In this document: positions 1 through 64,000 of the stretch, one piece after another
Numbering within the stretch: position 1 is the stretch's first letter
Layout of the letters: every line of letters begins with the position of its first letter
Origin: an uncultured Alphaproteobacteria bacterium
GTDB lineage: Bacteria; Pseudomonadota; Alphaproteobacteria; HIMB59; GCA-002718135
DNA: 64,000 bases
NCBI GenBank assembly: GCA_902602695.1
Contig: CACKRO010000002.1
Location: 2,170-66,169, forward strand
Direction of reading: 5' to 3'
Made by a program: the position numbers and the translations under genes
The notes under the pieces: generated by a model
What the model was told of the DNA's origin: nothing
Databases searched by the model: none
What the model saw: the letters and a program-made list of their open reading frames with translations, nothing else

Positions 1-1
1 T

Positions 2-541
2 TCACCACAAATTACTTGGGGCACAAGCCCACAAGACGTTGTTGCTATAAATGGTATAGTACCAAATCCTCAAGAAGAGAGTAATCCAAATAGAAAGAAG
101 GCTATGGAGCGTTCTCTTGAATATATGGGTTTAGAACCCAAACAAGAAATACAAAAAATTAAAATTGATAAAGTATTTATTGGCTCTTGCACTAATGGAA
201 GAATTGAGGATTTAAGAGAAGTTGCTAAAGTTGTAGAAGGCAAAAAAGTTTCTGTAGACTCAATGATTGTTCCTGGTTCAGGTCTAGTTAAAAAACAAGC
301 TGAAGAAGAAGGTTTAGATAAAATTTTTATTGAAGCAGGATTTGATTGGAGAGAGCCAGGTTGCTCTATGTGTTTAGCTATGAATCCAGATCAATTAAAA
401 CCGCAAGAAAGATGTGCATCAACATCAAATAGAAATTTTGAAGGCAGACAAGGTAGAGAAGGTAGAACACATCTTGTTAGTCCTGCAATAGCTGCTGCCT
501 CTGCAATCAAAGGTTCTTTTGCAACAGCAGAGGATTTATAA
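2..541 (+). CDS. leuC: 3-isopropylmalate dehydratase large subunit, C-terminal part (5' end lies outside the window)
   Basis: The frame is open from position 2. The translation reads ...[10 protein letters not shown]...[12 protein letters not shown]...[10 protein letters not shown]...[10 protein letters not shown], which are aconitase-family LeuC motifs. It is followed directly by leuD. Confidence 0.9.
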
Positions 542-1144
542 ATGGAGTCATTTAAAACAATAATTGGTATTCCTGCGCCACTACCAATGATTAATGTCGA
601 TACTGATATGATTATTCCAAAACAATTTTTGAAAACAATAAAGAGATCTGGTTTAGGTAAAAACTTATTTCATGAATTAAGATACGATATTCAAGGTAAC
701 ATAAAGAATGATTTTGTTCTAAACTGGGACCCTTATAAAACTTCAAAAATTTTAATTGCTGGGGCAAATTTTGGTTGTGGATCAAGTAGAGAGCATGCAC
801 CATGGTCACTTTTAGATTTTGGTTTTAAATCAATAATTGCTCCAAGCTTCGCAGATATTTTCTATAATAATTGTTTTAAAAATGGAATACTGCCAATTAA
901 GTTAGATCAACAAAAAGTAGATATATTAATGAACGAAGCAGAAAATAAAAATGCTGTTTCAGTTACTTTAGAAAATCAAAAAATCACTTATCAAAATGAT
1001 AAAACAATAGAATTTGAAATTGATGCATTTCGAAAAAAATGTTTGCTAGAGGGTTTGGATGATATTGGTTTGACGCTCCAAAAAAATAAAAAAATTGATG
1101 TTCACGAAGAAAAAATACACAGTATCCAACCTTGGATAGTGTAG
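542..1144 (+). CDS. leuD: 3-isopropylmalate dehydratase small subunit
   Basis: The ATG abuts the leuC stop. The translation has the [13 protein letters not shown] aconitase swivel-domain motif. Confidence 0.9.
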
Positions 1145-1150
1145 TCAAAA

Positions 1151-2263
1151 ATGAGTAATAAAAAAATTTTAATTTTACCTGGTGACGGAATTGGCAATGA
1201 AGTTATGGCTGAGGTATTAAAAATAATTGATTGGATGGAAAAAACTAAATCTTTATCTTTTGATATTTCTGAAAGATTAGTTGGGGGTACGGCATACGAT
1301 AAAGAAGGTAATTCTATAAGTGATGAAACAATGCAAATAGCTATGGATTGTGATGCAGTATTATTTGGTGCGGTAGGAGGCGCTAAATGGGATAACGTAG
1401 AAAGAGATAAAAGACCTGAAGCAGCCTTATTAAGATTAAGAAAAGACCTTGATCTCTTTGCTAATCTAAGACCAGCGGTTGTTTTAGATGCTCTTTCAGA
1501 TTCATCATCTTTAAAATCTGATCTTGTTAAAGGATTAGATATTTTGATAATAAGAGAGTTAACAAGTGGTGTATATTTTGGACAACCAAGAGGTATATCA
1601 AAAATTAGTGAGACTGAAAGTAAGGCAGTTGATACTCAACTGTATACCACATCAGAAGTTAATAGAGTTTCACGAGTGGCATTTGATTTAGCAAAGTTGC
1701 GTAATAATAAAGTTACATCAGTAGAAAAATCAAATGTAATGGAAACAGGTTTATTTTGGAAACAAACCGTAACAGATTTACATAAAAAGGAATATTCTGA
1801 TGTTAATTTAGAACACATGCTTGCAGATAATTGTGCAATGCAGTTAGTTCGTTATCCAAAACAATTTGATGTCATACTTACAGATAACTTATTTGGTGAT
1901 CTTTTAAGTGATACTGCAGCTATGCTTACAGGATCTTTAGGAATGCTTCCTTCAGCAGCTCTTGGACCAGTTAAAGAAAATGGAACTAGAGCAGCAATGT
2001 ATGAACCCGTTCATGGTAGTGCACCAGATATAGCTGGGCAATCTAAAGCAAATCCTTTAGCAATGATCATGAGCTTTGCTATGATGTTGAAATATAGTTT
2101 TGATATGCAAGAAGATAGTCAAATGATTGAGAAAGCTGTACAGAATGTATTACTAAAAGGTTTAAGAACAGCTGATATAAAAGATGGAGCAGAAAAAATT
2201 ATCTCAACTCAAGAAATGGGCAATGCTGTTATTGAAGAATTAAAAATTCTATCTGGAAATTAA
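1151..2263 (+). CDS. leuB: 3-isopropylmalate dehydrogenase
   Basis: Motifs [19 protein letters not shown] and [14 protein letters not shown] mark the isocitrate/isopropylmalate dehydrogenase family. The gene sits in leuCDB context. Confidence 0.92.
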
Positions 2264-3307
2264 ATGACTCAAAAATACAATATAGCAGTAGCAGGAGCAA
2301 CAGGTGCGGTAGGAACAGAAATAGTTCAAATATTAGAGCAAAGGAATTTTCCAATAGAAAATTTATATTTACTTGCATCATCAAAATCAAAAGGCAAAAA
2401 AGTAGAGTTTAAAGATAAAGAAATTGTTGTAGAGGACTTATCAGAATTTGATTTTTCAAAAGCTCACATTGGTTTATTTTCACCTGGTGGTAAAATTTCT
2501 GCAGAATATGCACCAAAAGCAGCTAAAACAGGATGTATTGTTATAGATAATACCTCTCATTTTCGAATGCAACAAAATATTCCTTTAATCGTGCCTGAAG
2601 TAAACGCTAATGCACTTGATGAATTTTTTGATGATGAAAACAGAACTAATATTATTTCAAATCCTAACTGTTCAACTATACAAATGGTTGTAGCGTTAAA
2701 ACCACTATATGAAAAAGCAATTATAAACAGAGTTGTTGTATCAACATATCAAGCTGTTTCTGGAGCGGGGAAAACAGGTATGGATGAATTATTTAATCAG
2801 ACTCAAAATGTTTATGCAAACCAAGAATTAAAAAAAGAAAAGTTTACAAAACAAATTGCTTTTAATGCCATTCCACACATTGGAGCTTTTTTAGAAAATG
2901 GTAATACAGAAGAAGAGCAAAAAATGATTGATGAAACAAAAAAAATTCTAGACGAGGGAATTAATGTTTCAGCAACTTGTGTTAGAACAGCGGTATTTAT
3001 TGGCCATTCAGAAGCTATAAACATAGAGTTTGACTCACCATTGGATGAAAAAGAAGCTAACGAAATATTATCTAACTCTGAAGGTATTTCAGTAATTGAT
3101 CATCGAAAAGATGATGGTTATGTGACTCCTGTTGAAATTGCAGGAGAAGACAAAGTTTATATTAGTAGAATTAGAAATGATCAATCAATAGATAATGGTT
3201 TAAATTTATGGGTTGTTTCAGATAATTTGAGGAAAGGTGCAGCACTTAATGCGGTTCAAATTGCAGAATTAATTATTTCAAAATATTCAAATTCCATAAA
3301 TATTTAA
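2264..3307 (+). CDS. asd: aspartate-semialdehyde dehydrogenase
   Basis: An N-terminal GATGAVG Rossmann motif, the NPNCSTI active-site Cys motif and SDNLRKGAA near the C-terminus. Confidence 0.9.
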   Translation: MTQKYNIAVAGATGAVGTEIVQILEQRNFPIENLYLLASSKSKGKKVEFKDKEIVVEDLSEFDFSKAHIGLFSPGGKISAEYAPKAAKTGCIVIDNTSHFRMQQNIPLIVPEVNANALDEFFDDENRTNIISNPNCSTIQMVVALKPLYEKAIINRVVVSTYQAVSGAGKTGMDELFNQTQNVYANQELKKEKFTKQIAFNAIPHIGAFLENGNTEEEQKMIDETKKILDEGINVSATCVRTAVFIGHSEAINIEFDSPLDEKEANEILSNSEGISVIDHRKDDGYVTPVEIAGEDKVYISRIRNDQSIDNGLNLWVVSDNLRKGAALNAVQIAELIISKYSNSINI

Positions 3308-3397
3308 TTATCTTCTATTAATCTTTTTCCATAAATCAATTACAGCTTCCTTATCTTCCTTTTTAAATAATCTATAATTTATTTCCATCACAATTAC

Positions 3398-3472
3398 TGG
3401 CGGTCTCGTAGGGACTCGAACCCCAAATCCATGTTCCGAAGACACGTGTGATATCCATTTCACCACGAGACC
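3398..3472 (-). tRNA. tRNA-Arg (anticodon UCG)
   Basis: I folded it by hand into a 75-nt cloverleaf. It has a 7-bp acceptor stem, a GTGA/TCAC D stem, a CGTGT/ACATG anticodon stem and a CTTCGGA loop (anticodon TCG). It also has a TTCGAGT T-loop and an encoded CCA. Confidence 0.85.
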
Positions 3473-3520
3473 TTTTATTTATCAAATGATATATAGTATA
3501 AGTTAAGGATATAAAATATT

Positions 3521-4303
3521 ATGTCATTTTATCTCTCTAAAATTCTTTGGTTAATATTAAACCCCTTTAATATTTTTATTTTTATTACTTTGCTCTCAAT
3601 ATTTTTATATTTTATTAAATTGAGGAGATTAAGTTTAATTATTTTTTTGATTATTTTTGTATTTATTACACTCATCTCTTTTTTGCCTATTGGAAGTTAT
3701 CTTATTTATACTATTGAGAAAGAATATCACTCAAACATAAAACCACCAGAGAAAGTAGATGGCATTCTTATTTTGGGAGGAGCAACAATTCCTCAACTTT
3801 ACAATGAATATAATCAAATCAGTTTAAATGGTTCTTCAGAAAGATTAGTTGAGTCTGTTTCTATTATTAAAAAATTTGATAAGGCTAAAGTAATTTTTAG
3901 TGGTGGATCAGGGTTGGTGAATAGACCTGACCTTGATCATGCACAAGTAGCAAAATCTTTTTACCAAAAAATAGGTATAGAAACAAATCAAATTATTTTT
4001 GAAGATAAGTCAAGAAATACCTATGAGAATATAATATATTCAAAAAAAATCGTTAATCCAAAAATAAATGAAAATTGGTTATTAATAACGTCTGCCTCGC
4101 ATATGAAAAGAGCATTACTCATTGCTGATAAAAATAATTGGAAATTAATCCCCTATGCAGTAGATTTTAAAAATATTAAAAACTTTAAATTAATACCTAA
4201 CCTTGAATTATTAAAAAATCTAAATTCATTTCAGCAAGCATCACATGAATGGCTAGGTTTAATCTCATATTATTTAATGGGAAGAACTGCTAAAGTTTTC
4301 TAA
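3521..4303 (+). CDS. DUF218 (YdcF/ElyC-like) membrane-anchored protein
   Basis: N-terminal TM helices are followed by ILILGGA...IFSGGSG...NTYENI...ITSASHMKRA, the pattern typical of the DUF218 fold. Confidence 0.6.
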   Translation: MSFYLSKILWLILNPFNIFIFITLLSIFLYFIKLRRLSLIIFLIIFVFITLISFLPIGSYLIYTIEKEYHSNIKPPEKVDGILILGGATIPQLYNEYNQISLNGSSERLVESVSIIKKFDKAKVIFSGGSGLVNRPDLDHAQVAKSFYQKIGIETNQIIFEDKSRNTYENIIYSKKIVNPKINENWLLITSASHMKRALLIADKNNWKLIPYAVDFKNIKNFKLIPNLELLKNLNSFQQASHEWLGLISYYLMGRTAKVF

Positions 4304-5203
4304 TTTTTTAATAAAATCTTTTAAAATTGGATCTCTTTTGATTTCATAGACTATTTTAATTGGGTGCCTATTTTTATCTGAAGCCCATTTCATATCATTT
4401 AAAAGAATTGGAGATGGAATTGTTTTAGTTGGTGCCCATTCCTCGTTTAAGACATAACCAACAGCTGCCATATCCCAAATTTCTTTTGACCAACCTTTAT
4501 GGATACTATTGTACTCTTTAAATCGCATTGCGAGAAATTTACCTATTTCACCATTAGGTTCGATGTATTTTTCTATTTCTGGAACTGTTGAAATAAGATG
4601 TGAAGTTACTCCCTTACAAGGAACCATAACTAGTGAGACGCCACTATCAAACAAAACTTGAGCACCTCCAATATCTTGCTTTAGATTAAATTCTGAATTT
4701 TGCGGCCAATAAAGTGCGTTTCCTCCCAACCAAACTACAACAATTTTTTTTATAATTTCTGGCTCTTTCAATAATGCAGAGGCAACGTTTGAAATAGCAC
4801 CGATAGCTAATATGTATAGAGGATCTTCTTCAGAACATTTTAAAGCACTTTCTATGATATTATCTGCAGCAGGCGAATCAATAGGTTTTTTTTCAAAACC
4901 TACGTATTTTGTTGAGCCTTTAAAAACAAAATTTTTTTTAAAATTTATTTTTTCTAACAATCGTAAGATTTCATCATAACTAAGCTCCATTCCCTTCTTT
5001 GGATTATCTGAACGATTATTCATTGAAAAAGGAGCGGCATTTATACTTTGCACTTCTATTTTTTCTTTTGAAAACAACATTTGCACTAAAGCAAATTGAT
5101 CATCAATTTCATTGTAGGTGTCTGTATCAAGAATGGCTTTAATTTTTCCTTTTTTAAACTCAAGTTGTTTTAAAATATCTGAAAAATCTCTTTCTAAAAG
5201 CAT
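4274..5203 (-). CDS. inosine/uridine-preferring nucleoside hydrolase family protein
   Basis: An N-terminal Asp cluster ILDTDTYNEIDDQFAL resembles the IUNH DxDxxxDD signature, with two extra residues. The length is about 310 aa. Confidence 0.6.
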   Translation of the reverse strand: MLLERDFSDILKQLEFKKGKIKAILDTDTYNEIDDQFALVQMLFSKEKIEVQSINAAPFSMNNRSDNPKKGMELSYDEILRLLEKINFKKNFVFKGSTKYVGFEKKPIDSPAADNIIESALKCSEEDPLYILAIGAISNVASALLKEPEIIKKIVVVWLGGNALYWPQNSEFNLKQDIGGAQVLFDSGVSLVMVPCKGVTSHLISTVPEIEKYIEPNGEIGKFLAMRFKEYNSIHKGWSKEIWDMAAVGYVLNEEWAPTKTIPSPILLNDMKWASDKNRHPIKIVYEIKRDPILKDFIKKLENFSSSSH

Positions 5204-5212
5204 ATCTTTATT

Positions 5213-5806
5213 TTACCACGAACTATTCGGTTGTGTTAAAAATAACTCTTCTTCATTTGTTGATTTTCTATTTAGTATTTTATTTCTATGCGGATACCTT
5301 CCAAATTTTCTAATTGCCACGCTATGATCATTCCAAGCTTTTTTAATATTACTATATTCTGAATGATTATTTAAATATTGATCGACTAATTTATGACCAA
5401 GTTCATGATCTATGATATCCTCACTATGAATTAATGGAAGTAATAAAAAATGTATTTTATCAATATCTAGGTTATCTAAATATTTTTTACTTATTGCTTC
5501 TTTAACAATTAAAACACACTTAGTATCCTGGTCATAAGCTTTTGAATTATTTCTAAAAAAATTTCTTGATAGTTGATCAAGTAATATAATCAAAGCTACA
5601 CATTCTTCAGCATCTTTTCTCCAATTATCATACTCATTATTAATAGCGTTAATGTAATCATCAAAAAAAGTACTTTTCAAAATATTATCAAATTCATAAT
5701 CTTTTTTAAACCATTGTTCCAGTGGAGTTTTGATGAAACAAAATTCTAGAATAGCTTTAGCTCTTTCATTAATCACAGAGGTGTAATATAAATATATATT
5801 TTCCAA
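5213..5806 (-). CDS. DUF924 family protein
   Basis: The pattern WF..D..FD...F, LDQLSRN.FR and RFGRYPHRN matches DUF924. The translation has no ATG codon at all, so TTG at 5806 is the only 5' start candidate. Confidence 0.6.
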   Translation of the reverse strand: MENIYLYYTSVINERAKAILEFCFIKTPLEQWFKKDYEFDNILKSTFFDDYINAINNEYDNWRKDAEECVALIILLDQLSRNFFRNNSKAYDQDTKCVLIVKEAISKKYLDNLDIDKIHFLLLPLIHSEDIIDHELGHKLVDQYLNNHSEYSNIKKAWNDHSVAIRKFGRYPHRNKILNRKSTNEEELFLTQPNSSW

Positions 5807-6478
5807 ATGACATTAAGTAATTTAAATAAATCCATTATTCATTGCAGAAAGTGTGAACGCTTAGTTAACTTTCGTGAAAAAATTGCTAAAGAAAAAAGAA
5901 AACAATATATTGATCAAAGTTATTGGGGCAAGCCCATTACTGGCTATGGAGACGAAAAAGCTAAATTATTAATGGTAGGACTTGCGCCAGCAGCCCATGG
6001 AGGAAATAGAACAGGTCGAGTTTTTACAGGGGATAAATCTGCAGATTTTTTATTTTCCTGTCTATATAAAACTGGATTTGCAAATCAACCAGATTCAGTA
6101 AATAGAGGTGACGGTTTGGAACTTCAAAATATGTACTTAACTACTGCTCTTAAATGTGTACCACCAGAAGATAAGCCTAGTTCACAAGAATTGAAAACAT
6201 GTTTTAATTTTTTCAATCAAGAAATTACTTTCTTAAAAAAAATAAAAGTTATTGTTGCCCTTGGTAAAATTGGTCATGACGCCTGTGTAAATTATTATAA
6301 GCAAAAATATGAAATACGAAATAAAGATTTTATTTTTTCTCATGGATCTATAAATATTTTACCTGATAAGAAAATTTTAGTTGGTAGTTATCATCCAAGT
6401 CCACGAAATGTTAACACAGGAAGAATAGATAAAAGTAAAATGGTAAAACTTTTAAATAGTATTAAAAAATTGCTTTAA
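5807..6478 (+). CDS. uracil-DNA glycosylase, Fe-S family 4/5 type
   Basis: It has CRKCERL Cys ligands. The GLAPAAHGGNRTGRVFTGD motif is family-5-like (GLAPA rather than GEAPG). It also has SYHPSPRN. Confidence 0.75.
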   Translation: MTLSNLNKSIIHCRKCERLVNFREKIAKEKRKQYIDQSYWGKPITGYGDEKAKLLMVGLAPAAHGGNRTGRVFTGDKSADFLFSCLYKTGFANQPDSVNRGDGLELQNMYLTTALKCVPPEDKPSSQELKTCFNFFNQEITFLKKIKVIVALGKIGHDACVNYYKQKYEIRNKDFIFSHGSINILPDKKILVGSYHPSPRNVNTGRIDKSKMVKLLNSIKKLL

Positions 6479-6484
6479 ACCATA

Positions 6485-7675
6485 ATGAAAAATTTTTTTT
6501 TAAATGATCCTAATCTCTTAGTATACGGATTTGCCATGGTCTTCTTTGCAAGTTTTGGACAGACTTTTTACATTGCATTATTTAACGATGATATTCGAAA
6601 TCTATATAAAATAACAGATGGTGAGTTTGGATTAGTTTATGCCATTGCAACGCTTGTAAGTTCATTTTTATTTATTAACTTTGCTAAATTAATAGATAAA
6701 GTTGATTTAAGATTATACTCCATAGGTATTATTCTTGGTTTAGCTTTTGCTTGCATTGGTTTTTATTTTATTTTTGATAATATTTTTCATCTTTTTCTTA
6801 TTTTATTTTTATTACGTTTTTTTGGACAGGGAGCTATGACACATGCCGGCTCAACCTCAATGGCAAGATATTTTTTAATTGATAGAGGTAAAGCAATATC
6901 AGTTGCAACACTTGGAGGAATGTTAGGCATAATGTTTTTACCAAAGATTGTCGTTAATTTGGACTCATATTTTAATTTTAAAACTCTTTGGTTTTTAACA
7001 ACTTTGACTCTTTTGATTTTAATTCCAATAATATACTTTATTCTTCATAATCAAAAAAGCAGGGATATTACTCTTCAAAAAAATATTGATAATGAAAAAA
7101 CACATAAAAGTTGGACCATTACAGAAATTTTAAAAGACCCAGTTTTTTTTATCTATTTACCATTAGCTGCATCCTTTCCATTTATCGGTACTGGGTTAAT
7201 GTTTCATCAGATTTATATTTTTGATTCTAAAGGATGGACAATGGAAATGCTTGGCAATGGTTATATATATTTTGGATTATTTTCTATTTTAGGATTATTA
7301 ATAGGAGGACCCTTAATAGATAAGATAAATACAAAGAAAGCAATACCTTTTGTATTATTACCTTTGTTAGGCTGTATCACCATTCTTTTTTTCTTCAATA
7401 ATTATTGGTCATTCGTGCTTTACATGTCTTTATTTGGATTTAACTTAGGTTTAGCAGCACCTTTTATGGGGTCACTCTGGGCAGAAATTTACGGTGTGAA
7501 AAGTATTGGAACTGCTAAAGCTTTACTGCACGCAGTTGGGGTTTTTGCGAGCGCCTTATCGCCTGTTGTTTTTGGTTATATTATTGATTGGGGTTACGGA
7601 ATATCAGTTATATTTTTAATCAGCTCCATTATGATTATTGTATCATCAATTTTACCTATAATTTATAAAACATGA
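6485..7675 (+). CDS. MFS-type transporter
   Basis: About 12 hydrophobic helices in 396 aa with a central hydrophilic loop. The substrate cannot be inferred. Confidence 0.6.
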   Translation: MKNFFLNDPNLLVYGFAMVFFASFGQTFYIALFNDDIRNLYKITDGEFGLVYAIATLVSSFLFINFAKLIDKVDLRLYSIGIILGLAFACIGFYFIFDNIFHLFLILFLLRFFGQGAMTHAGSTSMARYFLIDRGKAISVATLGGMLGIMFLPKIVVNLDSYFNFKTLWFLTTLTLLILIPIIYFILHNQKSRDITLQKNIDNEKTHKSWTITEILKDPVFFIYLPLAASFPFIGTGLMFHQIYIFDSKGWTMEMLGNGYIYFGLFSILGLLIGGPLIDKINTKKAIPFVLLPLLGCITILFFFNNYWSFVLYMSLFGFNLGLAAPFMGSLWAEIYGVKSIGTAKALLHAVGVFASALSPVVFGYIIDWGYGISVIFLISSIMIIVSSILPIIYKT

Positions 7676-7812
7676 ATAAACAAATAATGGAGAGTCTTAA
7701 TTTTCTAATCAAGGAATTTAAACGATTAAAAAAGAAAAAAGAAAATAAAAGCATCAGCAGTGGTGAACTAGAAACTTTAAAACAACTTGAACAGTACTTA
7801 GGTAAAAAATAA
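7672..7812 (+). CDS. candidate 46-aa small protein (absent from the ORF track)
   Basis: The ATG overlaps the MFS stop (ATGA) and the TAA overlaps the zapE ATG (TAATG), so the ORF fills the whole gap. Translation: MNKQIMESLNFLIKEFKRLKKKKENKSISSGELETLKQLEQYLGKK. Confidence 0.35.
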   Translation: MNKQIMESLNFLIKEFKRLKKKKENKSISSGELETLKQLEQYLGKK

Positions 7813-8846
7813 TGTTTAATGTTATTGATCAATATAATAGTTTTGTTGAAAATAATTTTATTAAAAAAAATAAAGATCAAATTGAATTCTTAAAACAAGC
7901 AGATAACGTATGGTCATCTTTTAGTAAAACTAAGTTATTTTTTAAGGATAAAATTTTTGAAGGAATTTATCTTTATGGTCAAGTTGGAACAGGAAAAACA
8001 TTTTTATTAAATTTATTTTATCAAAATACTAAGATTGGAAAAAAAATTCATTTTAATAACTTAATGAATGAAATCCATGAACAAGTTAAAAAATCAGAAA
8101 ATAAAGAACTTGCAATCGAAAACTATGTAAAGAATTTAAGTAGAGATTTTAAAATAATATTTGTTGATGAATTGCATATTTTTAATATTGTAGACGCATT
8201 AATAATAAAAAAAATATTTAATTATTTTTCTAAATATAAAATATTTATATTACTGTCGTCAAATTTTCATCCAGATAATTTATATAAAGATGGTTTGCAG
8301 AGAAATGATTTTCTGCCATTTATTGATTTAATCAAAAAAAATTTTTATCTCTATGATATTAGTATTAAAACTGATTTTCGTCGACAAACATTAAATCAAT
8401 CAAAGACATATTTCACACCTATAACAACTGACACAACAAATGAATTTGAAAAATTATTTAATCGCTTTGTTGATCCCTCCCATTTAACAACTATAAAAAT
8501 TAAATCTAAAAGTCGTGAACTAGAGTTTGATAAATGTACATCAAATCTAATGATGATAGATTTTGAAAATCTTTGTGAAGTAAATTTTGGTAATGAAGAT
8601 TATAAAAATATAGCAGATAAATTTAAGTTGGTATTTTTAAAAAATGTTCCTGAATTTGATAATCAGAAAAAAGATTCATGCAGAAGATTTATTGGATTAA
8701 TTGATATGTTATATGAAAATAATTGTTCAATTGTAATTTTAGCGTCAAAACCTATAAATTCATTAAATAATATAAATACTTTAGCAGAAGAATTTAAAAG
8801 AACTGCTAGCAGATTATATGAAATGACTATAGTTAAACCAGATTGA
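7812..8846 (+). CDS. zapE: AFG1/ZapE-family ATPase
   Basis: Walker A is GQVGTGKTFLLN and Walker B is IIFVDELHI. The length and an alphaproteobacterial position near sdh/mdh also fit. Confidence 0.75.
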   Translation: MFNVIDQYNSFVENNFIKKNKDQIEFLKQADNVWSSFSKTKLFFKDKIFEGIYLYGQVGTGKTFLLNLFYQNTKIGKKIHFNNLMNEIHEQVKKSENKELAIENYVKNLSRDFKIIFVDELHIFNIVDALIIKKIFNYFSKYKIFILLSSNFHPDNLYKDGLQRNDFLPFIDLIKKNFYLYDISIKTDFRRQTLNQSKTYFTPITTDTTNEFEKLFNRFVDPSHLTTIKIKSKSRELEFDKCTSNLMMIDFENLCEVNFGNEDYKNIADKFKLVFLKNVPEFDNQKKDSCRRFIGLIDMLYENNCSIVILASKPINSLNNINTLAEEFKRTASRLYEMTIVKPD

Positions 8847-9832
8847 TGAAATACATAATTAGAATTTTATTAAGTACATTAGTTTTGTTAATTGTGGTTT
8901 ATTTTACAGCAGGTTTTTATGTTGCTTATCAAATTTTAAAAATAGATCCAACATGTGGTCTCCATGAAGGATCTCTTCCTAATTCATGGAGTACAAAAGT
9001 TGATGCACATGAATACTCAATTCTTGCTCAACAAAAAGTAAGAGAAAATTTTAACTTCAAGGATTATTATTTAGATGAATGGCAAGATGTATATTTTCAA
9101 TCTCGTGACTCTGACATCAAGATTAATGGATGGTTATTTAATTACTTTCCAAATAGACCAATTATAATTGTTACACATGGCATAAGCCCAAATGGTAAAT
9201 GTAAGTCTGAGTCCAACATTATTGCAAGTTTTCTAGTTAATAAAAATTTTAATGTTCTTACGATAGATTTAAGAAACTATGGTCAAAGTGATACTGTTAG
9301 TAGTTACGATGATTTAGGTTTAAGATCATATAATGATATTCTTGGTGCATTCGATTTTTTAAAAAAAATTGGTTTTAAGTCTAAGAGTATTGGTTTACAT
9401 GGAATTTCTCTTGGAGCAAGCACATCTATTTTTGCCGCAAATGTAGAACCAGAAATACTTGCGATATGGGCTGATAGTCCACTTGCTGAGTTTAATATGA
9501 TTTTAAAAGATGAAATTGCAAGATATGGTCTGTCTATAGAATTTGGACCAGCTGTAAGTTTAGCTGGAAGAATCTTAACCGGAATAGATCCAACTAAATT
9601 ATCTCCTGCTAAAAAATTATCAGATAAACAATTTTATTTTTTCACTCACGGTGATTCTGATACAAGAATCTTAACAAGACATTTTAATTATTTTAAAGAA
9701 TATACAAATAAAAATAATATTAACTCTGAGTTTTGGTTGGTTGAAAATGCTTATCATGTAGATGCTATGTTTAAATATCCGGAAGTATATTCTAAAAAGA
9801 TGGAAGATTTTTTTAATAAAAATTTAAAATAG
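8843..9832 (+). CDS. membrane-anchored alpha/beta hydrolase
   Basis: An N-terminal TM helix, a GISLGAS nucleophile elbow and a late HGDSD/H motif. Confidence 0.55.
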   Translation: MMKYIIRILLSTLVLLIVVYFTAGFYVAYQILKIDPTCGLHEGSLPNSWSTKVDAHEYSILAQQKVRENFNFKDYYLDEWQDVYFQSRDSDIKINGWLFNYFPNRPIIIVTHGISPNGKCKSESNIIASFLVNKNFNVLTIDLRNYGQSDTVSSYDDLGLRSYNDILGAFDFLKKIGFKSKSIGLHGISLGASTSIFAANVEPEILAIWADSPLAEFNMILKDEIARYGLSIEFGPAVSLAGRILTGIDPTKLSPAKKLSDKQFYFFTHGDSDTRILTRHFNYFKEYTNKNNINSEFWLVENAYHVDAMFKYPEVYSKKMEDFFNKNLK

Positions 9833-9969
9833 GCCGGACTCTAAAACTAGTTTGTACCTTGGCAGACACCTCTCTAGAATAAGAAACTCAACTAATTATC
9901 AAACGGCGGGTAAGATAATCAAAATTCTTGGCGTTCCTCCGAAGCTAAGAAACGAGTATTATCCGGCTC
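9833..9969 (+). ncRNA. candidate structured RNA or 5' leader element upstream of sdhC, class unknown
   Basis: This block is visibly richer in G+C than its surroundings. A closing helix pairs 9833-9838 GCCGGA with 9962-9967 TCCGGC. Hairpins form at 9895-9900/9914-9919 and 9927-9932/9944-9949. The sub-motifs CTTGGC...TAAGAAAC are duplicated. The strand assignment is tentative. Confidence 0.35.
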
Positions 9970-10155
9970 AATTAAACTAATATTTATCAATCCAAAATTC
10001 AAGATTTTTAGTCAAATTTGGAAACAAAGTGGGGAATTTTTCTAAGTTTTGCTCTATTTTTATCAACATTCTACGATATATCTATCATAATATTAGATAA
10101 AAACTTTAATTTTTGAATTTTTTGAGAAAAAATATAATCATATTCTACTTATTCT

Positions 10156-10536
10156 ATGTCTAACAAATTTGAAAATAGGCCTTTATCACCACATTTATCA
10201 ATCCACAAAAAGGTTTTAACTGCTGTTTTTTCGATATTTCATAGAATTACAGGAATAGGCCTAAGTATTGGAGCTATACTTATATCAATTTGGTTCATCC
10301 TAATTAGTTTAGGGCCTAGTTACTTTGCTTATTTCCAAATTATCTCTTCAAGCATATTTTTTAAATTAATATTGATACTTTGGTCATTTGGCATTTTTTA
10401 TCATCTATTTAATGGAATAAGAAAATTATATTGGTCCTTTGGCATAGGAATGGATTTGAGAAGTGTTTATGGTTCAGGCTACGTAGTTATATTCTTGACA
10501 TTTTTATCTACAATAACGGTTTGGCTCTTTGCATGA
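10156..10536 (+). CDS. sdhC: succinate dehydrogenase cytochrome b556 subunit
   Basis: RPLSPHLSI.. is the SdhC N-terminal signature. It has three TM helices and is the first gene of sdhCDAB. Confidence 0.8.
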   Translation: MSNKFENRPLSPHLSIHKKVLTAVFSIFHRITGIGLSIGAILISIWFILISLGPSYFAYFQIISSSIFFKLILILWSFGIFYHLFNGIRKLYWSFGIGMDLRSVYGSGYVVIFLTFLSTITVWLFA

Positions 10537-10862
10537 AAAATTATGCTTTAAAGTGGATTGTAAAAAGAATAACTGCTTCAATCTTAATTCCTTTAACATT
10601 CTGGTTTATTTATATTTCAATTTCTTTATCTAAAATGGAATATGACGAAACTGTTATTTTTTTTAGTTCCTATTTTAATAGTTTCTTGTTTTATCTAATG
10701 ATGATTTCTATGCTAATACACTCAAGGCTGGGACTTCAAACAATTTTAGAAGATTATGTCACATCGAAAAAAACATTAAAAATAAGTAAATTAACCATAG
10801 ATTATTTGACATATTCTTTAATGTTTCTAATAACCGTGTTTGTAATTAAAATGATAATTTAA
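10533..10862 (+). CDS. sdhD: succinate dehydrogenase membrane anchor subunit
   Basis: I chose the ATG at 10533, which overlaps the sdhC TGA (ATGA), over the longer tracked [17 protein letters not shown] is the SdhD heme-ligand/DY motif. Confidence 0.8.
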
Positions 10863-12655
10863 TGACTAAATCTTATGAAATAATTGATCATCATTATGAT
10901 GTAGTTGTAATTGGTGCTGGTGGATCCGGTTTACGTGCAACTCTAGGCTGTGCTGAATCAGGTCTTAAAACTGCATGTATTTCCAAAGTTTTTCCAACAA
11001 GAAGTCACACAGTTGCTGCTCAAGGTGGTATTGGAGCTGCCCTTGGTAACATGGGTGAAGATAACTGGAAGTGGCATATGTACGACACAGTTAAAGGCTC
11101 TGACTGGTTGGGTGATCAGGATGCAATTGAATATTTATGTTCAAAAGCACCTCAAGCTGTAATTGAATTAGAAGAATATGGAATGCCTTTTAGTAGGACT
11201 GACGATGGTAAAATCTATCAAAGACCATTTGGAGGACATTTAACAAATAACGGTGAAGGAGCTCCTGCTATGAGGGCTTGTGCAGCAGCAGACAGAACAG
11301 GGCATGCATTACTTCATACCTTATATCAACAATCTCTTAAAAACGAAGTTGAGTTCTTTATTGAATACTTCGTTTTAGATCTAATTTCAGATACAGATGG
11401 AAACTGCATAGGCGTAGTGGCATGGTGCCTAGAAGATGGATCTATTCATAGATTTTTATCACACCAAACAATTCTAGCAACAGGCGGATATGGACGAGCA
11501 TATTTTTCTTCAACAAGCGCTCACATATGTACTGGTGATGGAAGTGCTATGGCTCTTAGAAAAAACCTTCCATTATCAGATATGGAATTCATTCAATTTC
11601 ATCCAACAGGTGTATACGGTGCGGGAGTCTTAATTACTGAAGGAGCCAGAGGTGAAGGAGGTTATCTTACAAACAGTGATGGTGAAAGGTTTATGGAACG
11701 TTATGCGCCTAATGCTAAAGATTTAGCATCAAGAGATGTTATTAGTAGAGCCATGACTATAGAAATAAATGAAAATAGAGGCTGTGGGGATAATGCAGAT
11801 CATGTCCTTTTACACTTGGAGCATATTGATGCAGAGACTCTTCATAAAAGATTGCCAGGTATCTCTGAAACAGCAAAGATTTTTGCTGATGTAGACTTAA
11901 CAAAAAAACCTATACCGGTATTACCAACAGTTCACTATAATATGGGAGGTATTCCAACTAATTATAGAACAGAAGTACTTAATCCAACAAACAAAAATCC
12001 TGATAATATTTCTGAAGGTTTGTTAGCAGTAGGGGAAGCAGCATGTGTTTCAGTACATGGAGCAAATAGACTTGGAACTAACTCTTTAATTGATCTTGTT
12101 GTTTTTGGAAAGGCTGCTAGCGAAACATGTGCAGAAAAAGTTAAACCACATTCAAAAAAAATTGAAATTAGTAAGTCTAGTACTGATGAAATATTAGACA
12201 GATTTAATAATATCAGATTTAGCAGAGGTGATTCGACGACTGGAGAACTGAGAACTTCTATGCAGCATATTATGCAAAAAAAATGTGCAGTATTTAGAAC
12301 TCATGATTTAATTTCTAAAGGTATAGAAGAATACCAAGAAGTTGAAAGCTCAATGGATAACATTGATATTAAAGATAAATCACTAATATTTAACACTGAT
12401 TTAGTTGAAGCTTTAGAATTACACAATTTAATGGCACAATCAAAAGTAACTCTTCATTCTGCATTAAACAGAACTGAAAGCAGAGGTGCGCATGCACGTG
12501 AAGATTATAAGGAGAGAAATGATAATGACTGGCTTGTTCATTCTCTAGCATGGTTAAATAATAATGGTGATGTTAAAATGGGCTCTAGATCAGTTCACAT
12601 GAATACTCTAACTAATCATGTACAACCTATACCTCCTAAAAAAAGAGTTTACTAA
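10862..12655 (+). CDS. sdhA: succinate dehydrogenase flavoprotein subunit
   Basis: [12 protein letters not shown] motif, [10 protein letters not shown] covalent-FAD His, and HPTG/RGEGG motifs. Confidence 0.95.
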
Positions 12656-13449
12656 TGGTCGAGTTTTCTCTTCCAGCTAATTCAAAAGTTACAACCGGTA
12701 TTACATATAAAGCTAAGGAACCACGCGAGTCACCTAAAAATTTAGTAATCTATAGGTGGAATCCTGAAGAAAAAAAGAATCCTAGATTAGACACTTATGA
12801 AATTGATCAAAGTAAGTGTGGTCCAATGGTTTTGGATGGGTTAATGAAAATTAAAAACGAGATTGATCCATCTTTGACTTTTAGAAGATCTTGTCGCGAA
12901 GGTGTTTGCGGATCCTGTGCAATGAATATAGACGGTGTAAATACACTAGCGTGTTTAAAGAGCATGTCTGATGTAAAAAAAGAAATTAAAATATATCCAT
13001 TACCTCATATGCGTGTTGTAAAAGATCTGGTTCCTGATTTGAGCAAAGCATATGAGCAATTGGCTTCAATAAAACCATGGTTAAAAAGATCAAATAATGA
13101 TTTAACTACTGATGAAAATAAAAATGAAGAAAAAAAACAAACACCTAAAGAAAGAGAAAAACTTGATGGTAAATGGGAGTGCGTGTTATGTTTTTGCTGT
13201 ACCACTTCTTGTCCAAGCTACTGGTGGAATGGAGACGAATATTTAGGTCCAGCGGTCCTTCTACAAGCAGCAAGATGGGTAAATGATTCTAGAGACTCAG
13301 AAAGAAAGGAAAGATTAAAAGCAATTAATGATTCATTGAAACTTTATAGGTGTCATTCAATAATGAATTGTACAAGATCTTGTCCCAAGGGTTTAAACCC
13401 AGCTAAAGAAATTGCCGGACTTAAAAAGGCTATTGTTACAGAATTATAA
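12655..13449 (+). CDS. sdhB: succinate dehydrogenase iron-sulfur subunit
   Basis: Three Cys clusters: [27 protein letters not shown] and [13 protein letters not shown]. Confidence 0.95.
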
Positions 13450-13467
13450 TTAAAGTATAAAACTTAA

Positions 13468-14430
<963 letters not shown>

Positions 14431-14471
14431 TTGTATTTTTCATCTAATCTAATTATTACCTTTTTATCAAA

Positions 14472-15656
14472 ATGAATTTGCATGAATATCAAGCTAAAGA
14501 TCTACTAAGAAAGTACAATCTACCTATACTTGAAGGTAAAAGTTACACAGAAAATGTTGACAATTTAGGAAGAGATTTACAAAATATAAAAGGACCGCCA
14601 TGGGTTATTAAATCACAGATACATGCTGGAGGAAGAGGAGCAGGTACATTTTTAAAACCATTTAATACAAAAGGTGGAGTACAAATAACAGAATCAATTG
14701 ATGATGCACAAAAAATTGCAAAAGGAATGATGGGCAACACTTTGATTACAAAACAAACAGGTAATGAAGGAAAGTTAGTAAATAGGATTTACTTAGAAGC
14801 TGGGTGTGAAATTGATAGGGAATATTATTTAAGTATCCTTCTTGATAGGAATCAATCAAAATTAATGATGATGGTATCTGATGCTGGCGGTGTAGATATA
14901 GAAGATGTAGCTGAAAAAACACCAGAAAGAATTCAATATGTTTATTTTGATAACTTAGAAGATTTTACAATTAGTGATAGTCTTCAAAATAAATTAAGCT
15001 TTTCCATTAATGAGTTTAACCAATTTAAAGAAATTGTTTCAAATTTATGTAAGGCTTATGTCGAAATAGATGCTTCTTTAATTGAAATTAATCCTCTTGT
15101 TGTAACAAAAGATGAAAAAATAATTCTTTTAGATGCTAAAATTAATATTGATGATAATGCTCTCTACAGACAACCTGAGATTGAAAAATTAAAAGATACT
15201 TCAGAAGAAAATGATTTAGAGCTTGAAGCTTCTGAACACGATATGGTTTACATTAAGCTGGATGGAAAAATAGGCTGTATGGTTAATGGAGCCGGGCTAG
15301 CCATGGCAACTATGGATATTATTAAACAATTTGGAATGGAGCCAGCCAATTTTTTAGATTTAGGAGGTACAGCAAATAAAGAAAGAGCCATTAAAGCTTT
15401 TAAGATAATTCAATCTGATAAAAATGTTAAATCAGTCTTCATAAATATTTTTGGAGGAATTATCCATTGTGATATGATTGCTAATGGCATCATCGATGCA
15501 ATTAAAGAATTAGATTTTAAACTTCCTGTTGTTGTACGTTTTCAAGGAACAAATTCCAAAGAAGGAAGAGACATTATAAATAATTCATCATTGGGATTAA
15601 TTTCAATTGATGATTTCTCAAATGCAGCCCAGAAAGCTGTGGAGTTATCAGAATAG
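14472..15656 (+). CDS. sucC: succinyl-CoA synthetase beta subunit
   Basis: [10 protein letters not shown]-terminus, ATP-grasp motifs and [15 protein letters not shown]. Confidence 0.95.
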
Positions 15657-16540
15657 TGTCAATTTTAGTTAATAAAAATACAAGACTTATTTGCCAAGGC
15701 TTTACTGGTTCACAAGGAACATATCATTCTGAACAAGCTATAGCATATGGCACAAACCTTGTCGGTGGTGTCACACCTGGTAAAGGAGGGCAGACTCATT
15801 TAAATTTACCTGTGTTTAATACTGTTGCCGATGCAGTCAAACAAACTGAAGCCAACGCAACAGTTATTTACGTTCCTGCTAAGTTTGCTGCTAAAGCAAT
15901 CCACGAAGCTTTAGATTCAGATATTGAATTAATTGTTTGTATTACAGAAGGTATTCCTGTCTTAGATATGATTGATATAAAAAAAAGAATTATTAATAAT
16001 CACACATATTTGATAGGACCTAACTGTCCAGGACTAATTACTCCTTCTGAATGTAAAATTGGAATTATGCCTGGCTTCATCCATAAAAAAGGTAAGATAG
16101 GTATAGTGAGTAGATCAGGAACATTAACCTATGAAGCTGTTGCACAAACCACAGAGGTAGGATTAGGTCAATCAACGTGTATCGGTATTGGCGGAGATCC
16201 AATACACGGAATGGATTTTGTAGATTGTATAAAGTTATTTTTAGAAGATGATGAGACCGAAGGCATTTTAATGATTGGTGAAATTGGTGGTGAAGAGGAA
16301 GAAAACGCAGCAGAATTTATTTCAAATTCAAAATTAAAAAAACCTGTTTCAGCATTTATAGCTGGACAATCGGCACCTAAAGGCAAGCGTATGGGTCATG
16401 CAGGCGCTATTGTTTCAGGCTCAAAAGGCACTGCACATTTCAAGATTGAATCTTTAGAAAATGCTGGAATTTTGGTATCAAAATCACCAGCCTCATTGGG
16501 AAAAACAATGAAATTAGCAATGCAAAATGGTAATAATTAG
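15656..16540 (+). CDS. sucD: succinyl-CoA synthetase alpha subunit
   Basis: The GTG start overlaps the sucC TAG. Motifs are [20 protein letters not shown] and MGHAGAI (phospho-His). Confidence 0.95.
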
Positions 16541-16591
16541 TTTCTATAAGTATGATTGTTATGCGAAATGGTTTTAGTTTAATAGAAATCT

Positions 16592-19495
16592 ATGAATGAT
16601 ACTTTCTTAAATAGTGCTAATGCGCCATATGTAGCCGAACTGTATTCTAAATTTAGAAATGATCCTGAAAGTGTGGACACAACTTGGAAAGATTTTTTTA
16701 ATAATTTAAATGAAGATGAGTACTCCGTTCTTAAAGATTTCGGCGGACCTAAATGGAAAGAACGTCCATCAAATATAATAGATAAAAATTACATAACTAA
16801 GGTTATAAAATCAAATGCGAATTATAATTCTGAAGAATTTAGAATTTTAACCTTAGATTCAATTAGAGCATTAAGATTAATTAGAGCTTTTAGAATTAAT
16901 GGACATTTAATTGCAGATCTCGACCCTTTAGGAATATCTGAAAGAGAATATCCTCAAGAATTAGATTATAGAAGTTATGGTTTTAATGAATCAGATTTAG
17001 AAAAAGAAATATTTATTGATGGAAGTTTGGGTTTAGAAAAATGTAAATTAAAAACTATTATAAAAATACTAAAAGAAACATACTCTGCTTCTATTGGTGT
17101 CGAATTTTTACATATACAACAAGCCGATCAAAAACAATGGGTGCAGGAAAGAATTGAAGAAGTAAGAAATAAAACAAATTTTACAAATGAAGGAAAAAAA
17201 GCAATCTATAAAAGATTAGTTGAATCAGAACTGTTTGAACAGTTTTTAGATAAAAAGTTTTTAGGCACAAAGAGATATGGTATCGAAGGTGGTGAAGCAA
17301 TGATACCAGGGATAGAGCAAATTGTTAAACAGGCATGTTTGTCTGGAATAGAAGATATAATTATTGGAACGGCTCATAGAGGAAGACTAACACTTTTATC
17401 AAGTGTTTTAGAGATGCCTTACAAAAAAATTTTAGCAAAATTTCAAGGGACTTTAAATGACCCAAATGAAGTACTTGGTTCGGGTGATGTAAAATATCAT
17501 TTAGGGGTTTCTGCTGATCGTGAATTTGAAAAAAAGAAAATTCATTTATCGCTCACCTCTAACCCCTCTCATTTAGAAGCAGTTAATCCTGTTGTAGCAG
17601 GAAAAGTAAGAGCTAAACAAACTTTATCCAAAGATAAAACAACAGATAAAGTTATTGGTTTATTAATTCATGGGGATGCAGCTATAGCTGGACAAGGAGT
17701 AGTAGCTGAAACATTTGCTATGTCACAATTAAGAGGTTTTAAAACAGGTGGTACAATTCACTTTGTAATAAACAATCAGATAGGTTTTACAACGATGCCT
17801 CAATATGGAAGATCAGCACCTTATTGTACTGAAATTGCTAAAATGGTTCAGGCTCCAATATTTCATGTTAATGGCGACGATCCAGAAGCTGTAGTCCATG
17901 TTTGTAGACTTGCAACAGAATTTAGAAATAAATTTAAAGTCGATGTTGTTGTAGATATGTTTTGTTACAGAAGATCTGGCCATAACGAAGCTGATGAACC
18001 TTCTTTTACTCAGCCACTTATGTATAAGGCTATCAAAAAACAAATCACAACAAGAAAAAAATATGAAAAAAAATTAATTGAGAATAATACTTTTTCAGAA
18101 GAAGAATCTAAAGAAATTGTAGATACTTTCAAAAATTTTTTAGATAAAGAATTTGAATCAACTAAAAATTATAAGCCAAATAAAGTAGATTGGTTAGAGG
18201 GCACTTGGACAGGTTTATCTACTGCAACATTTGATGCGAGAAAGGGAAAAACTTCTGTAAAAGAGAAAGCATTAATTAATGTAGCGAAAAAAATTCATAC
18301 AATACCATCAGATTTCAATGCTCATAGAAGAATAAAAAAAATTTATGGAGATAGATTAACAAGTGTAACTAAAGGAAAAGGTATCGATTGGGCTACTTCT
18401 GAAAGTTTAGCTCTAGCAACACTTCTAGATGAGGGATATGGCGTTAGAATATCTGGACAAGATGTTGGAAGAGGAACATTTAGTCATAGACACGGTGTTC
18501 TATATGATCAGGAAAACGAAAATCGTTTTGTTCCATTAAGACACTTTCAAAACAAGCAAGGTTACTTTGAAATTGTAGATAGTTTTTTATCTGAGTTTGG
18601 TGTTCTTGGTTTTGAATATGGATATTCACAAGTTGATCCTAAGACACTTGTTATATGGGAAGCGCAATTTGGTGATTTTGTAAATGGTGCACAAATTATG
18701 ATTGATCAATTCATTAGTTCTGGTGAAAGAAAATGGTTGAGAATGTCTGGTTTAACAATGCTTCTTCCTCATGGTCATGAAGGTCAAGGCCCTGAGCATA
18801 CAAGTGGAAGATTAGAAAGATTTTTACAGATGTGTGCAGAAGATAATATGCAAATTGTTAATTGCACTAGTCCTGCAAATTATTTTCATGTCCTGAGAAG
18901 ACAGCTACATAGAAATTTTAGGAAACCTCTAATTATATTTACACCAAAATCTACACTTAGACACAAATCTAACGTCTCAAATATTGAAGATTATATTAAT
19001 GGATCAACTTTTCATAGAATTCTAACTGATAAAATATCAGTAAAAGAAAAAAAGAAAAAGAAAAGATTAATAATTTGTTCTGGCAAAATATATTTTGAAT
19101 TAGCAGATCATATTACTAAAAATAAAATAAACACTCTCTCCATAATTAGATTGGAGCAGATTTACCCATTTCCTTATGAAAACTTTAGAGATGAACTAAA
19201 ACATTACACGGATGCTGAAATTATCTGGGTACAAGAGGAGCCAAAAAATATGGGTGCCTGGGGTTTTGCCAAAGGTAGATTAGAAAGTGTTATGCAGGAA
19301 GCTAAAGTTAAACAAGAAAAGATATACTATGTTGGCAGAAGTCCTGCCGCTTCTCCTGCCGCTGGCTCTTTAGAAAGACACTTAAACAACCAAGAAACTA
19401 TTCTAAAAATGGTAACTGAAGATTCAATTGGCAAAATTATCAAATCTTGGGCAGGTATTTCAACAAAATTAAAGACCAATCTGCCAATTGAATAA
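16592..19495 (+). CDS. sucA: 2-oxoglutarate dehydrogenase E1 component
   Basis: 967 aa with the ThDP-binding HGDAAIAGQG, EAQFGDF and LLPHGHEGQGPEH. Confidence 0.95.
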   Translation: MNDTFLNSANAPYVAELYSKFRNDPESVDTTWKDFFNNLNEDEYSVLKDFGGPKWKERPSNIIDKNYITKVIKSNANYNSEEFRILTLDSIRALRLIRAFRINGHLIADLDPLGISEREYPQELDYRSYGFNESDLEKEIFIDGSLGLEKCKLKTIIKILKETYSASIGVEFLHIQQADQKQWVQERIEEVRNKTNFTNEGKKAIYKRLVESELFEQFLDKKFLGTKRYGIEGGEAMIPGIEQIVKQACLSGIEDIIIGTAHRGRLTLLSSVLEMPYKKILAKFQGTLNDPNEVLGSGDVKYHLGVSADREFEKKKIHLSLTSNPSHLEAVNPVVAGKVRAKQTLSKDKTTDKVIGLLIHGDAAIAGQGVVAETFAMSQLRGFKTGGTIHFVINNQIGFTTMPQYGRSAPYCTEIAKMVQAPIFHVNGDDPEAVVHVCRLATEFRNKFKVDVVVDMFCYRRSGHNEADEPSFTQPLMYKAIKKQITTRKKYEKKLIENNTFSEEESKEIVDTFKNFLDKEFESTKNYKPNKVDWLEGTWTGLSTATFDARKGKTSVKEKALINVAKKIHTIPSDFNAHRRIKKIYGDRLTSVTKGKGIDWATSESLALATLLDEGYGVRISGQDVGRGTFSHRHGVLYDQENENRFVPLRHFQNKQGYFEIVDSFLSEFGVLGFEYGYSQVDPKTLVIWEAQFGDFVNGAQIMIDQFISSGERKWLRMSGLTMLLPHGHEGQGPEHTSGRLERFLQMCAEDNMQIVNCTSPANYFHVLRRQLHRNFRKPLIIFTPKSTLRHKSNVSNIEDYINGSTFHRILTDKISVKEKKKKKRLIICSGKIYFELADHITKNKINTLSIIRLEQIYPFPYENFRDELKHYTDAEIIWVQEEPKNMGAWGFAKGRLESVMQEAKVKQEKIYYVGRSPAASPAAGSLERHLNNQETILKMVTEDSIGKIIKSWAGISTKLKTNLPIE

Positions 19496-19526
19496 ATTGG
19501 AGTAAATGTTATTAAGCATTTAATTA

Positions 19527-20708
19527 ATGAGTACTGAATTAATAGTTCCAACACTTGGTGAGTCAATTACGGAAGCAACCGTTTCAAAATGGCTTAAGAA
19601 CATAGGCGATAATTTTGAGGCAGATGAAGCTTTAGTTGAAATTGAAACCGACAAAATTACAGTTGAAGTACCAGCGCCTCATGCTGGATTTCTAAAAGAA
19701 ATAAAAGTTTCTGAAGGAACTGATGTTGAAATTGGAGGTATTTTAGGAATCTTAGATGAATCAAAAGGTAAAAAACCAACTCCTAAAAAAACTGAAATTA
19801 AAGAAGAAAAAGTAAAAGAAGAAGTAAAAGAAGTTAAGGTTGAAACAAAATCTTCACCTGCCAAATCTTCTCCATCTGCAAGAAAAATTGCTGAGGAAAA
19901 TAATATTAAACTAGAAGATGTCACCTCATCACGTTCTGATGGAAGAATTAATAAAGAAGATGTAGTTTCTCATCTTTCTTCTTCAAATAAAACAAGCACT
20001 AACAAAGGTGAAAGAGAAGAAGTAATTAAAATGTCTAAAATTAGACAGACAATATCTAAACGCTTAAAGGAAGCTCAAAATACAGCAGCCATACTTACAA
20101 CTTTCAATGAAATTGATATGTCCAAAGTGATGGAAATTAGAAAATCAAAAAACCAAGAATTTCAAAGTCGGTATGAAGTCAAATTAGGTTTCATGTCATT
20201 TTTTGTAAAAGCTGTAGTAAAAAGTTTGCAAGAGTATCCAGCTGTGAATGCTGAAATTAAAGATGAAAATATAATTTATAAAAACCATTTTGATATAGGT
20301 ATAGCTGTTGGAACTGAAAAAGGATTGGTCGTACCAATACTTAAAGATGCCGATCAATTGAGTTTTGGAGAAATAGAAACTAAAATTATCGATCTTAGTA
20401 CAAAAGCTAAAGATGGAACGTTGACCATGGAGGATTTGACTGGCGGCACTTTTACAATTTCAAATGGTGGCGTTTACGGATCAATGCTCAGCACACCTAT
20501 TATCAATAGACCTCAATCTGGTATTTTAGGGATGCATAATATCCAAAAAAGGGCAGTAGTTGTAAATGATGAAATAGTAATTAAGCCAATGATGTATGTT
20601 GCATTAAGTTATGATCATAGAATTATTGATGGAAAAGAAAGTGTTGGATTTTTAGTGAAGGTGAAAGAACTTCTAGAAGATCCATCCGAATTAATATTAG
20701 GAATATAG
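19527..20708 (+). CDS. sucB: dihydrolipoyllysine-residue succinyltransferase (E2)
   Basis: A single lipoyl domain (ETDKITVEV), a K/E/P linker, and the catalytic [10 protein letters not shown]. Confidence 0.93.
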
Positions 20709-20709
20709 A

Positions 20710-22107
20710 ATGGAAGATTTTGATTTAATAGTAATTGGCGCGGGACCCGGTGGATATGTGGCTGCAATTAGAGCAGCTCAACTTGGAATGAAGGTTGCTT
20801 GTATAGAAAAAGAGTCATCACTTGGTGGAACTTGTTTGAATATTGGATGCATACCTTCTAAGGCATTATTAAATTCATCTGAAAAATATGTTGAAATTTC
20901 AAATCATGCTGCAGAGCATGGTATAAAAACATCAAAGATAGATTTAGACCTAAATGTTTTGATGGATCGCAAAACTAAGATTGTGAAAAAACTTACAACA
21001 GGGATTGGTTTTTTATTTAAGAAAAATAAAATTACGCATATTCCTGGCACGGCTTCATTTGTAGATAAAAATACTATTTCTATTACAAATGGAAAAAATG
21101 AAATTACTGCTAGTGCTAAAAATTTTATTATCGCAACAGGATCATCTTCGATTGAGATACCAAATATTCCTGTCGATGAAAAACAAATAGTATCTTCAAC
21201 AGGTGCTCTATCTCTATCTAAAATACCAAAATCACTCTTAGTTATTGGTGGAGGATACATTGGATTAGAAATGGGTTCAGTATGGAGTAGATTAGGTTCA
21301 AAAGTAACAGTTGTTGAAGCTCTGGACAGAATTGTTCCAACTATGGATGGTGAAATAGCAAAAGAGTTTATGAAAATGTTAACTAAACAAGGATTAGAAT
21401 TCAAACTATCACATAAAGTGAGTTCTGCAAAATCTAGTAAGTCCGGTGTAGATGTTGAAATGGAAAAATCAGATAAAAAGAAAATAAAAGAAAACTACGA
21501 AATAGTTTTAATGTCAGTAGGAAGAAAACCAAACACTGAGGGACTGGGTCTCGAAAAAATTGGAATTAAACTAACGGATAAAAAATCTATTGAAATTAAA
21601 GATAACTTTAAAACTTCTGTAGAAGGAATCTATGCAATCGGTGATGTAGCACCAGGCCCAATGCTAGCACACAAAGCTGAAGAAGAGGGAGTAGCTTGTG
21701 TTGAATTTATAAATGGTCAAAAGCCTCATATAAACTATGAAGCTATACCAGCGATTGTTTATACTAATCCAGAAATTGCATCTGTAGGTAAAACAGAAGA
21801 ACAACTCAAGCAAGAAAAGAAAGACTTCAAGGTTGGAAAATTTCCTTTTATAGCAAATGGTCGTGCCTTAACTACTTCTGCATCAGAGGGATTTGTTAAA
21901 ATTTTGGTCGATAAAAAAACAGATGAAATTTTAGGTGCTCATATAATCGGTCATGATGCTGGACAACTGATTGCAGAAATTGTCACTACAATCGAATTTG
22001 GTGGAAGTGCAGAAGATATTGCTAGAGTATGTCATGCTCATCCAACAACTAGTGAAGCGGTAAAAGAAGCAGCTCTAAGTGTTGATGGCAGAGCCATACA
22101 TATTTAA
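20710..22107 (+). CDS. lpdA: dihydrolipoyl dehydrogenase (E3)
   Basis: GAGPGGY, the redox disulfide GGTCLNIGCIPSK, and C-terminal HAHPT.SE. Confidence 0.93.
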   Translation: MEDFDLIVIGAGPGGYVAAIRAAQLGMKVACIEKESSLGGTCLNIGCIPSKALLNSSEKYVEISNHAAEHGIKTSKIDLDLNVLMDRKTKIVKKLTTGIGFLFKKNKITHIPGTASFVDKNTISITNGKNEITASAKNFIIATGSSSIEIPNIPVDEKQIVSSTGALSLSKIPKSLLVIGGGYIGLEMGSVWSRLGSKVTVVEALDRIVPTMDGEIAKEFMKMLTKQGLEFKLSHKVSSAKSSKSGVDVEMEKSDKKKIKENYEIVLMSVGRKPNTEGLGLEKIGIKLTDKKSIEIKDNFKTSVEGIYAIGDVAPGPMLAHKAEEEGVACVEFINGQKPHINYEAIPAIVYTNPEIASVGKTEEQLKQEKKDFKVGKFPFIANGRALTTSASEGFVKILVDKKTDEILGAHIIGHDAGQLIAEIVTTIEFGGSAEDIARVCHAHPTTSEAVKEAALSVDGRAIHI

Positions 22108-22307
22108 ATTTTAGCTAGATCGATTCCTTTTTTATATTTTTTTGATGACTGTTTTACAACTGCTTGACCACACCTCATAACTTTTCTTTTATGATCAAAT
22201 GTCATTTTTGGCTCTCCATGTAATTTCCAACCATTAGATAATGCCTCTGTTACTCTTTGACAAAAATCAACAGTATCATCATCAGTAATAAATCTATAAC
22301 CTTTCAT
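22104..22307 (-). CDS. DUF1737-like small protein
   Basis: YRFITDDD..FCQRVTEALSNGWKLHGEP...CGQAV matches my recollection of the DUF1737 pattern. Confidence 0.45.
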   Translation of the reverse strand: MKGYRFITDDDTVDFCQRVTEALSNGWKLHGEPKMTFDHKRKVMRCGQAVVKQSSKKYKKGIDLAKI

Positions 22308-22324
22308 GTATGCTCCTTTTTGTA

Positions 22325-23647
22325 TTAATTTATTTGATCTAGAATTTTTAATTGTTCCTTAGATTTTAAACCAATAAATATTTCAAACTCTATGAGAAAA
22401 TCATCATAACTCATATTAAAATTTTTCCTAAAAGATTCTCTCCATCCTTGGTGGATTTCTCCTTCTTCCCTTTTTTCTAATTCAAGTTCAGCAATATCTT
22501 CATAAAAATCAAAGAATACTTTTTGATTAGATCCACTTAAAGAAGCAAGGTATGCTGTTGCCCACATGCCACCATCATACTCGAAGCCTTGATCACATTT
22601 ACTGCGCAGTTTTATGGCATCTTCTACTCTTTCTACATCTATGAGTTTAATTCCTTTTTTTGCACATTTGCGAAAGGACTTTAGTGTTTGTTTCATAATT
22701 TTTTTATAATCAGCTAAATTATTTTTTCCAATAATATAATAACCAAAATATTCTGCCCCACCTTCTTCAATCCACATTGGCATATCGTCATTAAATTTAT
22801 ACTGGGGAACACCAAAACGTTTTTCATCTTCAAAAAAATTTTTTTTCATATTTTGATGAACATGAAAATATTCATGTGCTACTATTTTTGCAACACTCCA
22901 CGCTTCATTCTTATAATCCCTCCACCAACATTTATTACCTTCAATACTTCCTTTTAATGTTTCAGGTGAAAAATAGGCAGACGCTACACATTCTTTAAAC
23001 CATTTTTTGTTATCACCTCCACCCACTTTTAAACATTCTTCATTGAAATTTTCCCCACGATTTACTTCACACCAATTTTGAGCAACTTTTTTTAGATTAG
23101 ATTTTTTTTCATTCCAGATAATAACATGAGTTTCCGCAATGGGTTTTTGACCAAGCTCTAGGTAGGAATATTCAAGGGTTTCCATAAATAAACTGTGAAC
23201 ATCATCAGGGACTCCTTTATATTTTGGAAATATAATTTTTTCCTGCCCATACCAGTCTGGTATTCTATATTCATATTCAACCATGCTGGCTGAATTGTCA
23301 TACTCTCTTTCTCCTTCATCATTTGTAACAAAGGCAACATTTTCCCAAATAATCTTGTCGTTAAGAGCAAATGGTTCACACTTACCTGAAATATTATTTT
23401 CTTTTCTCCATTTTTCACAATTTTTAAAAGCTGCTTTTTTTGCTTTCTCTTCTGAATTTTCACCAATAGTCATTCCATATTCACATTCATCATCGCTGAC
23501 TACAACATAAAACGCAGCATGTTGATCTTTTGCCTCTTCTTGATATTCTTTAAATGGTTCGTCCATTATCCAACTACATATTTGAGGATTGGCAAATAAA
23601 TTCTGGGAATTAACTAATAAAAATAAAATTATTAGTAAGATTTTCAT
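22325..23647 (-). CDS. secreted putative zinc metallopeptidase (HExxH...EGxAEY, peptidase-MA-like) with a Cys-rich N-terminal domain
   Basis: A signal peptide MKILLIILFLLVNSQNLFA, then AHEYFHVHQ, and WIEEGGAEYF about 30 aa later. The N-terminal 100 aa resemble a DUF4189-type Cys domain. Confidence 0.45.
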   Translation of the reverse strand: MKILLIILFLLVNSQNLFANPQICSWIMDEPFKEYQEEAKDQHAAFYVVVSDDECEYGMTIGENSEEKAKKAAFKNCEKWRKENNISGKCEPFALNDKIIWENVAFVTNDEGEREYDNSASMVEYEYRIPDWYGQEKIIFPKYKGVPDDVHSLFMETLEYSYLELGQKPIAETHVIIWNEKKSNLKKVAQNWCEVNRGENFNEECLKVGGGDNKKWFKECVASAYFSPETLKGSIEGNKCWWRDYKNEAWSVAKIVAHEYFHVHQNMKKNFFEDEKRFGVPQYKFNDDMPMWIEEGGAEYFGYYIIGKNNLADYKKIMKQTLKSFRKCAKKGIKLIDVERVEDAIKLRSKCDQGFEYDGGMWATAYLASLSGSNQKVFFDFYEDIAELELEKREEGEIHQGWRESFRKNFNMSYDDFLIEFEIFIGLKSKEQLKILDQIN

Positions 23648-24306
23648 TTTATGTTTAGTAAATTAATCTCTATAATTTTGATTAAGTACTCAACAAGATC
23701 AGTTTGCATATCAATTGTAAATTTATTTTTATCTTTTGATCCCATTGCCAAGATAATACTATCTTCATGAAATTTAATTTTTAATAATATATATGATTTT
23801 ACCATTGCTGATTTATTTGGAAAAAATAAATGAAGACCTTTTGGATTTTGATTTAAATTAGTAGCCATTTTGGTTTTAAAATAACTATTTGCAATTTTAG
23901 TATCAAGTTGAGACAAGTTTTCTACACTAACATTTTCATTTGTAATAAAACAATTCATTTCATCACAACCTAAAATTATTTTAAGATCATTTTTAATTAA
24001 GCCTATTAATTTTGGTAAACTTTTAATATTTAAAATTCTAATTGTAGATTTAAGAATTCTTTTTTGAGCATTTAAATGACTTTTGCCTGCAAGTAGTACT
24101 TTTGTCATTTGATTTTGTAAGTCTATATTTTGTTGTGATATTTTTTTATATCTATAAGCCTCTAAATCAATAACCTTATCTGAACTATTATCTAGATTTG
24201 GAAAATTTAGTTCATTAACTAATTCAGAATTTTTAATAAAAAAATTTTTATTTTTTTTTAAAAAACTTATTATTTCTTTTTCTCTAATTTCATCTTCATT
24301 TGCCAT
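23644..24306 (-). CDS. DUF484 family protein
   Basis: The start is moved to ATG 24306 (MANEDE...) to avoid overlap with tal. The N-terminus IISFLKKNKNFFIKNSELVNEL matches the DUF484 YL..nP.FF pattern. Confidence 0.5.
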   Translation of the reverse strand: MANEDEIREKEIISFLKKNKNFFIKNSELVNELNFPNLDNSSDKVIDLEAYRYKKISQQNIDLQNQMTKVLLAGKSHLNAQKRILKSTIRILNIKSLPKLIGLIKNDLKIILGCDEMNCFITNENVSVENLSQLDTKIANSYFKTKMATNLNQNPKGLHLFFPNKSAMVKSYILLKIKFHEDSIILAMGSKDKNKFTIDMQTDLVEYLIKIIEINLLNIK

Positions 24307-24311
24307 GATGA

Positions 24312-24971
24312 TTATTTTGGCAAAATTTGTTGTCCTGTTTTTGCCCAATCATCAAGAAATGCTTTAAGCCCTTTATCTGTGAGAGGATGTTTATATAATT
24401 CGTGAATAACCTTAGGCGGTAGAGTTGAAACATGGGCACCAATCACAGCTGCATCAATCAAATGTTGCGTGTTTCTTACTGAAGCAACTAATACTTCCGT
24501 GTCAAATCCATAATTTTCATACATTATTACTATATCTGAAATCAGATCCATTCCTTTTTCACCAATGTCATCTAATCTTCCCACAAATGGAGAAATAAAT
24601 GTTGCACCAACCTTAGCGGCTAGTAATGCTTGAGCAGCACTAAAACACAATGTTACATTTACCATGATATCTTTTTCTCTAAGAGCTTTGCAAGTTTGAA
24701 GACCAGCAGGTGTGAGAGGAACTTTTACGGCAACATTCTTAGCTAATGATGCTAAGTACTCACCTTCTTCAAGCATTTTGTCATACTCGGTTGCTGTCAC
24801 TTCTGCACTTACTGGACCAGATACTATTGAAGAAATTGTTTTGATTGTTTCTCCCATATCCTTACCGCTTTTTGCAATAAGAGATGGGTTTGTCGTAACA
24901 CCATCTATTAATCCACTAGGCATTAACTCTTGAATTTCAGCTATATCGGCAGTGTCTATAAAAAATTTCAT
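24312..24971 (-). CDS. tal: transaldolase (short, fructose-6-phosphate-aldolase-like type)
   Basis: [10 protein letters not shown]..., GVTTNPSL and VKVPLT (Schiff-base Lys) in about 219 aa. Confidence 0.88.
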
Positions 24972-25034
24972 TGTTTATTGTATACCATATACAAGTTATT
25001 TAGAAAGTTAACATATTAAAAATACATATATATA

Positions 25035-26990
25035 ATGTTGTACGATGTAGTAGTAACAAGACCTTTCGACAAAGTTTTCACTTATTCTTCAACAAATGAG
25101 CAACTTGAAATTGGTCAAGTAGTCTTAGTTCCATTTGGAAAAAAAATAGAAGCTGGAATTATTAGGAAGAAGAATGTTAAAAATCCTGGATACGAAATAA
25201 AAGAGGTTACAAAAATTTGTAATGATCTTATCCTTCAGAACTCTTCAATCGATTTTATCAATTGGATCGCAAGTTATACTTTAGCTCCACTAGGAGCAGT
25301 TTTAAAATTATTTCTTATTAACAATGATATAGTTGATTTTGATAAAGAAAAATTAGATAGTTTCAATAACACCGAACCTTCTTTAGTGACCTTGAGTGAA
25401 GAGCAAGCAAATTCATTCAAAGAAATTACACAATCATTTAATAAATCAAACAAACCTGTTTTATTAGAAGGTGTAACAGGCTCTGGTAAAACTGAAGTAT
25501 ATTTTGAAATAATAGATAAATTTTTAAAAGAAAAAAAACAAATATTAATAATGGTTCCAGAAATTAGCCTAACACCGCAATTAGAGACAAGAGTAAAGAA
25601 GCGTTTTGGTATGGAAGTGTGTTTGTGGCATTCTAAAATTACAAAAAAAAATAGGCAAAAAATTTGGCATAAATGTTTTGCTGGAGATCCAGTAATTGTT
25701 ATTGGCGCTCGTTCAAGTTTGTTTCTTCCTTTTACAAACTTAGGATTAATTGTTGTCGATGAAGAACATGATTCTAGTTATAAACAAGAGGACAATATAC
25801 GTTACCAAGCAAGAGATCTTGCAGTTGTAAGAGCTAAAATTGAAAAAAATTTTATATTATTAGCTTCGGCAACGCCGTCTTTAGAAACAATAAATAATGT
25901 TAAAATTAAAAAATATGATCAAGTCTATTTGTCAAAACAATTTTCTGGAACTCCATTACCTGAAATTTCTATAATTGATTTAAATAAAAATAAACTTGAT
26001 AAAGATAAATGGATATCACAATCAATTATAGATTCTATTTCTCAGTGTTTAGAAAATAAGGAACAAACTCTTATTTTTTTAAATCGTAGAGGATACTCAC
26101 CATTAACCTTGTGTAATAGTTGTGGATTCAGATATGAATGTGATCAATGTTCATCATGGATGGTTATGCATCAACACAAAAAAGTTTTCTTATGCCATCA
26201 ATGTGGAACTATAAAAAAATTAAATTTAGATTGTCCTCAATGTAATGAAAAAGATAGTATAAAATTTGTTGGTCCTGGAGTTGAGAGAGTTGCAGAGGAG
26301 CTAAAAGAATTCTTTCCTGGAAAAAATATTTCCATCATGTCTAGCGATAATGTAAACACACCAAACAAAATTAAAAAATTTATTACTGATATAAACAACA
26401 AAGATATAGATATAATTGTAGCTACACAAATTATGGCAAAAGGATACGATTTTCCAAATTTGTCTTTAGTGGGAATAGTTGATGCAGATGCAGGTTTATT
26501 TGGAGGCGATCCAAGAGCAATAGAAAAAACTTTTAACCTTCTTCAGCAAGTTGGAGGAAGAGCTGGTAGAGGAAAAAAAATTGGTAAAGTTTTTCTTCAA
26601 ACATATTTTCCAGATCAAGAAATAATTAAGTCGATTCAACTTCGTGAAAGAGAAGCTTTTATTGAAAGAGCTTTAGAAGAGAGAAAGAATTTTAATATTC
26701 CTCCTTTTGGTTTTATGACTTCAATTATTATTTCTAGTCACACAAAGGCTTTAGTTCTTAAATATGCTTCAAGACTGGCTCAACAAGATCAAAATAGTGA
26801 AAATATTAAAATTCTAGGTCCAGTTGAAGCTCCAATTTCCTTGCTTAGAGGACAATATCGATACAGAATATTATTGAAGAGTAATAGTAGAAAAAATCTG
26901 AATAAATTCACAAAAAAAATTGTCGAAAAGACTAAATTGCCTTCTTCTGTAAAGTTAATTATTGATGTCGATCCCTACTCATTTATGTAA
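25035..26990 (+). CDS. priA: primosomal protein N' (replication restart helicase)
   Basis: Walker A GVTGSGKTEVY, a DEEH box and a Cys4-Cys4 zinc-binding insertion (CNSCG...CDQC...CHQCG...CPQC). Confidence 0.9.
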   Translation: MLYDVVVTRPFDKVFTYSSTNEQLEIGQVVLVPFGKKIEAGIIRKKNVKNPGYEIKEVTKICNDLILQNSSIDFINWIASYTLAPLGAVLKLFLINNDIVDFDKEKLDSFNNTEPSLVTLSEEQANSFKEITQSFNKSNKPVLLEGVTGSGKTEVYFEIIDKFLKEKKQILIMVPEISLTPQLETRVKKRFGMEVCLWHSKITKKNRQKIWHKCFAGDPVIVIGARSSLFLPFTNLGLIVVDEEHDSSYKQEDNIRYQARDLAVVRAKIEKNFILLASATPSLETINNVKIKKYDQVYLSKQFSGTPLPEISIIDLNKNKLDKDKWISQSIIDSISQCLENKEQTLIFLNRRGYSPLTLCNSCGFRYECDQCSSWMVMHQHKKVFLCHQCGTIKKLNLDCPQCNEKDSIKFVGPGVERVAEELKEFFPGKNISIMSSDNVNTPNKIKKFITDINNKDIDIIVATQIMAKGYDFPNLSLVGIVDADAGLFGGDPRAIEKTFNLLQQVGGRAGRGKKIGKVFLQTYFPDQEIIKSIQLREREAFIERALEERKNFNIPPFGFMTSIIISSHTKALVLKYASRLAQQDQNSENIKILGPVEAPISLLRGQYRYRILLKSNSRKNLNKFTKKIVEKTKLPSSVKLIIDVDPYSFM

Positions 26991-27108
26991 ATTACCCACA
27001 ATTTTAAAAATATTTTGGATTTAACTCATTTGACGCACAAACTGACAGTTTACCTGCTTTTTCTGATGTGTTATTAGCCTACACCTAATCTTCTTATGAA
27101 TTATATTT

Positions 27109-27666
27109 ATGGCATCTAATACTTTATCTGGAGACCTTATATCTGAAAGGTACGGAGCAGCTCTCTATGATCTTGCTTCTGAAAAAAAATGTATTGATGA
27201 TATTCTAAATGACTTTGAATTAGTGCAAAAAGCATTGATAGAAAGTTCAGAATTGAGACAAGTTATTAAAAGCCCATTAGTAAATTCAGATGAGAAGCTT
27301 AATATTTTGCTAAAATTATTTTCTAAAGCAAATTTACATAATCTTACAACAACGTTTTTAAAAGTTCTTGATAACAATAAAAGAATTTCAAATATCGCTT
27401 CTATTATTTTACAATTTAAAAAAATAAACTCTGAAAAAAGAGGTGATATTACTGCTGACATAACATCAGCAAACATGTTATCCGATGACGAAAAAAATAA
27501 TATTACAAATCAACTTAAAAAATCTTTAGGTGAAAAATTATCTTTAAATTTTGATGTTGATGAAGACATTATAGGTGGTTTAATTGTTAAGGTTGGTTCC
27601 AAAATGATTGATACATCTATAGCGAATAAAATTAATAAACTTAAAATTGCAATGAAGGGGGCATAA
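27109..27666 (+). CDS. atpH: F1 ATP synthase delta (OSCP) subunit
   Basis: The [10 protein letters not shown] start, the size, and its position ahead of atpA. Confidence 0.85.
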
Positions 27667-29201
27667 TGGAAATTAAAGCTGCAGAAATATCGTCTGTAAT
27701 TAAAGACCAAATAGCTAATTTTGAAACTAAAGCGGATGTTGCTGAGGTTGGAACAGTACTAAGTGTTGGAGATGGAATTGCACGTGTATATGGTCTTGAT
27801 CAAGTACAAGCTGGAGAGATGGTAGAATTCCCAGGCGGCATTAAAGGTATGGCCCTCAACCTTGAAATGGATAACGTTGGTGTTTCAATCTTCGGTGATG
27901 ATACTGGAATTAAAGAAGGTGATACAGTTAAACGTACGGGAGAAATTGTTGACGTTCCTGTTGGAAAAGAATTGTTAGGACGTGTTGTTGATGGTTTAGG
28001 AAATCCTATTGATGGTAAAGGTCCTATTCAATCTTCTGAAAAGAGAAGAATTGAATTAAAAGCCCCAGGTATTATTCCTCGTCAAAGTGTATCTGAGCCT
28101 ATGCAGACAGGTATTAAAGCACTTGATGCTCTTGTTCCAGTTGGAAGAGGACAACGTGAATTAATAATTGGTGACAGACAAACAGGTAAAACTGCTGTTG
28201 CTATTGATACGATTTTAAATCAAAAATCTGTTAATCTATCAAACAAGGAAAAAGAAAAATTGTATTGTATCTATGTTGCGATTGGTCAAAAAAGATCAAC
28301 AGTTGCCCAAATTGTAAAAACATTAGAAGATAATGGTGCAATGGAATATACAATTGTTGTATCTGCAACTGCATCAGAGCCTGCTCCATTGCAATTTTTA
28401 TCAGCTTATACTGGTTGTACTATGGGTGAATATTTTAGAGATAACGGTATGCATGCATTGATTGTTTATGATGATTTATCAAAGCAAGCTGTTGCTTATA
28501 GACAGATGTCTCTTTTATTAAGAAGACCTCCTGGACGTGAAGCATATCCTGGAGATGTATTTTATATACACAGTCGTCTTTTAGAAAGAGCTGCTAAAAT
28601 GAGTGATGAACACGGTGGCGGAAGTTTAACCGCTCTTCCAATTATTGAGACTCAAGCTGGAGACTTATCTGCTTACATTCCAACAAATGTCATTTCGATT
28701 ACTGATGGACAAATATTTTTAGAAACAAACTTATTTTTTGCTGGTATTCGTCCTGCGATTAACGTTGGTCTTTCAGTAAGTCGTGTTGGTTCTGCAGCTC
28801 AAACAAAAGCAATGAAAAAAATTGCTGGTCCTGTAAAACTAGAATTAGCTCAATATCGTGAGATGGCCGCTTTTGCACAGTTTGCATCAGACTTAGATGC
28901 TTCAACGAAACAATTACTTGATCGTGGCGCAAGATTAGTTGAAATTCTGAAACAAGGACAATATTCTCCGTTAACAGTTTCTGAGCAAGTTGTGTCTATA
29001 TATGCAGGCGTTCGTGGTTACTTAGACAAAGTAGCCGTCAATGATGTTGTTCGTTTTGAAACAGAAGTTTTGAATGAAATGAGGTCTAGTCATTCTGATT
29101 TATTAGATGCTATCGCAAACGAAAAAGAATTATCCAAAGAAAATGATGATAAATTAAAATCTATCTTAGATAATATTGTTGAAAAATTCACGAGTAACTA
29201 A
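27666..29201 (+). CDS. atpA: F1 ATP synthase alpha subunit
   Basis: GDRQTGKTA Walker A plus alpha-subunit motifs throughout. Confidence 0.97.
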
Positions 29202-29204
29202 TTA

Positions 29205-31533
<2,329 letters not shown>

Positions 31534-31534
<1 letters not shown>

Positions 31535-31932
31535 TGGCAACAATTTCTTTTGATTTAGTTTCCCCAGAAAATCTCATTTTTAATGATGAGGTTGGAACTA
31601 TAATTGTTCCAGGTAAAGATGGTGATCTCGGTGTTTTGCCCGGACATACCCAAGTAATGTCCTCATTAAGGCCTGGGAGAGTGATGGTTTATAGCGAGGA
31701 TAAAAACTTAGTTAAATCATTTTTTGTATCAGGTGGTTTTGCTGAAATTAATCCAGAAAAATGTATCGTCCTAGCAGAAAGTGTAGTTGAATTAAATTCT
31801 TTAGATAAGTCTTCGATTGAAAAAGAAATAGAAGAACTAGGTAGCAAGGAAGATAAAGAATCAGTTGAACAATTGTCTATAGCAAAAGCTAAACTAGAGG
31901 CTGTAACTGTAAGTTTTTATGATAAGATTTAA
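31534..31932 (+). CDS. atpC: F1 ATP synthase epsilon subunit
   Basis: The size, its position, and the GDLGVLPGH motif. Confidence 0.88.
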
Positions 31933-32966
31933 TTTCTAGATTCAACAGAATCTATTAAATTTTTAGCATTATTATAAAACAAATCTTCCTTTTCATTTTC
32001 TTTTATAAAAGTATTTTGAATTCCTCTTTTCATAGCTCGTAATTGCTCATACCTAATAAATGTCATTCGATCATCACAATGACTTAAAGCTAAATTATGA
32101 TTATCAGAGCTTATTGCTGACCAAGCTTTCCCAAAAGTAATATATTTTCCTTTCATTCTTCCTATCATATCGTCAGATCCATACATTATTTTTTCAAGAC
32201 CAACTCCTTGATACAAAGCATTAATTGAATCAGATTCACATACTGTAGAACAATCAAACCAAATATTATTTAAATCTCTTATTTTTTTAATTCCTTTTTC
32301 TAAAGCCCAAGCAGAATAACTTCTAGCACAGTGAGCAAGTATCCATTTAACGTTAGGATACTTATTACTCAAATAAATTAAGTCATTAATATTATCATCG
32401 TCTGCAATCGCATCTTTTTTTGCTAAATGCATCATAACAATAAGTCCAAATTTATGTGCAATTTCTATTTGCTCTTCACTTATGAAATCTAATATTCTAC
32501 AATTAATCGTATCATTAGTTTTTGAATAAAACCTATAAGGTTTAAATCCTTTAATGTTATTTTTTAATAAAAGCTCTTCAATATAATTTTTACCCATATT
32601 TGGGTTAATTAAAATTAAGCAATTATTTTCAGTATGTGATTTAGTTTGTTCTAAAATATATTCATTTGAAGCTTCAAAGTTACATGGATATTTGAAGGGA
32701 AAAGGAAAACTTAATCTATTTACCACTCTATTAGGCATAAGTAATTGATCCACTTGATCTGCAAGTTTCATAGATACTTCACTAAAATATTTCCCTTGAA
32801 AATTCCTTTCATCCATATTCTTCTTCGGATTTTGATTAAAACTCCACTTATAAATATGTGTATGAATGTCGAAAATATTTTTAGGAACAAAATCCTCTAA
32901 CTCTTCATCCCATATTTCTTTATCTAAGCTTGTGATTACTAGTTCGGGATTTTCATTAAACATCAT
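31929..32966 (-). CDS. amidohydrolase-2-type metal-dependent hydrolase (TIM barrel)
   Basis: DIHTHIY metal-binding start plus later HLAK and H..A motifs. The substrate is unknown. Confidence 0.5.
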   Translation of the reverse strand: MMFNENPELVITSLDKEIWDEELEDFVPKNIFDIHTHIYKWSFNQNPKKNMDERNFQGKYFSEVSMKLADQVDQLLMPNRVVNRLSFPFPFKYPCNFEASNEYILEQTKSHTENNCLILINPNMGKNYIEELLLKNNIKGFKPYRFYSKTNDTINCRILDFISEEQIEIAHKFGLIVMMHLAKKDAIADDDNINDLIYLSNKYPNVKWILAHCARSYSAWALEKGIKKIRDLNNIWFDCSTVCESDSINALYQGVGLEKIMYGSDDMIGRMKGKYITFGKAWSAISSDNHNLALSHCDDRMTFIRYEQLRAMKRGIQNTFIKENEKEDLFYNNAKNLIDSVESRN

Positions 32967-33426
32967 TTAGGATATCTTTAAACTCAGTTTGAATTTTTTG
33001 ATAAACATTTTTTTTAAATGGAACTACATAATGGGTTATTTCATTATAATTCATCCATTTCCAATCACTAAATTCGGGATTTTCTGTTCCCACATTTATA
33101 TCACTATCATCACCTATAAAGTTAAATAAAAACCATTTTTGAATTTGACCCATGTATTCATTTCCCCAAGGCAGAGTTTTTAAAATTTTACTTGGGATTT
33201 CATAGGAGATCCATTCTTTAGATGAAGCAATTAGGGAGGCTTTATTAGTACCAATTTCTTCCATCATTTCTCTCCAAACTGCTTCTTCAGGATTTTCATC
33301 TTCATCAATACCACCTTGTGGCATTTGCCAATATCCGCTAGGATTATCTAATCTTTTACCAACTAAAATCTGATTTTTTGTATTGAGAATCATCATTCCC
33401 ACACATTTTCTATATTTTGTTTGCAT
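32956..33426 (-). CDS. rppH: RNA pyrophosphohydrolase (Nudix)
   Basis: YWQMPQGGIDEDENPEEAVWREMMEEIG is a Nudix box of the RppH type. Confidence 0.8.
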   Translation of the reverse strand: MQTKYRKCVGMMILNTKNQILVGKRLDNPSGYWQMPQGGIDEDENPEEAVWREMMEEIGTNKASLIASSKEWISYEIPSKILKTLPWGNEYMGQIQKWFLFNFIGDDSDINVGTENPEFSDWKWMNYNEITHYVVPFKKNVYQKIQTEFKDILNDV

Positions 33427-33428
33427 TA

Positions 33429-34724
33429 TTATTCTTGGATTTCATTAAAGAGACTCACTCCCTGTACAAGATCAAAGGCTCTACGAAGTTGATAATCAAG
33501 CTCTAATCGTTTTTCAAATTCACTTAACTTACTATCTTCATTATCTTTCAAATCTTCTTCATTATCCTTATCAAGAGAATCTTTTAAATCTGACTCAGAA
33601 AATCTTTTATAATTAAAGGATTCAAATTCTCCTTGCTCAATGATTATATCGGGAGTAATACCTTTACCTTGGATTGATTCACCTGAAGGAGTATAATATC
33701 TAGCTGTAGTTAGTCTTATACCAGTGAGATTATCACTATTTGAAACTTGAAAGGGAATTATTGTTTGTACTGATCCCTTACCAAAAGATTGGGTACCTAT
33801 AATTATTGCCCTTTTATGATCTTGAAGTGCACCAGCAACAATTTCAGAAGCAGATGCTGAGCCGCCATCAATAATAACAACAAGTGGTTTTCCATTAGTT
33901 CTATCTGACTTCTTTGCTCGATATCTTCTAATATCTTTTTTATCTCTACCTCTTGTTGAAACAATTTCTCCTCTTTCTAAGAATATATCCGTTACCTTAA
34001 CTGCTTGAGTAAGAAGACCCCCCGGGTTAGACCGAACATCTAAAACGTAACCCTTTATTTGATTTTCTTTTTCAATTTTCTTTATAGCTTCAAGCAGACC
34101 ACTTTCTGTCTGTTCGTTAAAAGACGTTATTCTTAAATATCCAATATTGTTAAGTACTTCACTTTTTACTGATCTAATTTTTATATAATCTCTAATAATT
34201 TCAATCTCAAATGGCTCAGTATTTGCTCTTGAAATAGTAATTACAATTGACTCACCTTTTTTACCTCTCATTAATTCAACAGCTTCATTTAGAGTAAGAC
34301 CAAACACAGGTGTTTCGTCTATTTGAATTATGTAATCACCAGCAAGAACTCCAGCTTCATATGCTGGTGTATCTTCTATCGGAGCTATAACTTTTACAAA
34401 ACCTTCTTCCATAGTAATTTCAATACCTAATCCTCCAAATTTACCCTCTGTATCCATTTGCATTTCTTGAAATACTTCTTCATTCATAAAACCTGAATGA
34501 GGATCTAAGCCTGACAACATACCATCAATCGCTTTTTCAATTAATTCTTGATCCGTAACTTCTTCCACATAAGAAGATCTTACCCTTTCAAATACTTGCC
34601 CAAATAGATCTAAATATTTATATTTTTCTTCATCTGAAGAAGAGCCGTATGTTTTAGGTGCCAGAAGTGTAATGAAGATGAAGGTAAATATTACTTTTAA
34701 AAATACTTTTTTTGAAATTGTCAT
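33429..34724 (-). CDS. ctpA: carboxyl-terminal processing protease (S41)
   Basis: A signal sequence, a PDZ region, RSNPGGLL, and GSASASEI with GT.SFGKGSVQ. Confidence 0.85.
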   Translation of the reverse strand: MTISKKVFLKVIFTFIFITLLAPKTYGSSSDEEKYKYLDLFGQVFERVRSSYVEEVTDQELIEKAIDGMLSGLDPHSGFMNEEVFQEMQMDTEGKFGGLGIEITMEEGFVKVIAPIEDTPAYEAGVLAGDYIIQIDETPVFGLTLNEAVELMRGKKGESIVITISRANTEPFEIEIIRDYIKIRSVKSEVLNNIGYLRITSFNEQTESGLLEAIKKIEKENQIKGYVLDVRSNPGGLLTQAVKVTDIFLERGEIVSTRGRDKKDIRRYRAKKSDRTNGKPLVVIIDGGSASASEIVAGALQDHKRAIIIGTQSFGKGSVQTIIPFQVSNSDNLTGIRLTTARYYTPSGESIQGKGITPDIIIEQGEFESFNYKRFSESDLKDSLDKDNEEDLKDNEDSKLSEFEKRLELDYQLRRAFDLVQGVSLFNEIQE

Positions 34725-34729
34725 ATAAT

Positions 34730-35065
34730 TTAAGCTAGTTTAGTTTGTGAAGAATCAAAGCTTACTTCCCATAATTTTTCTAATGCATATAATTCTCTGA
34801 TTTCTTGTCGAAACAAATGAACAATGATTTCACCTGCATCAACAATTATCCAGTCACACTGAGGTCTTCCTTCAGGATTGGGGCATTTTATTCCCACTTT
34901 TTTTAATTTTTTTACCATTTCGTCTGCTGTAGCATCTGAATGTCTAGTTGATCTACAGGTAGCAATAACAAAGGCATCAGCAACAGATGATTTGTTAGAT
35001 AAATCGATAACTCTTATATCTTCAGCTTTTGCATCACTTAGTATTGATACAATATTTTCTGTCAA
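34730..35065 (-). CDS. rsfS: ribosome silencing factor
   Basis: Iojap-like: DWIIVDAGEIIVHLF..E.R..Y.LE.LW. Confidence 0.8.
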   Translation of the reverse strand: MTENIVSILSDAKAEDIRVIDLSNKSSVADAFVIATCRSTRHSDATADEMVKKLKKVGIKCPNPEGRPQCDWIIVDAGEIIVHLFRQEIRELYALEKLWEVSFDSSQTKLA

Positions 35066-35078
35066 TGAAGTAACTTTA

Positions 35079-35657
35079 TTAATATTTGCCTCTTAATTTA
35101 TTTCTTTGATTTCTAATTTCAGATGATGAAATTTTAATTTCTTTATTTTGTATCAAAGTCCATGCAGGAAATTTTTTTGAAACATGTTCTATGTCTTGAG
35201 CTATATATTTATTATTAATAAATTTTTTTGCTGCAACACTTTTCAAAGCATTTGTATTATATCCATGTCTTCTAAAAATAACAATAGAGATAATATGAAA
35301 AATTGATTGCCATTTTTCCCATTCGTGGAAATTAACTAAATTGTCTGCACCCATTAACCAAAAAAATTTTATATTTTTATAATATTGAATAAGAAATTTA
35401 ATTGTTTGATAAGAATATTGAGATTTAATTTTTTTTTCTACTTCTAATATTTTTATAGGAAAATTTTTTGTAATTTGTTTACAATTTCGTAATCTTTCTT
35501 CGTATGTTGCAGGTTTTGAAATTTTCAAAGGGTTCTGAGGTGTAACAAGCCACCAAATTTCATCTAGCTGTAATACTTTTTTAGCTTCATTTGAAATAAA
35601 TAGATGCCCCCGATGTGGGGGATCAAAAGATCCTCCAAGAAGTCCGATCTTTTTCAA
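35079..35657 (-). CDS. nadD: nicotinate-nucleotide adenylyltransferase
   Basis: IGLLGGSFDPPHRGH motif and ISSSEIR near the C-terminus. Confidence 0.8.
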   Translation of the reverse strand: MKKIGLLGGSFDPPHRGHLFISNEAKKVLQLDEIWWLVTPQNPLKISKPATYEERLRNCKQITKNFPIKILEVEKKIKSQYSYQTIKFLIQYYKNIKFFWLMGADNLVNFHEWEKWQSIFHIISIVIFRRHGYNTNALKSVAAKKFINNKYIAQDIEHVSKKFPAWTLIQNKEIKISSSEIRNQRNKLRGKY

Positions 35658-36907
35658 TTAAGGTCTTTCCTGGCCATTACCATTAACGACATATTTAAAT
35701 GTAGTTAAATGTTTTGTTCCCACTGGTCCTCTTACATGTATTTTGTCAGTTGAGATTCCTATCTCAGCACCAAAACCAAATTCACCACCATCTGCAAATT
35801 GCGTAGATGCATTTTTAAGTATAATTGCGCTGTCAATTTTATTATAAAATTTTTCAAAAGTTTCTTCACTTTCTGTAATTATACTCTCCGTATGTCCAGA
35901 AGAATAATCATTTATATGCTTAACTGCTTCCTCAACACCTGAAACAATTTTTACTGATAAAATTTTATCTAAATATTCTAATGACCAATCTTCTTCACTT
36001 GCAGTTTTAAAACCACTATCTAAAGATTGAATATATTCATCACCTCGAATTTCACAATTTACTTCTTTTAGAGGTTTTAATATTTTCATTGCTTCATTTT
36101 TAATATTTTCATCAATTAAAAGTGTCTCTGCGGCACCACAAATTTCAGGACGCCTCATTTTACTATTAAAAACTACTTTTTCTGCAATGCTTAAATCAGC
36201 ATCTTTATCTACATACACATGACATATACCGTCTAAATGTTTGATAACAGGAATCTTGCTTGCTGAATTAATTTTTTCAATCAAACCCTTGCCGCCTCTA
36301 GGAATAATTACGTCAACATAATCTCTCATGCTTAGTAAATGATCAACCGCTTCTCTTTCAGGTGTATTAATCATCTGGACGCAATGTTCAGGGAGACCAG
36401 CTTCTGTGAAAGCATTTGTTATATTATTTACCAATTCCTTAGAAGAATAAAAACTGTCACTACCACCCCTTAAAATTATACAATTACCAGATTTTACTGA
36501 AAGACAAGACGCATCAACAGTGACGTTTGGTCTAGATTCATAAATCACACCTAATACTCCAAGTGGTGTTGAAATTTTACGAAACTGCAAACCATTAGGT
36601 CTTTCCCATTTTTCTAATGTAATACCAATTGGATCTGGTATTTCAATTATATCTTCAATTGATGTAATTAATCCATCAATAGATTTTTCAGTTAATGTCA
36701 GTCTATTTATTAAAGGCTTAGCTAAAGATTTTTTTTCACCATTTTCTAAATCTATTTTATTTGCTTCAAGAATTTTATATCTGTTTTTATCTAAATTTTT
36801 AGTGAGTTTTGTTAAAGCAAGATTTTTTTGATCACTGCTACAGACTTTCATATTTAAAGAGGCAGATTTTGCTCTTTTGCCTAATTCAATAATATTATTT
36901 TCAATAC

Positions 36908-36911
<4 letters not shown>
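35658..36911 (-). CDS. proA: gamma-glutamyl phosphate reductase
   Basis: Aldehyde dehydrogenase fold with a CGAAETLL-type catalytic Cys region, paired with proB. Confidence 0.92.
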
Positions 36912-39005
<2,094 letters not shown>

Positions 39006-39019
39006 TTAATTAATTGGGA

Positions 39020-39277
39020 TTATTGTTCTGTGGGAACAACTGATACAAAAGTTCTTACTCTTGTTTTTTTAAAAGCTACTTTTCCATTTATTGTAGCAAA
39101 TATTGTGTGATCTTTACCTATGCCAACATTATCACCTGGATGAAACTTTGTACCTCGTTGCCTAATAATAATGTTTCCTGCTATTACGTTTTCACCGCCA
39201 AATTTCTTAACTCCAAGTCTTCGACCCGCTGAGTCTCTTCCATTCCTAGAACTACCACCTGCTTTTTTCGTTGCCAT
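39020..39277 (-). CDS. rpmA: 50S ribosomal protein L27
   Basis: [23 protein letters not shown]...[11 protein letters not shown]. Confidence 0.95.
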
Positions 39278-39798
39278 TATTTATCTTCTTTTTTAGTTTT
39301 AACAGTTTTTTTAACAGTTTTCTTTACTGATTTTTTCTTAGTAGGTGAAGCTTTATTTGTTGCTTTTTTTGCAACTGTCTTCTTTTTTGCAACTTTTACC
39401 ACTTTAGAATCACTTTTTTCTTTAGTAGCTTTAGTTTCAGTTTTTTTAACTTTTTTTATTTCAGGTTCAGCAGTGGACTTTTTTCCACCATAAGAAATTG
39501 ATTCTATTCTTAATACAGTTAGATATTGTCTATGACCTTGTGTTAATCTGTAATTTTGTCTTTTTCTTTTTTTAAAAACTATTATTTTTTTATCTCTGAT
39601 TTGATCAACAATTTTTGCTTCAATTGAAGCATCTTTTAGTAATGGCTCGCCCAAGCTATTTGTGTTTTGATCACTGATCGCTAATACATCAGTAATTGAC
39701 ACTTTATCACCTTTTGATCCTTCAAGTTTTTCTACTTTAAGTATCTGACCAGCTCTTGCTGAGTATTGCTTTCCACCAGTTTTGAAGATTGCTAACAT
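39277..39798 (-). CDS. rplU: 50S ribosomal protein L21 with a ~70-aa Lys-rich C-terminal extension
   Basis: [12 protein letters not shown]...GHRQ..T is the L21 core, about 103 aa. It is followed by a KKxxKK-rich tail. Confidence 0.9.
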
Positions 39799-39878
39799 AT
39801 CTTTTGAGAGCGGGGTTTATAGTGAACAATGTGAATAGTCAAATTAAAAATATGCCGTAAATACTGGAAATATAGACC

Positions 39879-40631
39879 TTAAAAGCTATCTTTTGCTTTT
39901 CGCAAATAAGCAAACAATTCAAAGTCTGTAAAACCTAGCTCTTTCTTAATCATAGAACCTAATTTTGAATTTTGATTCAGGTATAAGTTATAGTATTTTT
40001 CATCCTCTAACAGAAAAGGTACAGATTTTCCTTTATAATTTAAATCATCATTAATTTTATTTCTAACTGTCAAATAAACATCTTCTTTTTTAAGTATTTT
40101 CTCAAGAAAATTTAAATTGTTTAAAGTATATTCATGACCACAATAAATAATTGTATTTTTATCTAATTCATTAATTTTTTGTAAACTGTTAAACATTTCA
40201 TTTAATGTTCCTTCAAACACACGACCACAACCAAGTCTGAATAGTGTATCACCACAAAATAAAACACCATTATTTTCATCATAGTAGATTATATGATCTA
40301 ATGTGTGCCCGGGTGTTTTTATTATTCTAAATGTATTTAAGCAAGAGTTGACCTCATCTTCATCACGTAAAACAAATCTTGTATTTTCAATCTGAGCACT
40401 TGGAGAGTGTATATTAACTCCTGGAAAAGCATTAAGTATTCCTTTTACACCTGATGTGTGATCTTTATGATGATGTGTAATAAATATATCTTCTATGGTT
40501 AAATTGTTTTCAAGAGCAAAATTTAATATAGGAGTACTATCAGCAGGGTCTATAACACAGCTCTTTAGCGTATCATTGTATAAAACAAAAGAGTAGTTAT
40601 CTTCTAATTGATTTAAAATTTCAACTTTCAT
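39879..40631 (-). CDS. gloB: hydroxyacylglutathione hydrolase (glyoxalase II)
   Basis: The ITHHHKDHTSG metallo-beta-lactamase motif, GHT.DH and CGHEYT. Confidence 0.8.
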   Translation of the reverse strand: MKVEILNQLEDNYSFVLYNDTLKSCVIDPADSTPILNFALENNLTIEDIFITHHHKDHTSGVKGILNAFPGVNIHSPSAQIENTRFVLRDEDEVNSCLNTFRIIKTPGHTLDHIIYYDENNGVLFCGDTLFRLGCGRVFEGTLNEMFNSLQKINELDKNTIIYCGHEYTLNNLNFLEKILKKEDVYLTVRNKINDDLNYKGKSVPFLLEDEKYYNLYLNQNSKLGSMIKKELGFTDFELFAYLRKAKDSF

Positions 40632-40638
40632 CTAATAA

Positions 40639-41322
40639 CTAATTTACAATAACAGAATTTTTTGCAAAAACTTTTTTTGATGATTTAATTTTGATTGGTT
40701 CAAAATTTTTATAACTTAATAAAAAGATAGCTTCATGAGTGAAAAAATTAACTCCAGTAACTGATTCACTTATATCAAATTGCCTACCTTTAGATGTTAA
40801 TCCAATACTCTTTTCAATCACAATATTCATTTCATTACACAAATTCAAAAAATCCTTAATTGTAAAAAAATGAATGTTTGGTGTGTCATACCATGTATAA
40901 GGTAAACTTTCTGTTACTGGCATTTTTCCTGATAATAAAAGTTGTAATCTTATTTTCCAATGTCCAAAGTTAGGAAAAGAAACTATTGCTTTTGATCCTA
41001 TTCTTAATAAATCAGACAGAATATCTTTAGGCTTCATCATTGCTTGTAAGGTTTGACTTAAAATTACATAATCAAAACTATTATTTGAATATTGAAATAA
41101 ATCTAATTCAGCATTTCCATGTACAACATTGAACCCTCTTGCTATAGCATTAGCAGCTAAATCTCTATTTAATTCAATGCCATGTGTAATCGCATTACGA
41201 TTATTTTCTAACTGTTCCATGAGACCGCCATCACCACATCCAATATCTAAGATTTTTCTATCTTCTGCGATAAGTGTTTCAATAAGAGACCAGTCTTTTC
41301 TTATGCTATTAATTTTATCCAT
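40639..41322 (-). CDS. metW: methionine biosynthesis protein MetW
   Basis: ILDIGCGDGGL SAM-methyltransferase-like motif. The gene overlaps the 3' end of metX in the classic metXW pairing. Confidence 0.8.
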   Translation of the reverse strand: MDKINSIRKDWSLIETLIAEDRKILDIGCGDGGLMEQLENNRNAITHGIELNRDLAANAIARGFNVVHGNAELDLFQYSNNSFDYVILSQTLQAMMKPKDILSDLLRIGSKAIVSFPNFGHWKIRLQLLLSGKMPVTESLPYTWYDTPNIHFFTIKDFLNLCNEMNIVIEKSIGLTSKGRQFDISESVTGVNFFTHEAIFLLSYKNFEPIKIKSSKKVFAKNSVIVN

Positions 41323-42481
41323 CTATCTTCGCAAAGTTATTTGTTAGAAAACCTTTTATTACATCATCTAACTGTGGTTCCTCTAATAAAAAACTATCAT
41401 GTCCTTTATCGGTATCAATTTCTAGAAAGCTTACTTCTCTTGATAGAGAGTTTAATTGATTTACAATTATTTTACTTTCTATTGTAGGGAATAACCAATC
41501 CGAGGTAAATGAGACTATTAAATATTTTAAATGCTTATTTGGATTATGACTAAACTCGACATTTTTTCTAAATGTTTCATCATGATCAAAATAATCCATA
41601 GCTCTTGTTAAATAAAGATATGAATTTGCATCAAATCTTTCAACAAATGATTTGCCTTGATATCTTAGATAACTTTCAACTTGAAAATCAGCATCAAATC
41701 CAAAAGAAATAATATCTCTTGATTGAAGTTTTCTTCCAAATTTTCTATGCATCGCATTTTCGGATAAATATGTTATATGTGCAATCATTCTTGCTACTGA
41801 TAGACCTCTTTCTGGTACTTCATTATTTTCAAAATACTTTCCATTTTTCCAAATAGGATCACTCATTATTGCCTGTCGCCCAACTTCATGAAATGCAATA
41901 TTTTGAGCCGAATGTTTTAAAGCTCCAGCAATATGTATTATATTTAAAATTTTATCTGGAAAATCGATTGCCCATTGAAGTGCTTGCATTGCTCCCATCG
42001 AACCACCAATGACAGAAAATAACTTCTCTATATTTAAACTTTCAATCAATAAAGATTGAGCCTTCACCATATCTTTTATTGTTACGGAAGGAAAATTACC
42101 ACCATATGCAATATCACTTCCATTTTGTAACTCTTTAGGACCAGTTGAGCCAGCACAACCGCCGAGTACATTTGAGCAAATTACAAAAAATTTGTTTGTA
42201 TCAATTGGTTTATTAGGTCCAACCATTCTAGACCACCAACCTTCTCTCCCAGTAATGGGATTATTCCCAGCAACATATTGATCTCCAGTTAAAGCATGGC
42301 AAACAAGAATAGCATTAGTTCTATCAGTATTTAATTTGCCATATGTTTTGAATGCTAGTTTAAAACTATCTATTAAATCTCCTGATTCTAGTTTTAAATT
42401 AATATTCTCGAAATAGGCTATTTCGCTTTCCAGTTTTGTGTCAGTAGTAAATTTTGTATTCATATTTTTTAAGTCTAACAC
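41315..42481 (-). CDS. metX: homoserine O-acetyltransferase
   Basis: CHALTGDQ, the GGSMGAMQ nucleophile elbow, and a late D..GHDSFL. The tracked start is GTG at 42481. An in-frame ATG at 42466 is an alternative. Confidence 0.88.
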   Translation of the reverse strand: MLDLKNMNTKFTTDTKLESEIAYFENINLKLESGDLIDSFKLAFKTYGKLNTDRTNAILVCHALTGDQYVAGNNPITGREGWWSRMVGPNKPIDTNKFFVICSNVLGGCAGSTGPKELQNGSDIAYGGNFPSVTIKDMVKAQSLLIESLNIEKLFSVIGGSMGAMQALQWAIDFPDKILNIIHIAGALKHSAQNIAFHEVGRQAIMSDPIWKNGKYFENNEVPERGLSVARMIAHITYLSENAMHRKFGRKLQSRDIISFGFDADFQVESYLRYQGKSFVERFDANSYLYLTRAMDYFDHDETFRKNVEFSHNPNKHLKYLIVSFTSDWLFPTIESKIIVNQLNSLSREVSFLEIDTDKGHDSFLLEEPQLDDVIKGFLTNNFAKIDG

Positions 42482-42510
42482 TATTTGAAAGAATGAAGGA
42501 GGAGTGTAAA

Positions 42511-42566
42511 CGCTTTAGCTGATTATTGCTCCACCCGCAAGCTGTCTCAAATCGGTGATAATCGGT
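42511..42566 (-). promoter_or_regulatory. SAM-II-like riboswitch in the metX leader
   Basis: The minus-strand RNA reads ACCGAUUAUCACCGAUUUGAGACAGCUUGCGGGUGGAGCAAUAAUCAGCUAAAGCG. A UUGC/GCAA hairpin is extended by AGC/GCU. The 5' CGAUUU can pair with the 3' AAAGCG, pseudoknot-style. This is the metA/metX SAM-II layout as I remember the consensus. Confidence 0.55.
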
Positions 42567-42672
42567 CTTATATTTATATATCTTTCTAAGTCAATAAATC
42601 GTCATTATTTAAATTAAATACTACTTTATTTTGATTTATCGTAAGATAGTTTGTAAAGAAACCTCCAAAATT

Positions 42673-44022
42673 ATGAAAAATAAAGAATTAGACAATTTAC
42701 GAAGCAAAATTAATAACATTGATGATGAAATTTTATCTTTATTATCTAATCGATCTAAAATTGTTTTAGAAATAGGAAAACACAAAAAAGATAATTCAGT
42801 TGTTGATCCAGATAGAGAACAAAAAATTCTCAACAGATTAAGCTCTAAATTTACAGGATCTTATCCAAAAGATACTATTGTTAGACTTTGGAGAGAAATT
42901 TTTCAATCTTCTGAAAAACTTCAAAAATTAACCAAGGAAAATATTCAATCAAAAAGATCTATAGAAAACATTAATGTTTATAAAGGTGGTAAGGCAAAAT
43001 TAAATAACAATAAAAGAGTTATCAAACTTTCTTCAAATGAAAATCCCTATGGTGCTTCACCAAAAGCAATTGAATTGTTAGAAACAAAAAATCTTAATCA
43101 TGATTTACACAGATACCCAGAAATTGATGGATCATCATTAAGAGAAGCAATAGCTAAAAATTTTTCTATTGAAAGTAATAGAATCATTCTTGGCTCTGGT
43201 TCAGATGAAGTTTTATTATTTGCAGCTTTGGCATTTTGTCAAGATGGCGATGAAATTCTCCACGCTAATCATGGCTTTGAGATGTATTCAATTGTGAGTA
43301 AAGTAGTGGGCGCAGTTCCAAAAAAAATTGAGGAAGATGTGAATTTTAATTTAAATATTGAAAATCTCATAACTCAAACAAATGACGCTACTAAAGTAAT
43401 TTATATTGCATCACCTAATAATCCTACGGGAACTTATTTGTCTAGAGATCAACTTGTGAAATTAATGAATAGTATTTCTAAAAATATTATAGTTGTTATA
43501 GATGGGGCATATGTCGAATATGTGCAAAAAGACGATTATGATAAAGGATTTAGTTTAACGGATAAATATGAGAATATAATTTTAACAAGAACATTTTCAA
43601 AAACATATGGACTCGCAGCTTTAAGAGTAGGCTGGTGTTATACCAGTCAAAAAATAGCTGATATAATTAATAAAATAAAACCTCCTTTTAATACGACAAC
43701 TATTTCACAGTCTCTTGCAATTAAAGCTTTGGAGGATAAAGAACATATTGAAAACTCCGTTAAATTAAATTCTGAAATTAAAGATTGGTTTGAAAAAGAA
43801 CTTAAACTTCTAAATATTAAAACCAGACAAACTGAAGGAAATTTTACTTTAATTGAAACTTCAGAAGAAGAAGCTGAGAAAATTAGTAATCACCTTATGA
43901 ATGAGGGCATTATTATAAGGCGTTTAAATAGTTATAATCTGCCTAATTTTTTGAGAATTAGTATTGGTACGAAAGAAGAAATGGATTTAACAGTTGAAAG
44001 TTTGAAGAAACTCAATGTCTAA
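42673..44022 (+). CDS. chorismate mutase (AroQ) fused to a histidinol-phosphate/aromatic aminotransferase
   Basis: The start is set at ATG 42673, while the tracked ORF begins at an upstream TTG. The N-terminus LR..I..ID.EIL.LL..R fits a CM helix bundle. It is followed by LSSNENPYG and the PLP-Lys motif TFSKTYGLAALRVGW. Confidence 0.8.
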   Translation: MKNKELDNLRSKINNIDDEILSLLSNRSKIVLEIGKHKKDNSVVDPDREQKILNRLSSKFTGSYPKDTIVRLWREIFQSSEKLQKLTKENIQSKRSIENINVYKGGKAKLNNNKRVIKLSSNENPYGASPKAIELLETKNLNHDLHRYPEIDGSSLREAIAKNFSIESNRIILGSGSDEVLLFAALAFCQDGDEILHANHGFEMYSIVSKVVGAVPKKIEEDVNFNLNIENLITQTNDATKVIYIASPNNPTGTYLSRDQLVKLMNSISKNIIVVIDGAYVEYVQKDDYDKGFSLTDKYENIILTRTFSKTYGLAALRVGWCYTSQKIADIINKIKPPFNTTTISQSLAIKALEDKEHIENSVKLNSEIKDWFEKELKLLNIKTRQTEGNFTLIETSEEEAEKISNHLMNEGIIIRRLNSYNLPNFLRISIGTKEEMDLTVESLKKLNV

Positions 44023-44926
44023 AATAACTTATGATTCAGCCCTGGTCATTGGTATGGGATTAATTGGATCATCTATAGCAAGGGTACTCAAGGAAAAACA
44101 ATTATCAAAAAAAACTTTTGCCATTGATAAGGACAGTGATGTAATAAATATTTCAAAAAATTTAAATCTTGTGGATGCAATAAAGAGTGATTTAAATGAA
44201 TATAATCAACAATTTGATATTATTTTTATTTGTACGCCTTTAAGTTCATATAGGGATATATTTAAGCAGTTGAATAGCTATGTTAATGAAACAACACTAG
44301 TAACAGATGTTGGTTCTACAAAAGTAAGTGTTATAGAAGATTTTAAAGAATCAATTAATAATAAAAAAATTTTGTTTGTTCCTGCCCACCCTATTGCTGG
44401 ATTAGAGAAAAGTGGACCAGAATTTGGTTTCGCAAAGCTGTTTGAGAATAGGTATTGTATTTTAACCCCAATAGAAACTCAGAGTGAGATAACAAGATCA
44501 ATTTCAGATATTTGGGAGTCATTTGGAATGAATATAGAAATCATGGAACCTAAACGTCATGACAGAGTACTAGCAATGACATCTCATATTCCACAACTCA
44601 TTGCATATTCTGTCGTAGGAACTGCAACAGAGCTTGAATCTCAAATGAAAGATGAAGTAATTAAGTATTCAGCTGCAGGTTTTAGAGATTTCACAAGATT
44701 GGCAGGTAGTGATCCAGTAATGTGGCGTGATGTTTATGAAAAAAATAAAGAAGCCGTTTTAGAAATGCTTGGTCGTTTCAGTGAAGACCTACTTACTTAT
44801 CAAAAAGCAATAAGAAATAATGATTTAAAATATTTGGAAGAAAAATTTATAAAATCAAAAGAAATCAGAAAAATTATTGAAGAGATTGGTCAAGCAGGAA
44901 CTTTTGATCCCACAGAAAAGAATTAG
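44015..44926 (+). CDS. tyrA: prephenate/arogenate (cyclohexadienyl) dehydrogenase
   Basis: A GMGLIGSS Rossmann motif, HPIAG, and a SHIPQL-type motif. It overlaps the upstream aminotransferase by 8 nt. Confidence 0.8.
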   Translation: MSKITYDSALVIGMGLIGSSIARVLKEKQLSKKTFAIDKDSDVINISKNLNLVDAIKSDLNEYNQQFDIIFICTPLSSYRDIFKQLNSYVNETTLVTDVGSTKVSVIEDFKESINNKKILFVPAHPIAGLEKSGPEFGFAKLFENRYCILTPIETQSEITRSISDIWESFGMNIEIMEPKRHDRVLAMTSHIPQLIAYSVVGTATELESQMKDEVIKYSAAGFRDFTRLAGSDPVMWRDVYEKNKEAVLEMLGRFSEDLLTYQKAIRNNDLKYLEEKFIKSKEIRKIIEEIGQAGTFDPTEKN

Positions 44927-45630
44927 TTATCCAATAATAAATTTGAAGCAGTTTCTATTCTATTTTGAACTTCGTTTAACAAAATTTTTTTATCTAAACC
45001 TTCATCAATTGTCGGTAAAAATTTTATAGTAATTAATCCTTTTTCTAATACCCATGATTGTTTTGGCCAACATAAACCTGAATTTAAAGCTACAGGAAGG
45101 ATTTTTCTTTTTGTATGATTATAAATTCCAATAAAACCTGTCTTATAATCAGGTTCACTACCAGGTAGCTTTCTTGTTCCTTCGGGGAAAATAATAATTG
45201 AAGATCCAAAAGATAATTTTTTTTGAACTTTTTGTAACATATCTCTCATAGCTTTTGTTCCACCATCTCTATTGATCGCAACCATATTAGACTTGAATAA
45301 ATATTGTCCAAAAATTGGTATAAAAAAAAGCTCTCTTTTATGGACAAAGAAACAATCTTTTAAATAGTAATAGAGTGCGAGTGTCTCAAATGCGGACTGA
45401 TGTTTAGACGCAATTAATACACTTTCATTTGGAATATTTTTTAAACCCTCAATTTTATGTTTAATATTGCATATAAGATTAAGAAAAACAAAAATAACAC
45501 GTATCCAAAGTTTGGTTGGATATTTAAGTAAATAACTTGGTAATAAGAGAAAAGGTAAACATACAATACCCATCAACAAAGTCCATATAACCAAGGAAAT
45601 ATAAAATATTATACTTTTTAAAATTAACAT
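44923..45630 (-). CDS. plsC: 1-acyl-sn-glycerol-3-phosphate acyltransferase
   Basis: N-terminal TM helix, a KHQSAFE (HX4-acidic) block and the FPEGTR block. Confidence 0.75.
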   Translation of the reverse strand: MLILKSIIFYISLVIWTLLMGIVCLPFLLLPSYLLKYPTKLWIRVIFVFLNLICNIKHKIEGLKNIPNESVLIASKHQSAFETLALYYYLKDCFFVHKRELFFIPIFGQYLFKSNMVAINRDGGTKAMRDMLQKVQKKLSFGSSIIIFPEGTRKLPGSEPDYKTGFIGIYNHTKRKILPVALNSGLCWPKQSWVLEKGLITIKFLPTIDEGLDKKILLNEVQNRIETASNLLLDN

Positions 45631-45680
45631 ACTTAATGATTTTGTTTTATATACTAGCCTGACTGATCTATATATAATTT

Positions 45681-46124
45681 ATGTTCATTGTTTGCTCTAA
45701 TTGTGAATTCAAGTATTTAGTAAATTCTGCAGATCTTAAACCAAATGGTAGAATGGTTGAATGCGCAAATTGTAATCATCAATGGTTTCAAGAATCAGAT
45801 GATACTGACATTGCATCATCAGTCCCATCTACAAAAAAAGAGGAATTAGATCAAAATTTAAAAAATAATAAACAAAAAGAAAAATTAGAAAAAGGTCCAG
45901 TCAGAAATTTACCTAGTACAGTTGTAAGACAAGAGAAACCAAGTGTTATTAATTCAACTATAGTAATTGCTCTAGCTACAGTTGTGATTTTAGCAATATG
46001 GATTTATCGATCCTACGGTGTAAATACTTTTATTATTATTGATTTTTATATTAGGGAATTTTTCTTTAATTTAAATTTGATAATTTCAGACTTAGCTAAA
46101 ATTATACACAATACTTTAAATTAG
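45681..46124 (+). CDS. MJ0042-type zinc-ribbon protein with C-terminal TM helix
   Basis: CSNC...ECANC zinc ribbon at the N-terminus, then a low-complexity linker and a hydrophobic helix. Confidence 0.55.
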   Translation: MFIVCSNCEFKYLVNSADLKPNGRMVECANCNHQWFQESDDTDIASSVPSTKKEELDQNLKNNKQKEKLEKGPVRNLPSTVVRQEKPSVINSTIVIALATVVILAIWIYRSYGVNTFIIIDFYIREFFFNLNLIISDLAKIIHNTLN

Positions 46125-47366
46125 TTACAACCAACTCGGAATAATATCAGCTTCAATTGTTTTCTCAATTTTCTCTGGAGAATAAATAATTGCATAATTA
46201 TCATTGTGAACTAAAATTTCAGAGGGCAATGGTCTAGAGTTATAATTTGAAGACATTACTTTTCCATAGGCCCCAGTATTTTTTATAACTAGTAGATTAC
46301 CAATTTTTTGTTTAGCCAATTTAATATTTTTTAAAAATATATCTGAACTTTCACAAATTGGACCAGCAATGGCATAATTCATAAATTCCTCTGAGTTTAC
46401 ATTTATCGCTGATATTTCATGATGAGCACCGTACATAGCTGGACGTATTAATGTATTCATGCCAGCATCAACAATTAAATAATTTATACCTCCATTATTT
46501 TTAATTGTAATAATGGAAGTAACAGTAATTCCTGCCTCAGCAATTAAATACCGACCAGGTTCAAAAGATAATTCATAGTTTGTTTTTGTAAAACAATTAT
46601 CTAGTTCCTCTTTTACCATCCCAATATTAAAATCTGGATCAGAATCCTTATATTTAACATGGAATCCTCCACCCAAATCAACATGTTTTATATTAATACC
46701 TGATTCAATAAACTTATTGGCAGCCATTTTCATTTGATTAAAAGTATTTTTAAAAGCTTCAATTTTACTAATTTGACTTCCAATATGACAGCTAATACCA
46801 ACTAAATTTAAACTTTTACAACTTTTAACTAATTCAACAATTTTGTCTATTTTATCAATTTCGATACCAAACTTATCCGTTTTTTTGCCAGTAGAAATTT
46901 TATTCAAAGTTTCTCCATCAATATCTGGATTAAGCCTGACACCAATATCAACAACCCTATTTTTTTCTGTTGCTAAACTATCGAGCAATTTAATTTCTTC
47001 TAAAGATTCAGTATTAATTAATCGTATATTTTTATGCATAGCATAGAGTAAGTCTTGTTCAGATTTTCCTACGCCTTCAAAAATAATTTTATTTGGATTA
47101 AAGCCAGCATCTAAAGCTCTTTTAAGTTCACCAACTGAAACTACATCTGCTCCAAGATCTAATGAGTTCATTAATTTCAAAATAGCTTGATTTGAATTAG
47201 ACTTAATTGAATAAAAAATATTCTTGCCTAATATTTCTTTAGTTTTATTTACTTGATTAATAATTTTTTCTTGTGAATATACATAAAAAGGGGTTTCACA
47301 AACTTTCACTAAGTCATGCAATGAAGTACCCTCAATATGTGGGTCATTATTTTTATAATTAAGCAT
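46125..47366 (-). CDS. lysA: diaminopimelate decarboxylase
   Basis: The Orn/DAP/Arg decarboxylase fold, with YSIKSN PLP-Lys, DLGGGF, EPGR and GPICES. Confidence 0.92.
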   Translation of the reverse strand: MLNYKNNDPHIEGTSLHDLVKVCETPFYVYSQEKIINQVNKTKEILGKNIFYSIKSNSNQAILKLMNSLDLGADVVSVGELKRALDAGFNPNKIIFEGVGKSEQDLLYAMHKNIRLINTESLEEIKLLDSLATEKNRVVDIGVRLNPDIDGETLNKISTGKKTDKFGIEIDKIDKIVELVKSCKSLNLVGISCHIGSQISKIEAFKNTFNQMKMAANKFIESGINIKHVDLGGGFHVKYKDSDPDFNIGMVKEELDNCFTKTNYELSFEPGRYLIAEAGITVTSIITIKNNGGINYLIVDAGMNTLIRPAMYGAHHEISAINVNSEEFMNYAIAGPICESSDIFLKNIKLAKQKIGNLLVIKNTGAYGKVMSSNYNSRPLPSEILVHNDNYAIIYSPEKIEKTIEADIIPSWL

Positions 47367-47552
47367 TTAATCAGTATTTATAACAACAGATTGTTGACGT
47401 TTTTTTTCTTCTTCTAATTTCTCTAAACATGCTTCATCACATGGGTATGTAATTACTGATTTGTCTACTTGATCCTCTGGTAAGCTTAATGGGCCAACTT
47501 TCCCACAACTAAAAGTAAACAACAAAAATGATAATAATATTAGTCTGATCAT
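47367..47552 (-). CDS. small lipoprotein, LptM/YifL-like
   Basis: A signal peptide with lipobox FSCG, followed by KVGPLSLPE. This resembles the CG.KGPL.LP signature. It sits between argH and lysA, as in many proteobacteria. Confidence 0.55.
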   Translation of the reverse strand: MIRLILLSFLLFTFSCGKVGPLSLPEDQVDKSVITYPCDEACLEKLEEEKKRQQSVVINTD

Positions 47553-48934
47553 TATAGGTATTTTTTTATAGCAAATTGTATCATTTTTTTAGTAATTTTG
47601 GGAGCTGTTCCACCAAAACTAGTTTTTGAGTTTACACTATTAATAGCTGATAGCACTTTTTTTGCACCTGCTGTTATATTTTTGTCAAACTTTCTTAATT
47701 CATCAAGAGATAATGAATCTATATTTATTTTTTTTCTTGAACAATAAGCAACAACCTTTCCTGTAACATTATAAGCATCTCTAAAAGAATAATTAAGATT
47801 TTGGACTAACCAATTAGCTAAATCTGTAGCAGTGGCATTTGAATTGTCTATCAACCCTTTCATCTTAGTTTTATTAAATATTGATTTTGATAAAATTTCA
47901 TTAATAACTTTTACGCACAAGAAAACATTGTCGTATGAGTTAAAAGTTAATTGTTTATCATCTTGTAAGTCTTTACTATATGAAAGAGGCAATCCTTTAA
48001 CAATATTAAGCATTGAACCTAAATTGCTAATGATAATACTTGTTTTTCCTCTGACAAGTTCTGCGCCATCAGGGTTTTTTTTCTGTGGCATAATTGAACT
48101 GCCAGTTGAAAGATCGTCTGGTAAATTTATAAAATTAAATTGTTGGTTTGACCAAAGTACAATCTCCTCAGCTATTTTTGACAAATGAACAGCGATCAAA
48201 GATAAAACAAATAAAAATTCTATTACAAAGTCTCTATCTGAGACTGTATCCATTGCGTTTTTTGTTGGTTCTCTAAATCCTAATTCTTTAGATGTATATT
48301 TTCTATCAATAGGAAATGAAGTTCCTGCAAGTGCAGCTGCACCTAATGGACTTTCATTTAAACGATATAAACAATCTTTAAGCCTTGTTCTGTCTCTACC
48401 AATCATTTCAACATAAGCTAAAACATGATGAGCTAATGATATTGGTTGAGCAATCTGTAAATGTGTATAACCAGGCATAATTGTTTCAGTATTTTTATTT
48501 GCAATATTAATCAAAGTTTTCTGAAATTTCTTTAGTTCACTATCTAAGAATTTTGATTCTTTTTTAATCCATAATTTTAAATCAGTTACTACTTGATCAT
48601 TTCTAGATCTTGCCGTGTGAAGTTTCCCTGCAACTTTTCCAATTTTTTTAAATAATAAACTTTCAATATTCATATGAATATCTTCAAGTTTTTTTGAAAA
48701 AACTACTTTGTTTTTTTCAATATCTCTTTCAATTGCTTTAAGCCCAGAGACTATTGCACTTTGTTCTTTTTTGTTTATTATTTTTTGCTTCCCAAGCATT
48801 TTAGCATGCGCAATTGAGCCTGCTATATCTTCCTCATAAAGACGCTGATCAATATCTATGGATGAATTAATATCATCTAAAATTTCGCTTGGTCCTTTTG
48901 AAAAATGGACATTTCTTGAAGGGTTTTTTTTCAT
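47552..48934 (-). CDS. argH: argininosuccinate lyase
   Basis: TARSRNDQV and the GSSIMPQKKNPD signature loop. Confidence 0.93.
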   Translation of the reverse strand: MKKNPSRNVHFSKGPSEILDDINSSIDIDQRLYEEDIAGSIAHAKMLGKQKIINKKEQSAIVSGLKAIERDIEKNKVVFSKKLEDIHMNIESLLFKKIGKVAGKLHTARSRNDQVVTDLKLWIKKESKFLDSELKKFQKTLINIANKNTETIMPGYTHLQIAQPISLAHHVLAYVEMIGRDRTRLKDCLYRLNESPLGAAALAGTSFPIDRKYTSKELGFREPTKNAMDTVSDRDFVIEFLFVLSLIAVHLSKIAEEIVLWSNQQFNFINLPDDLSTGSSIMPQKKNPDGAELVRGKTSIIISNLGSMLNIVKGLPLSYSKDLQDDKQLTFNSYDNVFLCVKVINEILSKSIFNKTKMKGLIDNSNATATDLANWLVQNLNYSFRDAYNVTGKVVAYCSRKKINIDSLSLDELRKFDKNITAGAKKVLSAINSVNSKTSFGGTAPKITKKMIQFAIKKYL

Positions 48935-49038
48935 TTTCCGGGCCTATAAGAGATATTTATATTAATTTCCACTCTTATGCTTAAATTATTTTCATACATC
49001 AAATTTTTCTTATATAAGCTCAGCTTTATAGAACTCAT

Positions 49039-51273
49039 ATGAATATTAAAAAAGTAGTAGTTATAGGATCTGGGACTATGGGTAGTGGGATTGCTGCACA
49101 GGTTGCTAATGCAGGAATTTCTGTAACTCTTCTTGATCTGCCTTCAAATGAAGGATCAAGAAATCAAATAACAGAAAAAGCTAAAGAAAGAATTATAAAA
49201 TCAAGACCTCCACTACTTGTAGAAAAAACTAAGGCAGAACATATTGAAACTGGAAATATAGAAGACGATTTCTCTGCTGTCTCAGAAGCTGATTGGGTTG
49301 TTGAAGCTGTAGTAGAAAGAATTGATATTAAACACTCTATATATTCTAAAATACAAGAAGCACGTAAACCCTCTTCTATAATCTCATCTAATACCTCAAC
49401 TATTCCTTTGAAAGTTTTATCTGCAAATATGTCCGAGGATATGAAGAAAAATTTTTGCATCACACATTTTTTTAATCCAGTTCGTTACATGGCTCTTTTA
49501 GAAATTGTTACTGAGCCAATTAATGATACTGAAAAAATTAATTTCTTAAAATCTTTTTGTGATGAACAACTTGGAAAGGGTGTAATCATTTGTAATGATA
49601 CTCCAGGATTTATTGGAAATAGGATTGGTGTTTATGCAATGCAAGTTGCTATGACTGAAGCATTTAAAATGAATATATCAATTGAAGAAGCAGATGCGGT
49701 ATTTGGAAGACCAATGGGTATTCCTAAAACAGGTATTTTTGGTTTGTATGATTTGATTGGTATAGATTTAATGGCAGATGTCTTAAAAAGTTTCATTAAA
49801 GAATTACCAATTGAAGATCCCTTTCACGAAGTTGCTCAAGAAATTCCGTTAGTAAAAAAACTAATTGATACAGGTTATACTGGAAGAAAAGGCAAGGGTG
49901 GTTTTTACAGAATGAATAAGTCAGATGGTAAAAAAACTCTTGAAGCAATTAACCTGGAAACTGGAGAATACTCTCCTAGCAAAAAAATAAATTTAGGATT
50001 AGGTGATAAAATAGATATTAAAAAATTAATTGAAAGAGATGATAAATATGGCAAGTATGCAAAATCGATACTAACAAAAGTAATTAGATATGCTGCTTTT
50101 CTAATTCCTGATGTTTCATCTAAATATATAGATATTGATGATGCTCTAAGATTAGGCTTTAATTGGACTATTGGTCCATTCGAGATGTTATCAAATATAG
50201 AAACAAATTCTTTTATTCAGGAAAATACTGACATCAATTATTTTGAAACAATTCAAAATAATTTTAAATTTGAGAAGAGACCAGGCTATCTTGATCCTAA
50301 TATTGATAATCTTAGATCTCTTAAATTAGACAAAACATTTCATAACGCTTCTGCAAACGTACAAGACTCTTCATCTTTTCAAATTGTAGAATTTACCACT
50401 AAAGCCAACGCTCTTAGCACAGACTCTATGCTTGCTTTAAAAGAAGCTGCACAAAATAATAAAAGCACAATTATAATAAATGAAGCAATGCAATTCTCAG
50501 CAGGTGTAAATTTAAATTATGTAATGGATTTTGCTAAAAATAATGAGTGGTCAAAAATTGAAAAATTTATCGTAGATTTTCAACAAACCTGTAAGGCAAT
50601 CAAATATGCAGATAAACCTTTTATTGCAGCACCTTCTGGTTTAGCAATTGGAGGAGGATTTGAAGTAGTTCTTCACTGTGATTACTCTGTCTCACATACA
50701 AATGTTGTTCTAGGTCTTGTTGAATCTCTAGTTGGTCTAATTCCTGCAGGTGGTGGGTGTAAGGAAATGTTGTGGCGTTGGCTACAAACACCTGAAGGAA
50801 AAGAAAATTCAGAATATGCTTCTATGAAAGTCTTTGATCTTATTGGCTATGCTATTACTTCAAGTTCACCAAACGAAGCAAAACCTAATCAATTTTTTCT
50901 TAGTAAAGATAAGGTCGTAATTAATAGGGATAGACAACTTACAACAGCTATTGAATTACTTAATAATATTGAAAGCAGTTATATCAAACCCAGCGAACCT
51001 ACATTCAGACTTGGTGGAAGTTCTGTAAAAGATAAAATGTTTGAAAAGTTAGAAAAACTTTACAGTGAAAAGAAAATAATGGATCATAGCTTAGAAGTTG
51101 GAAAACAAATTGCTTTTGTTTTAAGCGGTGGTGATACAAATATGAATTCTGATCTAACTGAAGATGATCTATACAATTTAGAGCTTGAAGCATTCATGAG
51201 ACTTATCCAGATGTCTAAAACGCAGGAAAGAATAAAACACACATTAGAAACAGGAAAACCATTAGTAAATTAA
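49039..51273 (+). CDS. fused 3-hydroxyacyl-CoA dehydrogenase (N-terminal) / enoyl-CoA hydratase-like (C-terminal) protein
   Basis: VVIGSGTMGSGIA is the NAD motif and NTS.I/HFFNP are HAD motifs. The C-terminal half carries a crotonase-like GLAIGGGFE oxyanion motif. Confidence 0.8.
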   Translation: MNIKKVVVIGSGTMGSGIAAQVANAGISVTLLDLPSNEGSRNQITEKAKERIIKSRPPLLVEKTKAEHIETGNIEDDFSAVSEADWVVEAVVERIDIKHSIYSKIQEARKPSSIISSNTSTIPLKVLSANMSEDMKKNFCITHFFNPVRYMALLEIVTEPINDTEKINFLKSFCDEQLGKGVIICNDTPGFIGNRIGVYAMQVAMTEAFKMNISIEEADAVFGRPMGIPKTGIFGLYDLIGIDLMADVLKSFIKELPIEDPFHEVAQEIPLVKKLIDTGYTGRKGKGGFYRMNKSDGKKTLEAINLETGEYSPSKKINLGLGDKIDIKKLIERDDKYGKYAKSILTKVIRYAAFLIPDVSSKYIDIDDALRLGFNWTIGPFEMLSNIETNSFIQENTDINYFETIQNNFKFEKRPGYLDPNIDNLRSLKLDKTFHNASANVQDSSSFQIVEFTTKANALSTDSMLALKEAAQNNKSTIIINEAMQFSAGVNLNYVMDFAKNNEWSKIEKFIVDFQQTCKAIKYADKPFIAAPSGLAIGGGFEVVLHCDYSVSHTNVVLGLVESLVGLIPAGGGCKEMLWRWLQTPEGKENSEYASMKVFDLIGYAITSSSPNEAKPNQFFLSKDKVVINRDRQLTTAIELLNNIESSYIKPSEPTFRLGGSSVKDKMFEKLEKLYSEKKIMDHSLEVGKQIAFVLSGGDTNMNSDLTEDDLYNLELEAFMRLIQMSKTQERIKHTLETGKPLVN

Positions 51274-51313
51274 TTTGATTTCTTGTAGTATCGATTAAAA
51301 TTTGGAGGAATGG

Positions 51314-52945
51314 ATGAATAATTTCGATACAAATCTTGATAAAAATACTGCTAATTTTGTTCCTTTATCTCCCTTAAGTTTTATTTCTCGTGCTAAAGAT
51401 ATTTATCCAAATTATGAGTCACTTGTTTATGGTAAAAGAAGTTATACTTGGAAAGAAACCTATAACCGTTGTACGAAATTTGCTAGCGCTTTAGAAAAAC
51501 AAGGTATTGGTAAAGGAGATACTGTTTCCATAATTGCAGCTAATACACCTGAAATATTTGAGGCTCATTATTCTATTCCCATGATCGGTGCTGTAATTAA
51601 TACAATTAATACAAGATTGGATGCAGAAACAATTGCATACATTCTAGATCATAGTGATGCAAAATTATTAATCACAGATTCACAATTTTCACCTACCATG
51701 AAAAAAGCTTTAAGCCTTTATGGAAAAAATATTCCTATTATTGATATTCATGATGATCAAGCATTATTTAAAGAAGGTGAGGGTGAAAGAATAGGTAAAT
51801 GGACTTATGAAGATTTTCTTTTAACTGGAGATGATAATTTTGAATGGTCTTTACCTGATGATGAGTGGCAGGCTATCTCTTTAAGCTATACCTCAGGAAC
51901 AACAGGAAAACCCAAAGGTGTTGTCTATCATCATAGAGGTTCTTATCTAATGTCAACAGGTAGTGTAACGGCATGGAATATGACTAATAAATTAACTTTT
52001 TTATATACAGTGCCAATGTTTCATTGCAATGGATGGGGTTATCCATGGACTGCTGCATTAATTCACGCCAAGGTTGTTTGTTGCCGATATATTATTGCTA
52101 AAGATATTTACAATTTGATTGATCAACATAAGGTTACTCATTTTGGAGGTGCGCCAATAGTATTAAGTTTAATTGCAAATGCACATGAAAAAGATAAAAA
52201 AGTAATCAATCATAAGGTATTTGTTCTAACTGCTGGTGCGCCACCTACAAGTGCCATCCTTGAGAAAATGGATAACCTAGGTTTTGAGGTAATGCATGTT
52301 TACGGATTAACAGAAACATATGGACACATATTACAATGTGCATGGAATGAAGAATGGAATGAACTTCCTAAAACAGAAAAAGCAGATATTAATTCTAGGC
52401 AAGGTGTTCGTTATCCTAATACAGAAGAAGTTATTGTTGCTGATCCAGATAGTCATAAACGTGTTCCAATGGATGGTAAGACAATGGGTGAAATACTTAT
52501 AAGAGGTAATGTTGTGATGAAAGGATATTATAAAAATAAAGATGCTACTGAAACATCTATGAAGAATGGCTGGTTCCATTCTGGAGATTTAGCCGTTGTT
52601 TATCCTGATGGTTACATTCAAATTAAGGATCGCTCTAAAGATATTATTATTTCAGGTGGAGAAAATATTTCATCAGTCGAGGTAGAAAATGTTGTAGCAA
52701 AACACGACTCTGTTTCTCTTGTTGCCGTTGTAGCTAAACCAGATGAAAAGTGGGGTGAAACTCCTTGTGCATTTGTTGAATTAGCCCCTGGAAAAAATGC
52801 CACAGAAGAGGAAATTATACAGTTTTGTAAAGAAAATATGGCTGGATTTAAGAGACCAAAGCATGTAATCTTTGGTGAATTACCAAAAACTTCCACAGGG
52901 AAGATACAAAAATTCGAATTAAGAACTAAAGCAAAGGAGTTATAA
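51314..52945 (+). CDS. AMP-forming acyl-CoA synthetase (medium/short-chain type)
   Basis: I prefer ATG 51314, which lies 5 nt after a GGAGG. The tracked ORF starts at TTG 51302. Motifs are SYTSGTTGKPKGV, YGLTE and GWFHSGD. Confidence 0.8.
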   Translation: MNNFDTNLDKNTANFVPLSPLSFISRAKDIYPNYESLVYGKRSYTWKETYNRCTKFASALEKQGIGKGDTVSIIAANTPEIFEAHYSIPMIGAVINTINTRLDAETIAYILDHSDAKLLITDSQFSPTMKKALSLYGKNIPIIDIHDDQALFKEGEGERIGKWTYEDFLLTGDDNFEWSLPDDEWQAISLSYTSGTTGKPKGVVYHHRGSYLMSTGSVTAWNMTNKLTFLYTVPMFHCNGWGYPWTAALIHAKVVCCRYIIAKDIYNLIDQHKVTHFGGAPIVLSLIANAHEKDKKVINHKVFVLTAGAPPTSAILEKMDNLGFEVMHVYGLTETYGHILQCAWNEEWNELPKTEKADINSRQGVRYPNTEEVIVADPDSHKRVPMDGKTMGEILIRGNVVMKGYYKNKDATETSMKNGWFHSGDLAVVYPDGYIQIKDRSKDIIISGGENISSVEVENVVAKHDSVSLVAVVAKPDEKWGETPCAFVELAPGKNATEEEIIQFCKENMAGFKRPKHVIFGELPKTSTGKIQKFELRTKAKEL

Positions 52946-54256
52946 ATGGACCCAAAAACTTATAAATTTGACACACTCAGTCTTCACGCAGGTTATCAGC
53001 CTAGCAAAAACGCTGGTTCAAGACAAGTGCCTATCTATCAAACAACTTCATATATGTTTGATGATGTTGACCATGCGGCAGCACTTTTTAATCTAGAAAG
53101 AGGTGGTCATATTTATAGTCGTATGTCCAACCCAACAGTACAAGTCTTAGAAGAAAGAGTTTGTGCACTAGAAGGAGGAACAGCTGCTCTTGCAACTGCA
53201 TCTGGAATGAGTGCAATATTTTTAACGATCATGACTCTTTGTAATGCTGGTGATCACATGGTTGTTTCTTCTCAGCTTTACGGGGGAACAGTAAACTTAT
53301 TTAGATTAACACTTCCTAAGTTTGGCATTAAAACAACATTTGTAAAACCAAGAGACACAGAAGGTTTTAAAAAAGCTATTCAACCAAATACCAAAGGTAT
53401 TTTTGGTGAGCTTGTTGGTAATCCTGGTAATGAATTAATGAACATGCCTGAAGTATCAAACATTGCTAAAGAAGCAGGTATCCCACTTATTATAGATAGT
53501 ACCTATCAAACTCCATATTTATGCCGACCTTTTGAACATGGTGCTGACCTTGTAGTTCACTCACTTACTAAATGGATGAGTGGTAATGGATCATCTATGG
53601 CAGGAATTTTAGTTGAAGGTGGAACATTTGATTGGATGCAGAATGATAAGTTTCCAACTATGACTGAACCGTACGAAGGTTATCATGGATTATCATTTGC
53701 TGAAGAATTTGGCCCAACTGCATTTACAATGATGGCAAGAGCTGAAGGAATGAGAGACATGGGACCTTGTTTAGCTCCTCAAAATGCATGGAACATTTTA
53801 CACGGACTTGAAACCCTTTCTCTTCGTATGGAAAAACATTGTTCCAATGCTTTGAAGATGGTTGAGTATTTATCAAATCATGAAAGTGTCGCTTGGGTAT
53901 CTCATGCAAGTGCACCTGGTCATCCAGATAAGGAACTAGCAGAAAAAATTCTTCCTAAGGGAACTGGCTCAATGATTGCCTTTGGAATTAAAGGTGGAAA
54001 AGAAGCAGGAGCTGCGTTTATTAACAATGTTAAGCTTGCATCTCACTTAGCAAATGTAGGTGATGCAAGAACATTAGTTATCCATCCGGCATCAGCAACT
54101 CATTCACAAATGGATGAGGCAACTTTAAAATTTGCTGGATTATCTCATGATATGATTAGATTATCTGTTGGCTTAGAAGACTTTGAAGATATCGTAAACG
54201 ATTTCGAAGATGGATTTAGAGCTGCAAAAAAACCTCGTTTAGTTGCAAACAAATAA
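52946..54256 (+). CDS. metY: O-acetylhomoserine sulfhydrylase / aminocarboxypropyltransferase (PLP)
   Basis: TLSLHAG, SRMSNPT, the PLP-Lys HSLTKWMSGNG, and IRLSVGLED. Confidence 0.88.
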   Translation: MDPKTYKFDTLSLHAGYQPSKNAGSRQVPIYQTTSYMFDDVDHAAALFNLERGGHIYSRMSNPTVQVLEERVCALEGGTAALATASGMSAIFLTIMTLCNAGDHMVVSSQLYGGTVNLFRLTLPKFGIKTTFVKPRDTEGFKKAIQPNTKGIFGELVGNPGNELMNMPEVSNIAKEAGIPLIIDSTYQTPYLCRPFEHGADLVVHSLTKWMSGNGSSMAGILVEGGTFDWMQNDKFPTMTEPYEGYHGLSFAEEFGPTAFTMMARAEGMRDMGPCLAPQNAWNILHGLETLSLRMEKHCSNALKMVEYLSNHESVAWVSHASAPGHPDKELAEKILPKGTGSMIAFGIKGGKEAGAAFINNVKLASHLANVGDARTLVIHPASATHSQMDEATLKFAGLSHDMIRLSVGLEDFEDIVNDFEDGFRAAKKPRLVANK

Positions 54257-55072
54257 ATGAAGTTTAAAGTTCGCGGTATTGATACGTTTGCCTCCACTGG
54301 AGGCAGACCTTTTGATAAAAATAAACCTCTTATTATATTTGTACACGGTAGTGGACTAAGTCACATGGTTTGGGTTTTACAAACACGTTACTTTGCATTC
54401 CGTGGATACAGCGTTTTAGCTGTTGATTTGCCAGGTCACGGACTATCTTCCGGTGAAAGTTTAAAAACTATTGAAGAAATGGGAGATTGGGTTGGTGATG
54501 TAATTGGAGCAGTTGGATGTAAAGAAGCTTCACTAGTTGGACACTCTCAAGGATGTCTTGTAACAATGGAATGTGTTGCGCAACACCCAGAAAAAATTAA
54601 AACCTTAACTCTGATGGGTGGTGCGTCTGCAATTCCGATGAACCCAGAATTATTACAACTTGCTGAAGAGAGTAATCCTAAGGCTGTTGATCTCATGATG
54701 GATTTTGCGCACGGTCCAGCAGGACATTTTGGAGGTCATCCTGTTCCAGGTCTATATCACCTAAATGTTGGTTCCATGATTGTTCAAAATAAAGAAATTA
54801 AAGATACCTTGGGTGTGGATTTTAGAGCATGCGATAATTATAAAAATGGACCTGAGATCGCTAAAAAATTAGATTTACCAACTCTTTCTATATTAGGTGC
54901 ACAAGATAGAATGTGCCGTTTAAAAGATGGAAAAATTCTTGCTGATTATATTAAAGGTTCGGAAGTAAAGATTATTGAAGATTGTGGGCATATGATGCTC
55001 TTAGAAGAAGCAGATCAAACATTAGAAATTCTAAAGAAGTTCATAGCTGAACATTATCCTTTACCCAATTAG
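54257..55072 (+). CDS. alpha/beta hydrolase
   Basis: IFVHGSG, GHSQG nucleophile elbow and a late CGHM. Its start abuts the metY stop. Confidence 0.6.
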   Translation: MKFKVRGIDTFASTGGRPFDKNKPLIIFVHGSGLSHMVWVLQTRYFAFRGYSVLAVDLPGHGLSSGESLKTIEEMGDWVGDVIGAVGCKEASLVGHSQGCLVTMECVAQHPEKIKTLTLMGGASAIPMNPELLQLAEESNPKAVDLMMDFAHGPAGHFGGHPVPGLYHLNVGSMIVQNKEIKDTLGVDFRACDNYKNGPEIAKKLDLPTLSILGAQDRMCRLKDGKILADYIKGSEVKIIEDCGHMMLLEEADQTLEILKKFIAEHYPLPN

Positions 55073-55097
55073 ATAACTTTAAAAATTAAATCAAAGA

Positions 55098-55280
55098 CTA
55101 CTTATTTTCTTCTTTATCAGGTCTTGTAAGTTCTTCGAGTTTACGCATTTCCTCTTCCATTTTAAGCTTTTCTTGCTCTTCACGTTTCTTTTTACGTTCT
55201 TCAGCTTTCTGTTTAAGTTTAAGCTCTTTCTGCATTTTGCGGTCTCCCGCTTTGGATTTGTGATTAAAGTGAATGCCCAT
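55098..55280 (-). CDS. hypothetical small K/E-rich coiled-coil protein
   Basis: An ORF only. It is 60 aa and highly charged, and I recognise no motif in it. Confidence 0.35.
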   Translation of the reverse strand: MGIHFNHKSKAGDRKMQKELKLKQKAEERKKKREEQEKLKMEEEMRKLEELTRPDKEENK

Positions 55281-55334
55281 ATAAACCTGGCAACTTTATA
55301 CTAAATATTATGAAATATTTCTAGAGTCTAAATG

Positions 55335-55529
55335 CTAATTTCTTGCCAGCCAGACAATTAATACAAAAACAAATATAGCTATTGCTTGAAAAAGTACCCT
55401 TAGACGCATTAGTTTATTACTGTGATTTTTGTTTAGCTTTCCATTTACTGCCATGGCAATAACACCAACCACAACAACTGCTAGTGTTGCAGCCATGAAT
55501 AAGACAAGTATTATTTGCATTGTACTCAT
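55335..55529 (-). CDS. twin-transmembrane-helix small protein (HIG1 domain)
   Basis: Two TM helices flank SNKLMRLRVLFQ, the conserved HIG1/twin-TM motif. Confidence 0.65.
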   Translation of the reverse strand: MSTMQIILVLFMAATLAVVVVGVIAMAVNGKLNKNHSNKLMRLRVLFQAIAIFVFVLIVWLARN

Positions 55530-55591
55530 ACAGATATCTATATAAAACTTTTATTCTATGAAACAAGATTACTTAAATAAAGTGTTACATT

Positions 55592-56266
55592 ATGGATAAT
55601 ATTTTAAAGGGCCCCTCAATTACAAAGCACCAAAATCCAAAAAAACTGATGATCATGCTTCATGGATATGGAGATAACGCTACTAATTTTATTCAAATTG
55701 CAAATTTAATTGATCAAGATGACTGGGCGATGAAATATGTTGCTTTAAATGCACCAGATACAATTCAAGATTATCCTATGGGGCATGAATGGTTTCAATT
55801 ATATCTCAATGGCACTCATATTTCTAATGCTGGTGTAAAAGAATATGATGTAGCCAAAAAAAAAATATCTGAGAATGTTGAAAAAATTTATAACTCAATT
55901 TCTCTTTTGTTAGAAAATTTAAATTTAAAAATGACCGATTGTTTTGTTATGGGTTTTTCTCAAGGAGGTATGATGGCTTTTGAACTTGGGCAAATACTTC
56001 ATAATCAGTTGGCAGGCTTAGCAATTATATCTTCAAGAATTATATCAAAAGAGCACAAGCCTAATAATGCATTTCTAAAAACACCAATTTTTATTTCTCA
56101 TGGTGCTCAAGATGCTGTTTTACCTATTTCCAATTACAACGATTCACTTGAAGTCTTAAAAAAGAATAACTACAATTATGAAAATTATCTTATTGAAAGT
56201 GACGATCACACAATGTCACGAGAAACAATAACTTTTTTCCAGAATTTTATTAAAAAAAATATTTAA
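55592..56266 (+). CDS. phospholipase/carboxylesterase-family serine hydrolase
   Basis: LHGYGDN, GFSQGG nucleophile elbow, HG..D and a late H. Confidence 0.65.
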   Translation: MDNILKGPSITKHQNPKKLMIMLHGYGDNATNFIQIANLIDQDDWAMKYVALNAPDTIQDYPMGHEWFQLYLNGTHISNAGVKEYDVAKKKISENVEKIYNSISLLLENLNLKMTDCFVMGFSQGGMMAFELGQILHNQLAGLAIISSRIISKEHKPNNAFLKTPIFISHGAQDAVLPISNYNDSLEVLKKNNYNYENYLIESDDHTMSRETITFFQNFIKKNI

Positions 56267-56330
56267 AGTAATCGAATCTTAATATTATACTACTATCTGT
56301 ATAATATGACATGGGTGAGTAGAAACTAAA

Positions 56331-56885
56331 ATGAGTATTGCAGAAAATCCAGCTTTGGTTCTTAATGCTGATTTTCGGCCGCTATCTTATTACCCACTTT
56401 CCTTATGTTCATGGCAAGACGCCATCAAAGCTGTTTTTCTTGAAAGAGTTTCAGTGATAGAAAATTATGAGCATGAAGTTCATTCTCCAAATCTTACTTT
56501 TAAGTTACCAAGCGTAATTGCCTTAAAGGATTATGTAACTCCTCAACGAAGACCTGCCTTTACCCGTTTTAATGTTTTTTTGAGAGATAACTTTACTTGC
56601 CAATACTGTACTAATCGTTTTCCAGCAAACGAATTAACATTTGATCATTTAGTTCCGAAATGTTTGCATGGAAAAACTACTTGGGAAAATGTTGTCTCAG
56701 CATGCACATCATGTAATTTAAAAAAGGGTAGAAAACTTATTCAGAATACAGATATGAAACTTTTTAAAAAACCTCTAAGACCATCTTCAATTCAACTACA
56801 AAATAATGGCAGGAATTTCCCACCTAATTTTTTGCATGAGACTTGGAGAGATTATTTATACTGGGATTCAGAACTAGAAAACTAG
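56331..56885 (+). CDS. stand-alone HNH endonuclease
   Basis: CQYC...FDHLVPK...GKTTWENVVSACTSCNLKKG is an HNH/zinc motif. Confidence 0.7.
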   Translation: MSIAENPALVLNADFRPLSYYPLSLCSWQDAIKAVFLERVSVIENYEHEVHSPNLTFKLPSVIALKDYVTPQRRPAFTRFNVFLRDNFTCQYCTNRFPANELTFDHLVPKCLHGKTTWENVVSACTSCNLKKGRKLIQNTDMKLFKKPLRPSSIQLQNNGRNFPPNFLHETWRDYLYWDSELEN

Positions 56886-57451
56886 ATTTTTTTTGAAATT
56901 GCAATTGCTGTTTTACATCCGAGCTCTATTACTTTTGACATAATTTTATATCCTGGTGCACTTTCAGCATCATGCTCTATACCAATATCGTGATGTTCAA
57001 GTTCATCATCTCTAAATTTAGAAATTGTTTTTTTTAAATCTTTATGATCATCTCCTAAGAGTTCCAGTTGTTCTTGGTAATGTTCACCTATTACTTTCTC
57101 AACAGCAACAGTACAAGCCATGGCAGCCTTTTCTCCCATTAATGCTGTGGACGCACCAAGCGCATAACCCGCAACATTCCACAAAGGAAGGAGAGCAGTT
57201 GGTCTAACTCTATGTTCCAAGATAAGTTCATTGAATTTATCAATATGTTCTTGTTCTTGATCTGCCATATGTTGAATTGTTTTACCAAGCTTTGAACTTT
57301 TGCCAAATATTGCTATTTGACCATCATATATTTTGGTTGCACCATATTCACCAGCATGATCGACTCTTATGATTTCTTCTAAAACTTCCCTATGAGTAGT
57401 TCTACCTGATGAAGAATTTTTTTTAGACGTTTTTTTCTTTTTTAATGCCAT
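56882..57451 (-). CDS. coq7: demethoxyubiquinone hydroxylase (di-iron, COQ7 family)
   Basis: The start is moved to ATG 57451 (MALKKKK). RVDHAGEYGA with repeated E..H di-iron motifs. Confidence 0.8.
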   Translation of the reverse strand: MALKKKKTSKKNSSSGRTTHREVLEEIIRVDHAGEYGATKIYDGQIAIFGKSSKLGKTIQHMADQEQEHIDKFNELILEHRVRPTALLPLWNVAGYALGASTALMGEKAAMACTVAVEKVIGEHYQEQLELLGDDHKDLKKTISKFRDDELEHHDIGIEHDAESAPGYKIMSKVIELGCKTAIAISKKI

Positions 57452-57917
57452 AGTTCTTAAATAAATAAATAGCATTTAAAATAAAAATAACTAGTAAAAC
57501 AAGTGTATTAATTGAAGCAGCAGAAATACCAAAAAAACTCCAAATAACTTCATCACAACTGATTACTTGCTTTGATAATATCTGCGCTTTAAGGTCGGAA
57601 GCACTCTCACTATTCGTTAACATTACTGAACAGCCTGAAGGACCTTTAAGAATTTTATTTTCAACTCCAACATGCCATATAGAATAAAAGAGACCGTAAA
57701 CTGCAGCTAATTGAATCAATAAATAAAACACAACTTTATTTAAATTTTTAATAATAAAAATAAAAACTAAACTTACTAAAATTAAATAATATGGATGTCT
57801 TTGTTTTAAACACAACTCACATGGTTGCAGATTAAAGAAGTACTCTGCAATTAATGCGGATGATATCGAAATTAGGGAAATGATAAATAAAAGTAAAGTC
57901 CAATTACGAATGATCAT
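57423..57917 (-). CDS. dsbB: disulfide bond formation protein B family
   Basis: Four TM helices, a CELCLKQR first-loop CxxC, and a second periplasmic Cys pair. Confidence 0.7.
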   Translation of the reverse strand: MIIRNWTLLLFIISLISISSALIAEYFFNLQPCELCLKQRHPYYLILVSLVFIFIIKNLNKVVFYLLIQLAAVYGLFYSIWHVGVENKILKGPSGCSVMLTNSESASDLKAQILSKQVISCDEVIWSFFGISAASINTLVLLVIFILNAIYLFKNYGIKKEKNV

Positions 57918-58498
57918 AAAAATCTAATTATAAACACACTGCCAACAAGTAAAATAAAAAATGTAATAGATAAGATATTAAAATATTTATCAATAAATAG
58001 TTTTATTTTTTCACCAAAAAAATACAACAGAATTGCAATTAAATAAAATCTAAGGCCTCTACCAATTATAGAAACTATAACAAATAAGTAAATATTTAAT
58101 CCGAATACACCGCTTGCTATTGTAATAAACTTATAAGGAAATGGAGTTATACCAGCTCCCAAAACAATCAAAATACCAAATTCTTTATAATAATTTTCAA
58201 AAATACTAAACGAATTTTCTAAATGATAAAATTCAACTATATACAAACCAATCGAATTGAAAAAAAAATATCCAATTGCATATCCAAACATGCCTCCTAG
58301 AACTGAAGACAAAGTACAGATAAAAGCATAAAATAAAGCTTTTGTTTTTGAAGCCAATGCCATTGGTATCAAAAGTATATCTGGTGGAATTGGAAAAAAC
58401 GAACTCTCAGCAAATGATATTAAACTTAAATACCATTTTGCATTTTTATGTTCTGCTTTTTTTAAAGTCCAAATGTAAATATTTTTAAGAAAATTCAT
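57914..58498 (-). CDS. YqaA/DedA-superfamily membrane protein
   Basis: FAESSFFPIPPDILLIPM is the hallmark motif. Confidence 0.65.
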   Translation of the reverse strand: MNFLKNIYIWTLKKAEHKNAKWYLSLISFAESSFFPIPPDILLIPMALASKTKALFYAFICTLSSVLGGMFGYAIGYFFFNSIGLYIVEFYHLENSFSIFENYYKEFGILIVLGAGITPFPYKFITIASGVFGLNIYLFVIVSIIGRGLRFYLIAILLYFFGEKIKLFIDKYFNILSITFFILLVGSVFIIRFL

Positions 58499-58579
58499 TA
58501 ATTATTACAATATAAATAATTTTGACTTATACTAATAACGATTTTAAATCTAAAAAATTTATCTTCTCAATATTTTTAA

Positions 58580-59776
58580 ATGGAAACGACAGAAACCAAA
58601 GAATTAAAAACAGCATTTTTTGCAACTTTTTCTCAAGGATTATTTGCAACACTCATTTTTAGTACTTTTATGGTTAACACCCCAATTCTTTTTGAGTTAA
58701 TAGAAATGACAAAAACTGAATTTTCAATAGGCTTTGTATTTTTTGGAATTTTTAATGTAATTACTAATCAATTAACCACGCGTTTTTTATTACCAAAAAT
58801 TGGAAGTACAAATTGCTTAATAATAGCAAGACTAATGTATTCCTTTATTCCATTTTATATTTTTTATTTTTCAAACTATAATATTTTTATTTTAGTTTCT
58901 ATATTCTGGGGAGTTTCTATTGGAATACAAGCGCCAAATATTTTTACACAAGTTGCTATTATAGAAGAAAGAACCAAAAAAATTCTTAATCCAATTTTTA
59001 AATCTTCTTTTAATTTTGGTTTTTTAAGTGGTGCAGCAATATCAAGTATTTGTCTTGGTTTTGACATTGATCCTATTTACACAACTTTTTTCATTGGGTT
59101 ATTTGTATTTATTTCATCACTATCAATGTATTTTTTTGGTTTAGAAAAAAAATATGATGTAGTGAATAATAATCCAAGATTTGCAGTTCCAAACTTCAAC
59201 ATTATTTTATTTGCATCTATTAATATGTTTATTATTGCGTTTATGGGAATAATTGTTCAATGGTCACCTCTTTGGCTTGTTACCGATTTGTCAGCCCCAA
59301 TATATCTAGTTGGATCAATTGTAATTTTTTTTAATGCTGGTGAGATCATTGGCAATATTTTTGCTTCTAGATTAATTAAAAAATTTAATGAATTAATTGT
59401 AGGCCCTTGTTTTGCAATGGTTGGATCAATAATATTATTTTTGAGTATAATTACTCAAAATATTACTATTATATTTTTATCGATAACAATATTTGGATTT
59501 TTAATTTCAAATGTTATGCCTATCGTATTTAGGCAGGCTGTATTGCACTCAAATAATCCAATACCTATAACAATTTCTCATATTTCAAGCATAGCTTTTG
59601 TAGGGGCTATATTTGGACCAGCAGTTGTCGGGATTTCCGCAGAAACATTTGGCTTAACATTTAATATGTACGTTTTAGGAGCAATTATGTTTTTGATTTC
59701 TCTATTAATGTATTTAATTATGTTCAAAAGTAAAAAAAAAATAGATAATAAAATACAAACATCTCAAAATTTTTAA
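58580..59776 (+). CDS. MFS-like 12-TM transporter, paralog 1
   Basis: A polytopic 398-aa protein, clearly homologous to the next gene along its whole length. Confidence 0.55.
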   Translation: METTETKELKTAFFATFSQGLFATLIFSTFMVNTPILFELIEMTKTEFSIGFVFFGIFNVITNQLTTRFLLPKIGSTNCLIIARLMYSFIPFYIFYFSNYNIFILVSIFWGVSIGIQAPNIFTQVAIIEERTKKILNPIFKSSFNFGFLSGAAISSICLGFDIDPIYTTFFIGLFVFISSLSMYFFGLEKKYDVVNNNPRFAVPNFNIILFASINMFIIAFMGIIVQWSPLWLVTDLSAPIYLVGSIVIFFNAGEIIGNIFASRLIKKFNELIVGPCFAMVGSIILFLSIITQNITIIFLSITIFGFLISNVMPIVFRQAVLHSNNPIPITISHISSIAFVGAIFGPAVVGISAETFGLTFNMYVLGAIMFLISLLMYLIMFKSKKKIDNKIQTSQNF

Positions 59777-59816
59777 GATTAGTTTTAAAACTAATATTTT
59801 AGAAAGATTAAATATT

Positions 59817-61007
59817 ATGTCTGAATATAAAGTATTAAAAAGATCTTTTTATATTGCTTACTCAGTAGGCTCATTAAACATTTTTCTATTAACTATTTAT
59901 ATGGTTCATGTCCCAATTTTACTAGATATACTAAAAATTACAAAAGTAGAATTCTCATTTGGATTAACATTATTTGGTTTATTTAGTATAATATCTAATC
60001 AAGCAACTACACTTTTTTTGACCCCAAAGATTGGAACAAAAAATTGTATTGTCATTTCAAGAACAATTATATCTTTTTTACCTTTCATAGTTTTTTTTTC
60101 AGAAAGTTATTCTGTTTTTTTAATTGTATCATCTATTTGGGGTTTAGCTATGGGTATACAGGTACCAAATGTATTGTTACAAGTTAGTATTATTGAAAAA
60201 GAAACTTCAGAAATTTTAAACCCTATATTTAAATCAGCTTTTTCCATAGGTGTAATATGTGGTTCAATAACTGCCAGTATTGCACTTGGGTATAATTTTA
60301 ATCCCATTAATATATTTATTTTTTTTGGTTTTATTTTTATTCTTTCAGCATTAACTATTTATTTTTTTGGATTACCAAGAAAATATGACATTGTGAGCAA
60401 AGGTTCAAAATTTACTCTTCCAAGTAAAGGTGTTTTTATATTTGGACTCATAAATATGCTTATTTTTGCTTCCATGGGAATAATTGCACAATGGTCATCA
60501 TTGTGGCTGCTTAATGATCTTAACGCAGCTATTTTTATGGCTGGCTCAATAGTACTTTTTTTTAACATTGGAGGAATAATTAGCAATTTTTTAGCATCAA
60601 ATCTTATCAATTTGTTTAATGAAAAAGTTGTAGGCCCTTACTTTTCCATAATAGGATCAATAATTCTGATAGTCAGTATTACAACAATGAACTTATATAT
60701 AATTCTATTAGCTATGATAATTTTTGGATTTTTTACATCAAATCTATTACCTATAGTAATTAGATTAGCTGTTAAAATCTCTAAAGAGCCTATGCCCAAG
60801 ACTATCTCTCATATAACTAGCATAGGTCAAGCAGGAGCTTTATTTGGTCCAGCAATTGTTGGTTTTGCTGCATCAATCTTTGGATTAACTTTTAATATGT
60901 ATGCACTAGGTTTTATTTTTTTAGGTATTTCGTTTTTATTATTAACAGCTATAAAAAATAATACAGTGGTAGGAGTAGAGGGAATCGAACCCACACCACC
61001 GAAGTGA
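59817..61007 (+). CDS. MFS-like 12-TM transporter, paralog 2 (3' end reads into the tRNA-Leu gene)
   Basis: It is collinear with paralog 1, for example PILFELIEMTKTEFS versus PILLDILKITKVEFS. Its last 41 nt overlap the complement of tRNA-Leu. Confidence 0.55.
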   Translation: MSEYKVLKRSFYIAYSVGSLNIFLLTIYMVHVPILLDILKITKVEFSFGLTLFGLFSIISNQATTLFLTPKIGTKNCIVISRTIISFLPFIVFFSESYSVFLIVSSIWGLAMGIQVPNVLLQVSIIEKETSEILNPIFKSAFSIGVICGSITASIALGYNFNPINIFIFFGFIFILSALTIYFFGLPRKYDIVSKGSKFTLPSKGVFIFGLINMLIFASMGIIAQWSSLWLLNDLNAAIFMAGSIVLFFNIGGIISNFLASNLINLFNEKVVGPYFSIIGSIILIVSITTMNLYIILLAMIIFGFFTSNLLPIVIRLAVKISKEPMPKTISHITSIGQAGALFGPAIVGFAASIFGLTFNMYALGFIFLGISFLLLTAIKNNTVVGVEGIEPTPPK

Positions 61008-61051
61008 CCGGATTTTGAATCCGGCGCGTCTACCAGTTCCGCCATACTCCC
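60967..61051 (-). tRNA. tRNA-Leu (anticodon CAA), class II with long variable arm
   Basis: An 85-nt hand fold. It has a GGGAGTA/TACTCCT acceptor stem and a CCGGA/TCCGG anticodon stem with loop TTCAAAA. The variable arm is CAC-UUCG-GUG, the T-loop is GGTTCGATTCC, and CCA is encoded. Confidence 0.9.
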
Positions 61052-61130
61052 ATATTATTTTTCCCTGTAATACTTGGTTTTCAAAGTTAAGTCTACCAAC
61101 ATGATAAGGAAATATTATTCGTAAAGTGTC
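61000..61130. repeat. direct repeat copy 1: tRNA-Leu 5' half plus ~80 nt of its upstream region
   Basis: It aligns with 63397-63539. The match is exact over the tRNA part and, by eye, about three-quarters identical over the upstream part, for example tttttccctgtaatacttggtttt versus tttttccaagtattacttggtttt. Confidence 0.8.
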
Positions 61131-61209
61131 TTAAAATATTTAATTCTTTATAAATTCACAAATCTACTTAAATTTTATAAAATAATTTTAAATTTAATAA
61201 TTTTATTTT

Positions 61210-62601
61210 ATGAACAAATTATTCACTGGAGACAATTTATATATACTTCATGGACTTAATTCAGAAAGTGTAGATTTAATTTATTTAGATCCACCTTTTA
61301 ATTCAAAAAGAAAATTTGACGCCCCTGTTGGGAGTATAGCTGCGGGTGCATCTTTTGAAGATATGTGGAATTGGAGTGATGTAGATTCATTATATTTGGA
61401 AGAAATAATAAACAACTATCCATTTTTAGTTCAATTTATCCAAACTATTGGAAGAATTAATGGAGACTCTATGAAGTCTTACATTACTTATATGACACAA
61501 AGAATAATAGAAATGAAAAGAATATTAAAGAATACAGGATCATTTTATTTGCATTGTGATTCTACTGCTTCTCACTACTTAAAAATAGTTTGTGATAGAA
61601 TCTTTAAAAAAAATAATTTTAGAAATGAAATTATTTGGAAGAGACTAAATGTTTCTGGCAAAGAGTCTCAATATAAAAAAAAGAAATACAGTTCTAACAC
61701 TGATATTATTTTATTTTATACTAAATCAGATGATTATTTTATCAATCCGTATAGAAAACTAAATGAAGATGAAATGAAAATTAAATTTCCATACGGTAAA
61801 TTTCCAAATAGATATAAATTAGGAACAAGACTTTTTAGGTCAACGACAGCTGGGCCAAGACCAAATTTATGTTATGAATGGAGAGGTTTTAAAAACAGGT
61901 CTGAAGCAGGTTGGGCACTAAGTAAGGAGAGACTTGAAGAGGAATATCAAAAAGGAAATATTGTAATTAAAAATGAAAAAAGTTTGGAAAGAAGATCATA
62001 TGAAAAAGACTATAAAGGTGAGCCAATCTCTAACATATGGGATGATTTAAATGAATGGACAAAAAATGAAAGAACTAAATTTCCCACACAAAAGCCTTTA
62101 AGCTTAATGAAAAGAATACTTTTAACAAGTTCTAAAGAGAATGATGTCGTATTAGATCCATTTTGTGGATGTGCCACAACATGTATTGCCGCTCAACAAT
62201 TAAATAGAAAATGGATAGGGATTGATATTAGTGAGGCCTCATCTAAAATTATGATTGATAGATTAAGTGATGATTCTGCATTATTTAAAGATTTTATTAA
62301 TATTAAATCTCCTCCTAAGCGCTCTGATATTAAAGAGGTCCCAGTTTCAAACAGCTTAAGACAAGAAATTTATAATAATCAAAAAGGTCAATGTAATGCT
62401 TGTGATTTACAAACAGATTTAAGGCATTTTGAACTAGATCATATCATACCACGTTCTAAGGGAGGTGGTGATTATTTTGAAAACTATCAGTTATTATGCT
62501 CAAGTTGTAATAGAATAAAAGGTGATAGACCAATGGCTTATCTTCTCCTAAAAATCCAGAAAATAAATAAACTCCATAAATACGAATTAAGTTTTAGTTG
62601 A
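61210..62601 (+). CDS. beta-class N6-adenine/N4-cytosine DNA methyltransferase fused to a C-terminal HNH nuclease domain
   Basis: Motif IV is DLIYLDPPFNS. It is followed by FPTQKPLSLMKRIL and motif I VLDPFCGCATTCIAAQ, which is the beta-class order. The C-terminal HNH is CNAC...FELDHIIPRSKGGGDYFENYQLLCSSCNRIKGD. Confidence 0.8.
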   Translation: MNKLFTGDNLYILHGLNSESVDLIYLDPPFNSKRKFDAPVGSIAAGASFEDMWNWSDVDSLYLEEIINNYPFLVQFIQTIGRINGDSMKSYITYMTQRIIEMKRILKNTGSFYLHCDSTASHYLKIVCDRIFKKNNFRNEIIWKRLNVSGKESQYKKKKYSSNTDIILFYTKSDDYFINPYRKLNEDEMKIKFPYGKFPNRYKLGTRLFRSTTAGPRPNLCYEWRGFKNRSEAGWALSKERLEEEYQKGNIVIKNEKSLERRSYEKDYKGEPISNIWDDLNEWTKNERTKFPTQKPLSLMKRILLTSSKENDVVLDPFCGCATTCIAAQQLNRKWIGIDISEASSKIMIDRLSDDSALFKDFINIKSPPKRSDIKEVPVSNSLRQEIYNNQKGQCNACDLQTDLRHFELDHIIPRSKGGGDYFENYQLLCSSCNRIKGDRPMAYLLLKIQKINKLHKYELSFS

Positions 62602-62715
62602 TTGCGATAAAATTTCTAATTTTTTTTTCGTATGTAGGTCATATTTCTTACTATCTAAAAGTGCAAAGCGTCGTATGAGCGTCGCAATTTTTTTTTAATT
62701 TGAGTAAAAAATTTT

Positions 62716-62799
62716 ATGATCATCATAATTATCCTGCTTCCAAACACGGAGATTATTAAGACTCTAATGAAAAATTATCGTATATGCAGACTGGGTTAG
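62716..62799 (+). CDS. candidate 27-codon Ile/Leu-rich micro-ORF inside repeat module 1
   Basis: It encodes MIIIIILLPNTEIIKTLMKNYRICRLG. All 5 substitutions relative to copy 2 within the shared 20 codons fall at third codon positions. No SD is present, and it conflicts with the promoter reading of the same bases. Confidence 0.25.
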   Translation: MIIIIILLPNTEIIKTLMKNYRICRLG

Positions 62800-62830
62800 T
62801 GGTAAGGCCTATCACTAACCCTTTGCTTTT
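62793..62830 (+). terminator. terminator-like hairpin plus T-tract (module copy 1)
   Basis: A perfect 9-bp stem GGGTTAGTG/CACTAACCC with an 11-nt loop, followed by TTTGCTTTT. Confidence 0.45.
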
Positions 62831-62897
62831 ACCTTTCCTTTAATTTTAAAATATCATTTTAAATTAACAAATTAGATTTTTTTACCTATAAGGGCAC

Positions 62898-63293
62898 ATG
62901 CGTTTGTTAAGCAAATTTTTGATTCTTTTTTTTTCAATACACGTGGCATTTACTGTGGTTGCTTATTTTTATGGCTTTTCATTTACCTTCCCTTTTATCA
63001 TGACAGAAGGCACTTATGTGCCTGAACATCGTTTACAAAGTTTACGTTTATCAACTTTTACCACTTTTGTTTATTTTGGTTTTCGATATTTATTCTTTGG
63101 TTCAGAAAAGTTGCATCCAATACAATTCTTAGGTGTTTCTTTATTTAACTTAGGTGTTCTAGGTGGTCTATGCCTTTATGTTAATGATATTAAAGACTCT
63201 TCAGAATATTTTTTAGTACCTTTTTTTATATTTTCATCAATAATTTTATATAACGCTGCCAATCCGAAAATTAGAAATTATTTTAAAACATAA
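62898..63293 (+). CDS. hypothetical 131-aa polytopic membrane protein (about 4 TM)
   Basis: An ORF with four hydrophobic segments. I recognise no family. Confidence 0.45.
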   Translation: MRLLSKFLILFFSIHVAFTVVAYFYGFSFTFPFIMTEGTYVPEHRLQSLRLSTFTTFVYFGFRYLFFGSEKLHPIQFLGVSLFNLGVLGGLCLYVNDIKDSSEYFLVPFFIFSSIILYNAANPKIRNYFKT

Positions 63294-63396
63294 CATTAGA
63301 TTATTTATACAGTTAAAATATTTTAATCAAAAAACGTATGAGCGTTAAATATTAAAAGATAACTATAATCTTATTGAATTAGTTTAGTTTTTTAAA

Positions 63397-63448
63397 CGAA
63401 GTGACCGGATTTTGAATCCGGCGCGTCTACCAGTTCCGCCATACTTCC
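63397..63448 (-). pseudogene. truncated tRNA-Leu(CAA) 5' fragment (positions 1-52, ending in the variable-arm UUCG loop)
   Basis: It matches 51 of 52 nt of 61000-61051. It lacks the 3' half of the variable arm, the T arm and the 3' acceptor strand. Confidence 0.8.
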
Positions 63449-63519
63449 TTTATATTTTTCCAAGTATTACTTGGTTTTTAAGTTTAAGTCTATGAAGTTG
63501 TTTGGAGGAATTGAATTCG

Positions 63520-63689
63520 AAAAGTTTCGTAAGAGTGTCGCTATTTTTTTGGTTAATTTGAGTAAAAAATTTTATGATAATCATAATTATCCTGCTGCCA
63601 AACACTGAGATTATTAAGACTCTGATAAAAAATTAGCGTATAGGCCGACTGGGTTAGTGGTAAGGCCTATCACTAGCCCTTTTTATTTT
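63520..63689 (+). repeat. repeat module copy 2
   Basis: A homolog of 62657-62830. Its micro-ORF is 63574-63636 (MIIIIILLPNTEIIKTLIKN, 20 codons). Confidence 0.8.
63651..63689 (+). terminator. terminator-like hairpin plus T-tract (module copy 2)
   Basis: The stem is GGGTTAGTG/CACTAGCCC. The single change gives a U-G wobble on the plus-strand RNA only. It is followed by TTTTTATTTT. Confidence 0.45.
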
Positions 63690-63835
63690 AATCAAAAAAA
63701 TCTTCTTTAAAATAAGTAGCACTTACTCAAATTAAAGATCATTTTATTGATAAAATCATTATAATAAAATTATGAAATTAATTTATTTTAAAGTTATTAC
63801 TTATAATATTTATAGACTGTTAATTAAAAATTATT

Positions 63836-64000
63836 ATGAATTCTTTTAATTCTAAAGAATATTTAAATTTTGTAAATATCTCATTAAAAAAAATGGATGA
63901 TGGTTTTTATGAGGAATCATTAATTGATTTAAAGAAAGTAATATCTTCTAATTTTTTTAAAAAATTAAAAACCAATGATCAACTTTTTATTAGAAAAAGA
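63836..64000 (+). CDS. 5' part of an unidentified ORF running off the window
   Basis: The frame is open for 55 codons from ATG 63836 to the window end (MNSFNSKEYLNFVNISLKKMDDGFYEESLIDLKK...). The function cannot be called. Confidence 0.3.
   Translation, partial: MNSFNSKEYLNFVNISLKKMDDGFYEESLIDLKKVISSNFFKKLKTNDQLFIRKR

Follow-up and report, generated by a model that had tools for sequence, protein, structure and literature searches.

A predicted small RNA gene divergent from sdhCDAB in HIMB59-type marine alphaproteobacteria, with a loop complementary to the ftsZ ribosome-binding site

Introduction

What is encoded by the G+C-rich block that lies between a hydrolase ORF (end at position 9832) and sdhC (start at position 10156), on which strand is it read, and on what could it act? 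The block (9833–9969) was found in a window of 64 000 nt (the whole stretch of DNA analysed here). A preliminary description, made from the letters alone, had presented it as a structured element upstream of sdhC in a SAR11-type genome. Its coordinates and letters were re-read from the sequence and were correct. The genome, however, is of the HIMB59/AEGEAN-169 type and not SAR11 proper. Bacteria of this type abound in the oligotrophic ocean; their genomes are very small, and few regulators are known from them. Searches of five genomes, four of which are at least 91% complete, gave neither Hfq (PF17209) nor CsrA (PF02599), and the 6S RNA model (RF00013) gave no match anywhere in 41 genomes of the order, the complete genome G037 and the block locus included. 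With no Hfq, CsrA or 6S RNA found in the genomes searched, a conserved single-copy RNA is therefore one of few candidate regulators.

Results and discussion

The spacer and its conserved block

The first ~137 nt of the spacer are enriched in G+C, as had been noticed (0.41 at 9850–9949 vs 0.18–0.27 in the remaining spacer). The spacer itself had been called by far the longest non-coding gap in the core part of the window; when ORFs of at least 90 codons were counted, it ranked as the third longest ORF-free gap in the window. A small ORF at 9852–9980 (42 codons) was rejected: single-base indels between near-identical relatives break its frame, and codon periodicity is absent. The folding energy of the single sequence was unremarkable (z of −2.07 on the plus and −1.52 on the minus strand). 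Support for a structured RNA, as predicted here, comes from comparison and not from thermodynamics.

Two covariance models were used, R1 built on the plus strand and R2 built on the minus strand. Both matched positions 9831–9970 in the window. The block is single-copy in its own 1.28-Mb assembly. R1 detected exactly one copy per genome in 60 of the 79 genomes of the same family (f1), in six genera, and the block in none of the 71 genomes of the sister family (f2). Relatives in the genus of the window show hardly any variation over the block, against ~80% identity in the coding flanks and a diverged or replaced remainder of the spacer. The view that the block is a conserved structured RNA was upheld by this retention, which is far better than that of the flanks, and by covarying helices. 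Two metagenomic variants, L270 among them, were recovered with R2 (E = 2e-8 and 3.5e-6). When one genome per GTDB species was scanned with a pattern, 80 matches were obtained, which belong to HIMB59, 'MarineAlpha5' and AG-SAG alphaproteobacteria with the sole exception of one contig labelled as a Flavobacteriaceae MAG. The same kind of scan in metagenomes returned nearly only chance matches inside G+C-rich coding regions, and these were discarded; the real relatives were the loci L235, L250 and L270.

Wherever R1 matched, the gene order was zapE–hydrolase–block–sdhCDAB. At one locus (L073:1126–1494, genome G076) the hydrolase is degraded to N- and C-terminal remnants, and the RNA and sdhCDAB are intact. 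Diverged versions of the block, in genera g7 and g9 and in metagenomic L235, follow an MFS transporter gene instead of the hydrolase, yet stand beside sdhC. In the metagenomic loci L250 and L270 the hydrolase is still the neighbour. As the far-side gene varies (hydrolase, MFS or degraded hydrolase) while sdhC stays, sdhC is the constant partner. The proposed link to the sdhC neighbourhood was thus borne out: the block lies beside sdhCDAB in every genome that carries it.

A branched fold supported by covariation

The fold was tested on a structure-blind MAFFT alignment with 500 shuffles. Of the cells, 92.3% pair; the observed pairing or covariation was reached in none of the 500 shuffles, and 11 pairs change on both sides. 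Naive all-against-all column covariation was swamped by phylogenetic signal. Sequence comparison establishes the predicted block RNA and its branched fold, which consists of the following elements, given on the minus strand.

9815–9969, minus strand: whole predicted small RNA gene, with its start at ~9969–9967 and its 3' end in a U-tract at ~9830–9815 (from covariance models and strand tests).
9961–9967, minus strand: 5' strand of the closing helix P1, GCCGGAU, pairing with 9833–9839.
9833–9839, minus strand: 3' strand of P1, GUCCGGC, followed by a U-rich tract in all lineages.
9954–9957, minus strand: 5' strand of helix P2, ACUC, pairing with 9886–9889; P2 encloses hairpins hp1 and hp2.
9886–9889, minus strand: 3' strand of P2, GAGU, from pairing and one-sided-change tests.
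9925–9951, minus strand: hairpin hp1, UUCUUAGC-UUC[GGAG]GAA-C-GCCAAGAA, with a GGAG loop at 9940–9937 that is Shine–Dalgarno-like (CGGAGGAA).
9893–9921, minus strand: hairpin hp2, stem UGAUUAUC/GAUAAUUA and open loop UU-ACCCGCCGU-UU, from stem covariation and wobble asymmetry.
9847–9877, minus strand: hairpin hp3, CUAG-AGAG-GUGUCU[GCCA]AGGUAC-AAA-CUAG; 99.6% of cells pair on the minus vs 77.8% on the plus strand.

In P1, 99.2% of the cells pair on the minus vs 88.4% on the plus strand in the same columns. CG is exchanged for UA by compensation in 16 sequences, and the last pair is seen as U.G, U-A or C-G. The closing helix GCCGGA/TCCGGC proposed in the preliminary description therefore exists, and it covaries (GCCGG/CCGGC, GUCGG/CCGAC and GCUGAGUA/UACUCAGC). 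Its supposed extension by CTC and GAG had to be abandoned: CTC at 9839–9841 is unconserved, and GAG(T) at 9954–9957 pairs instead with the conserved ACTC at 9886–9889 to form P2. Every cell of P2 pairs on the minus strand, its one-sided changes are all to U.G, and the helix grows to 8–9 bp in the divergent members L135 and L250.

The hairpin that had been drawn around TTCCTCC corresponds to hp1. It exists, with an invariant top (GC-G-UUC/GAA-GC) and an imperfect lower stem. This lower stem finds support on the minus reading only, with changes from U-A to U.G at 4 positions that become C.A mismatches if read on the plus strand; the minus loop is GGAG and not CCUCC. The ATTATC/GATAAT hairpin (hp2) also exists and covaries, with more than 10 stem variants. 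Its 9-nt loop ACCCGCCGU spans 9911–9903 and has an invariant core, CCGCCG, the complement of plus-strand 9904–9909. In the outer CUAG/CUAG helix of hp3, two independent changes lead to wobble pairs (C.A if read on the plus strand), and the inner helix is GUAUCU/AGAUAC in L270, where G.U pairs become A-U. The stems of hp1 and hp3 are invariant, and not their loops alone. The two-fold repeat that had been reported (CTTGGC...TAAGAAAC) can be seen in this sequence, but relatives differ in its second and third words. It is not conserved as a repeat, and the comparison lent no support to a duplication or to the 'switch-like' arrangement built on it.

Predicted strand and transcription signals

When the covarying helices are read on the plus strand, the non-Watson–Crick cells are overwhelmingly C.A or A.C, which are G.U on the minus strand. 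In hp2 the plus reading gives 18 C.A/A.C vs 1 G.U. One P1 pair (alignment columns 9–159) reads on the plus strand as C.A in 39 sequences, U-A in 14 and C-G in 2. For identical column pairs, canonical pairing is seen in 92.3% of the cells on the minus vs 82.7% on the plus strand, and one-sided changes are almost all to wobble pairs when read on the minus strand. The RNAalifold consensus energy was −27.2 kcal/mol (minus) vs −16.9 kcal/mol (plus). Two signals flank the fold.

9974–10002, minus strand: conserved promoter-like element of the RNA gene, −35 TTGAAT (10002–9997), 17-nt spacer, −10 TAGTTT (9979–9974).
9814–9832, minus strand: U-rich tract after P1 (CCUAUUUUAAAUUUUUAUU), a terminator-like end; U4–U6 directly after P1 in all lineages.

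The arrangement TTGAA(T/A), exactly 17 nt, TAnnnT was found in every genus, 5–8 nt before P1, with varying spacer letters; it is defined here from sequence only. The element fell below the threshold of the consensus scan, and its −10 hexamer is weak (3/6). The U-tract is kept also where the neighbour is the MFS gene and not the hydrolase. The terminator scan scored nothing, P1 being a long-range helix and not a local hairpin.

The RNA would be read on the minus strand from ~9969 to ~9820, divergent from sdhC and convergent with the hydrolase; we infer this strand, these ends and its expression from the pairing pattern and the flanking signals. Because such an RNA lies on the strand opposite sdhC, it is not an sdhC leader, and its loop reads GGAG. 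The plus-strand picture given at first (an sdhC leader or an sRNA displaying CCUCC) is disfavoured by the wobble asymmetry, the consensus energy, the promoter-like element and the U-tract. After the comparisons of wobble pairs, pairing, energy and flanking signals, the plus-strand model R1 was dropped.

Comparison with known RNA classes

The preliminary description could assign the element to no class, and this was confirmed: a scan with Rfam 15 gave no match at gathering threshold or at E<=10. On 9700–10250 at E<=10 only noise was returned, the best hit having E = 0.46 and 13.8 bits vs a gathering score of 88.4. Related loci gave no Rfam match either. ARAGORN found no tRNA or tmRNA gene on 9000–11000. 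The block is not the SRP RNA (RF00169): the real SRP RNA lies elsewhere (detected in 30 of 40 genomes of the genus, 47.8–59 bits), and the block was unmatched by this model. Descent from DicF (RF00039) was rejected as no Rfam family, DicF included, matches the block. CsrB/RsmZ-type sponges carry many GGA loops and work with a CsrA/RsmA partner. Such a protein sponge was rejected here, as the RNA has a single GGA-bearing loop and PF02599 was not found in the 5 genomes searched. The block fits no Rfam family, and a literature search found no paper describing the block RNA.

6S RNA is a rod with a central bubble; it binds the sigma-70 RNA polymerase holoenzyme and templates pRNA. The block RNA resembles it in several respects: it is structured, single-copy and strongly conserved, its 5' and 3' ends are paired and its predicted promoter is of the sigma-70 type. 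It differs in being branched and ~140 nt long, and in not being found in the sister family (0/71). Identity with 6S RNA was rejected, since the model does not match and the fold supported by covariation is branched (P1, P2, hp1, hp2 and hp3) and not a rod with a central bubble. The minimum-energy fold of the single sequence is rod-like and conflicts with the wobble-supported local hp1 stem.

Complementarity of the hp2 loop to the ftsZ ribosome-binding region

As neither Hfq nor CsrA was found, direct pairing partners of the invariant loops were sought. CGGCGG, the complement of the hp2 core, has 21 copies in the 1.28-Mb genome. The sole copy that lies no more than 35 nt before a start codon is the one at ftsZ (5'-AAAACGGCGGAGAUUACAAUG). 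A further copy at −38 of a parA-like ORF is probably inside the upstream gene. In the genome of the window, positions 9909–9901 (CCGCCGUUU) are a 9-nt complement of the ftsZ ribosome-binding region. The ftsZ site ACGGCGGAG (−15 to −7) does not vary among the eight f1 genera (g1 and g3–g9), and the complementarity between loop and site spans 6–9 nt in all of them; in g7 the loop UCUCCGCCG matches ftsZ CGGCGGAGA over 9 nt.

Among 1475 start regions, ftsZ ranked 2nd for the hp2 loop (−16.8 kcal/mol vs a mean of −4.7, sd 2.7). The f1 ftsZ link is post hoc because it was found by scanning all start regions. A slightly better score was obtained for the moaD/moaE junction (contig C3:32428, minus strand, of the same genome), where the moaD stop and moaE start (GGCGGGUAAUG) form a 9-nt complement of the hp2 loop (UUACCCGCC). 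This match is probably a by-product of the Gly-Gly-stop codons of MoaD. In cofolding, cognate f1 partners paired via the loop (ddG −7.1 kcal/mol) and 1 of 100 shuffled leaders was as good; non-cognate partners showed no pairing via the loop. The long duplexes predicted by full-length duplexfold were meaningless.

Three other candidate partners were set aside. A 12-nt perfect complement of the hp1 apex (TGGCGTTCCTCC, contig C12:5944) is inside the rsmH coding region and probably occurs by chance (expected ~0.05–0.1); this rsmH stands at the head of the division gene cluster. CUUGGC upstream of ftsZ belongs to the coding end of ftsA, and a CGGCGGG at position 55014 of contig C5 is inside a purL-like coding region.

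A different RNA with a matching ftsZ site in the sister family

In family f2 (HIMB59 genus), the same place by sdhC is occupied by a different conserved structured RNA of ~105 nt, present in 56 of 71 genomes. It had no Rfam match, and homology to the f1 RNA was not detected with either R1 or R2. Its sequence on the sdhC strand is GGUCG...GUGCC...CUCA[UGCGGGG]UGAG...GGCAC...CGACC (L164:4113–4223, plus strand of the locus, and L167–L196). Read on the sdhC-antisense strand, its invariant hairpin is CUCA[CCCCGCA]UGAG. In this antisense reading, a dctQ-like gene for a small TRAP permease follows ~50 nt downstream of the RNA.

The ftsZ ribosome-binding region of f2 is UUUGCGGGGAUAA in four genomes, and its site UGCGGGG complements CCCCGCA over 7 nt. 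UGCGGGG has only 20 copies in a complete 1.4-Mb f2 genome, and the chance of finding one in the 20 nt before ftsZ is ~1e-4. Cofolding of the f2 partners was no better than with shuffled leaders (35/100). As judged from these sequences, the predicted complementarity between loop and ftsZ site co-varies between the two families. The core duplex is only 6–9 bp and invariant within each family, so that there is one contrast, f1 vs f2, behind the co-variation. The two families may be regarded as offering natural 'swapped' loop/site pairs.

Proposed function and its alternatives

The best explanation is a stand-alone, Hfq-independent small RNA gene on the minus strand that probably masks the ftsZ ribosome-binding site, a reading to which we give a probability of about 50%. 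A sigma-70-type promoter of its own would drive a ~140-nt structured RNA, divergent from sdhCDAB and ending at the closing helix and U-tract. Enclosed by P1 would be a three-way domain, made up of P2, hp1 and hp2, next to the further hairpin hp3. Through its open apical loop (CCGCCG), hp2 would pair in trans, independently of Hfq, with the unusual G-rich ftsZ site ACGGCGGAG at −15 to −7, and this pairing would limit FtsZ translation. Pairing in the cell and translational repression are both suggested by the complementarity.

It is possible, if somewhat unlikely, that a stand-alone minus-strand RNA exists which does not act on ftsZ, being a protein-binding or housekeeping RNA (e.g. a 6S stand-in) or having other targets, and that the complementarity is coincidental. 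RF00013 gave no match in 41 genomes of the order, and an unrecognized RNA may carry the 6S-type function. The invariant stems of hp1 and hp3 suit contacts with a protein or tertiary contacts, and the ends are paired as in 6S and SRP RNA. The f1 ftsZ match is post hoc, and a second start region reaches a comparable score. Against this, covariation supports the branched fold and not the rod of 6S RNA, family f2 is without the block RNA (0/71), and the f2 loop matches its own ftsZ site independently, with a chance of ~1e-4.

A plus-strand RNA is quite improbable. It would be an sdhCDAB leader or riboswitch, an element of the hydrolase 3'UTR, or a decoy carrying the letters of the ftsZ site (ACGGCGGG) beside an anti-Shine–Dalgarno loop (CCUCC). 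The element is always upstream of sdhC and in the sdhC orientation, whichever the other neighbour. A plus-strand RNAalifold fold exists, with a hairpin A in which G.U pairs occur and three one-sided changes keep pairing, and the terminal P1 pair is G.U on the plus strand in 21 sequences. On this strand, however, C.A and A.C mismatches dominate at many independent positions, pairing falls to 82.7% vs 92.3% and the fold loses 10 kcal/mol of consensus energy. A plus-strand RNA offers no role for the A-run before P1; on the minus strand this run is a U-tract, also beside the MFS gene. A cis leader or riboswitch of sdhCDAB was rejected because of the opposite strand and the ~190 nt of poorly conserved AT-rich spacer before the sdhC start. 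No terminator-like site was scored that could serve as an expression platform for sdhC, sdhC is without a Shine–Dalgarno sequence, and downstream of the element there is a conserved block resembling an sdhC promoter.

Lastly, the G-rich word (ACGGCGG in f1, TGCGGGG in f2) could be the DNA site of one regulatory protein, the block serving mainly for DNA-level control of divergent promoters, since the same word stands at both loci and changes together between families, DnaA-box-like repeats would point to protein binding in the intergenic region and the ftsZ promoter spacer holds a covarying inverted repeat; this is highly improbable, as four helices with compensatory base changes favour an RNA, the word coincides exactly both with the apical loop of a covarying hairpin and with the Shine–Dalgarno position of ftsZ, and the promoter-like element and U-tract frame the block as a transcription unit.

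Relation to other regulatory RNAs

The proposed ftsZ-masking RNA can be compared with several known systems. DicF of E. coli (RF00039) is a prophage-borne, Hfq-dependent sRNA that pairs at the ribosome-binding region of ftsZ and so blocks its translation. Both are small trans-encoded RNAs exposing a sequence complementary to the ftsZ ribosome-binding site, with occlusion of translation initiation as the predicted effect here. In contrast to DicF, the block RNA comes from a core gene, single-copy and syntenic, and the genomes searched for Hfq gave none; the RNA is ~140 nt long and branched, and its regulation of ftsZ is predicted. Should its loop really cover the ribosome-binding site of ftsZ, the RNA would be a counterpart of DicF that is chromosomal and not prophage-borne, and would offer a direct handle on division timing in streamlined plankton.

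RsaE/RoxS of Firmicutes is Hfq-independent and masks G-rich Shine–Dalgarno sites with C-rich loops, many of these sites being in TCA-cycle mRNAs. The block RNA shares with it an apical loop rich in C (CCCGCC in f1, CCCCGC in f2) opposite a G-rich ribosome-binding site, the lack of Hfq and the linkage to a TCA operon. It differs in belonging to an unrelated phylum, in having no Rfam match, in its one C-rich loop instead of several, and in its predicted target, which is ftsZ and not TCA enzymes.

The pairs micF–ompC and oxyS–oxyR are divergent sRNA–gene pairs. As in these, the RNA gene is head-to-head with a conserved neighbour and has a common control region; here the neighbour is an enzyme operon, sdhCDAB, and the linkage to it is positional. 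Finally, the SAR11 sRNA-1 (partner PBC-3) of Stav et al. (2019; PMC6429828) lies between convergent genes unrelated to sdhC and has a purine-rich loop, GAGGGAG. It is likewise a candidate sRNA of streamlined marine alphaproteobacteria with a purine-rich loop (GGAGG here) and an RNA partner proposed by exact complementarity; it differs in locus, sequence, architecture and clade.

Putative control regions of the RNA gene, sdhC and ftsZ

Two features were located between the RNA gene and sdhC.

10115–10142, plus strand: candidate sdhC promoter, TTGAAT, 16 nt, TAATCA, downstream of the RNA gene (consensus match only).
10060–10068, plus strand: degenerate DnaA-box-like 9-mer TTATCAACA between the divergent promoters, the sole copy left in the window.

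Relatives keep the block TTTTTTGAAWTTCTGCAAAAAAAATATAnTTA at the candidate sdhC promoter. At the place of the 9-mer, relatives in all genera have two direct DnaA-box-like repeats, YTATCCACA-N3-TTATNCACA, with a 12-bp period (L017:1875–1895 and matching places in L021, L066, L070, L071 and L072). A perfect DnaA-box-like TTATCCACA is present in several genera, and family f2 keeps one such 9-mer, TTTTCCACA. A replication origin at these boxes was rejected: GC skew does not turn here, either in the window or in the 141-kb contig.

Expression of the RNA may be set by this shared control region with its DnaA-box-like repeats. A broader proposal can be formulated, which we regard as unlikely: a core Hfq-independent sRNA would set FtsZ synthesis by a kissing contact between loop and ribosome-binding site, co-evolved across two families, from a control region with DnaA boxes shared with the TCA super-operon. 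If true, it would form a minimal RNA link from replication or metabolic state to cell division.

On the side of ftsZ, the predicted leader is only ~20 nt long and would begin just before ACGGCGGAG. The proximal promoter-like region of ftsZ (TTGACG, 17 nt, TTAAAA) has a covarying inverted repeat, ACGATT...AATCGT, in its spacer (contig C12:20570–20645 of the same genome, L322:1430–1500 and L317–L325). This inverted repeat may be an operator.

What the first reader, a model, noticed from the sequence alone, without database searches (positions are those of the whole stretch)
60967..63540. tRNA-Leu(CAA) hot-spot: the 5' half of the tRNA and its upstream region are duplicated 2.35 kb away, bracketing accessory genes with no recombinase
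Positions 61000-61048 are identical to 63397-63445 (49/49), and the match is 51/52 through the tRNA 5' end. The repeat breaks exactly in the UUCG loop of the variable arm. Homology continues, more diverged, for ~80 nt into the tRNA upstream region. That region includes a TTGAAA/TTAAAA -35-like hexamer and, in the distal copy only, a perfect palindrome CCAAGTAtTACTTGG. Classical tRNA-targeting elements duplicate the 3' part of the tRNA. Here the 5' half plus promoter is duplicated, so whichever copy arrived second had to supply a promoter to keep the tRNA alive. The tRNA repeat is identical while its flanks are diverged. That pattern suggests import of a heterologous allele by recombination rather than simple tandem duplication. 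The bracketed cargo is a methyltransferase-HNH fusion, a repeat module and an orphan membrane protein. All of it is accessory, and no integrase or transposase is present in the window.
Basis: partly seen in the sequence, partly recalled or inferred. Interest (0 to 1): 0.7.

Follow-up and report, generated by a model that had tools for sequence, protein, structure and literature searches.

The report
Integrase-less cassettes at tRNA-Leu site
The duplicated half of the leucine tRNA gene is the scar left when small mobile DNA cassettes inserted one after another into that gene; they are stripped-down relatives of integrase-carrying, satellite-like elements of SAR11 bacteria. This way of gaining genes is known in outline, and this locus shows its anatomy clearly.

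Summary
In detail: 61000-61048 equals 63397-63445 (49/49; 51/52 to the tRNA 5' end), with weaker homology continuing upstream.

Comparison with 85 SAR11 genome loci and 33 metagenome loci shows that tRNA-Leu(CAA) is an integration hot spot.
- About 14 genomes have an empty site.
- 17 carry extra partial or full tRNA copies.
- The content between the tRNA and the conserved right flank varies from 0 to more than 4.6 kb.

Each extra tRNA copy sits in a fixed module: direct-repeat site S_L, about 65 nt, tRNA 5' part, 75-nt upstream region U, direct-repeat site S_R. In related contigs the same module lies beside a P2-like tyrosine integrase. The repeat sequence co-varies with the integrase N-terminal domain, so S looks like an arm-type integrase site. 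Those elements also encode primase and primase-helicase, which makes them satellite-like.

The window holds no integrase. It holds three integrase-less cassettes:
- the MTase-HNH gene, which keeps the first codons and 5' leader of a lost integrase;
- module M1 plus a membrane ORF;
- module M2 plus an ORF that runs off the window.

The first two were fused by a deletion between S_L and S_R.

This is a new member of a known kind (tRNA-seeded additive islands). Interest is moderate.

The parts
60967..61051 (-). Complete tRNA-Leu(CAA). In the model its 3' part (60967-60999) is chromosomal. Its 5' part (61000-61051) was supplied by the most recently integrated cassette.
   Evidence: ARAGORN and Rfam tRNA at 56.8 bits. 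The same gene is next to the conserved left flank in 85 SAR11 loci.
61000..61051 (.). Core repeat, copy 1: tRNA positions 1-52, comprising the acceptor 5' strand, D arm, anticodon arm and half of the variable arm.
61052..61118 (.). U1, the tRNA-upstream (promoter-side) region brought in by cassette 1. It contains the conserved AGTCTA block at 61090-61095.
   Evidence: U1 is nearly identical in metagenome contig L086, which has a different left flank. It is 85% identical over 40 nt to U2.
61120..61130 (+). S1, an S_R arm site reduced to one half-site (CGTAAAGTGTC). One 11-nt repeat unit is deleted relative to L086.
   Evidence: L086 has ATTCGTAAAGTGTCGTAAAAGTGTCTTAAAA at this position, where the window has ATTCGTAAAGTGTCTTAAAA.
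61210..62601 (+). Cargo of cassette 1: a DNA methyltransferase fused to an HNH nuclease (463 aa).
   Evidence: Pfam N6_N4_Mtase (E 2.7e-46) plus HNH (E 1.1e-11). PADLOC gives type II MTase. A 99% identical protein is on ten metagenome contigs.
62629..62667 (-). Remnant of a lost integrase gene. It comprises the first codons (CGTATGTAGGTCAT, ATG on the minus strand at 62640-62642) and the 5' leader with a decayed palindrome (ATTTCTTACTATCTAAAAGTG).
   Evidence: Integrase-bearing contigs read TATGTACGCCAT ATTTCTCACTTTCTGAAAGTG GAAA GCGTCGTATGAGCGTCG at this position (compared).
62668..62683 (+). S2, GCGTCGTATGAGCGTC. It is a hybrid arm site: S_L of cassette 1 (centre TATGAG) joined to the right flank of the S_R of cassette 2. 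It marks a deletion of about 200 nt (spacer, partial tRNA, U).
   Evidence: In L086-L091 the same S_L is followed by a 61-nt spacer, CCCACACCAC plus the tRNA 5' half, and U. The centre is TAT in 12 of 13 S_L sites and in none of 17 S_R sites.
62688..62830 (+). Module M1, at the start of cassette 2. It has a promoter-like TTGAGT-18-CATAAT, the palindrome TTATGAT-C-ATCATAA, a leader, and a 12-bp hairpin followed by a T run.
   Evidence: 137 nt at 92% identity to M2. Promoter-like and terminator-like hits, fold. Copies also occur in L038 and L053. No Rfam family matches.
62898..63293 (+). Cargo of cassette 2: a 131-aa predicted membrane protein with no family match.
   Evidence: A homologue is in the same cassette in L038, where it lies directly next to the tRNA without the MTase.
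63331..63346 (+). S3, the S_L arm site of cassette 2 (AAAACGTATGAGCGTT). Its first half-site is damaged by a 3-nt deletion relative to L038 (GCGTCGTATGAGCGTT).
63347..63396 (.). AT-rich spacer between S_L and the core, ending in TTTTTTAAA.
   Evidence: The 63294-63396 stretch containing it is 94% identical in L038. The spacer itself is identical over the 50 nt shown. The same layout occurs in L029, L030, L039, L057, L058 and L005.
63397..63448 (-). Partial tRNA-Leu(CAA), core repeat copy 2. It is the displaced 5' half, non-functional, with G3 changed to A.
63449..63523 (.). U2, the upstream region belonging to the older cassette 3. It contains the palindrome at 63460-63474 and the AGTCTA block.
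63524..63539 (+). S4, the S_R arm site of cassette 3 (GTTTCGTAAGAGTGTC). It lies 127 nt from the start of the core, the canonical distance.
   Evidence: S_R lies 123-128 nt from the core start in 17 loci.
63546..63690 (+). Module M2, at the start of cassette 3.
   Evidence: Its last ~65 nt are about 97% identical to sequence downstream of the integrase in L011.
63836..64000 (+). Start of the cargo ORF of cassette 3, which runs off the window.
   Evidence: Its N-terminus matches a 344-aa ORF in L077. There the ORF is a cassette lying between two full tRNA-Leu copies. No Pfam family matches.

Best explanation
The partial tRNA copy is an attachment-site scar.

Mechanism:
- A family of SAR11 integrative elements carries an attP made of a pair of 7-nt direct repeats (S_L), about 65 nt of spacer, the 5' part of tRNA-Leu(CAA), 75 nt of tRNA-upstream sequence (U), and a second pair of direct repeats (S_R).
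- Their P2-like tyrosine integrase recombines this attP with the chromosomal tRNA gene, most likely in the anticodon stem-loop.
- The incoming element ends up upstream of the tRNA and donates a new 5' half and upstream region, which keeps the single-copy tRNA gene intact.
- The old 5' half is pushed away to the far end of the element.
- Repeated integration builds a tandem array, with the newest element next to the tRNA.
- Deletions then remove the integrase and replication genes and leave single-gene cassettes that keep the att arms.

The window contains such an array:
- cassette 1, the MTase-HNH gene, which still holds the first codons and 5' leader of the lost integrase;
- cassette 2, M1 plus a membrane ORF;
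- the displaced partial tRNA;
- cassette 3, U2, S4, M2 and an ORF that continues past position 64000.

Cassettes 1 and 2 were fused by a deletion between the direct repeats S_L and S_R, which removed the partial tRNA that once separated them.

Shown: the architecture, the empty and occupied alleles, the link to integrase-bearing elements, and the deletion.

Inferred: catalysis by that integrase, S as its arm-type binding site, the crossover position, and whether the integrase-less cassettes can still move.
For: 1. Variable site. In 85 SAR11 genome loci sharing the tRNA, the left flank and the right flank (flavin-reductase-like gene, SufE-like gene and the genes after them) are conserved. The distance from the tRNA to the right flank ranges from 7-112 nt (about 14 loci) to 4.6 kb.

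2. Clean insertions. L030 (1.06 kb) and L058 (2.07 kb) have this order: full tRNA, U, S_R, one gene, S_L, spacer, partial 5' tRNA, then the same 'native' upstream sequence and right-flank gene as the empty sites.

3. Extra copies. 17 of the 85 loci hold additional tRNA copies. In 13 of them every extra copy is a 5' part lying to the right of the full gene.

4. Motif S. GYGTCGTAWRAGYGTC with up to 3 mismatches gives 47 hits in 656 kb, all on the plus strand. S_R lies 123-128 nt from the core start. S_L lies 54-88 nt to the left of extra copies. S is absent from empty sites. In the window the stricter pattern occurs 3 times, all in this locus, against 0.01 expected.

5. Integrase link. A 332-aa Pfam Phage_integrase protein (E 2.6e-24; best PDB match is phage P2 Int, 5c6k) lies next to the tRNA copy in 4 genome loci and 19 of 27 metagenome loci. 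In the 11 loci with the S-type repeat the order is: start codon, palindrome CACTTTCTGAAAGTG, direct repeats, about 72 nt from S start to core start, tRNA 5' part.

6. Co-variation. The repeat sequence changes with the integrase N-terminal 30 residues: GCGTYG with KVSFQVQIRRKGFRT, GTGCAAC with GWLYTTFVRRAGHKA, GGTCAAC with MGWRYTAQVKRKGFKT, GGGCAAC, GGGCGAC and others. [quoted passage not shown]

7. Autonomous relatives. The integrase-bearing elements also encode a CHC2 zinc-finger primase fragment and a primase-helicase (DUF5906/VapE; PHROG DNA primase), and they occur in tandem.

8. Decay series. It runs from full integrase, through a truncated integrase (L119, 206 aa), short 5' remnants (L082, L057, L026 and the window at 62629-62642), to arm repeats only.

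9. Direct test of the fusion. Ten metagenome contigs carry the 99%-identical MTase-HNH protein. The six read (L086-L091) match the window's cassette at about 96.5% nt identity. In all six, S_L is followed by a spacer and the partial tRNA, and in the four that extend far enough by U, exactly where the window jumps into M1.

10. Modularity. The MTase cassette has at least 3 different right neighbours and 2 left-flank types. Other cassettes (clusters c27, c37, c24 and the window's third ORF) occupy different array positions in different genomes.
Against: - No integrase is present in the 64-kb window, so nothing here shows that recombination happens in this genome.
- All three arm sites flanking the first two cassettes are damaged or hybrid (S1, S2, S3). 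The array may therefore be an immobile fossil.
- Many occupied loci have several genes but no internal tRNA copy or S site (for example L043 and L052). Other processes (homologous recombination, deletion) clearly also shape the island.
- Some empty sites have a U-like rather than 'native' upstream region (L035, L044, L047, L081). U is therefore not exclusively element-derived.
- S as an integrase-binding site rests on co-variation and on analogy with P2/186. No binding data exist.
- The loci are fixed 8-kb chunks, so many arrays are cut off.
Confidence: 0.8

Rival explanations
1. Homologous recombination only. The fully conserved tRNA and the conserved right-flank genes serve as anchors for RecA-mediated replacement of whatever lies between them. 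The partial tRNA copies are passive portable homology. No site-specific recombinase was ever involved at this locus, or none is needed for cassette movement today.
For: - SAR11 islands are reported to lack canonical mobile elements (PMC11796062).
- The window has no integrase.
- Many occupied loci lack internal tRNA copies or S sites.
- The 52-62 nt identical tRNA segment, together with U, is long enough for RecA-dependent Campbell-type insertion of a circle.
- The S_L x S_R deletion in the window is itself a short-homology event.
Against: - The junction module is homologous to the integrase-proximal attP arm of integrase-bearing elements, down to the integrase start codon.
- All S sites have one orientation and fixed distances.
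- The repeat sequence co-varies with the integrase N-terminus.
- In clean insertions the incoming DNA carries its own upstream region while the displaced copy keeps the native one.

These features explain the origin of the structure better than homologous recombination alone. They do not exclude homologous recombination as the way integrase-less cassettes move now.
Confidence: 0.12
2. The locus is the scar of a temperate pelagiphage (HTVC019P type) that integrated into the tRNA and was later deleted. The cargo would be leftover phage or transduced DNA.
For: These podoviruses integrate into SAR11 tRNA genes, often at the 5' end, and supply the 5' part. Targets include tRNA-Leu(TAG) and tRNA-Leu(TAA).
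Against: - tRNA-Leu(CAA) is not among the reported targets.
- No IMG/VR contig contains the 42-nt tRNA segment.
- The integrase family at this site has only one distant hit (23% identity) in IMG/VR.
- In the phage collection it reaches at most 39% identity, to Ralstonia and Pseudomonas phages, not pelagiphages.
- The associated genes are primase and primase-helicase, with no RNA polymerase, capsid or tail genes.
- The cargo genes are ordinary flexible genes.
Confidence: 0.05
3. The duplication is an assembly artefact or a simple local tandem duplication.
For: Repeats of this kind break short-read assemblies. The metagenome contigs with the MTase all end at the tRNA repeat.
Against: - The same junctions occur in independent single-cell genomes and in metagenomes from different projects.
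- The two copies have different flanks (U1 against U2 at 85% over 40 nt). This is not expected after a recent local duplication in which the 49-nt core stays identical.
- Related genomes show the insertion with a different upstream region at each end.
Confidence: 0.03

Closest known systems
P2/186/HP1-type heterobivalent tyrosine integrases and their attP (core flanked by arms, each with two or more direct repeats bound by the N-terminal domain)
   Same: - The best solved-structure match of the site's integrase is phage P2 Int (5c6k, E 2.5e-9), and the size is similar (332 aa).
- The integrase gene lies directly beside attP.
- A pair of direct repeats lies on each side of the core.
- The repeat type tracks the N-terminal residues, as described for P2- versus 186-type arms.
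- The 186/HP1 types also target tRNA genes, HP1 a tRNA-Leu.
   Different: - Here the element restores the 5' part of the tRNA and its upstream region, not the 3' part.
- The host is SAR11.
- The elements are not phages of the P2 type: there are no structural genes.
- Sequence identity to any phage integrase is at most 39%.
- Binding of S by the integrase has not been tested.
Tycheposons and the tRNA-seeded island model in Prochlorococcus (Hackl et al., bioRxiv 10.1101/2020.12.28.424599)
   Same: [quoted passage not shown]
- Tandem elements are separated only by a partial tRNA copy.
- Degenerate remnants and stray partial tRNAs accumulate.
- Most island DNA is not an intact element.
- The host is a streamlined oligotroph without classical mobile elements.
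   Different: - The host, the tRNA (Leu-CAA is not among the seven Prochlorococcus sites) and the integrase lineage differ, and no phylogeny was made.
- Membership in the tycheposon family was not tested.
- The single-gene cassettes that keep both att arms are described here, not there.
VEIMEs, marine virion-encapsidated integrative mobile elements / phage satellites (Eppley et al. 2022, PMC9618062)
   Same: - They are common in Pelagibacter.
- They encode a tyrosine integrase, a primase/helicase and AlpA-like regulators, with no capsid genes.
- About 20% lack an integrase and were proposed to borrow one.
- The 6-7 kb integrase-bearing relatives found here have this gene set.
   Different: - Encapsidation and concatemers cannot be assessed from these data.
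- The paper's main text does not mention tRNA or attP.
CIMEs (cis-mobilizable elements) of Streptococcus thermophilus ICESt1/ICESt3. This comparison is from my own knowledge, not from a tool.
   Same: - They are bounded by attL and attR.
- They are devoid of recombination genes.
- They derive from an integrative element by deletion.
- They can sit in tandem with, and be mobilised by, a related element's integrase.
   Different: - Mobilisation in trans is unproven here.
- The cassettes are much smaller (1-2.4 kb, one gene).
- The att site is the 5' half of a tRNA.
HTVC019P-type pelagiphage integration (Zhao et al., bioRxiv 10.1101/410191)
   Same: Same host clade. The att core lies at the 5' end or middle of a tRNA gene, and the element supplies the 5' part, so a 5' fragment is duplicated.
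   Different: - The tRNAs differ (Cys-GCA, Leu-TAG, Leu-TAA, Arg).
- Those are phage genomes in which attP lies between the integrase and the RNA polymerase gene.
- No match to this tRNA segment or this integrase family was found in the viral collections.
SAR11 small genomic islands with internal partial tRNA repeats (Molina-Pardines et al. 2025, PMC11796062)
   Same: That paper states that 7 of 61 islands of a SAR11 genomospecies are linked to a tRNA. [quoted passage not shown] Almost no integrases were found.
   Different: The statement is a single sentence. No att anatomy, no indication of which half of the tRNA is repeated, no integrase family and no mechanism are given in the main text.

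Membership tests
Tyrosine-integrase (Campbell-type) integration at a tRNA gene | The insert is bounded by a direct repeat of part of the tRNA gene | tested here: met
   61000-61051 against 63397-63448, 51/52.
Tyrosine-integrase (Campbell-type) integration at a tRNA gene | The integrase gene lies inside the element, next to the att site | tested here: not met
   None is present in the window. The feature is met in relatives: 4 genome loci and 19 metagenome loci have a Phage_integrase gene about 110 nt (80-118) from the tRNA copy.
Tyrosine-integrase (Campbell-type) integration at a tRNA gene | Relatives have an empty attB allele, and the insertion maps exactly to the repeat | tested here: met
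   About 14 loci have the tRNA directly next to the right flank. L030 and L058 have the native upstream region displaced together with the partial copy. The closest relative, L003, is empty.
Tyrosine-integrase (Campbell-type) integration at a tRNA gene | Arm-type integrase sites flank the core in attP | tested here: inconclusive
   Direct repeats lie at fixed distances on both sides, all in one orientation. They co-vary with the integrase N-terminus. No binding data exist.
Tyrosine-integrase (Campbell-type) integration at a tRNA gene | Excision gives a circular form and restores attB | not testable with these tools
   No reads are available. Junctions between tandem cassettes look the same as attP, so contigs cannot discriminate.
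CIME-like (att-flanked, integrase-less derivative) | Flanked by att sites and lacking recombination genes | tested here: met
CIME-like (att-flanked, integrase-less derivative) | Derived from an integrase-bearing element by deletion | tested here: met
   The window at 62629-62667 keeps the integrase start codon, the first codons and the leader. A decay series is visible in other loci.
CIME-like (att-flanked, integrase-less derivative) | Mobilised in trans by a related integrase | not testable with these tools
   There is only indirect support. The same cassette occurs in at least 3 contexts at about 96.5% identity, while the core flanks of those lineages are 82-87% identical.
Tycheposon | The integrase belongs to the tycheposon tyrosine-recombinase clade (or is a large serine recombinase), and the element targets one of the seven Prochlorococcus tRNA/tmRNA sites | not tested
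   No reference sequences are available here. The host and the tRNA differ.
VEIME / phage satellite | Packaged as concatemers in virions | not testable with these tools
   Only the gene content of relatives (integrase, primase, primase-helicase, HTH proteins, no capsid genes) fits.
HTVC019P-type prophage remnant | Phage genes (RNA polymerase, capsid and others), or a phage attP that matches this tRNA | tested here: not met
Integron | IntI integrase with attI and Pc, and cassettes ending in folded attC sites | tested here: not met
   No IntI is present. The cassette boundaries are tRNA fragments with direct-repeat arms, not attC hairpins.

The most novel reading that the evidence does not exclude
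SAR11 may run a tRNA-anchored cassette system that works like an integron without being one. Single-gene cassettes would keep a complete attP (both direct-repeat arms, the tRNA 5' half and the tRNA-upstream region). They would be excised and inserted in trans by integrases of transient satellite-like elements. The specificity groups would be defined by matching arm repeats and integrase N-domains. This would give a genome with almost no resident mobile elements a dedicated route for gaining and shuffling single genes.

Three observations point this way but do not prove it:
- The arm repeats are retained in nearly all integrase-less junctions despite variable deletion end points.
- Integrase-less junctions outnumber integrase-bearing ones by about 17 to 4 among species representatives.
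- One cassette occurs in several array contexts at high identity.
Probability: 0.3. Interest if true: 0.7.

Novelty: new member of a known kind. Interest (0 to 1): 0.45.

Why it matters
SAR11 is the most abundant bacterial clade in the ocean. It has a very large flexible gene pool but almost no recognisable mobile elements, so how it gains genes is an open question.

This locus gives a concrete, sequence-level answer for one hot spot:
- a defined attachment module on tRNA-Leu(CAA);
- a matching family of P2-like integrases on small satellite-like elements;
- a visible decay path from those elements to the single-gene cassettes that make up the island.

It also supplies testable parts: the integrase groups and their predicted arm repeats. 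Because arm repeats and integrase N-termini co-vary, the specificity code could be read and tested directly.

The general model is already published for Prochlorococcus and is hinted at for SAR11. The value of this locus therefore lies in its mechanistic detail rather than in a new principle.

Tried and rejected
- **Extending the window.** I looked up contigs encoding exactly the window's membrane protein or MTase-HNH. Neither is on record, so the sequence beyond 64000 remains unknown.
- **Phage attP.** I scanned IMG/VR for the exact 42-nt tRNA 5' segment and found nothing. blastn of the tRNA plus upstream region against phage genomes returned only generic tRNA-Leu genes of T5-like phages.
- **M as a known RNA.** Rfam gave no match at E up to 1.
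- **M as a small protein gene.** The short ORF MIIIIILLPNTEIIKTL... looked conserved between M1 and M2. The L038 copy carries non-conservative changes, and the 'synonymous' site is the centre of a palindrome. Rejected.
- **M as the remnant of an integrase 3' end.** Local alignment shows that only the terminal ~65-nt hairpin region is shared with sequence downstream of integrase genes, not the coding end. Rejected.
- **S1 as a hybrid recombination site.** L086 shows that S1 is simply S_R with one 11-nt unit deleted. Rejected.
- **MTase-HNH as a homing insertion into S.** The metagenome contigs show an ordinary cassette with its own partial tRNA. Rejected.
- **MTase cassette contigs as excised circles.** The two ends carry different upstream regions, so they come from arrays.
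- **L059 as a classical 3'-type duplication.** It is a decayed full tRNA copy belonging to elements whose attP carries the whole tRNA.
- **Promoter scan.** The number of sites equals the shuffled expectation, so no promoter is claimed from it.

Full report
**1. Observation**

The window has one complete tRNA-Leu(CAA) at 60967-61051 on the minus strand. A second copy of its 5' 52 nt lies at 63397-63448. The first 49 nt are identical, and there is one mismatch near the tRNA 5' end. Weaker similarity continues for about 85 nt into the region upstream of the tRNA. A 49-nt exact repeat is not chance.

**2. The duplicated unit is larger**

Aligning the two intergenic regions shows that the distal copy runs straight on: upstream region U2, then a 16-nt motif (S4, 63524-63539), then a 140-nt module (M2, 63546-63690). 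The proximal copy has U1 and a half motif (S1). The MTase-HNH gene (61210-62601) follows, and only after it come a full motif (S2, 62668-62683) and M1 (62688-62830, 92% identical to M2).

The strict motif CGTAWGAGYGT occurs three times in the 64 kb, all in this locus, against 0.01 expected. The motif consists of two 7-nt half-sites in direct orientation with an 11-nt period.

**3. Relatives**

An exact 42-nt segment of the tRNA 5' half retrieved 85 chunks of SAR11 genomes. ORF clustering shows two conserved flanks:
- Left flank: it ends with zero to two MFS paralogues and then the tRNA.
- Right flank: a flavin-reductase-like gene, a SufE-like gene and further genes.

Between the tRNA and the right flank the distance is 7-112 nt in about 14 genomes and up to 4.6 kb in others, with many different genes.

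The window's closest relatives by left flank (about 89% identity) differ from it: L003 is empty and L004 carries another cassette.

**4. Extra tRNA copies and their context**

Seventeen of the 85 chunks hold extra tRNA copies. In 13 of them every extra copy is a 5' part to the right of the full gene, at spacings of 0.7-4.3 kb.

L030 and L058 are clean single insertions. Their order is: full tRNA, U-type upstream region, S, one gene, S, AT-rich spacer, partial tRNA, and then the same upstream sequence and right-flank gene as in empty sites. This is the footprint of an insertion into the tRNA gene in which the incoming DNA supplies the 5' half and the upstream region, and the old 5' half is displaced.

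The shortest 5' copies begin exactly at the anticodon stem (L030, L057). One locus with a duplicated 3' part (L067) breaks inside the anticodon loop. I therefore infer that crossover occurs in the anticodon stem-loop.

**5. The motif S is positional and oriented**

With up to three mismatches, GYGTCGTAWRAGYGTC gives 47 hits in 656 kb, all on the plus strand.
- About eight of the weakest hits (three mismatches) fall at one conserved coding position in a right-flank gene, and two inside integrase genes. I treat these as chance.
- Of the rest, one set (S_R, centre TAAGAG or TAAAAG) lies 123-128 nt from the start of the core in occupied loci and is absent from empty sites.
- The other set (S_L, centre TATGAG) lies 54-88 nt to the left of extra tRNA copies.

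The recurring unit is therefore S_L, spacer, tRNA 5' part, U, S_R.

**6. An integrase family uses this unit**

In four genome chunks a 332-aa ORF lies next to the tRNA copy. It is a Pfam Phage_integrase (E 2.6e-24). Its best match among solved structures is the phage P2 integrase (5c6k).

A metagenome scan with an alignment of these proteins gave 27 loci. In 19 of them the tRNA 5' part lies about 110 nt from the integrase start. In the 11 loci with the S-type repeat the order is: start codon, palindrome CACTTTCTGAAAGTG, a pair of direct repeats, about 72 nt from S start to core start, tRNA part.

The repeat sequence differs between integrase subgroups and tracks the N-terminal 30 residues:

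| Arm repeat | Integrase N-terminal residues |
|---|---|
| GCGTYG | KVSFQVQIRRKGFRT |
| GTGCAAC | GWLYTTFVRRAGHKA |
| GGTCAAC | MGWRYTAQVKRKGFKT |

Further pairs exist, including GGGCAAC and GGGCGAC. [quoted passage not shown] I therefore read S_L and S_R as arm-type integrase sites. This is an inference from co-variation and analogy, not from binding data.

**7. What the integrase-bearing elements are**

They are 6-7 kb. Besides the integrase they encode two HTH-like proteins, a CHC2 zinc-finger primase fragment, a primase-helicase (DUF5906/VapE; PHROG DNA primase) and two unknown proteins. They have no structural phage genes. They occur in tandem, separated only by the partial tRNA (L101, L110).

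This gene set matches the descriptions of Pelagibacter VEIMEs / phage satellites and of PICI-like tycheposons. I could not test membership in either family.

They are not known pelagiphages:
- No viral contig has the tRNA segment.
- IMG/VR gave only one hit to the integrase, at 23% identity.
- The best phage integrases are 35-39% identical and come from Ralstonia and Pseudomonas phages.

**8. The window's cassettes are integrase-less derivatives**

Right after the MTase-HNH stop codon the window reads CGTATGTAGGTCAT ATTTCTTACTATCTAAAAGTG CAAA GCGTCGTATGAGCGTCG (62629-62684). Integrase-bearing contigs read TATGTACGCCAT ATTTCTCACTTTCTGAAAGTG GAAA GCGTCGTATGAGCGTCG at the start of their integrase gene. 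The cassette thus keeps the first codons, the leader and the arm site of a lost integrase. Other loci show intermediate stages: an integrase cut to 206 aa in L119, and short 5' remnants in L082, L057 and L026.

**9. The 2.35-kb interval is two cassettes**

A protein 99% identical to the MTase-HNH is on ten short metagenome contigs. The six I read (L086-L091) match the window at about 96.5% nucleotide identity from the tRNA to just past S2. Beyond that point they carry a 61-nt spacer and CCCACACCAC plus the tRNA 5' half. The four contigs that extend far enough then show an upstream region, whereas the window continues with M1.

S2 has the S_L-type centre. TAT occurs in 12 of 13 S_L sites and in none of 17 S_R sites. 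Its right flank, however, is that of an S_R, as seen in the distal copy and in L038. The window has therefore lost about 200 nt (spacer, partial tRNA, U) through a deletion between the direct repeats S_L and S_R.

L038 has cassette 2 (M, the membrane ORF, S_L, spacer, partial tRNA) directly next to the tRNA, without the MTase. S1 in the window is an S_R missing one 11-nt unit. S3 has a 3-nt deletion relative to L038. With three damaged or hybrid arm sites, the first two cassettes of this genome are probably no longer mobile.

**10. Evidence that cassettes moved as units**

The MTase cassette has at least three different right neighbours and occurs next to the commonest left-flank type as well as the window's rarer one. 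Its nucleotide identity of about 96.5% exceeds the 82-87% identity of the core left flank between those lineages. Other cassettes occupy different positions in different arrays. The window's third ORF (63836 onwards) is, in L077, a cassette lying between two full tRNA copies.

**11. Comparison with what is known**

- Integration that restores the 5' part of a SAR11 tRNA is documented for HTVC019P-type pelagiphages.
- tRNA-seeded islands with tandem elements, partial tRNA scars and degenerate remnants are described for Prochlorococcus.
- For SAR11, one sentence in Molina-Pardines et al. reports partial tRNA repeats inside four small islands, in the near absence of integrases.
- I did not find a description of the anatomy worked out here: the 5'-half att module, the arm repeats, the matching integrase groups, the decay to single-gene cassettes, and the S_L x S_R fusion. 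The most recent large SAR11 genome survey mentions only tRNA-Phe/His and tRNA-Arg at the main hypervariable region.

I class the finding as a new member of a known kind.

**12. Limits**

- The genome loci are fixed 8-kb chunks, so many arrays are cut off.
- No reads are available, so excision products and population frequencies cannot be assessed.
- The window ends inside cassette 3.
- The role of module M is unknown.
- Many occupied loci have no internal att modules, so homologous recombination and deletion also shape the island.

Noticed in passing
window 62688-62830 and 63546-63690; also L038 961-1100 and L053 1873-1944 (window orientation): Module M is a conserved ~140-nt unit placed right after S_R in some cassettes. 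It has a promoter-like TTGAGT-18-CATAAT, a perfect palindrome TTATGAT-N-ATCATAA in which only the centre base varies, a ~60-nt leader, and a 12-bp hairpin with a T run. The one hairpin substitution between copies keeps pairing only on the plus strand. There is no Rfam match. It could be a ~95-nt small RNA or a regulated cassette promoter. Its last ~65 nt are about 97% identical to sequence downstream of the integrase in L011, with shorter matches in L106 and L113.
   Followed up: partly
window 59817-61007 (+) against the tRNA at 60967-61051 (-): The second MFS ORF reads 41 nt into the antisense strand of the tRNA gene; its last 13 codons, VVGVEGIEPTPPK, are tRNA antisense. The same 396-aa length occurs in L003 and L004. 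The MFS paralogue varies from 0 to 2 copies to the left of the tRNA. In L023, L027 and L082 it occurs as a cassette to the right of it.
   Followed up: partly
L067 2040-2089 and L059 3427-3560 (window orientation): Other kinds of duplication occur at the same tRNA. L067 has a copy of the 3' part that ends inside the anticodon loop, to the left of a cargo gene, with no recognisable arms. L059 has a decayed full copy with GGCAAC-type arm repeats. Elements of the L011/L098 group carry the whole tRNA in their attP.
   Followed up: partly
L092-L097 (gene at 6001-7395; 211-1605 in L096): A 67%-identical MTase-HNH fusion in the HIMB114 lineage is a lone insertion between core genes (a hydrolase gene and a LON-substrate-binding-domain gene), with no tRNA gene among the called genes. 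The fusion family is very widespread across phyla (8000 hits below E 1e-20). The gene seems to move by more than one route.
   Followed up: no
L100, L101, L106, L107, L111, about 100-150 nt to the right of the tRNA copy (window orientation): The integrase-distal arms of the autonomous elements carry extra direct repeats containing GAATC (TGAATCA in L106, with 11-nt spacing), in addition to the S_R-like pair. They may be sites for an excisionase or another element protein.
   Followed up: no
window 63404-63422 (-): On the tRNA strand, the anticodon stem-loop of the partial copy followed by CACTTCGTTT scores as terminator-like. A transcript started from U2 might therefore end shortly after the truncated tRNA.
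   Followed up: no
window 3398-3472 (-): A second tRNA gene, tRNA-Arg(TCG), lies near the other end of the window. I did not examine it for partial copies or variable neighbours.
   Followed up: no

What the first reader, a model, noticed from the sequence alone, without database searches (positions are those of the whole stretch)
61210..62601. Single-polypeptide DNA methyltransferase-HNH nuclease fusion as the main cargo of the tRNA-Leu island
The N-terminal ~370 aa carry beta-class amino-methyltransferase motifs in the order IV (DPPF) then I (VLDPFCGCATT). The DPPF motif favours N6-adenine specificity. The last ~80 aa are a canonical HNH/zinc nuclease (CNAC...DHIIPRSKGG...N...CSSCN). No separate restriction or specificity gene is adjacent. 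Three readings are possible. It may be a self-contained restriction-modification or defense enzyme. The HNH domain may act as a homing or nicking nuclease that mobilises the cassette, which would explain the absence of an integrase. Or it may be a phage-derived anti-restriction methylase. Any of these is notable in a minimal genome.
Basis: partly seen in the sequence, partly recalled or inferred. Interest (0 to 1): 0.65.

Follow-up and report, generated by a model that had tools for sequence, protein, structure and literature searches.

The report
Mobile DNA methylase–HNH nuclease fusion gene
A strain-variable 1.5-kb single-gene cassette beside tRNA-Leu in a Pelagibacteraceae genome encodes one protein that joins a DNA adenine-type methylase to an HNH nuclease; it belongs to a large, widespread family I found described nowhere and is most likely a one-protein restriction-modification enzyme.

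Summary
ORF 61210-62601 (+, 463 aa) joins a beta-class DNA methyltransferase (PF01555, E 2.7e-46; DPPF then DPFCGCATT) to a Cys4 HNH nuclease (PF01844, E 1e-11).

It is not a one-off. At least 591 loci in species-representative genomes of many phyla encode the same fusion. In 208 members both catalytic centres are almost invariant. The internal target-recognition domain (TRD) is hypervariable: 68 clusters, against 1-3 for the other modules.

The methylase part folds like Type III Mod subunits. No Res, specificity subunit or other partner gene is conserved nearby.

The gene is mobile. A 96%-identical strain (L091) has a precise empty site. Another strain carries different cargo at the same tRNA. 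The HIMB114-like homolog sits at tRNA-Gly between 55-nt direct repeats. Elsewhere the gene is an IS1595 passenger or forms tandem arrays that differ only in the TRD. Phages and plasmids carry mainly the methylase without the HNH.

Best reading (about 0.5): a compact single-chain restriction-modification enzyme carried on a selfish cassette. It resembles Type IIG/IIC enzymes in logic but is built from different parts. No activity was tested, REBASE was not available, and no paper I could search describes the family.

The parts
60967..61051 (-). tRNA-Leu(CAA), intact; it marks the border of a hypervariable locus
   Evidence: ARAGORN; Rfam tRNA 56.8 bits
61000..61095 (.). Direct repeat D2a: the 5' 52 nt of tRNA-Leu plus 44 nt upstream
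   Evidence: the repeat finder D2, 96 nt, 90% identical to 63397-63492
61123..61130 (+). Left junction motif AAAGTGTC
   Evidence: the empty allele L091 has a single AAAGCGTC here
61131..62664 (+). The methylase-HNH cassette (about 1.53 kb): promoter region, one ORF and a 3' tail. The boundaries are uncertain by about 20 nt because the junction motif is repeated.
   Evidence: Absent from L091, which joins window 61093 to 62678 with about 32 nt between
61155..61183 (+). Promoter-like site TTCACA-17-TAAAAT ahead of the ORF (consensus match only)
61210..62601 (+). ORF encoding the 463-aa methyltransferase-HNH fusion protein
61270..62247 (+). Beta-class DNA methyltransferase domain (aa 21-346), with a Type III Mod-like fold
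   Evidence: Pfam PF01555; Foldseek top hits are Mod subunits 6k0w, 4zcf and 7dsu
61288..61299 (+). Catalytic motif IV, DPPF (aa 27-30)
   Evidence: Present in 206 of 208 family members; the 2 exceptions are truncated ORFs
61657..62064 (+). Internal target-recognition domain (about aa 150-285), the hypervariable part of the family
   Evidence: Median 26% identity to the window protein against about 60% for the cores; 68 clusters
62149..62181 (+). SAM-binding motif I, VLDPFCGCATT (aa 314-324)
   Evidence: F318 and G320 present in 208 of 208
62392..62529 (+). HNH beta-beta-alpha-metal nuclease domain with a Cys4 zinc site (aa 395-440): C395, C398, D410, H411, N425, C430, C433, N434
   Evidence: Pfam PF01844; H411 in 206/208 and N425 in 207/208
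62665..62682 (+). Right junction: AAAGCGTC followed by CGTATGAGCGT, a tandem copy of the junction motif
62688..62824 (+). Direct repeat D1a with a terminator-like hairpin at 62793-62821
   Evidence: 92% identical to 63546-63682; hairpin
62898..63293 (+). ORF131, a small hydrophobic protein with no family match, lying between the two repeat sets. It is part of the island, not of the cassette.
63397..63492 (.). Direct repeat D2b: a partial tRNA-Leu (5' 52 nt) plus upstream region
   Evidence: weak Rfam tRNA hit at 63393-63448
63520..63538 (+). Internal 'empty site': AAAGTTTC GTAAGAGTGTC is continuous here
63546..63682 (+). Direct repeat D1b with a hairpin at 63651-63679

Best explanation
The gene most likely encodes a compact single-polypeptide restriction-modification enzyme carried on a small mobile, selfish cassette. 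Inferred mechanism: the Mod-like beta-class methyltransferase, probably as a dimer like Type III Mod, reads a short DNA site through its internal TRD and methylates it. The DPPF motif points to N6-adenine. The C-terminal HNH domain has no DNA-reading module of its own. It would cut DNA at or near sites that the same TRD finds unmethylated. Resident DNA would be protected by prior methylation, while incoming phage or plasmid DNA, or a cell that loses the gene, would be cut. Each HNH probably nicks one strand, so a double-strand break would need two subunits or two sites. Shown here: the domain architecture, conservation of both active sites, TRD hypervariability, absence of any partner gene, and strain-level presence or absence and mobility. 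Not shown, only inferred: methylation, cleavage, their coupling, the recognition site and the oligomeric state.
For: Both domains are significant and intact. In 208 non-identical family members DPPF is present in 206, F318/G320 in 208, the HNH His in 206 and the Asn in 207, so both activities are under purifying selection. The TRD splits into 68 clusters at 40% identity, against 1-3 clusters for the MTase N-core, MTase C-core and HNH. In tandem arrays (L058, L005) the copies are 96-100% identical except in the TRD, where they are 11-31% identical. That pattern is typical of specificity modules of restriction systems, and Furuta et al. 2010 describe it for Type IIG enzymes. The predicted structure (pLDDT 81, pTM 0.82) is closest to Type III Mod subunits, namely H. 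pylori Mod 6k0w, EcoP15I Mod 4zcf and Mbo45V Mod 7dsu. The gene is solitary: clustering the neighbours of 81 loci finds no conserved partner, and Pfam-annotated neighbourhoods in the HIMB114-like, Entomospira and two other genomes are housekeeping genes. Its patchy, mobile distribution is typical of restriction-modification genes. The evidence is an empty site in L091, 55-nt and about 100-nt target duplications with no mobility gene, IS1595 passenger status, and at least 591 loci across phyla. Insertion of restriction-modification genes with long target duplication and no mobility gene is a described phenomenon (PMC2853133).
Against: No activity was measured. How a single chain would avoid cutting its own host at establishment is unknown. 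Nearly half of the members (96 of 208) share the window's TRD type across phyla, which is more conservative than a pure arms race predicts. The nearest HNH relatives by sequence are single-strand cutters: Cas9, IscB and the group II intron En domain. The enzyme might therefore only nick. PADLOC and NCBIfam have no model for the fusion. REBASE could not be consulted, so a curated assignment may exist. TRD diversity and mobility would also fit a selfish element that gives no defence benefit.
Confidence: 0.5

Rival explanations
1. Self-mobilising cassette. The HNH nuclease mainly serves the gene's own spread: it breaks DNA at target sites, here next to tRNA genes, and repair copies or captures the cassette. 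The methylase protects filled chromosomes.
For: There is a precise filled/empty polymorphism at one site. In two Pelagibacterales-type lineages the gene sits at a tRNA gene between long direct repeats with no integrase: D2 of 96-108 nt at tRNA-Leu, and 55 nt at tRNA-Gly. Both right junctions share GAGYG(YG)TCGCAA, and the motif is repeated at the junctions.
Against: Insertion sites differ between genomes. The junction motif is found only in the window and L001, which are 2 of 81 downstream flanks. Long flanking repeats are otherwise limited to tandem arrays. Sixteen of 81 loci have an IS1595 transposase alongside that can account for mobility. The protein has no long-target DNA-binding module, which homing enzymes need. 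TRD hypervariability is hard to reconcile with a fixed homing site.
Confidence: 0.13
2. Host-serving orphan methylase with a nickase. The methylation has an epigenetic, replication or repair role, and the HNH nicks unmethylated or hemimethylated strands for a cellular process, like Dam plus MutH in one chain.
For: The gene sits alone among housekeeping genes in several genomes. One TRD type is conserved across phyla (96 of 208). The HNH clade is related to single-strand cutters. Cassette GC3 is 0.18, against 0.146-0.184 for eleven host genes.
Against: The gene is strain-variable even within 96%-identical genomes and patchy across taxa. It is a transposon passenger, and it forms tandem arrays with different TRDs. 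None of this fits a core housekeeping role.
Confidence: 0.12
3. Type III-like system whose Res partner is encoded elsewhere or was lost. The HNH would be an accessory domain, and restriction would need a separate helicase-nuclease.
For: Mod subunits are the best structural matches. PADLOC Type III MTase models match.
Against: No res or helicase gene is adjacent in the window or in about 85 other loci. Known Type III mod and res genes are adjacent (established knowledge). The protein is about 460 aa, against about 620-650 for Mod, and it carries its own nuclease.
Confidence: 0.05
4. Phage-derived anti-restriction methylase that protects a mobile element's DNA. The HNH would be a phage-type accessory nuclease.
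For: The closest HNH-less methylases (about 40% identity over aa 1-352) are in actinophages, rhizobial plasmids and many viral contigs. Two viral contigs carry the fusion (L094, L095).
Against: Only 2 of the best 80 viral-contig matches, and none of the isolated phage or plasmid records listed, match through the HNH domain. No BFVD protein matches both domains. In L095 the gene arrived with an IS1595 transposase. There are no phage genes near the window copy.
Confidence: 0.04

Closest known systems
Type IIG / IIC single-chain restriction-modification enzymes (MmeI, BpuSI, Eco57I, TstI families)
   Same: One polypeptide carries the nuclease, the methyltransferase and a single TRD. They are often solitary genes and show allelic TRD diversity and mobility (PMC2853133; PMC4081073).
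   Different: Those enzymes have an N-terminal PD-(D/E)XK nuclease, a gamma-class methyltransferase and a C-terminal TRD, in about 900-1000 aa (established knowledge). Here there is a beta-class Mod-like methyltransferase with an internal TRD and a C-terminal HNH, in 463 aa. There is no sequence relationship beyond the methyltransferase fold.
Type III Mod subunits (EcoP15I Mod, H. pylori Mod, Mbo45V Mod)
   Same: They are the best structural matches. They share the beta-class motif order, a DPPY/F motif and an internal variable TRD. Sequence matches EcoP15I Mod over aa 4-196.
   Different: There is no Res partner anywhere nearby. The protein has an extra C-terminal HNH and is about 150-180 aa shorter.
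HNH Type IIS systems with beta-class methylases (MboII/HpyAII with M.MboIIA)
   Same: An HNH nuclease is paired with a beta-class N6-adenine methylase. M.MboIIA (1g60) matches by sequence and by structure.
   Different: Those systems have two separate proteins, and the nuclease has its own DNA-recognition domain. Here the parts are fused and no second recognition domain is detected.
Orphan beta-class methylases of phages and plasmids (for example Streptomyces phage Hippo gp48, Rhizobium plasmid methylases)
   Same: About 37-41% identity over aa 1-352, including the TRD region.
   Different: They lack the linker and the HNH domain.
Free-standing HNH homing endonucleases (I-HmuI, T4 Mob proteins)
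   Same: An HNH nuclease is encoded by a gene that shows presence/absence polymorphism.
   Different: Homing enzymes carry extended DNA-binding modules and target one long site (established knowledge). Here the only reader is a methylase TRD, and insertion sites differ.

Membership tests
Beta-class N6-adenine/N4-cytosine DNA methyltransferases (Pfam PF01555) | Score above the Pfam gathering threshold | tested here: met
   158.7 bits against a cut-off of 26.7
Beta-class N6-adenine/N4-cytosine DNA methyltransferases (Pfam PF01555) | Circular permutation with catalytic motif IV (D/S-P-P-Y/F) N-terminal to SAM motif I, and the TRD between them | tested here: met
   DPPF at aa 27-30, DPFCGCATT at aa 316-324, variable region at aa 150-285
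Beta-class N6-adenine/N4-cytosine DNA methyltransferases (Pfam PF01555) | N6-adenine rather than N4-cytosine specificity | not testable with these tools
   DPPF (Asp first) favours N6-adenine by established motif knowledge, but only methylome data can show it
HNH / beta-beta-alpha-metal nucleases (Pfam PF01844) | Score above the gathering threshold, with the catalytic His, metal-binding Asn and Asp present | tested here: met
   45.2 bits against 21.4; D410-H411, N425 and N434 are invariant in A1; H in 206/208
HNH / beta-beta-alpha-metal nucleases (Pfam PF01844) | Cys4 zinc site (CxxC...CxxC) | tested here: met
   C395, C398, C430 and C433 are present in about 200 of 208; an eight-member subgroup lacks them
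HNH / beta-beta-alpha-metal nucleases (Pfam PF01844) | Metal-dependent DNA cleavage | not testable with these tools
   Needs biochemistry
Type IIG/IIC combined restriction-modification enzymes | Nuclease and methyltransferase domains in one polypeptide with one TRD | tested here: met
Type IIG/IIC combined restriction-modification enzymes | Site-dependent cleavage blocked by the enzyme's own methylation (and SAM effects for IIG) | not testable with these tools
MmeI-type (Type IIL) family | N-terminal PD-(D/E)XK nuclease plus gamma-class methyltransferase plus C-terminal TRD | tested here: not met
   The nuclease is a C-terminal HNH and the methyltransferase is beta-class. The protein is an analogue of this family, not a member.
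Type III restriction-modification system | Mod-like methyltransferase | tested here: met
   Foldseek top hits are Mod subunits; sequence match to EcoP15I Mod
Type III restriction-modification system | Adjacent res gene (SF2 helicase plus nuclease) | tested here: not met
   None in the window, in 81 clustered neighbourhoods or in Pfam-annotated loci
Integrase-mediated tRNA-targeting genomic island | Direct repeats derived from the tRNA gene at both ends | tested here: met
   D2a/D2b in the window; 55-nt repeat at tRNA-Gly in L001
Integrase-mediated tRNA-targeting genomic island | An integrase gene within the element | tested here: not met
   Between the repeats there are only the fusion gene and ORF131 in the window, and only the fusion gene in L001
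Restriction-modification gene 'insertion with long target duplication' (Nobusato 2000; Furuta 2010) | Only restriction-modification gene(s) between direct repeats longer than 30 bp, with no mobility gene | tested here: met
   L001: 55-nt repeats 1656 nt apart enclosing one gene. L085-L090: about 108-nt repeats about 1766 nt apart.
Restriction-modification gene 'insertion with long target duplication' (Nobusato 2000; Furuta 2010) | A related genome has the unduplicated empty site | tested here: inconclusive
   L091 is an empty site for the cassette itself, but it still carries the D2-D1 arrangement. No empty allele could be fetched for L001.
Homing endonuclease gene | The same long target site is occupied in different genomes, and the protein has an extended DNA-binding module | tested here: not met
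   The loci differ. The junction motif recurs only in the window and L001. No extra DNA-binding domain was found.

The most novel reading that the evidence does not exclude
The HNH domain is both the restriction nuclease and the engine of the cassette's own insertion. It would cut near its recognition site next to tRNA genes, and that break would trigger repair that captures the 1.5-kb gene with a long target duplication. This would give an enzymatic basis for the integrase-free 'insertion with long target duplication' long seen for restriction-modification genes. The family would then be a new kind of minimal one-gene mobile element, made of methylase, nuclease and nothing else.
Probability: 0.1. 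Interest if true: 0.8.

Novelty: new variant of a known kind. Interest (0 to 1): 0.55.

Why it matters
If the family works as inferred, it is a second, independently built solution to one-protein restriction-modification. It is half the size of the MmeI/Type IIG enzymes and is made from a Type III Mod-like methylase and an HNH nuclease. Nature has already swapped its specificity module dozens of times on an otherwise constant scaffold, so it would be attractive for specificity engineering and for predicting recognition sites from sequence. The family is abundant in poorly studied marine lineages: Pelagibacterales, SAR86, and the Poribacteria and Chloroflexota MAGs that dominate the hit list, whose isolate names look sponge-derived. 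Defence repertoires in these groups are thought to be sparse or are poorly annotated. In streamlined Pelagibacteraceae genomes a 1.5-kb single gene is about the cheapest possible defence or addiction module. Its filled and empty alleles offer a natural system for studying gain and loss of restriction-modification genes without integrases.

Tried and rejected
1. **Conserved partner gene.** All-against-all clustering of ORFs within 6 kb of the gene in 81 loci found only an IS1595 transposase (16 loci). The other clusters were generic families such as SDR, ABC ATPase and Uma2. Pfam-annotated neighbourhoods agreed.

2. **General tRNA association.** Only L001, L027 and L030 of 60 scanned loci have a tRNA within about 200 nt, which is close to chance. 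The tRNA link is specific to the Pelagibacterales-type copies.

3. **General flanking direct repeats.** Only 7 of 85 genes exceed the 99th percentile of controls, and all 7 come from the tandem arrays. L001, the next highest, falls below that cut-off.

4. **Shared insertion motif.** GAGYG(YG)TCGC occurs at the downstream flank only in the window and L001. An apparently strong upstream motif, CCCAACTTCGC (P about 1e-17), proved to be conserved N-terminal coding sequence (PNFADKTIWTGDN) outside my alignment-based gene start. It is an artefact.

5. **The 11-mer CGTAWGAGYGT.** It occurs three times in the window, all within 62672-63538. Two of the three belong to repeat D1, and 3 of 100 shuffles reach three matches, so this is weak evidence on its own.

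6. **Exact-protein look-ups.** Look-ups of the window protein and two neighbours found nothing on record.

7. **Rfam.** It found nothing in the island beyond the tRNA and its fragment.

8. **Literature.** Searches for the fusion under several names, and in Type II, Type IIG and SAR11 papers, found no description.

9. **Foreign base composition.** Cassette GC is 0.29 and GC3 is 0.18, indistinguishable from host genes.
Full report
**1.

ORF 61210-62601 (+) encodes 463 aa. Pfam finds a DNA methylase domain: PF01555, aa 21-346, E 2.7e-46, 158.7 bits against a cut-off of 26.7. It also finds an HNH nuclease domain: PF01844, aa 395-440, E 1.1e-11, 45.2 bits against 21.4.

The catalytic motif DPPF (aa 27-30) comes before the SAM motif VLDPFCGCATT (aa 314-324). 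That is the beta-class permutation, and by established motif knowledge an Asp-first motif IV favours N6-adenine. The C-terminus reads CNAC...DHIIPRSKGG...N...CSSCN, a Cys4 beta-beta-alpha-metal site.

NCBIfam has no model that reaches its cut-off. The best is PRK11524 at 111.6 bits against 292. The HNH part matches the HNH regions of the Cas9d and IscB models. PADLOC matches only generic Type II and Type III methylase models.

The host is a Pelagibacteraceae genome of about 30.6% GC.

**2. It is a member of a large family, not a singular fusion**

All 120 best database hits (48-99% identity, mostly 445-490 aa) carry both Pfam domains. They come from many bacterial phyla and from a Nitrosopumilus MAG, and marine MAGs dominate. 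The lineages include Poribacteria, Dehalococcoidia, SAR86 and Flammeovirgaceae. Many of the isolate names look sponge-derived, which I did not verify.

An exhaustive HMMER search with only the linker plus HNH (aa 355-463) gave 485 representative clusters at E <= 1e-10. Of the top 149, at least 80 have the methylase core upstream. Most of the rest are short fragments.

Public names are generic: 'DNA methyltransferase', 'HNH endonuclease' or 'hypothetical'. The cultured hosts include Entomospira entomophila and E. culicis. I found no paper in the searchable library that describes the fusion. REBASE was not available.

**3. Anatomy of the family**

I assembled 208 non-identical members.

| Feature | Members retaining it |
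|---|---|
| DPPF (motif IV) | 206 of 208; the two exceptions are truncated ORFs |
| F318 / G320 (motif I) | 208 of 208 |
| HNH His (H411) | 206 of 208 |
| HNH Asn (N425) | 207 of 208 |
| Cys4 site | about 200 of 208 |

Identity to the window protein differs sharply by segment.

| Segment | Median identity to the window protein |
|---|---|
| Methylase N-core (aa 1-145) | 0.59 |
| TRD (aa 165-285) | 0.26 |
| Methylase C-core (aa 290-352) | 0.60 |
| HNH (aa 393-445) | 0.60 |

At 40% single linkage the TRD falls into 68 clusters, against 1-3 for the other segments. The window's TRD type is the commonest, with 96 members.

The AlphaFold model is confident (pLDDT 81.3, pTM 0.82). Its best structural matches are Type III Mod subunits: H. 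pylori Mod 6k0w, EcoP15I Mod 4zcf (TM 0.53) and Mbo45V Mod 7dsu. Small beta-class methylases follow. By sequence, the nearest solved HNH domains are those of Cas9 and a group II intron maturase.

**4. It works alone**

Clustering all ORFs within 6 kb in 81 loci shows no conserved partner. In HIMB114-like MAGs (67% identity) the gene lies between an alpha/beta hydrolase gene and a Lon-substrate-binding/Trm112/Rho block. In Entomospira, in an unnamed 1.39-Mb contig and in a gammaproteobacterial MAG the neighbours are again unrelated, and those with a Pfam match are mostly housekeeping genes. No Res-type helicase, specificity subunit or integrase is seen.

**5. It is mobile, by several routes**

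(a) *The window locus.* The layout is: tRNA-Leu with repeat D2a (61000-61095), then the cassette, then repeat D1a (62688-62824), then ORF131, then D2b (63397-63492, a partial tRNA), then D1b (63546-63682).
- A metagenomic contig from a 96%-identical strain (L091) runs from the MFS gene through tRNA-Leu and D2, and after about 32 nt enters D1a and the ORF131 upstream region. It lacks window 61131-62677.
- The empty site reads GAATTCGAAAAGCGTCGCAATT. The filled site has ATTCGTAAAGTGTC on the left and AAAGCGTCGTATGAGCGTCGCAATT on the right, so the cassette is bracketed by copies of AAAGYGTC.
- Six independent contigs carry the 99%-identical protein (L085-L090). In the four I compared with the window (L085, L086, L087, L090), the cassette is followed by another partial tRNA-Leu/D2 copy, with a unit length of about 1766 bp. 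All ten contigs on record that carry this protein are shorter than 2 kb.
- A third strain (L093) has sulfotransferase, class-I methyltransferase and carbamoyltransferase genes after the same tRNA. tRNA-Leu therefore borders a hypervariable locus.

(b) *The HIMB114-like homolog (L001).* It sits at tRNA-Gly(GCC) between 55-nt direct repeats that are 98% identical and 1656 nt apart. The repeats include about 50 nt of the tRNA's 3' part. A tighter 20-nt repeat also flanks the gene, and the right junction (CTGAGTGTGTCGCAA) resembles the window's.

(c) *IS1595 association.* In 16 of 81 loci an IS1595-family transposase is immediately adjacent. In L064 55-nt inverted repeats enclose both genes. In L095 the pair has landed in a phage-like contig.

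(d) *Tandem arrays.* L058 has at least four intact copies, L005 has four units and L009 has three. Within L058 and L005 the copies are 96-100% identical outside the TRD (87-98% in L009) and 11-31% identical within it.

Cassette GC3 is 0.18 and matches host genes.

**6. It is not typically a phage or plasmid gene**

Isolated phages and plasmids carry relatives of the methylase part only (aa 1-352, at most about 41% identity). In IMG/VR, only 2 of the 80 best matches reach the HNH. No BFVD structure matches both domains.

**7. Interpretation**

Six observations point the same way:
- both active sites are retained;
- the nuclease has no DNA reader of its own;
- the TRD is hypervariable on a constant scaffold;
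- tandem arrays carry multiple specificities;
- the gene has no partner;
- its distribution is patchy and mobile.

Together they fit a single-chain restriction-modification enzyme best (confidence about 0.5). It resembles Type IIG/IIC enzymes in logic. It fails the membership test for the MmeI-type family because both the nuclease fold and the methylase class differ. It also fails the test for a Type III system because there is no Res.

The insertions with long target duplications and no mobility gene match a phenomenon already described for restriction-modification genes (PMC2853133). Methylation, cleavage, their coupling, dimerisation and the recognition sequence are all inferred.

The rival readings are listed below.

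| Rival reading | Confidence | Main point |
|---|---|---|
| Self-mobilising nuclease | 0.13 | Supported only by the two tRNA-linked loci and their shared junction motif |
| Host-serving methylase-nickase | 0.12 | Strain variability counts against it |
| Type III remnant needing a Res | 0.05 | No res gene found anywhere nearby |
| Phage anti-restriction methylase | 0.04 | Fusion nearly absent from phages and plasmids |

**8. Novelty and interest**

The parts are well known. As far as I could check, the fusion as a family, its Mod-like scaffold, its TRD-swapping arrays and its IS1595 and tRNA-linked mobility are undescribed. I rate it a new variant of a known kind, with the caveat that REBASE curators may already list such proteins.

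Interest is moderate to good (0.55). A specialist would not be astonished by a methylase-nuclease fusion. But a widespread 460-aa candidate restriction-modification enzyme with naturally modular specificity is directly testable and potentially useful.

Noticed in passing
window 56331-56885 (+): A second, free-standing HNH protein of 184 aa (PF01844/PF14279; phrog_16726, E 1e-36). It belongs to a 918-member 90%-identity cluster named 'HNH endonuclease [Pelagibacteraceae]' or 'McrA', so it looks widely conserved in the lineage rather than island-borne. Its function is unknown.
   Followed up: partly
window 58580-59776 and 59817-61007 (+): Two tandem MFS transporter paralogs, about 67-70% identical at the DNA level. 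The reading frame of the second runs 41 nt into the tRNA-Leu gene on the opposite strand (60967-61007).
   Followed up: no
window 61000-61131 + 62669-62824 versus 63397-63682: A nested duplication of about 286 nt (tRNA 5' half, its upstream region and a terminator-like hairpin element) brackets ORF131. The cassette interrupts only the first copy. This implies at least two successive insertion or duplication events at this tRNA.
   Followed up: partly
window 62793-62821 and 63651-63679 (+): Identical 12-bp-stem hairpins, GGGTTAGTGGTAAGGCCTATCACTA(A/G)CCC followed by a T-run, occur in both D1 copies. They look like terminators, match no Rfam family and occur nowhere else in the window.
   Followed up: partly
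window 63335-63345: A third exact copy of the junction 11-mer CGTATGAGCGT lies just after ORF131 and 52 nt before the partial tRNA. It may mark another module boundary in the island.
   Followed up: no
L093:484-3741: At the same tRNA-Leu site another strain carries sulfotransferase (PF03567), class-I methyltransferase and carbamoyltransferase (PF02543/PF16861) genes. This is surface-modification-type cargo typical of SAR11 hypervariable regions.
   Followed up: yes
L058:6494-13591; L005:5478-11398; L009:27-3738: Tandem arrays of 3 to 5 methylase-HNH genes. In L058 and L005 the N-terminal, C-terminal and HNH parts are 96-100% identical, while the TRDs share only 11-31%. This points to concerted evolution with TRD cassette exchange. 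One L005 unit was not called as a full ORF at first.
   Followed up: partly
L064:9248-12271; L095:8312-10718: The fusion gene and an IS1595-family transposase (PF12762 + PF12760) lie side by side in 16 of 81 loci. In L064 both lie between 55-nt imperfect inverted repeats, so the gene is a transposon passenger. In L095 the pair sits in a phage-like contig next to a tape-measure-like gene.
   Followed up: partly
L001:6327-6381 and 7983-8037: In the HIMB114-like homolog, a 55-nt direct repeat (98% identical) containing about 50 nt of the 3' part of tRNA-Gly(GCC) brackets the single gene. No integrase lies between the repeats.
   Followed up: yes
L046, L032, L058 (C-terminal domains): An eight-member subgroup has an HNH variant that keeps the catalytic His and Asn but lacks the four zinc cysteines and has Lys in place of Asp410.
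   Followed up: no
P0137, P0208, P0125, P0151, P0152: Some database proteins related to this HNH carry 2 to 4 tandem HNH domains and no methylase. The architecture is unexplained.
   Followed up: no
P0035: A 704-aa protein from a freshwater mussel assembly (Potamilus streckersoni) combines an inositol-monophosphatase domain with the full methylase-HNH. It is probably bacterial contamination or a merged gene model.
   Followed up: no
L176:9162-10124: In a gammaproteobacterial MAG a second, HNH-less N6_N4 methylase and several unannotated genes lie just downstream of the fusion gene. This may be a small defence cluster.
   Followed up: no

Follow-up and report, generated by a model that had tools for sequence, protein, structure and literature searches.

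The window, that is, the whole stretch of 64,000 nucleotides analyzed here, carries near its right end an intact tRNA-Leu(CAA) gene, just past which synteny with relatives stops. The tRNA gene anchors an array of two cassettes with the following genes and boundaries:

60967..61051, minus strand: intact tRNA-Leu(CAA), to which the cassette array is anchored (ARAGORN and Rfam)
61000..61095, minus strand: repeat A, the 5' half of tRNA-Leu with 44 nt of its upstream/promoter region; att-type repeat on the intact side
61118..61132, plus strand: single direct-repeat unit TTCGTAAAGTGTC, left edge of the methyltransferase insertion
61210..62601, plus strand: DNA methyltransferase-HNH fusion gene (Pfam N6_N4_Mtase and HNH)
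62898..63293, plus strand: gene Y, for a membrane protein of 131 aa; cassette 1 ends with this gene
63397..63492, minus strand: repeat B, the 5' half of tRNA-Leu with its upstream region, displaced; at the boundary of cassettes 1 and 2
63836..64000, plus strand: first gene of cassette 2, running off the window; rare cargo with 2 fragmentary homologs only

Repeat B is 90% identical to repeat A, and the repeat A segment is likewise repeated in related loci (L031, L034, L035, L107, and L108), two of which, L107 and L108, hold three tRNA-Leu pieces each. The inserted DNA of the window is bounded by a direct repeat of a partial tRNA, which is an att-like architecture. The junction of repeat B, TTTAAA followed directly by CGAAGTGACC, is common to L111 and L120. 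In each full copy, the 5' half of tRNA-Leu(CAA) with its promoter, a pair of 11-bp tandem repeats, and a short module described below make up a block of ~290 bp, with which the small integrase-less cassettes begin. The parts of this block (tRNA 5' half, upstream region, repeats, and module) are contiguous in copy 2 of the window, in L102, and in L107-L120; copy 1 differs from this arrangement only by the methyltransferase-HNH insertion in the direct repeats. Homology to the block reaches the TTCGTAAAGTGTC unit and then ends, and the methyltransferase-HNH gene is missing at the corresponding position in L102, L107, L108, and L109; in cassette 1, it appears to have been inserted between the units of the direct repeat.

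An earlier note on this DNA had called the protein encoded after copy 1 of the module an orphan membrane protein. This is not the case, as 157 homologs of Y were found, with 62-96% identity. In related loci, a 5' fragment of tRNA-Leu always comes ~100 nt after Y, and L120 shows the order 181aa-Y-fragment-module. Copy 2 of the module starts 28 nt past the displaced tRNA-Leu 5' fragment, a feature absent from the earlier note. A comparison of the window with L107 revealed identities of 95% for Y and 90% for the module, against 70% for the core gene VTT (third codon positions, 54%). The cassette has thus moved horizontally.

Repeated module and its promoter-like block

The two module copies align end to end, as had been stated before: 62688-62824 and 63546-63682 match without gaps at 92% identity, and one 2-nt indel extends the alignment to about 62665/63522 (overall ~91-92%). 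A 25-nt core occurs exactly twice in the 64 kb, against 0 occurrences expected from shuffles; with just 2 copies per 64 kb, a REP or DNA-uptake-like repeat was ruled out. Searching beyond the window, in SAGs and metagenomes, yielded ~25 additional copies, complete or partial. Among 11 haplotypes, variable columns amounted to 56% in the direct repeats, 10% in the promoter/palindrome block, 39% in the mid block, and 7% in the hairpin block. To judge from these sequences, the constrained parts of the module are only two, namely the promoter/palindrome block and the hairpin block. A supposed homology of the module 5' half to the coding sequence of the L103 integrase was discarded, being ~45% identity by eye and within the AT-rich background. 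In a phage collection, blastn returned tRNA or chance matches only. Scans of IMG/VR with the module mid block, with the Shine-Dalgarno box, and with the integrase of L106 gave nothing, and a scan with the apex 15-mer of the hairpin gave 20 chance matches and nothing relevant.

The conserved 5' block contains the following elements:

62700..62729, plus strand: promoter-like TTGAGT-18-CATAAT, copy 1, inside the conserved promoter/palindrome block
62714..62728, no strand assigned: palindrome TTATGAT-C-ATCATAA, copy 1, perfect 7-1-7, operator-like; equals the "Ile run" of the earlier note
63558..63587, plus strand: promoter-like TTGAGT-18-CATAAT, copy 2, spanning the palindrome at 63572-63586
63572-63586: palindrome TTATGAT-A-ATCATAA, copy 2, perfect 7-1-7
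63601 to 63574, minus strand: TTGGCA-16-TATCAT, overlapping the plus promoter-like site, copy 2 only

A second candidate promoter is TTGGTT-18-TATGAT. The TTGAGT-18-CATAAT element reported before is indeed present; its hexamers do not stand out from chance (20 promoter-like sites in the AT-rich stretch vs 18.7 in shuffles), and 7-1-7 palindromes occur about once per 3.8 kb of the window. One of the two readings offered earlier, a short plus-strand transcript closing at a terminator hairpin, is consistent with the data, both promoter and transcription being predicted.

Direct repeats and integrases

Short repeats lie on both sides of the displaced tRNA fragment and 5' of each module copy:

62668..62689, plus strand: tandem 11-bp direct repeats GCGTCGTATGA GCGTCGCAATT, copy 1; putative arm-type recombinase-binding sites
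63335..63345, plus strand: another occurrence of the repeat motif, CGTATGAGCGT, across the tRNA fragment; may be an arm site belonging to the opposite arm
63524..63545, plus strand: tandem 11-bp direct repeats GTTTCGTAAGA GTGTCGCTATT, copy 2

In lambda- and P4-like systems, the arm-type sites of tyrosine integrases (PF13356) are short direct repeats on both sides of the core. An nhmmer search found the CGTATGAGCGT site after Y also in L107-L120. Other islands have analogous 11-bp tandem repeats, different in sequence, at the equivalent position; in L103 and L126, such repeats adjoin tRNA-Arg 5' fragments and lie directly 5' of P4-like integrases with an arm-DNA-binding domain, a likeness which suggests that the repeats of the window may be arm-type sites, their binding being putative. 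Integrase genes were seen in related loci only (complete in L126, truncated in L103, and in L104 and L106). None was found in the window between 61052 and 64000 or in the arrays of L107 and L108, nor did we find a cognate integrase for GCGTCG-type repeats; hence, we infer that these cassettes are mobilized in trans.

Micro-ORF

Each module copy contains a short open reading frame:

62716..62799, plus strand: micro-ORF, copy 1, 27 codons; not regarded as a conserved coding sequence
63574..63636, plus strand: micro-ORF, copy 2, 20 codons; not regarded as a conserved coding sequence

The other of the two readings in the earlier note took their peptide (shared stretch MIIIIILLPNTEIIKTL(M/I)KN) for a translated product, either the leader peptide of an Ile/Leu attenuator or a type I toxin-like peptide. 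The micro-ORFs exist, and all five differences within codons 1-20 of the two window copies do fall at third positions. Furthermore, MIIIIIL is retained in 11/11 full haplotypes, and in most copies an AUAGGCC segment just past the stop is complementary to GGCCUAU (loop and 3' arm of the hairpin) and would suit an antiterminator. However, the larger sample does not bear out a signature of translation. Over the 11 haplotypes, variable columns are distributed 4/5/10 over codon positions 1/2/3; a third-position excess (10/19) persists and is not significant, and the replacements are radical (N>K, T>K, K>E, L>Q). A 2-nt deletion in L108 breaks the frame to give MIIIIILLLNTYY*, a 1-nt insertion is present in L101 and L103, which have neither the ATG nor the Ile run, and partial module copies lack the start codon. 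Frame-breaking indels and substitutions spread over codon positions, the very changes which the earlier note had named as speaking against translation, are thus both present. Codons 7-20 fall where the module is least conserved (39% variable columns), and the conserved codons coincide with the palindrome and -10-like hexamers: "ATG ATN ATC ATA A" is the palindrome TTATGAT-N-ATCATAA, so the Ile run is incidental. In both candidate promoters, the ATG falls in the spacer or the -10 element, upstream of the predicted transcription start, and no Shine-Dalgarno sequence precedes it. The complementarity mentioned above is lost in window copy 1 (AUAUGCA) with no compensatory change.

Downstream of the module lie genes for regulators and membrane proteins (HTH_25, a winged-helix protein of 181 aa, Y) or an uncharacterized ORF; none is an ilv or leu gene or otherwise related to branched-chain amino acids. 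The likeness to the trp, ilvGMEDA, leu, and his attenuators lies in an Ile/Leu codon run before a terminator hairpin and a possible alternative pairing; in contrast to these systems, the frame is not conserved, the start codon lies within a promoter-like block, and no cognate biosynthetic operon is present. The leader-peptide reading is therefore already largely refuted, and the Ile-leader attenuator is an artefact of comparing just two copies of an AT-rich palindrome, which makes the main result on the finding of the earlier note a negative one. A toxin fares no better, since the ORF is not conserved and its 8 hydrophobic residues are too few for a membrane toxin; the minus-strand promoter-like site is present in copy 2 only.

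Small hydrophobic ORFs do occur in the related units of L103, L104, and L106, not in the window module. A 21-codon "hydrophobic ORF" in L121 is probably spurious and belongs partly to a conserved non-coding unit of L125-L127. Minus-strand ORFs at 62655-62747 and 63450-63605 were also rejected, as the copies lose their common frame after 11 codons; their third positions coincide with those of the plus-strand ORF, and AGGA stands 5 nt before an ATG.

Hairpin HP2

The module ends in a hairpin followed by a T tract:

62793..62830, plus strand: hairpin HP2 and T tract, copy 1; 12 bp, loop AGGCC, apex GUGGUAAGGCCUAUCAC, intrinsic-terminator-like
63651..63689, plus strand: hairpin HP2 and T tract, copy 2, intrinsic-terminator-like

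The stem-loops span 62793-62821 and 63651-63679, with the T tract directly after. Hairpin and T tract had been recognized before; the stem is longer than the 9 bp then given, comprising 12 bp (one of them G-U) with a 5-nt loop. The A/G difference between the copies pairs as U-G on the plus strand alone, as had been noted. Minimum-free-energy folds contain the hairpin in both copies. In a larger sample of 10 distinct versions, 98% of cells are paired and 4 pairs are altered on both sides, a covariation matched by 0/500 shuffles, and G-U pairs appear at four separate columns, the plus strand being the only one on which these wobbles can pair. The structure is real and belongs to the plus strand. 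Its apex GUGGUAAGGCCUAUCAC is invariant, and the lower stem covaries. In both copies, a U tract comes directly after a stable G+C-rich stem, as in intrinsic terminators, and compensatory changes keep the stem. However, in contrast to ordinary intrinsic terminators, the 17-nt apex is sequence-invariant across unrelated contexts, and some copies have no U tract. An H-type pseudoknot between AUAGGCC and the loop was excluded by loop lengths (third loop 0 nt).

A covariance model of the hairpin found no third copy in the window and none in 20 related tRNA-Leu neighbourhoods, and the pattern ACTGGG-N6-GGTAAGGCCTATC-N6-CCC, which is too strict, had no match in species-representative genomes. In L125-L127, the hairpin stands inside an apparent operon and has no clear U tract, and in L104 and L106 it follows integrase genes at a distance of 130 nt, so termination may be neither its sole nor its principal role.

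Discussion

SAR11 is the most abundant marine bacterium, and the gain and loss of its flexible genes are still poorly understood. The locus described here has very small integrase-less cassettes, bounded by tRNA 5' halves and common to genomes with highly diverged cores, and the end-piece of these cassettes is conserved and non-coding, with a hairpin under structural selection. We think it probable that two small mobile cassettes are stacked here at an integration hotspot, tRNA-Leu(CAA), of a SAR11-type (Pelagibacteraceae) genome, and that the two module copies are their homologous end-pieces; the module itself is best read as a short non-coding unit, reaching from promoter to terminator, at one end of the cassette. 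An incoming cassette would bring its own tRNA-Leu 5' half together with the tRNA promoter, so that the tRNA gene is rebuilt. Next in the cassette would come the two 11-bp direct repeats, as presumed arm-type sites for a tyrosine integrase acting in trans, and then the module. Every integration would displace the earlier tRNA fragment and module outwards, and such displacement would account for a module present twice, before unrelated genes. The earlier observation that the copies stand ahead of two different genes thus holds as to placement, whereas recruitment as a leader gives way to tandem cassette integration. Within the module, a conserved promoter-like block under an operator-like palindrome would be followed by a ~45-nt, poorly conserved spacer with a decayed Shine-Dalgarno box and by the conserved RNA hairpin with its U tract. 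The hairpin would stop a ~90-nt transcript ahead of the cargo genes, the cargo having its own promoter-like site; beyond termination, the short RNA or its invariant apex may also serve in insulation or be recognized by some factor. If the end-piece is functional, it would provide a sequence handle, the 17-nt apex (model R1), by which such cassettes could be traced in metagenomes, and also a regulatory part that can be tested.

The setting is of a known kind. The available passages on tycheposons of Prochlorococcus (Hackl et al.) describe tRNA-anchored island growth with scattered partial tRNAs, that is, tRNA-proximal integration, stacked elements, and accumulating partial tRNAs and degenerate elements (10.1101/2020.12.28.424599), and a similar pattern is seen at the tRNA-Leu of the window. 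In contrast to tycheposons as portrayed there, the host lineage is SAR11-type and the cassettes measure 1-2.5 kb and have no recombinase or replication genes; a terminator or conserved end-module is not mentioned in those passages (10.1101/2020.12.28.424599). In pelagiphages of the HTVC019P type (Zhao et al.), a phage-borne partial 5' end complements the disrupted tRNA, and the core sequences lie across the middle or the 5' end of a tRNA (tRNA-Leu, tRNA-Cys, or tRNA-Arg) (10.1101/410191). This integration geometry is that of the 5'-half duplications in the window, whereas the reported targets are tRNA-Leu(TAG) and tRNA-Leu(TAA), and the window has CAA and no phage genes; neither module nor hairpin turned up in phage records or IMG/VR.

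Among other explanations, a trans-acting or cis-antisense regulatory small RNA, with the ~90-nt transcript as the functional product, is unlikely. It would act via the conserved GUAUAGGCC stretch and the apex, for instance in cassette immunity or excision or on a host target. The promoter-like site and terminator would suit it, as would the single-stranded (C/A)RUAUAGGCC kept right before the hairpin in L101 and L103-L106, the persistence of the apex across very divergent contexts, and the related two-hairpin unit of L121 and L125-L127. On the other hand, the 5' two-thirds of the putative RNA are where the module is least conserved (39% variable columns) and carry indels, neither covariation nor a structure supported by RNAalifold was seen outside the terminator, and no Rfam relative was found.

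Rather improbable, in our view, is a drifting relic of a former gene unit (promoter, ribosome-binding site, small ORF/integrase operon, and terminator) that now does nothing but terminate incidentally. The overall divergence of the module about equals the synonymous-site divergence of Y, so much of it could be drifting sequence. The mid block resembles a ~45-nt box, AATTATCCTACCACCAACYAAGGAGATTGTTAAG, found 5' of small ORFs in L101, L103, L106, and L121, the window version being degraded (GGAG or TGAG, 43 nt from the hairpin); L103 has a truncated integrase joined to the final 100 nt of the module, and L104 and L106 show the order integrase, 32-aa ORF, hairpin. However, the promoter/palindrome and hairpin blocks are clearly more conserved than their surroundings, and compensatory changes maintain the hairpin.

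We consider it very unlikely that the hairpin block is a DNA or ssDNA recombination site (a second att or core site for cassette exchange). Similarity across unrelated contexts always ends at the hairpin 3' foot and reaches in the 5' direction over nested lengths of ~45, 100, or 170 nt, the hairpin is an imperfect palindrome, and integrases lie nearby in L103, L104, and L106, as described above. Nevertheless, G-U/U-G pairs at four different positions, together with the compensatory changes, agree with folding of the plus strand and not with a duplex binding site, the copies of L125-L127 stand between two small genes with no recombinase near, and no target-site duplication was seen. Furthermore, a conserved apex on a variable base is the reverse of integron attC (RYYYAAC/GTTRRRY base, variable centre), and the base sequences are off its consensus. 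Finally, a translated Ile/Leu-rich leader peptide controlling the terminator, or a small toxic peptide, is scarcely credible given the broken frames.

The earlier statement that no such element had been described can be upheld, as far as Rfam goes, for the hairpin motif, and not for its genomic setting: in Rfam 15 (gathering threshold and E<=10), neither module copy matched a family, tRNA being the only one found and the best other matches having E>2. The hairpin is accordingly a candidate new RNA motif. That it is an undescribed structured RNA or plus-strand ssDNA motif, recognized by a factor and marking or controlling SAR11-type cassettes, is a speculative and rather doubtful idea. If it were true, the motif might set cassette transcript ends, control immunity or excision, or signal cassette boundaries, and the tRNA-Leu array would be a cassette system organized by an RNA element. 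In one lineage, a second covarying hairpin with the loop UUCUAAG precedes the main hairpin.

The two copies of the repeat

A sequence of ~170 nt (hereafter the module) was present as two direct copies in the last 3 kb of the AT-rich window (31% G+C), copy 1 at ~62657-62830 and copy 2 at ~63520-63689. An earlier note had described such a hairpin-ended repeat, and its existence was confirmed: positions 62688-62824 and 63546-63682 align gap-free at 92% identity, the alignment extends back to ~62665/63522 when one 2-nt indel is allowed, and the 64 kb contain a 25-nt core exactly two times, where chance predicts no occurrence. The hairpin precedes a T tract in both copies as claimed, though its stem comprises 12 bp rather than 9. 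The proposed promoter, TTGAGT-18-CATAAT, is also there in sequence, but promoter-like hexamer pairs are no commoner in the stretch than in its shuffles (20 versus 18.7). A search of the stretch against Rfam 15 returned tRNA and no other family.

Features of the module region (window positions)
60967-61051, minus strand: tRNA-Leu(CAA) gene
61210-62601: methyltransferase-HNH gene, between the split direct-repeat units of cassette 1
62793-62821 and 63651-63679, plus strand: hairpin of 12 bp including one G-U, loop AGGCC, then T tract
62828-62857: promoter-like site of the cargo itself
63335-63345: extra copy of the direct-repeat motif, on the other side of the tRNA fragment

Further copies were collected in two ways. 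A single scan of metagenomes for the hairpin core yielded six loci. The 131-aa membrane protein encoded after copy 1 (62898-63293, plus strand; hereafter Y) is not the orphan it had been taken for, as 157 homologs share 62-96% identity with it, and the contigs encoding some of these were looked up and added 22 loci, which are unbiased for module sequence because they were retrieved via Y. Altogether, 11 distinct full-module haplotypes were obtained, along with a range of partial and distant versions. A covariance model of the terminal hairpin, run against the window and 48 related loci, recovered the known copies and no others. Y is widespread and regularly lies just 5' of a displaced tRNA 5' fragment, which derives from tRNA-Leu in one lineage and, beyond two more small genes, from tRNA-Arg in another. 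One of its homologs carries the name Pelagibacteraceae.

The tRNA-Leu locus is an integration hotspot

The 5' half of tRNA-Leu, together with 44 nt of upstream sequence (61000-61095), recurs with 90% identity at 63397-63492, where it also scores as a weak tRNA match, and copy 2 begins 28 nt past this fragment. For synteny comparison, 80 loci around a neighbouring core gene were taken from species-representative genomes, the closest being from uncultured marine Alphaproteobacteria and Pelagibacterales sequenced as single-cell genomes. In every comparison synteny ends just past tRNA-Leu and its upstream region, and a second tRNA-Leu 5' fragment is found in several relatives as well (L031, L034, L035). 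These features mark the locus as an integration hotspot like those described for Prochlorococcus tycheposon islands (10.1101/2020.12.28.424599). The geometry, with the tRNA 5' end brought by the element, has been documented in SAR11 pelagiphages (10.1101/410191). The window also has two tandem MFS transporter paralogs, the second of which (ORF 59817-61007) enters the oppositely oriented tRNA-Leu by ~40 nt; in some relatives (L107, L035) the interval from the VTT gene to the tRNA contains a single MFS gene or none at all. The conserved tRNA-Leu upstream region also holds a perfect small plus-strand hairpin, CCAAGTATTACTTGG, and after it a T run (63460-63474), which could halt transcription arriving from Y.

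Each full module copy is the final part of a contiguous block of ~290 nt, which runs as follows.

tRNA-Leu 5' half and upstream region
~30-nt spacer
two 11-bp direct repeats, GCGTCGTAAAA GCGTCGCAATT and variants
module

The block follows an intact tRNA in L102, L107, L108, L110, L113 and L114, and a tRNA fragment, with the identical junction TTTAAA/CGAAGTGACC, in window copy 2, L111 and L120. In L107-type genomes an HTH_25 gene comes next, then a gene for a 181-aa winged-helix protein and Y, with another tRNA-Leu fragment ~100 nt past Y. Both regulator genes are missing from L108 and L109, the order in L120 is 181aa-Y-fragment-module, and L107 and L108 contain three tRNA-Leu pieces each. Cassette 1 of the window is a short form. 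Its methyltransferase-HNH gene (an N6_N4_Mtase DNA methyltransferase fused to an HNH nuclease domain) looks like a selfish gene secondarily inserted into the att arm, since the gene is absent from this position in every related locus. The cassettes move between genomes; the core gene of the window is 70% identical to that of L107 (54% at third codon positions), whereas Y is 95% and the module 90% identical. The placement of one module before two different genes, which the note had pointed out, is explained by two stacked cassettes of one family. A G+C-rich hairpin (TTCACTGTG ... CACAGTGAA, loop CUCCGUCCUCCUU) located between the module and the HTH_25 gene of L107 (5105-5160) is deleted from cassette 1.

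Analogous 11-bp tandem repeats, adjoining tRNA-Arg 5' fragments, were found directly 5' of P4-like integrases with an arm-DNA-binding domain. L126 (1225-1475, 1473-2621) has a tRNA-Arg(CCT) fragment and a complete integrase, and L103 (oriented, 130-330) a tRNA-Arg(ACG) fragment and an integrase that breaks off near residue 153, where the module's 3' 100 nt adjoin it; the repeats of these two loci are GGTGGTACTCA TGTGGTACTCA, and TGGTGGTACCA twice. Other tRNA-Leu islands (L021-L040) have, within the first 150 nt past the upstream region and at equal distance from the tRNA, island-specific 11-bp repeats of different sequence, e.g. GGACAACAAAA GGCCAACAAG (L035), GGGAATCTAAT AGGAATCTAAA (L030) and GGCGTCGCAAG GGCGTCTTAAA (L039), as expected if each island family had its own recombinase specificity. 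The direct repeats were therefore read, by analogy, as putative arm-type recombinase sites. No integrase was found in the window or in the L107 and L108 arrays, and either the cassettes depend on mobilisation in trans or they have decayed.

Absence of coding constraint

The Ile-rich micro-ORFs exist in both window copies, and the five differences within codons 1-20 are indeed all at third positions, a pattern that the note had read as a signature of translation. This reading did not survive the larger sample, in which codon positions 1/2/3 hold 4/5/10 variable columns, radical-type replacements (N>K, T>K, K>E, L>Q) separate the main haplotypes, L108 has a 2-nt deletion giving MIIIIILLLNTYY and then a stop, and the partial copies L101 and L103 carry a 1-nt insertion and lack the ATG and the Ile run. 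Minus-strand ORFs, whose third codon positions are common with those of the plus ORF, lose their frame after 11 codons.

Fraction of variable columns across 11 full haplotypes
Direct repeats: 56%
40-nt promoter/palindrome block: 10%
44 nt from presumed transcription start to ORF stop: 39%
43-nt hairpin block: 7%

Codons 1-6 thus lie in a block conserved for a non-coding reason, and codons 7-20 in the least conserved part. The reason may be a perfect 7-1-7 palindrome, TT ATG ATN ATC ATA A (62714-62728 and 63572-63586), intact in 10 of the 11 haplotypes (L109 has one mismatch), the unconstrained middle base of which accounts for one "synonymous" difference between the window copies; with about one palindrome of this type per 3.8 kb of window sequence, this is only suggestive.

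The hairpin is a plus-strand structure

Covariation was assessed on ten distinct hairpin versions. Pairing holds in 98% of cells, four pairs show changes on both sides, none of 500 shuffles reached the observed covariation, and slid registers collapsed. Wobble pairs (G-U or U-G) at four columns assign the fold to the plus strand, as RNA or single-stranded DNA, and this bears out the strand proposed from the two copies. The top of the hairpin, comprising six pairs and the loop (GUGGUAAGGCCUAUCAC), is invariant apart from one U-A to U-G change.

Proposed role of the module

These findings led us to regard the module as probably a non-coding unit that spans promoter to terminator and forms the end of a mobile cassette nearest the tRNA. 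Its promoter-like block would initiate a transcript of ~90 nt, the operator-like palindrome may be a target of the cassette's own HTH proteins, and the hairpin and U tract would terminate the transcript ahead of the cargo, which has a promoter-like site of its own. The data show the architecture, the mobility, the lack of coding constraint and the structure of the hairpin; transcription, termination, binding of proteins and a role for the invariant apex are inferred. A functional small RNA is unlikely. Somewhat less likely still is that the module is a drifting remnant of what was once a gene unit; one point for this is the mid block of the module, a degraded form of a ~45-nt box, AATTATCCTACCACCAACYAAGGAGATTGTTAAG, that elsewhere precedes small ORFs. 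A DNA-level recombination site is improbable. A leader peptide or small protein/toxin is very improbable: besides the frame-breaking indels among the 11 haplotypes and partial copies, the ATG lies upstream of the predicted transcription start under both candidate promoters, there is no Shine-Dalgarno sequence for the micro-ORF, and the downstream genes are unrelated to branched-chain amino acids. The Ile-leader attenuator is not supported. An AUAGGCC/GGCCUAU complementarity, a possible antiterminator, is seen in most copies but lost in window copy 1.

Related hairpins and boxes

Stacking of tRNA-anchored elements and tRNA 5' ends carried by elements are already known; integrase-less mini-cassettes sharing a non-coding end-piece and an invariant-apex hairpin are a new variation on this theme, and the hairpin is a candidate new RNA motif. 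It stands alone in L105, has ~100 nt of upstream identity in L101 and in L103, where it is fused to the truncated integrase, and ~45 nt in L104 and L106, where a tyrosine integrase and then a conserved ORF of 32 aa precede it. Distant relatives carry it with a different lower stem, either after a tRNA-Arg(CCT) 5' fragment (L121/L122) or flanked by two small genes that lie downstream of homologs of Y (L125-L127). In L121 and L125-L127 another hairpin, with loop UUCUAAG and compensatory changes, precedes it; neither the window-type hairpin nor this two-hairpin arrangement is present in Rfam. The two-hairpin motif (L125 4880-4976; L126 850-916; L127 875-943; L121 4215-4301) has compensatory changes in both stems, its second hairpin having the invariant apex of the window hairpin, and sits between a 59-aa and a 57/58-aa gene, with a Y homolog upstream; the version in L121/L122 has been relocated to a place immediately past the tRNA-Arg(CCT) fragment. 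The box AATTATCCTACCACCAACYAAGGAGATTGTTAAG recurs in flexible regions with a strong Shine-Dalgarno sequence (L101, oriented, ~545-610; L103, oriented, ~1810-1875; L106 ~2540-2605; L121 4140-4175; L127 2490-2530), followed in several places by small hydrophobic ORFs; its degraded forms in the window lie at 62727-62760 and 63585-63618. The 32-codon ORF of L104 (oriented, 195-295) and L106 (880-980), MLGFIFWLALLPIKLWIAYHVIIFIYSVWLGF, is hydrophobic, varies mostly by conservative changes, begins a few bases past the integrase stop and ends ~20 nt before the hairpin.
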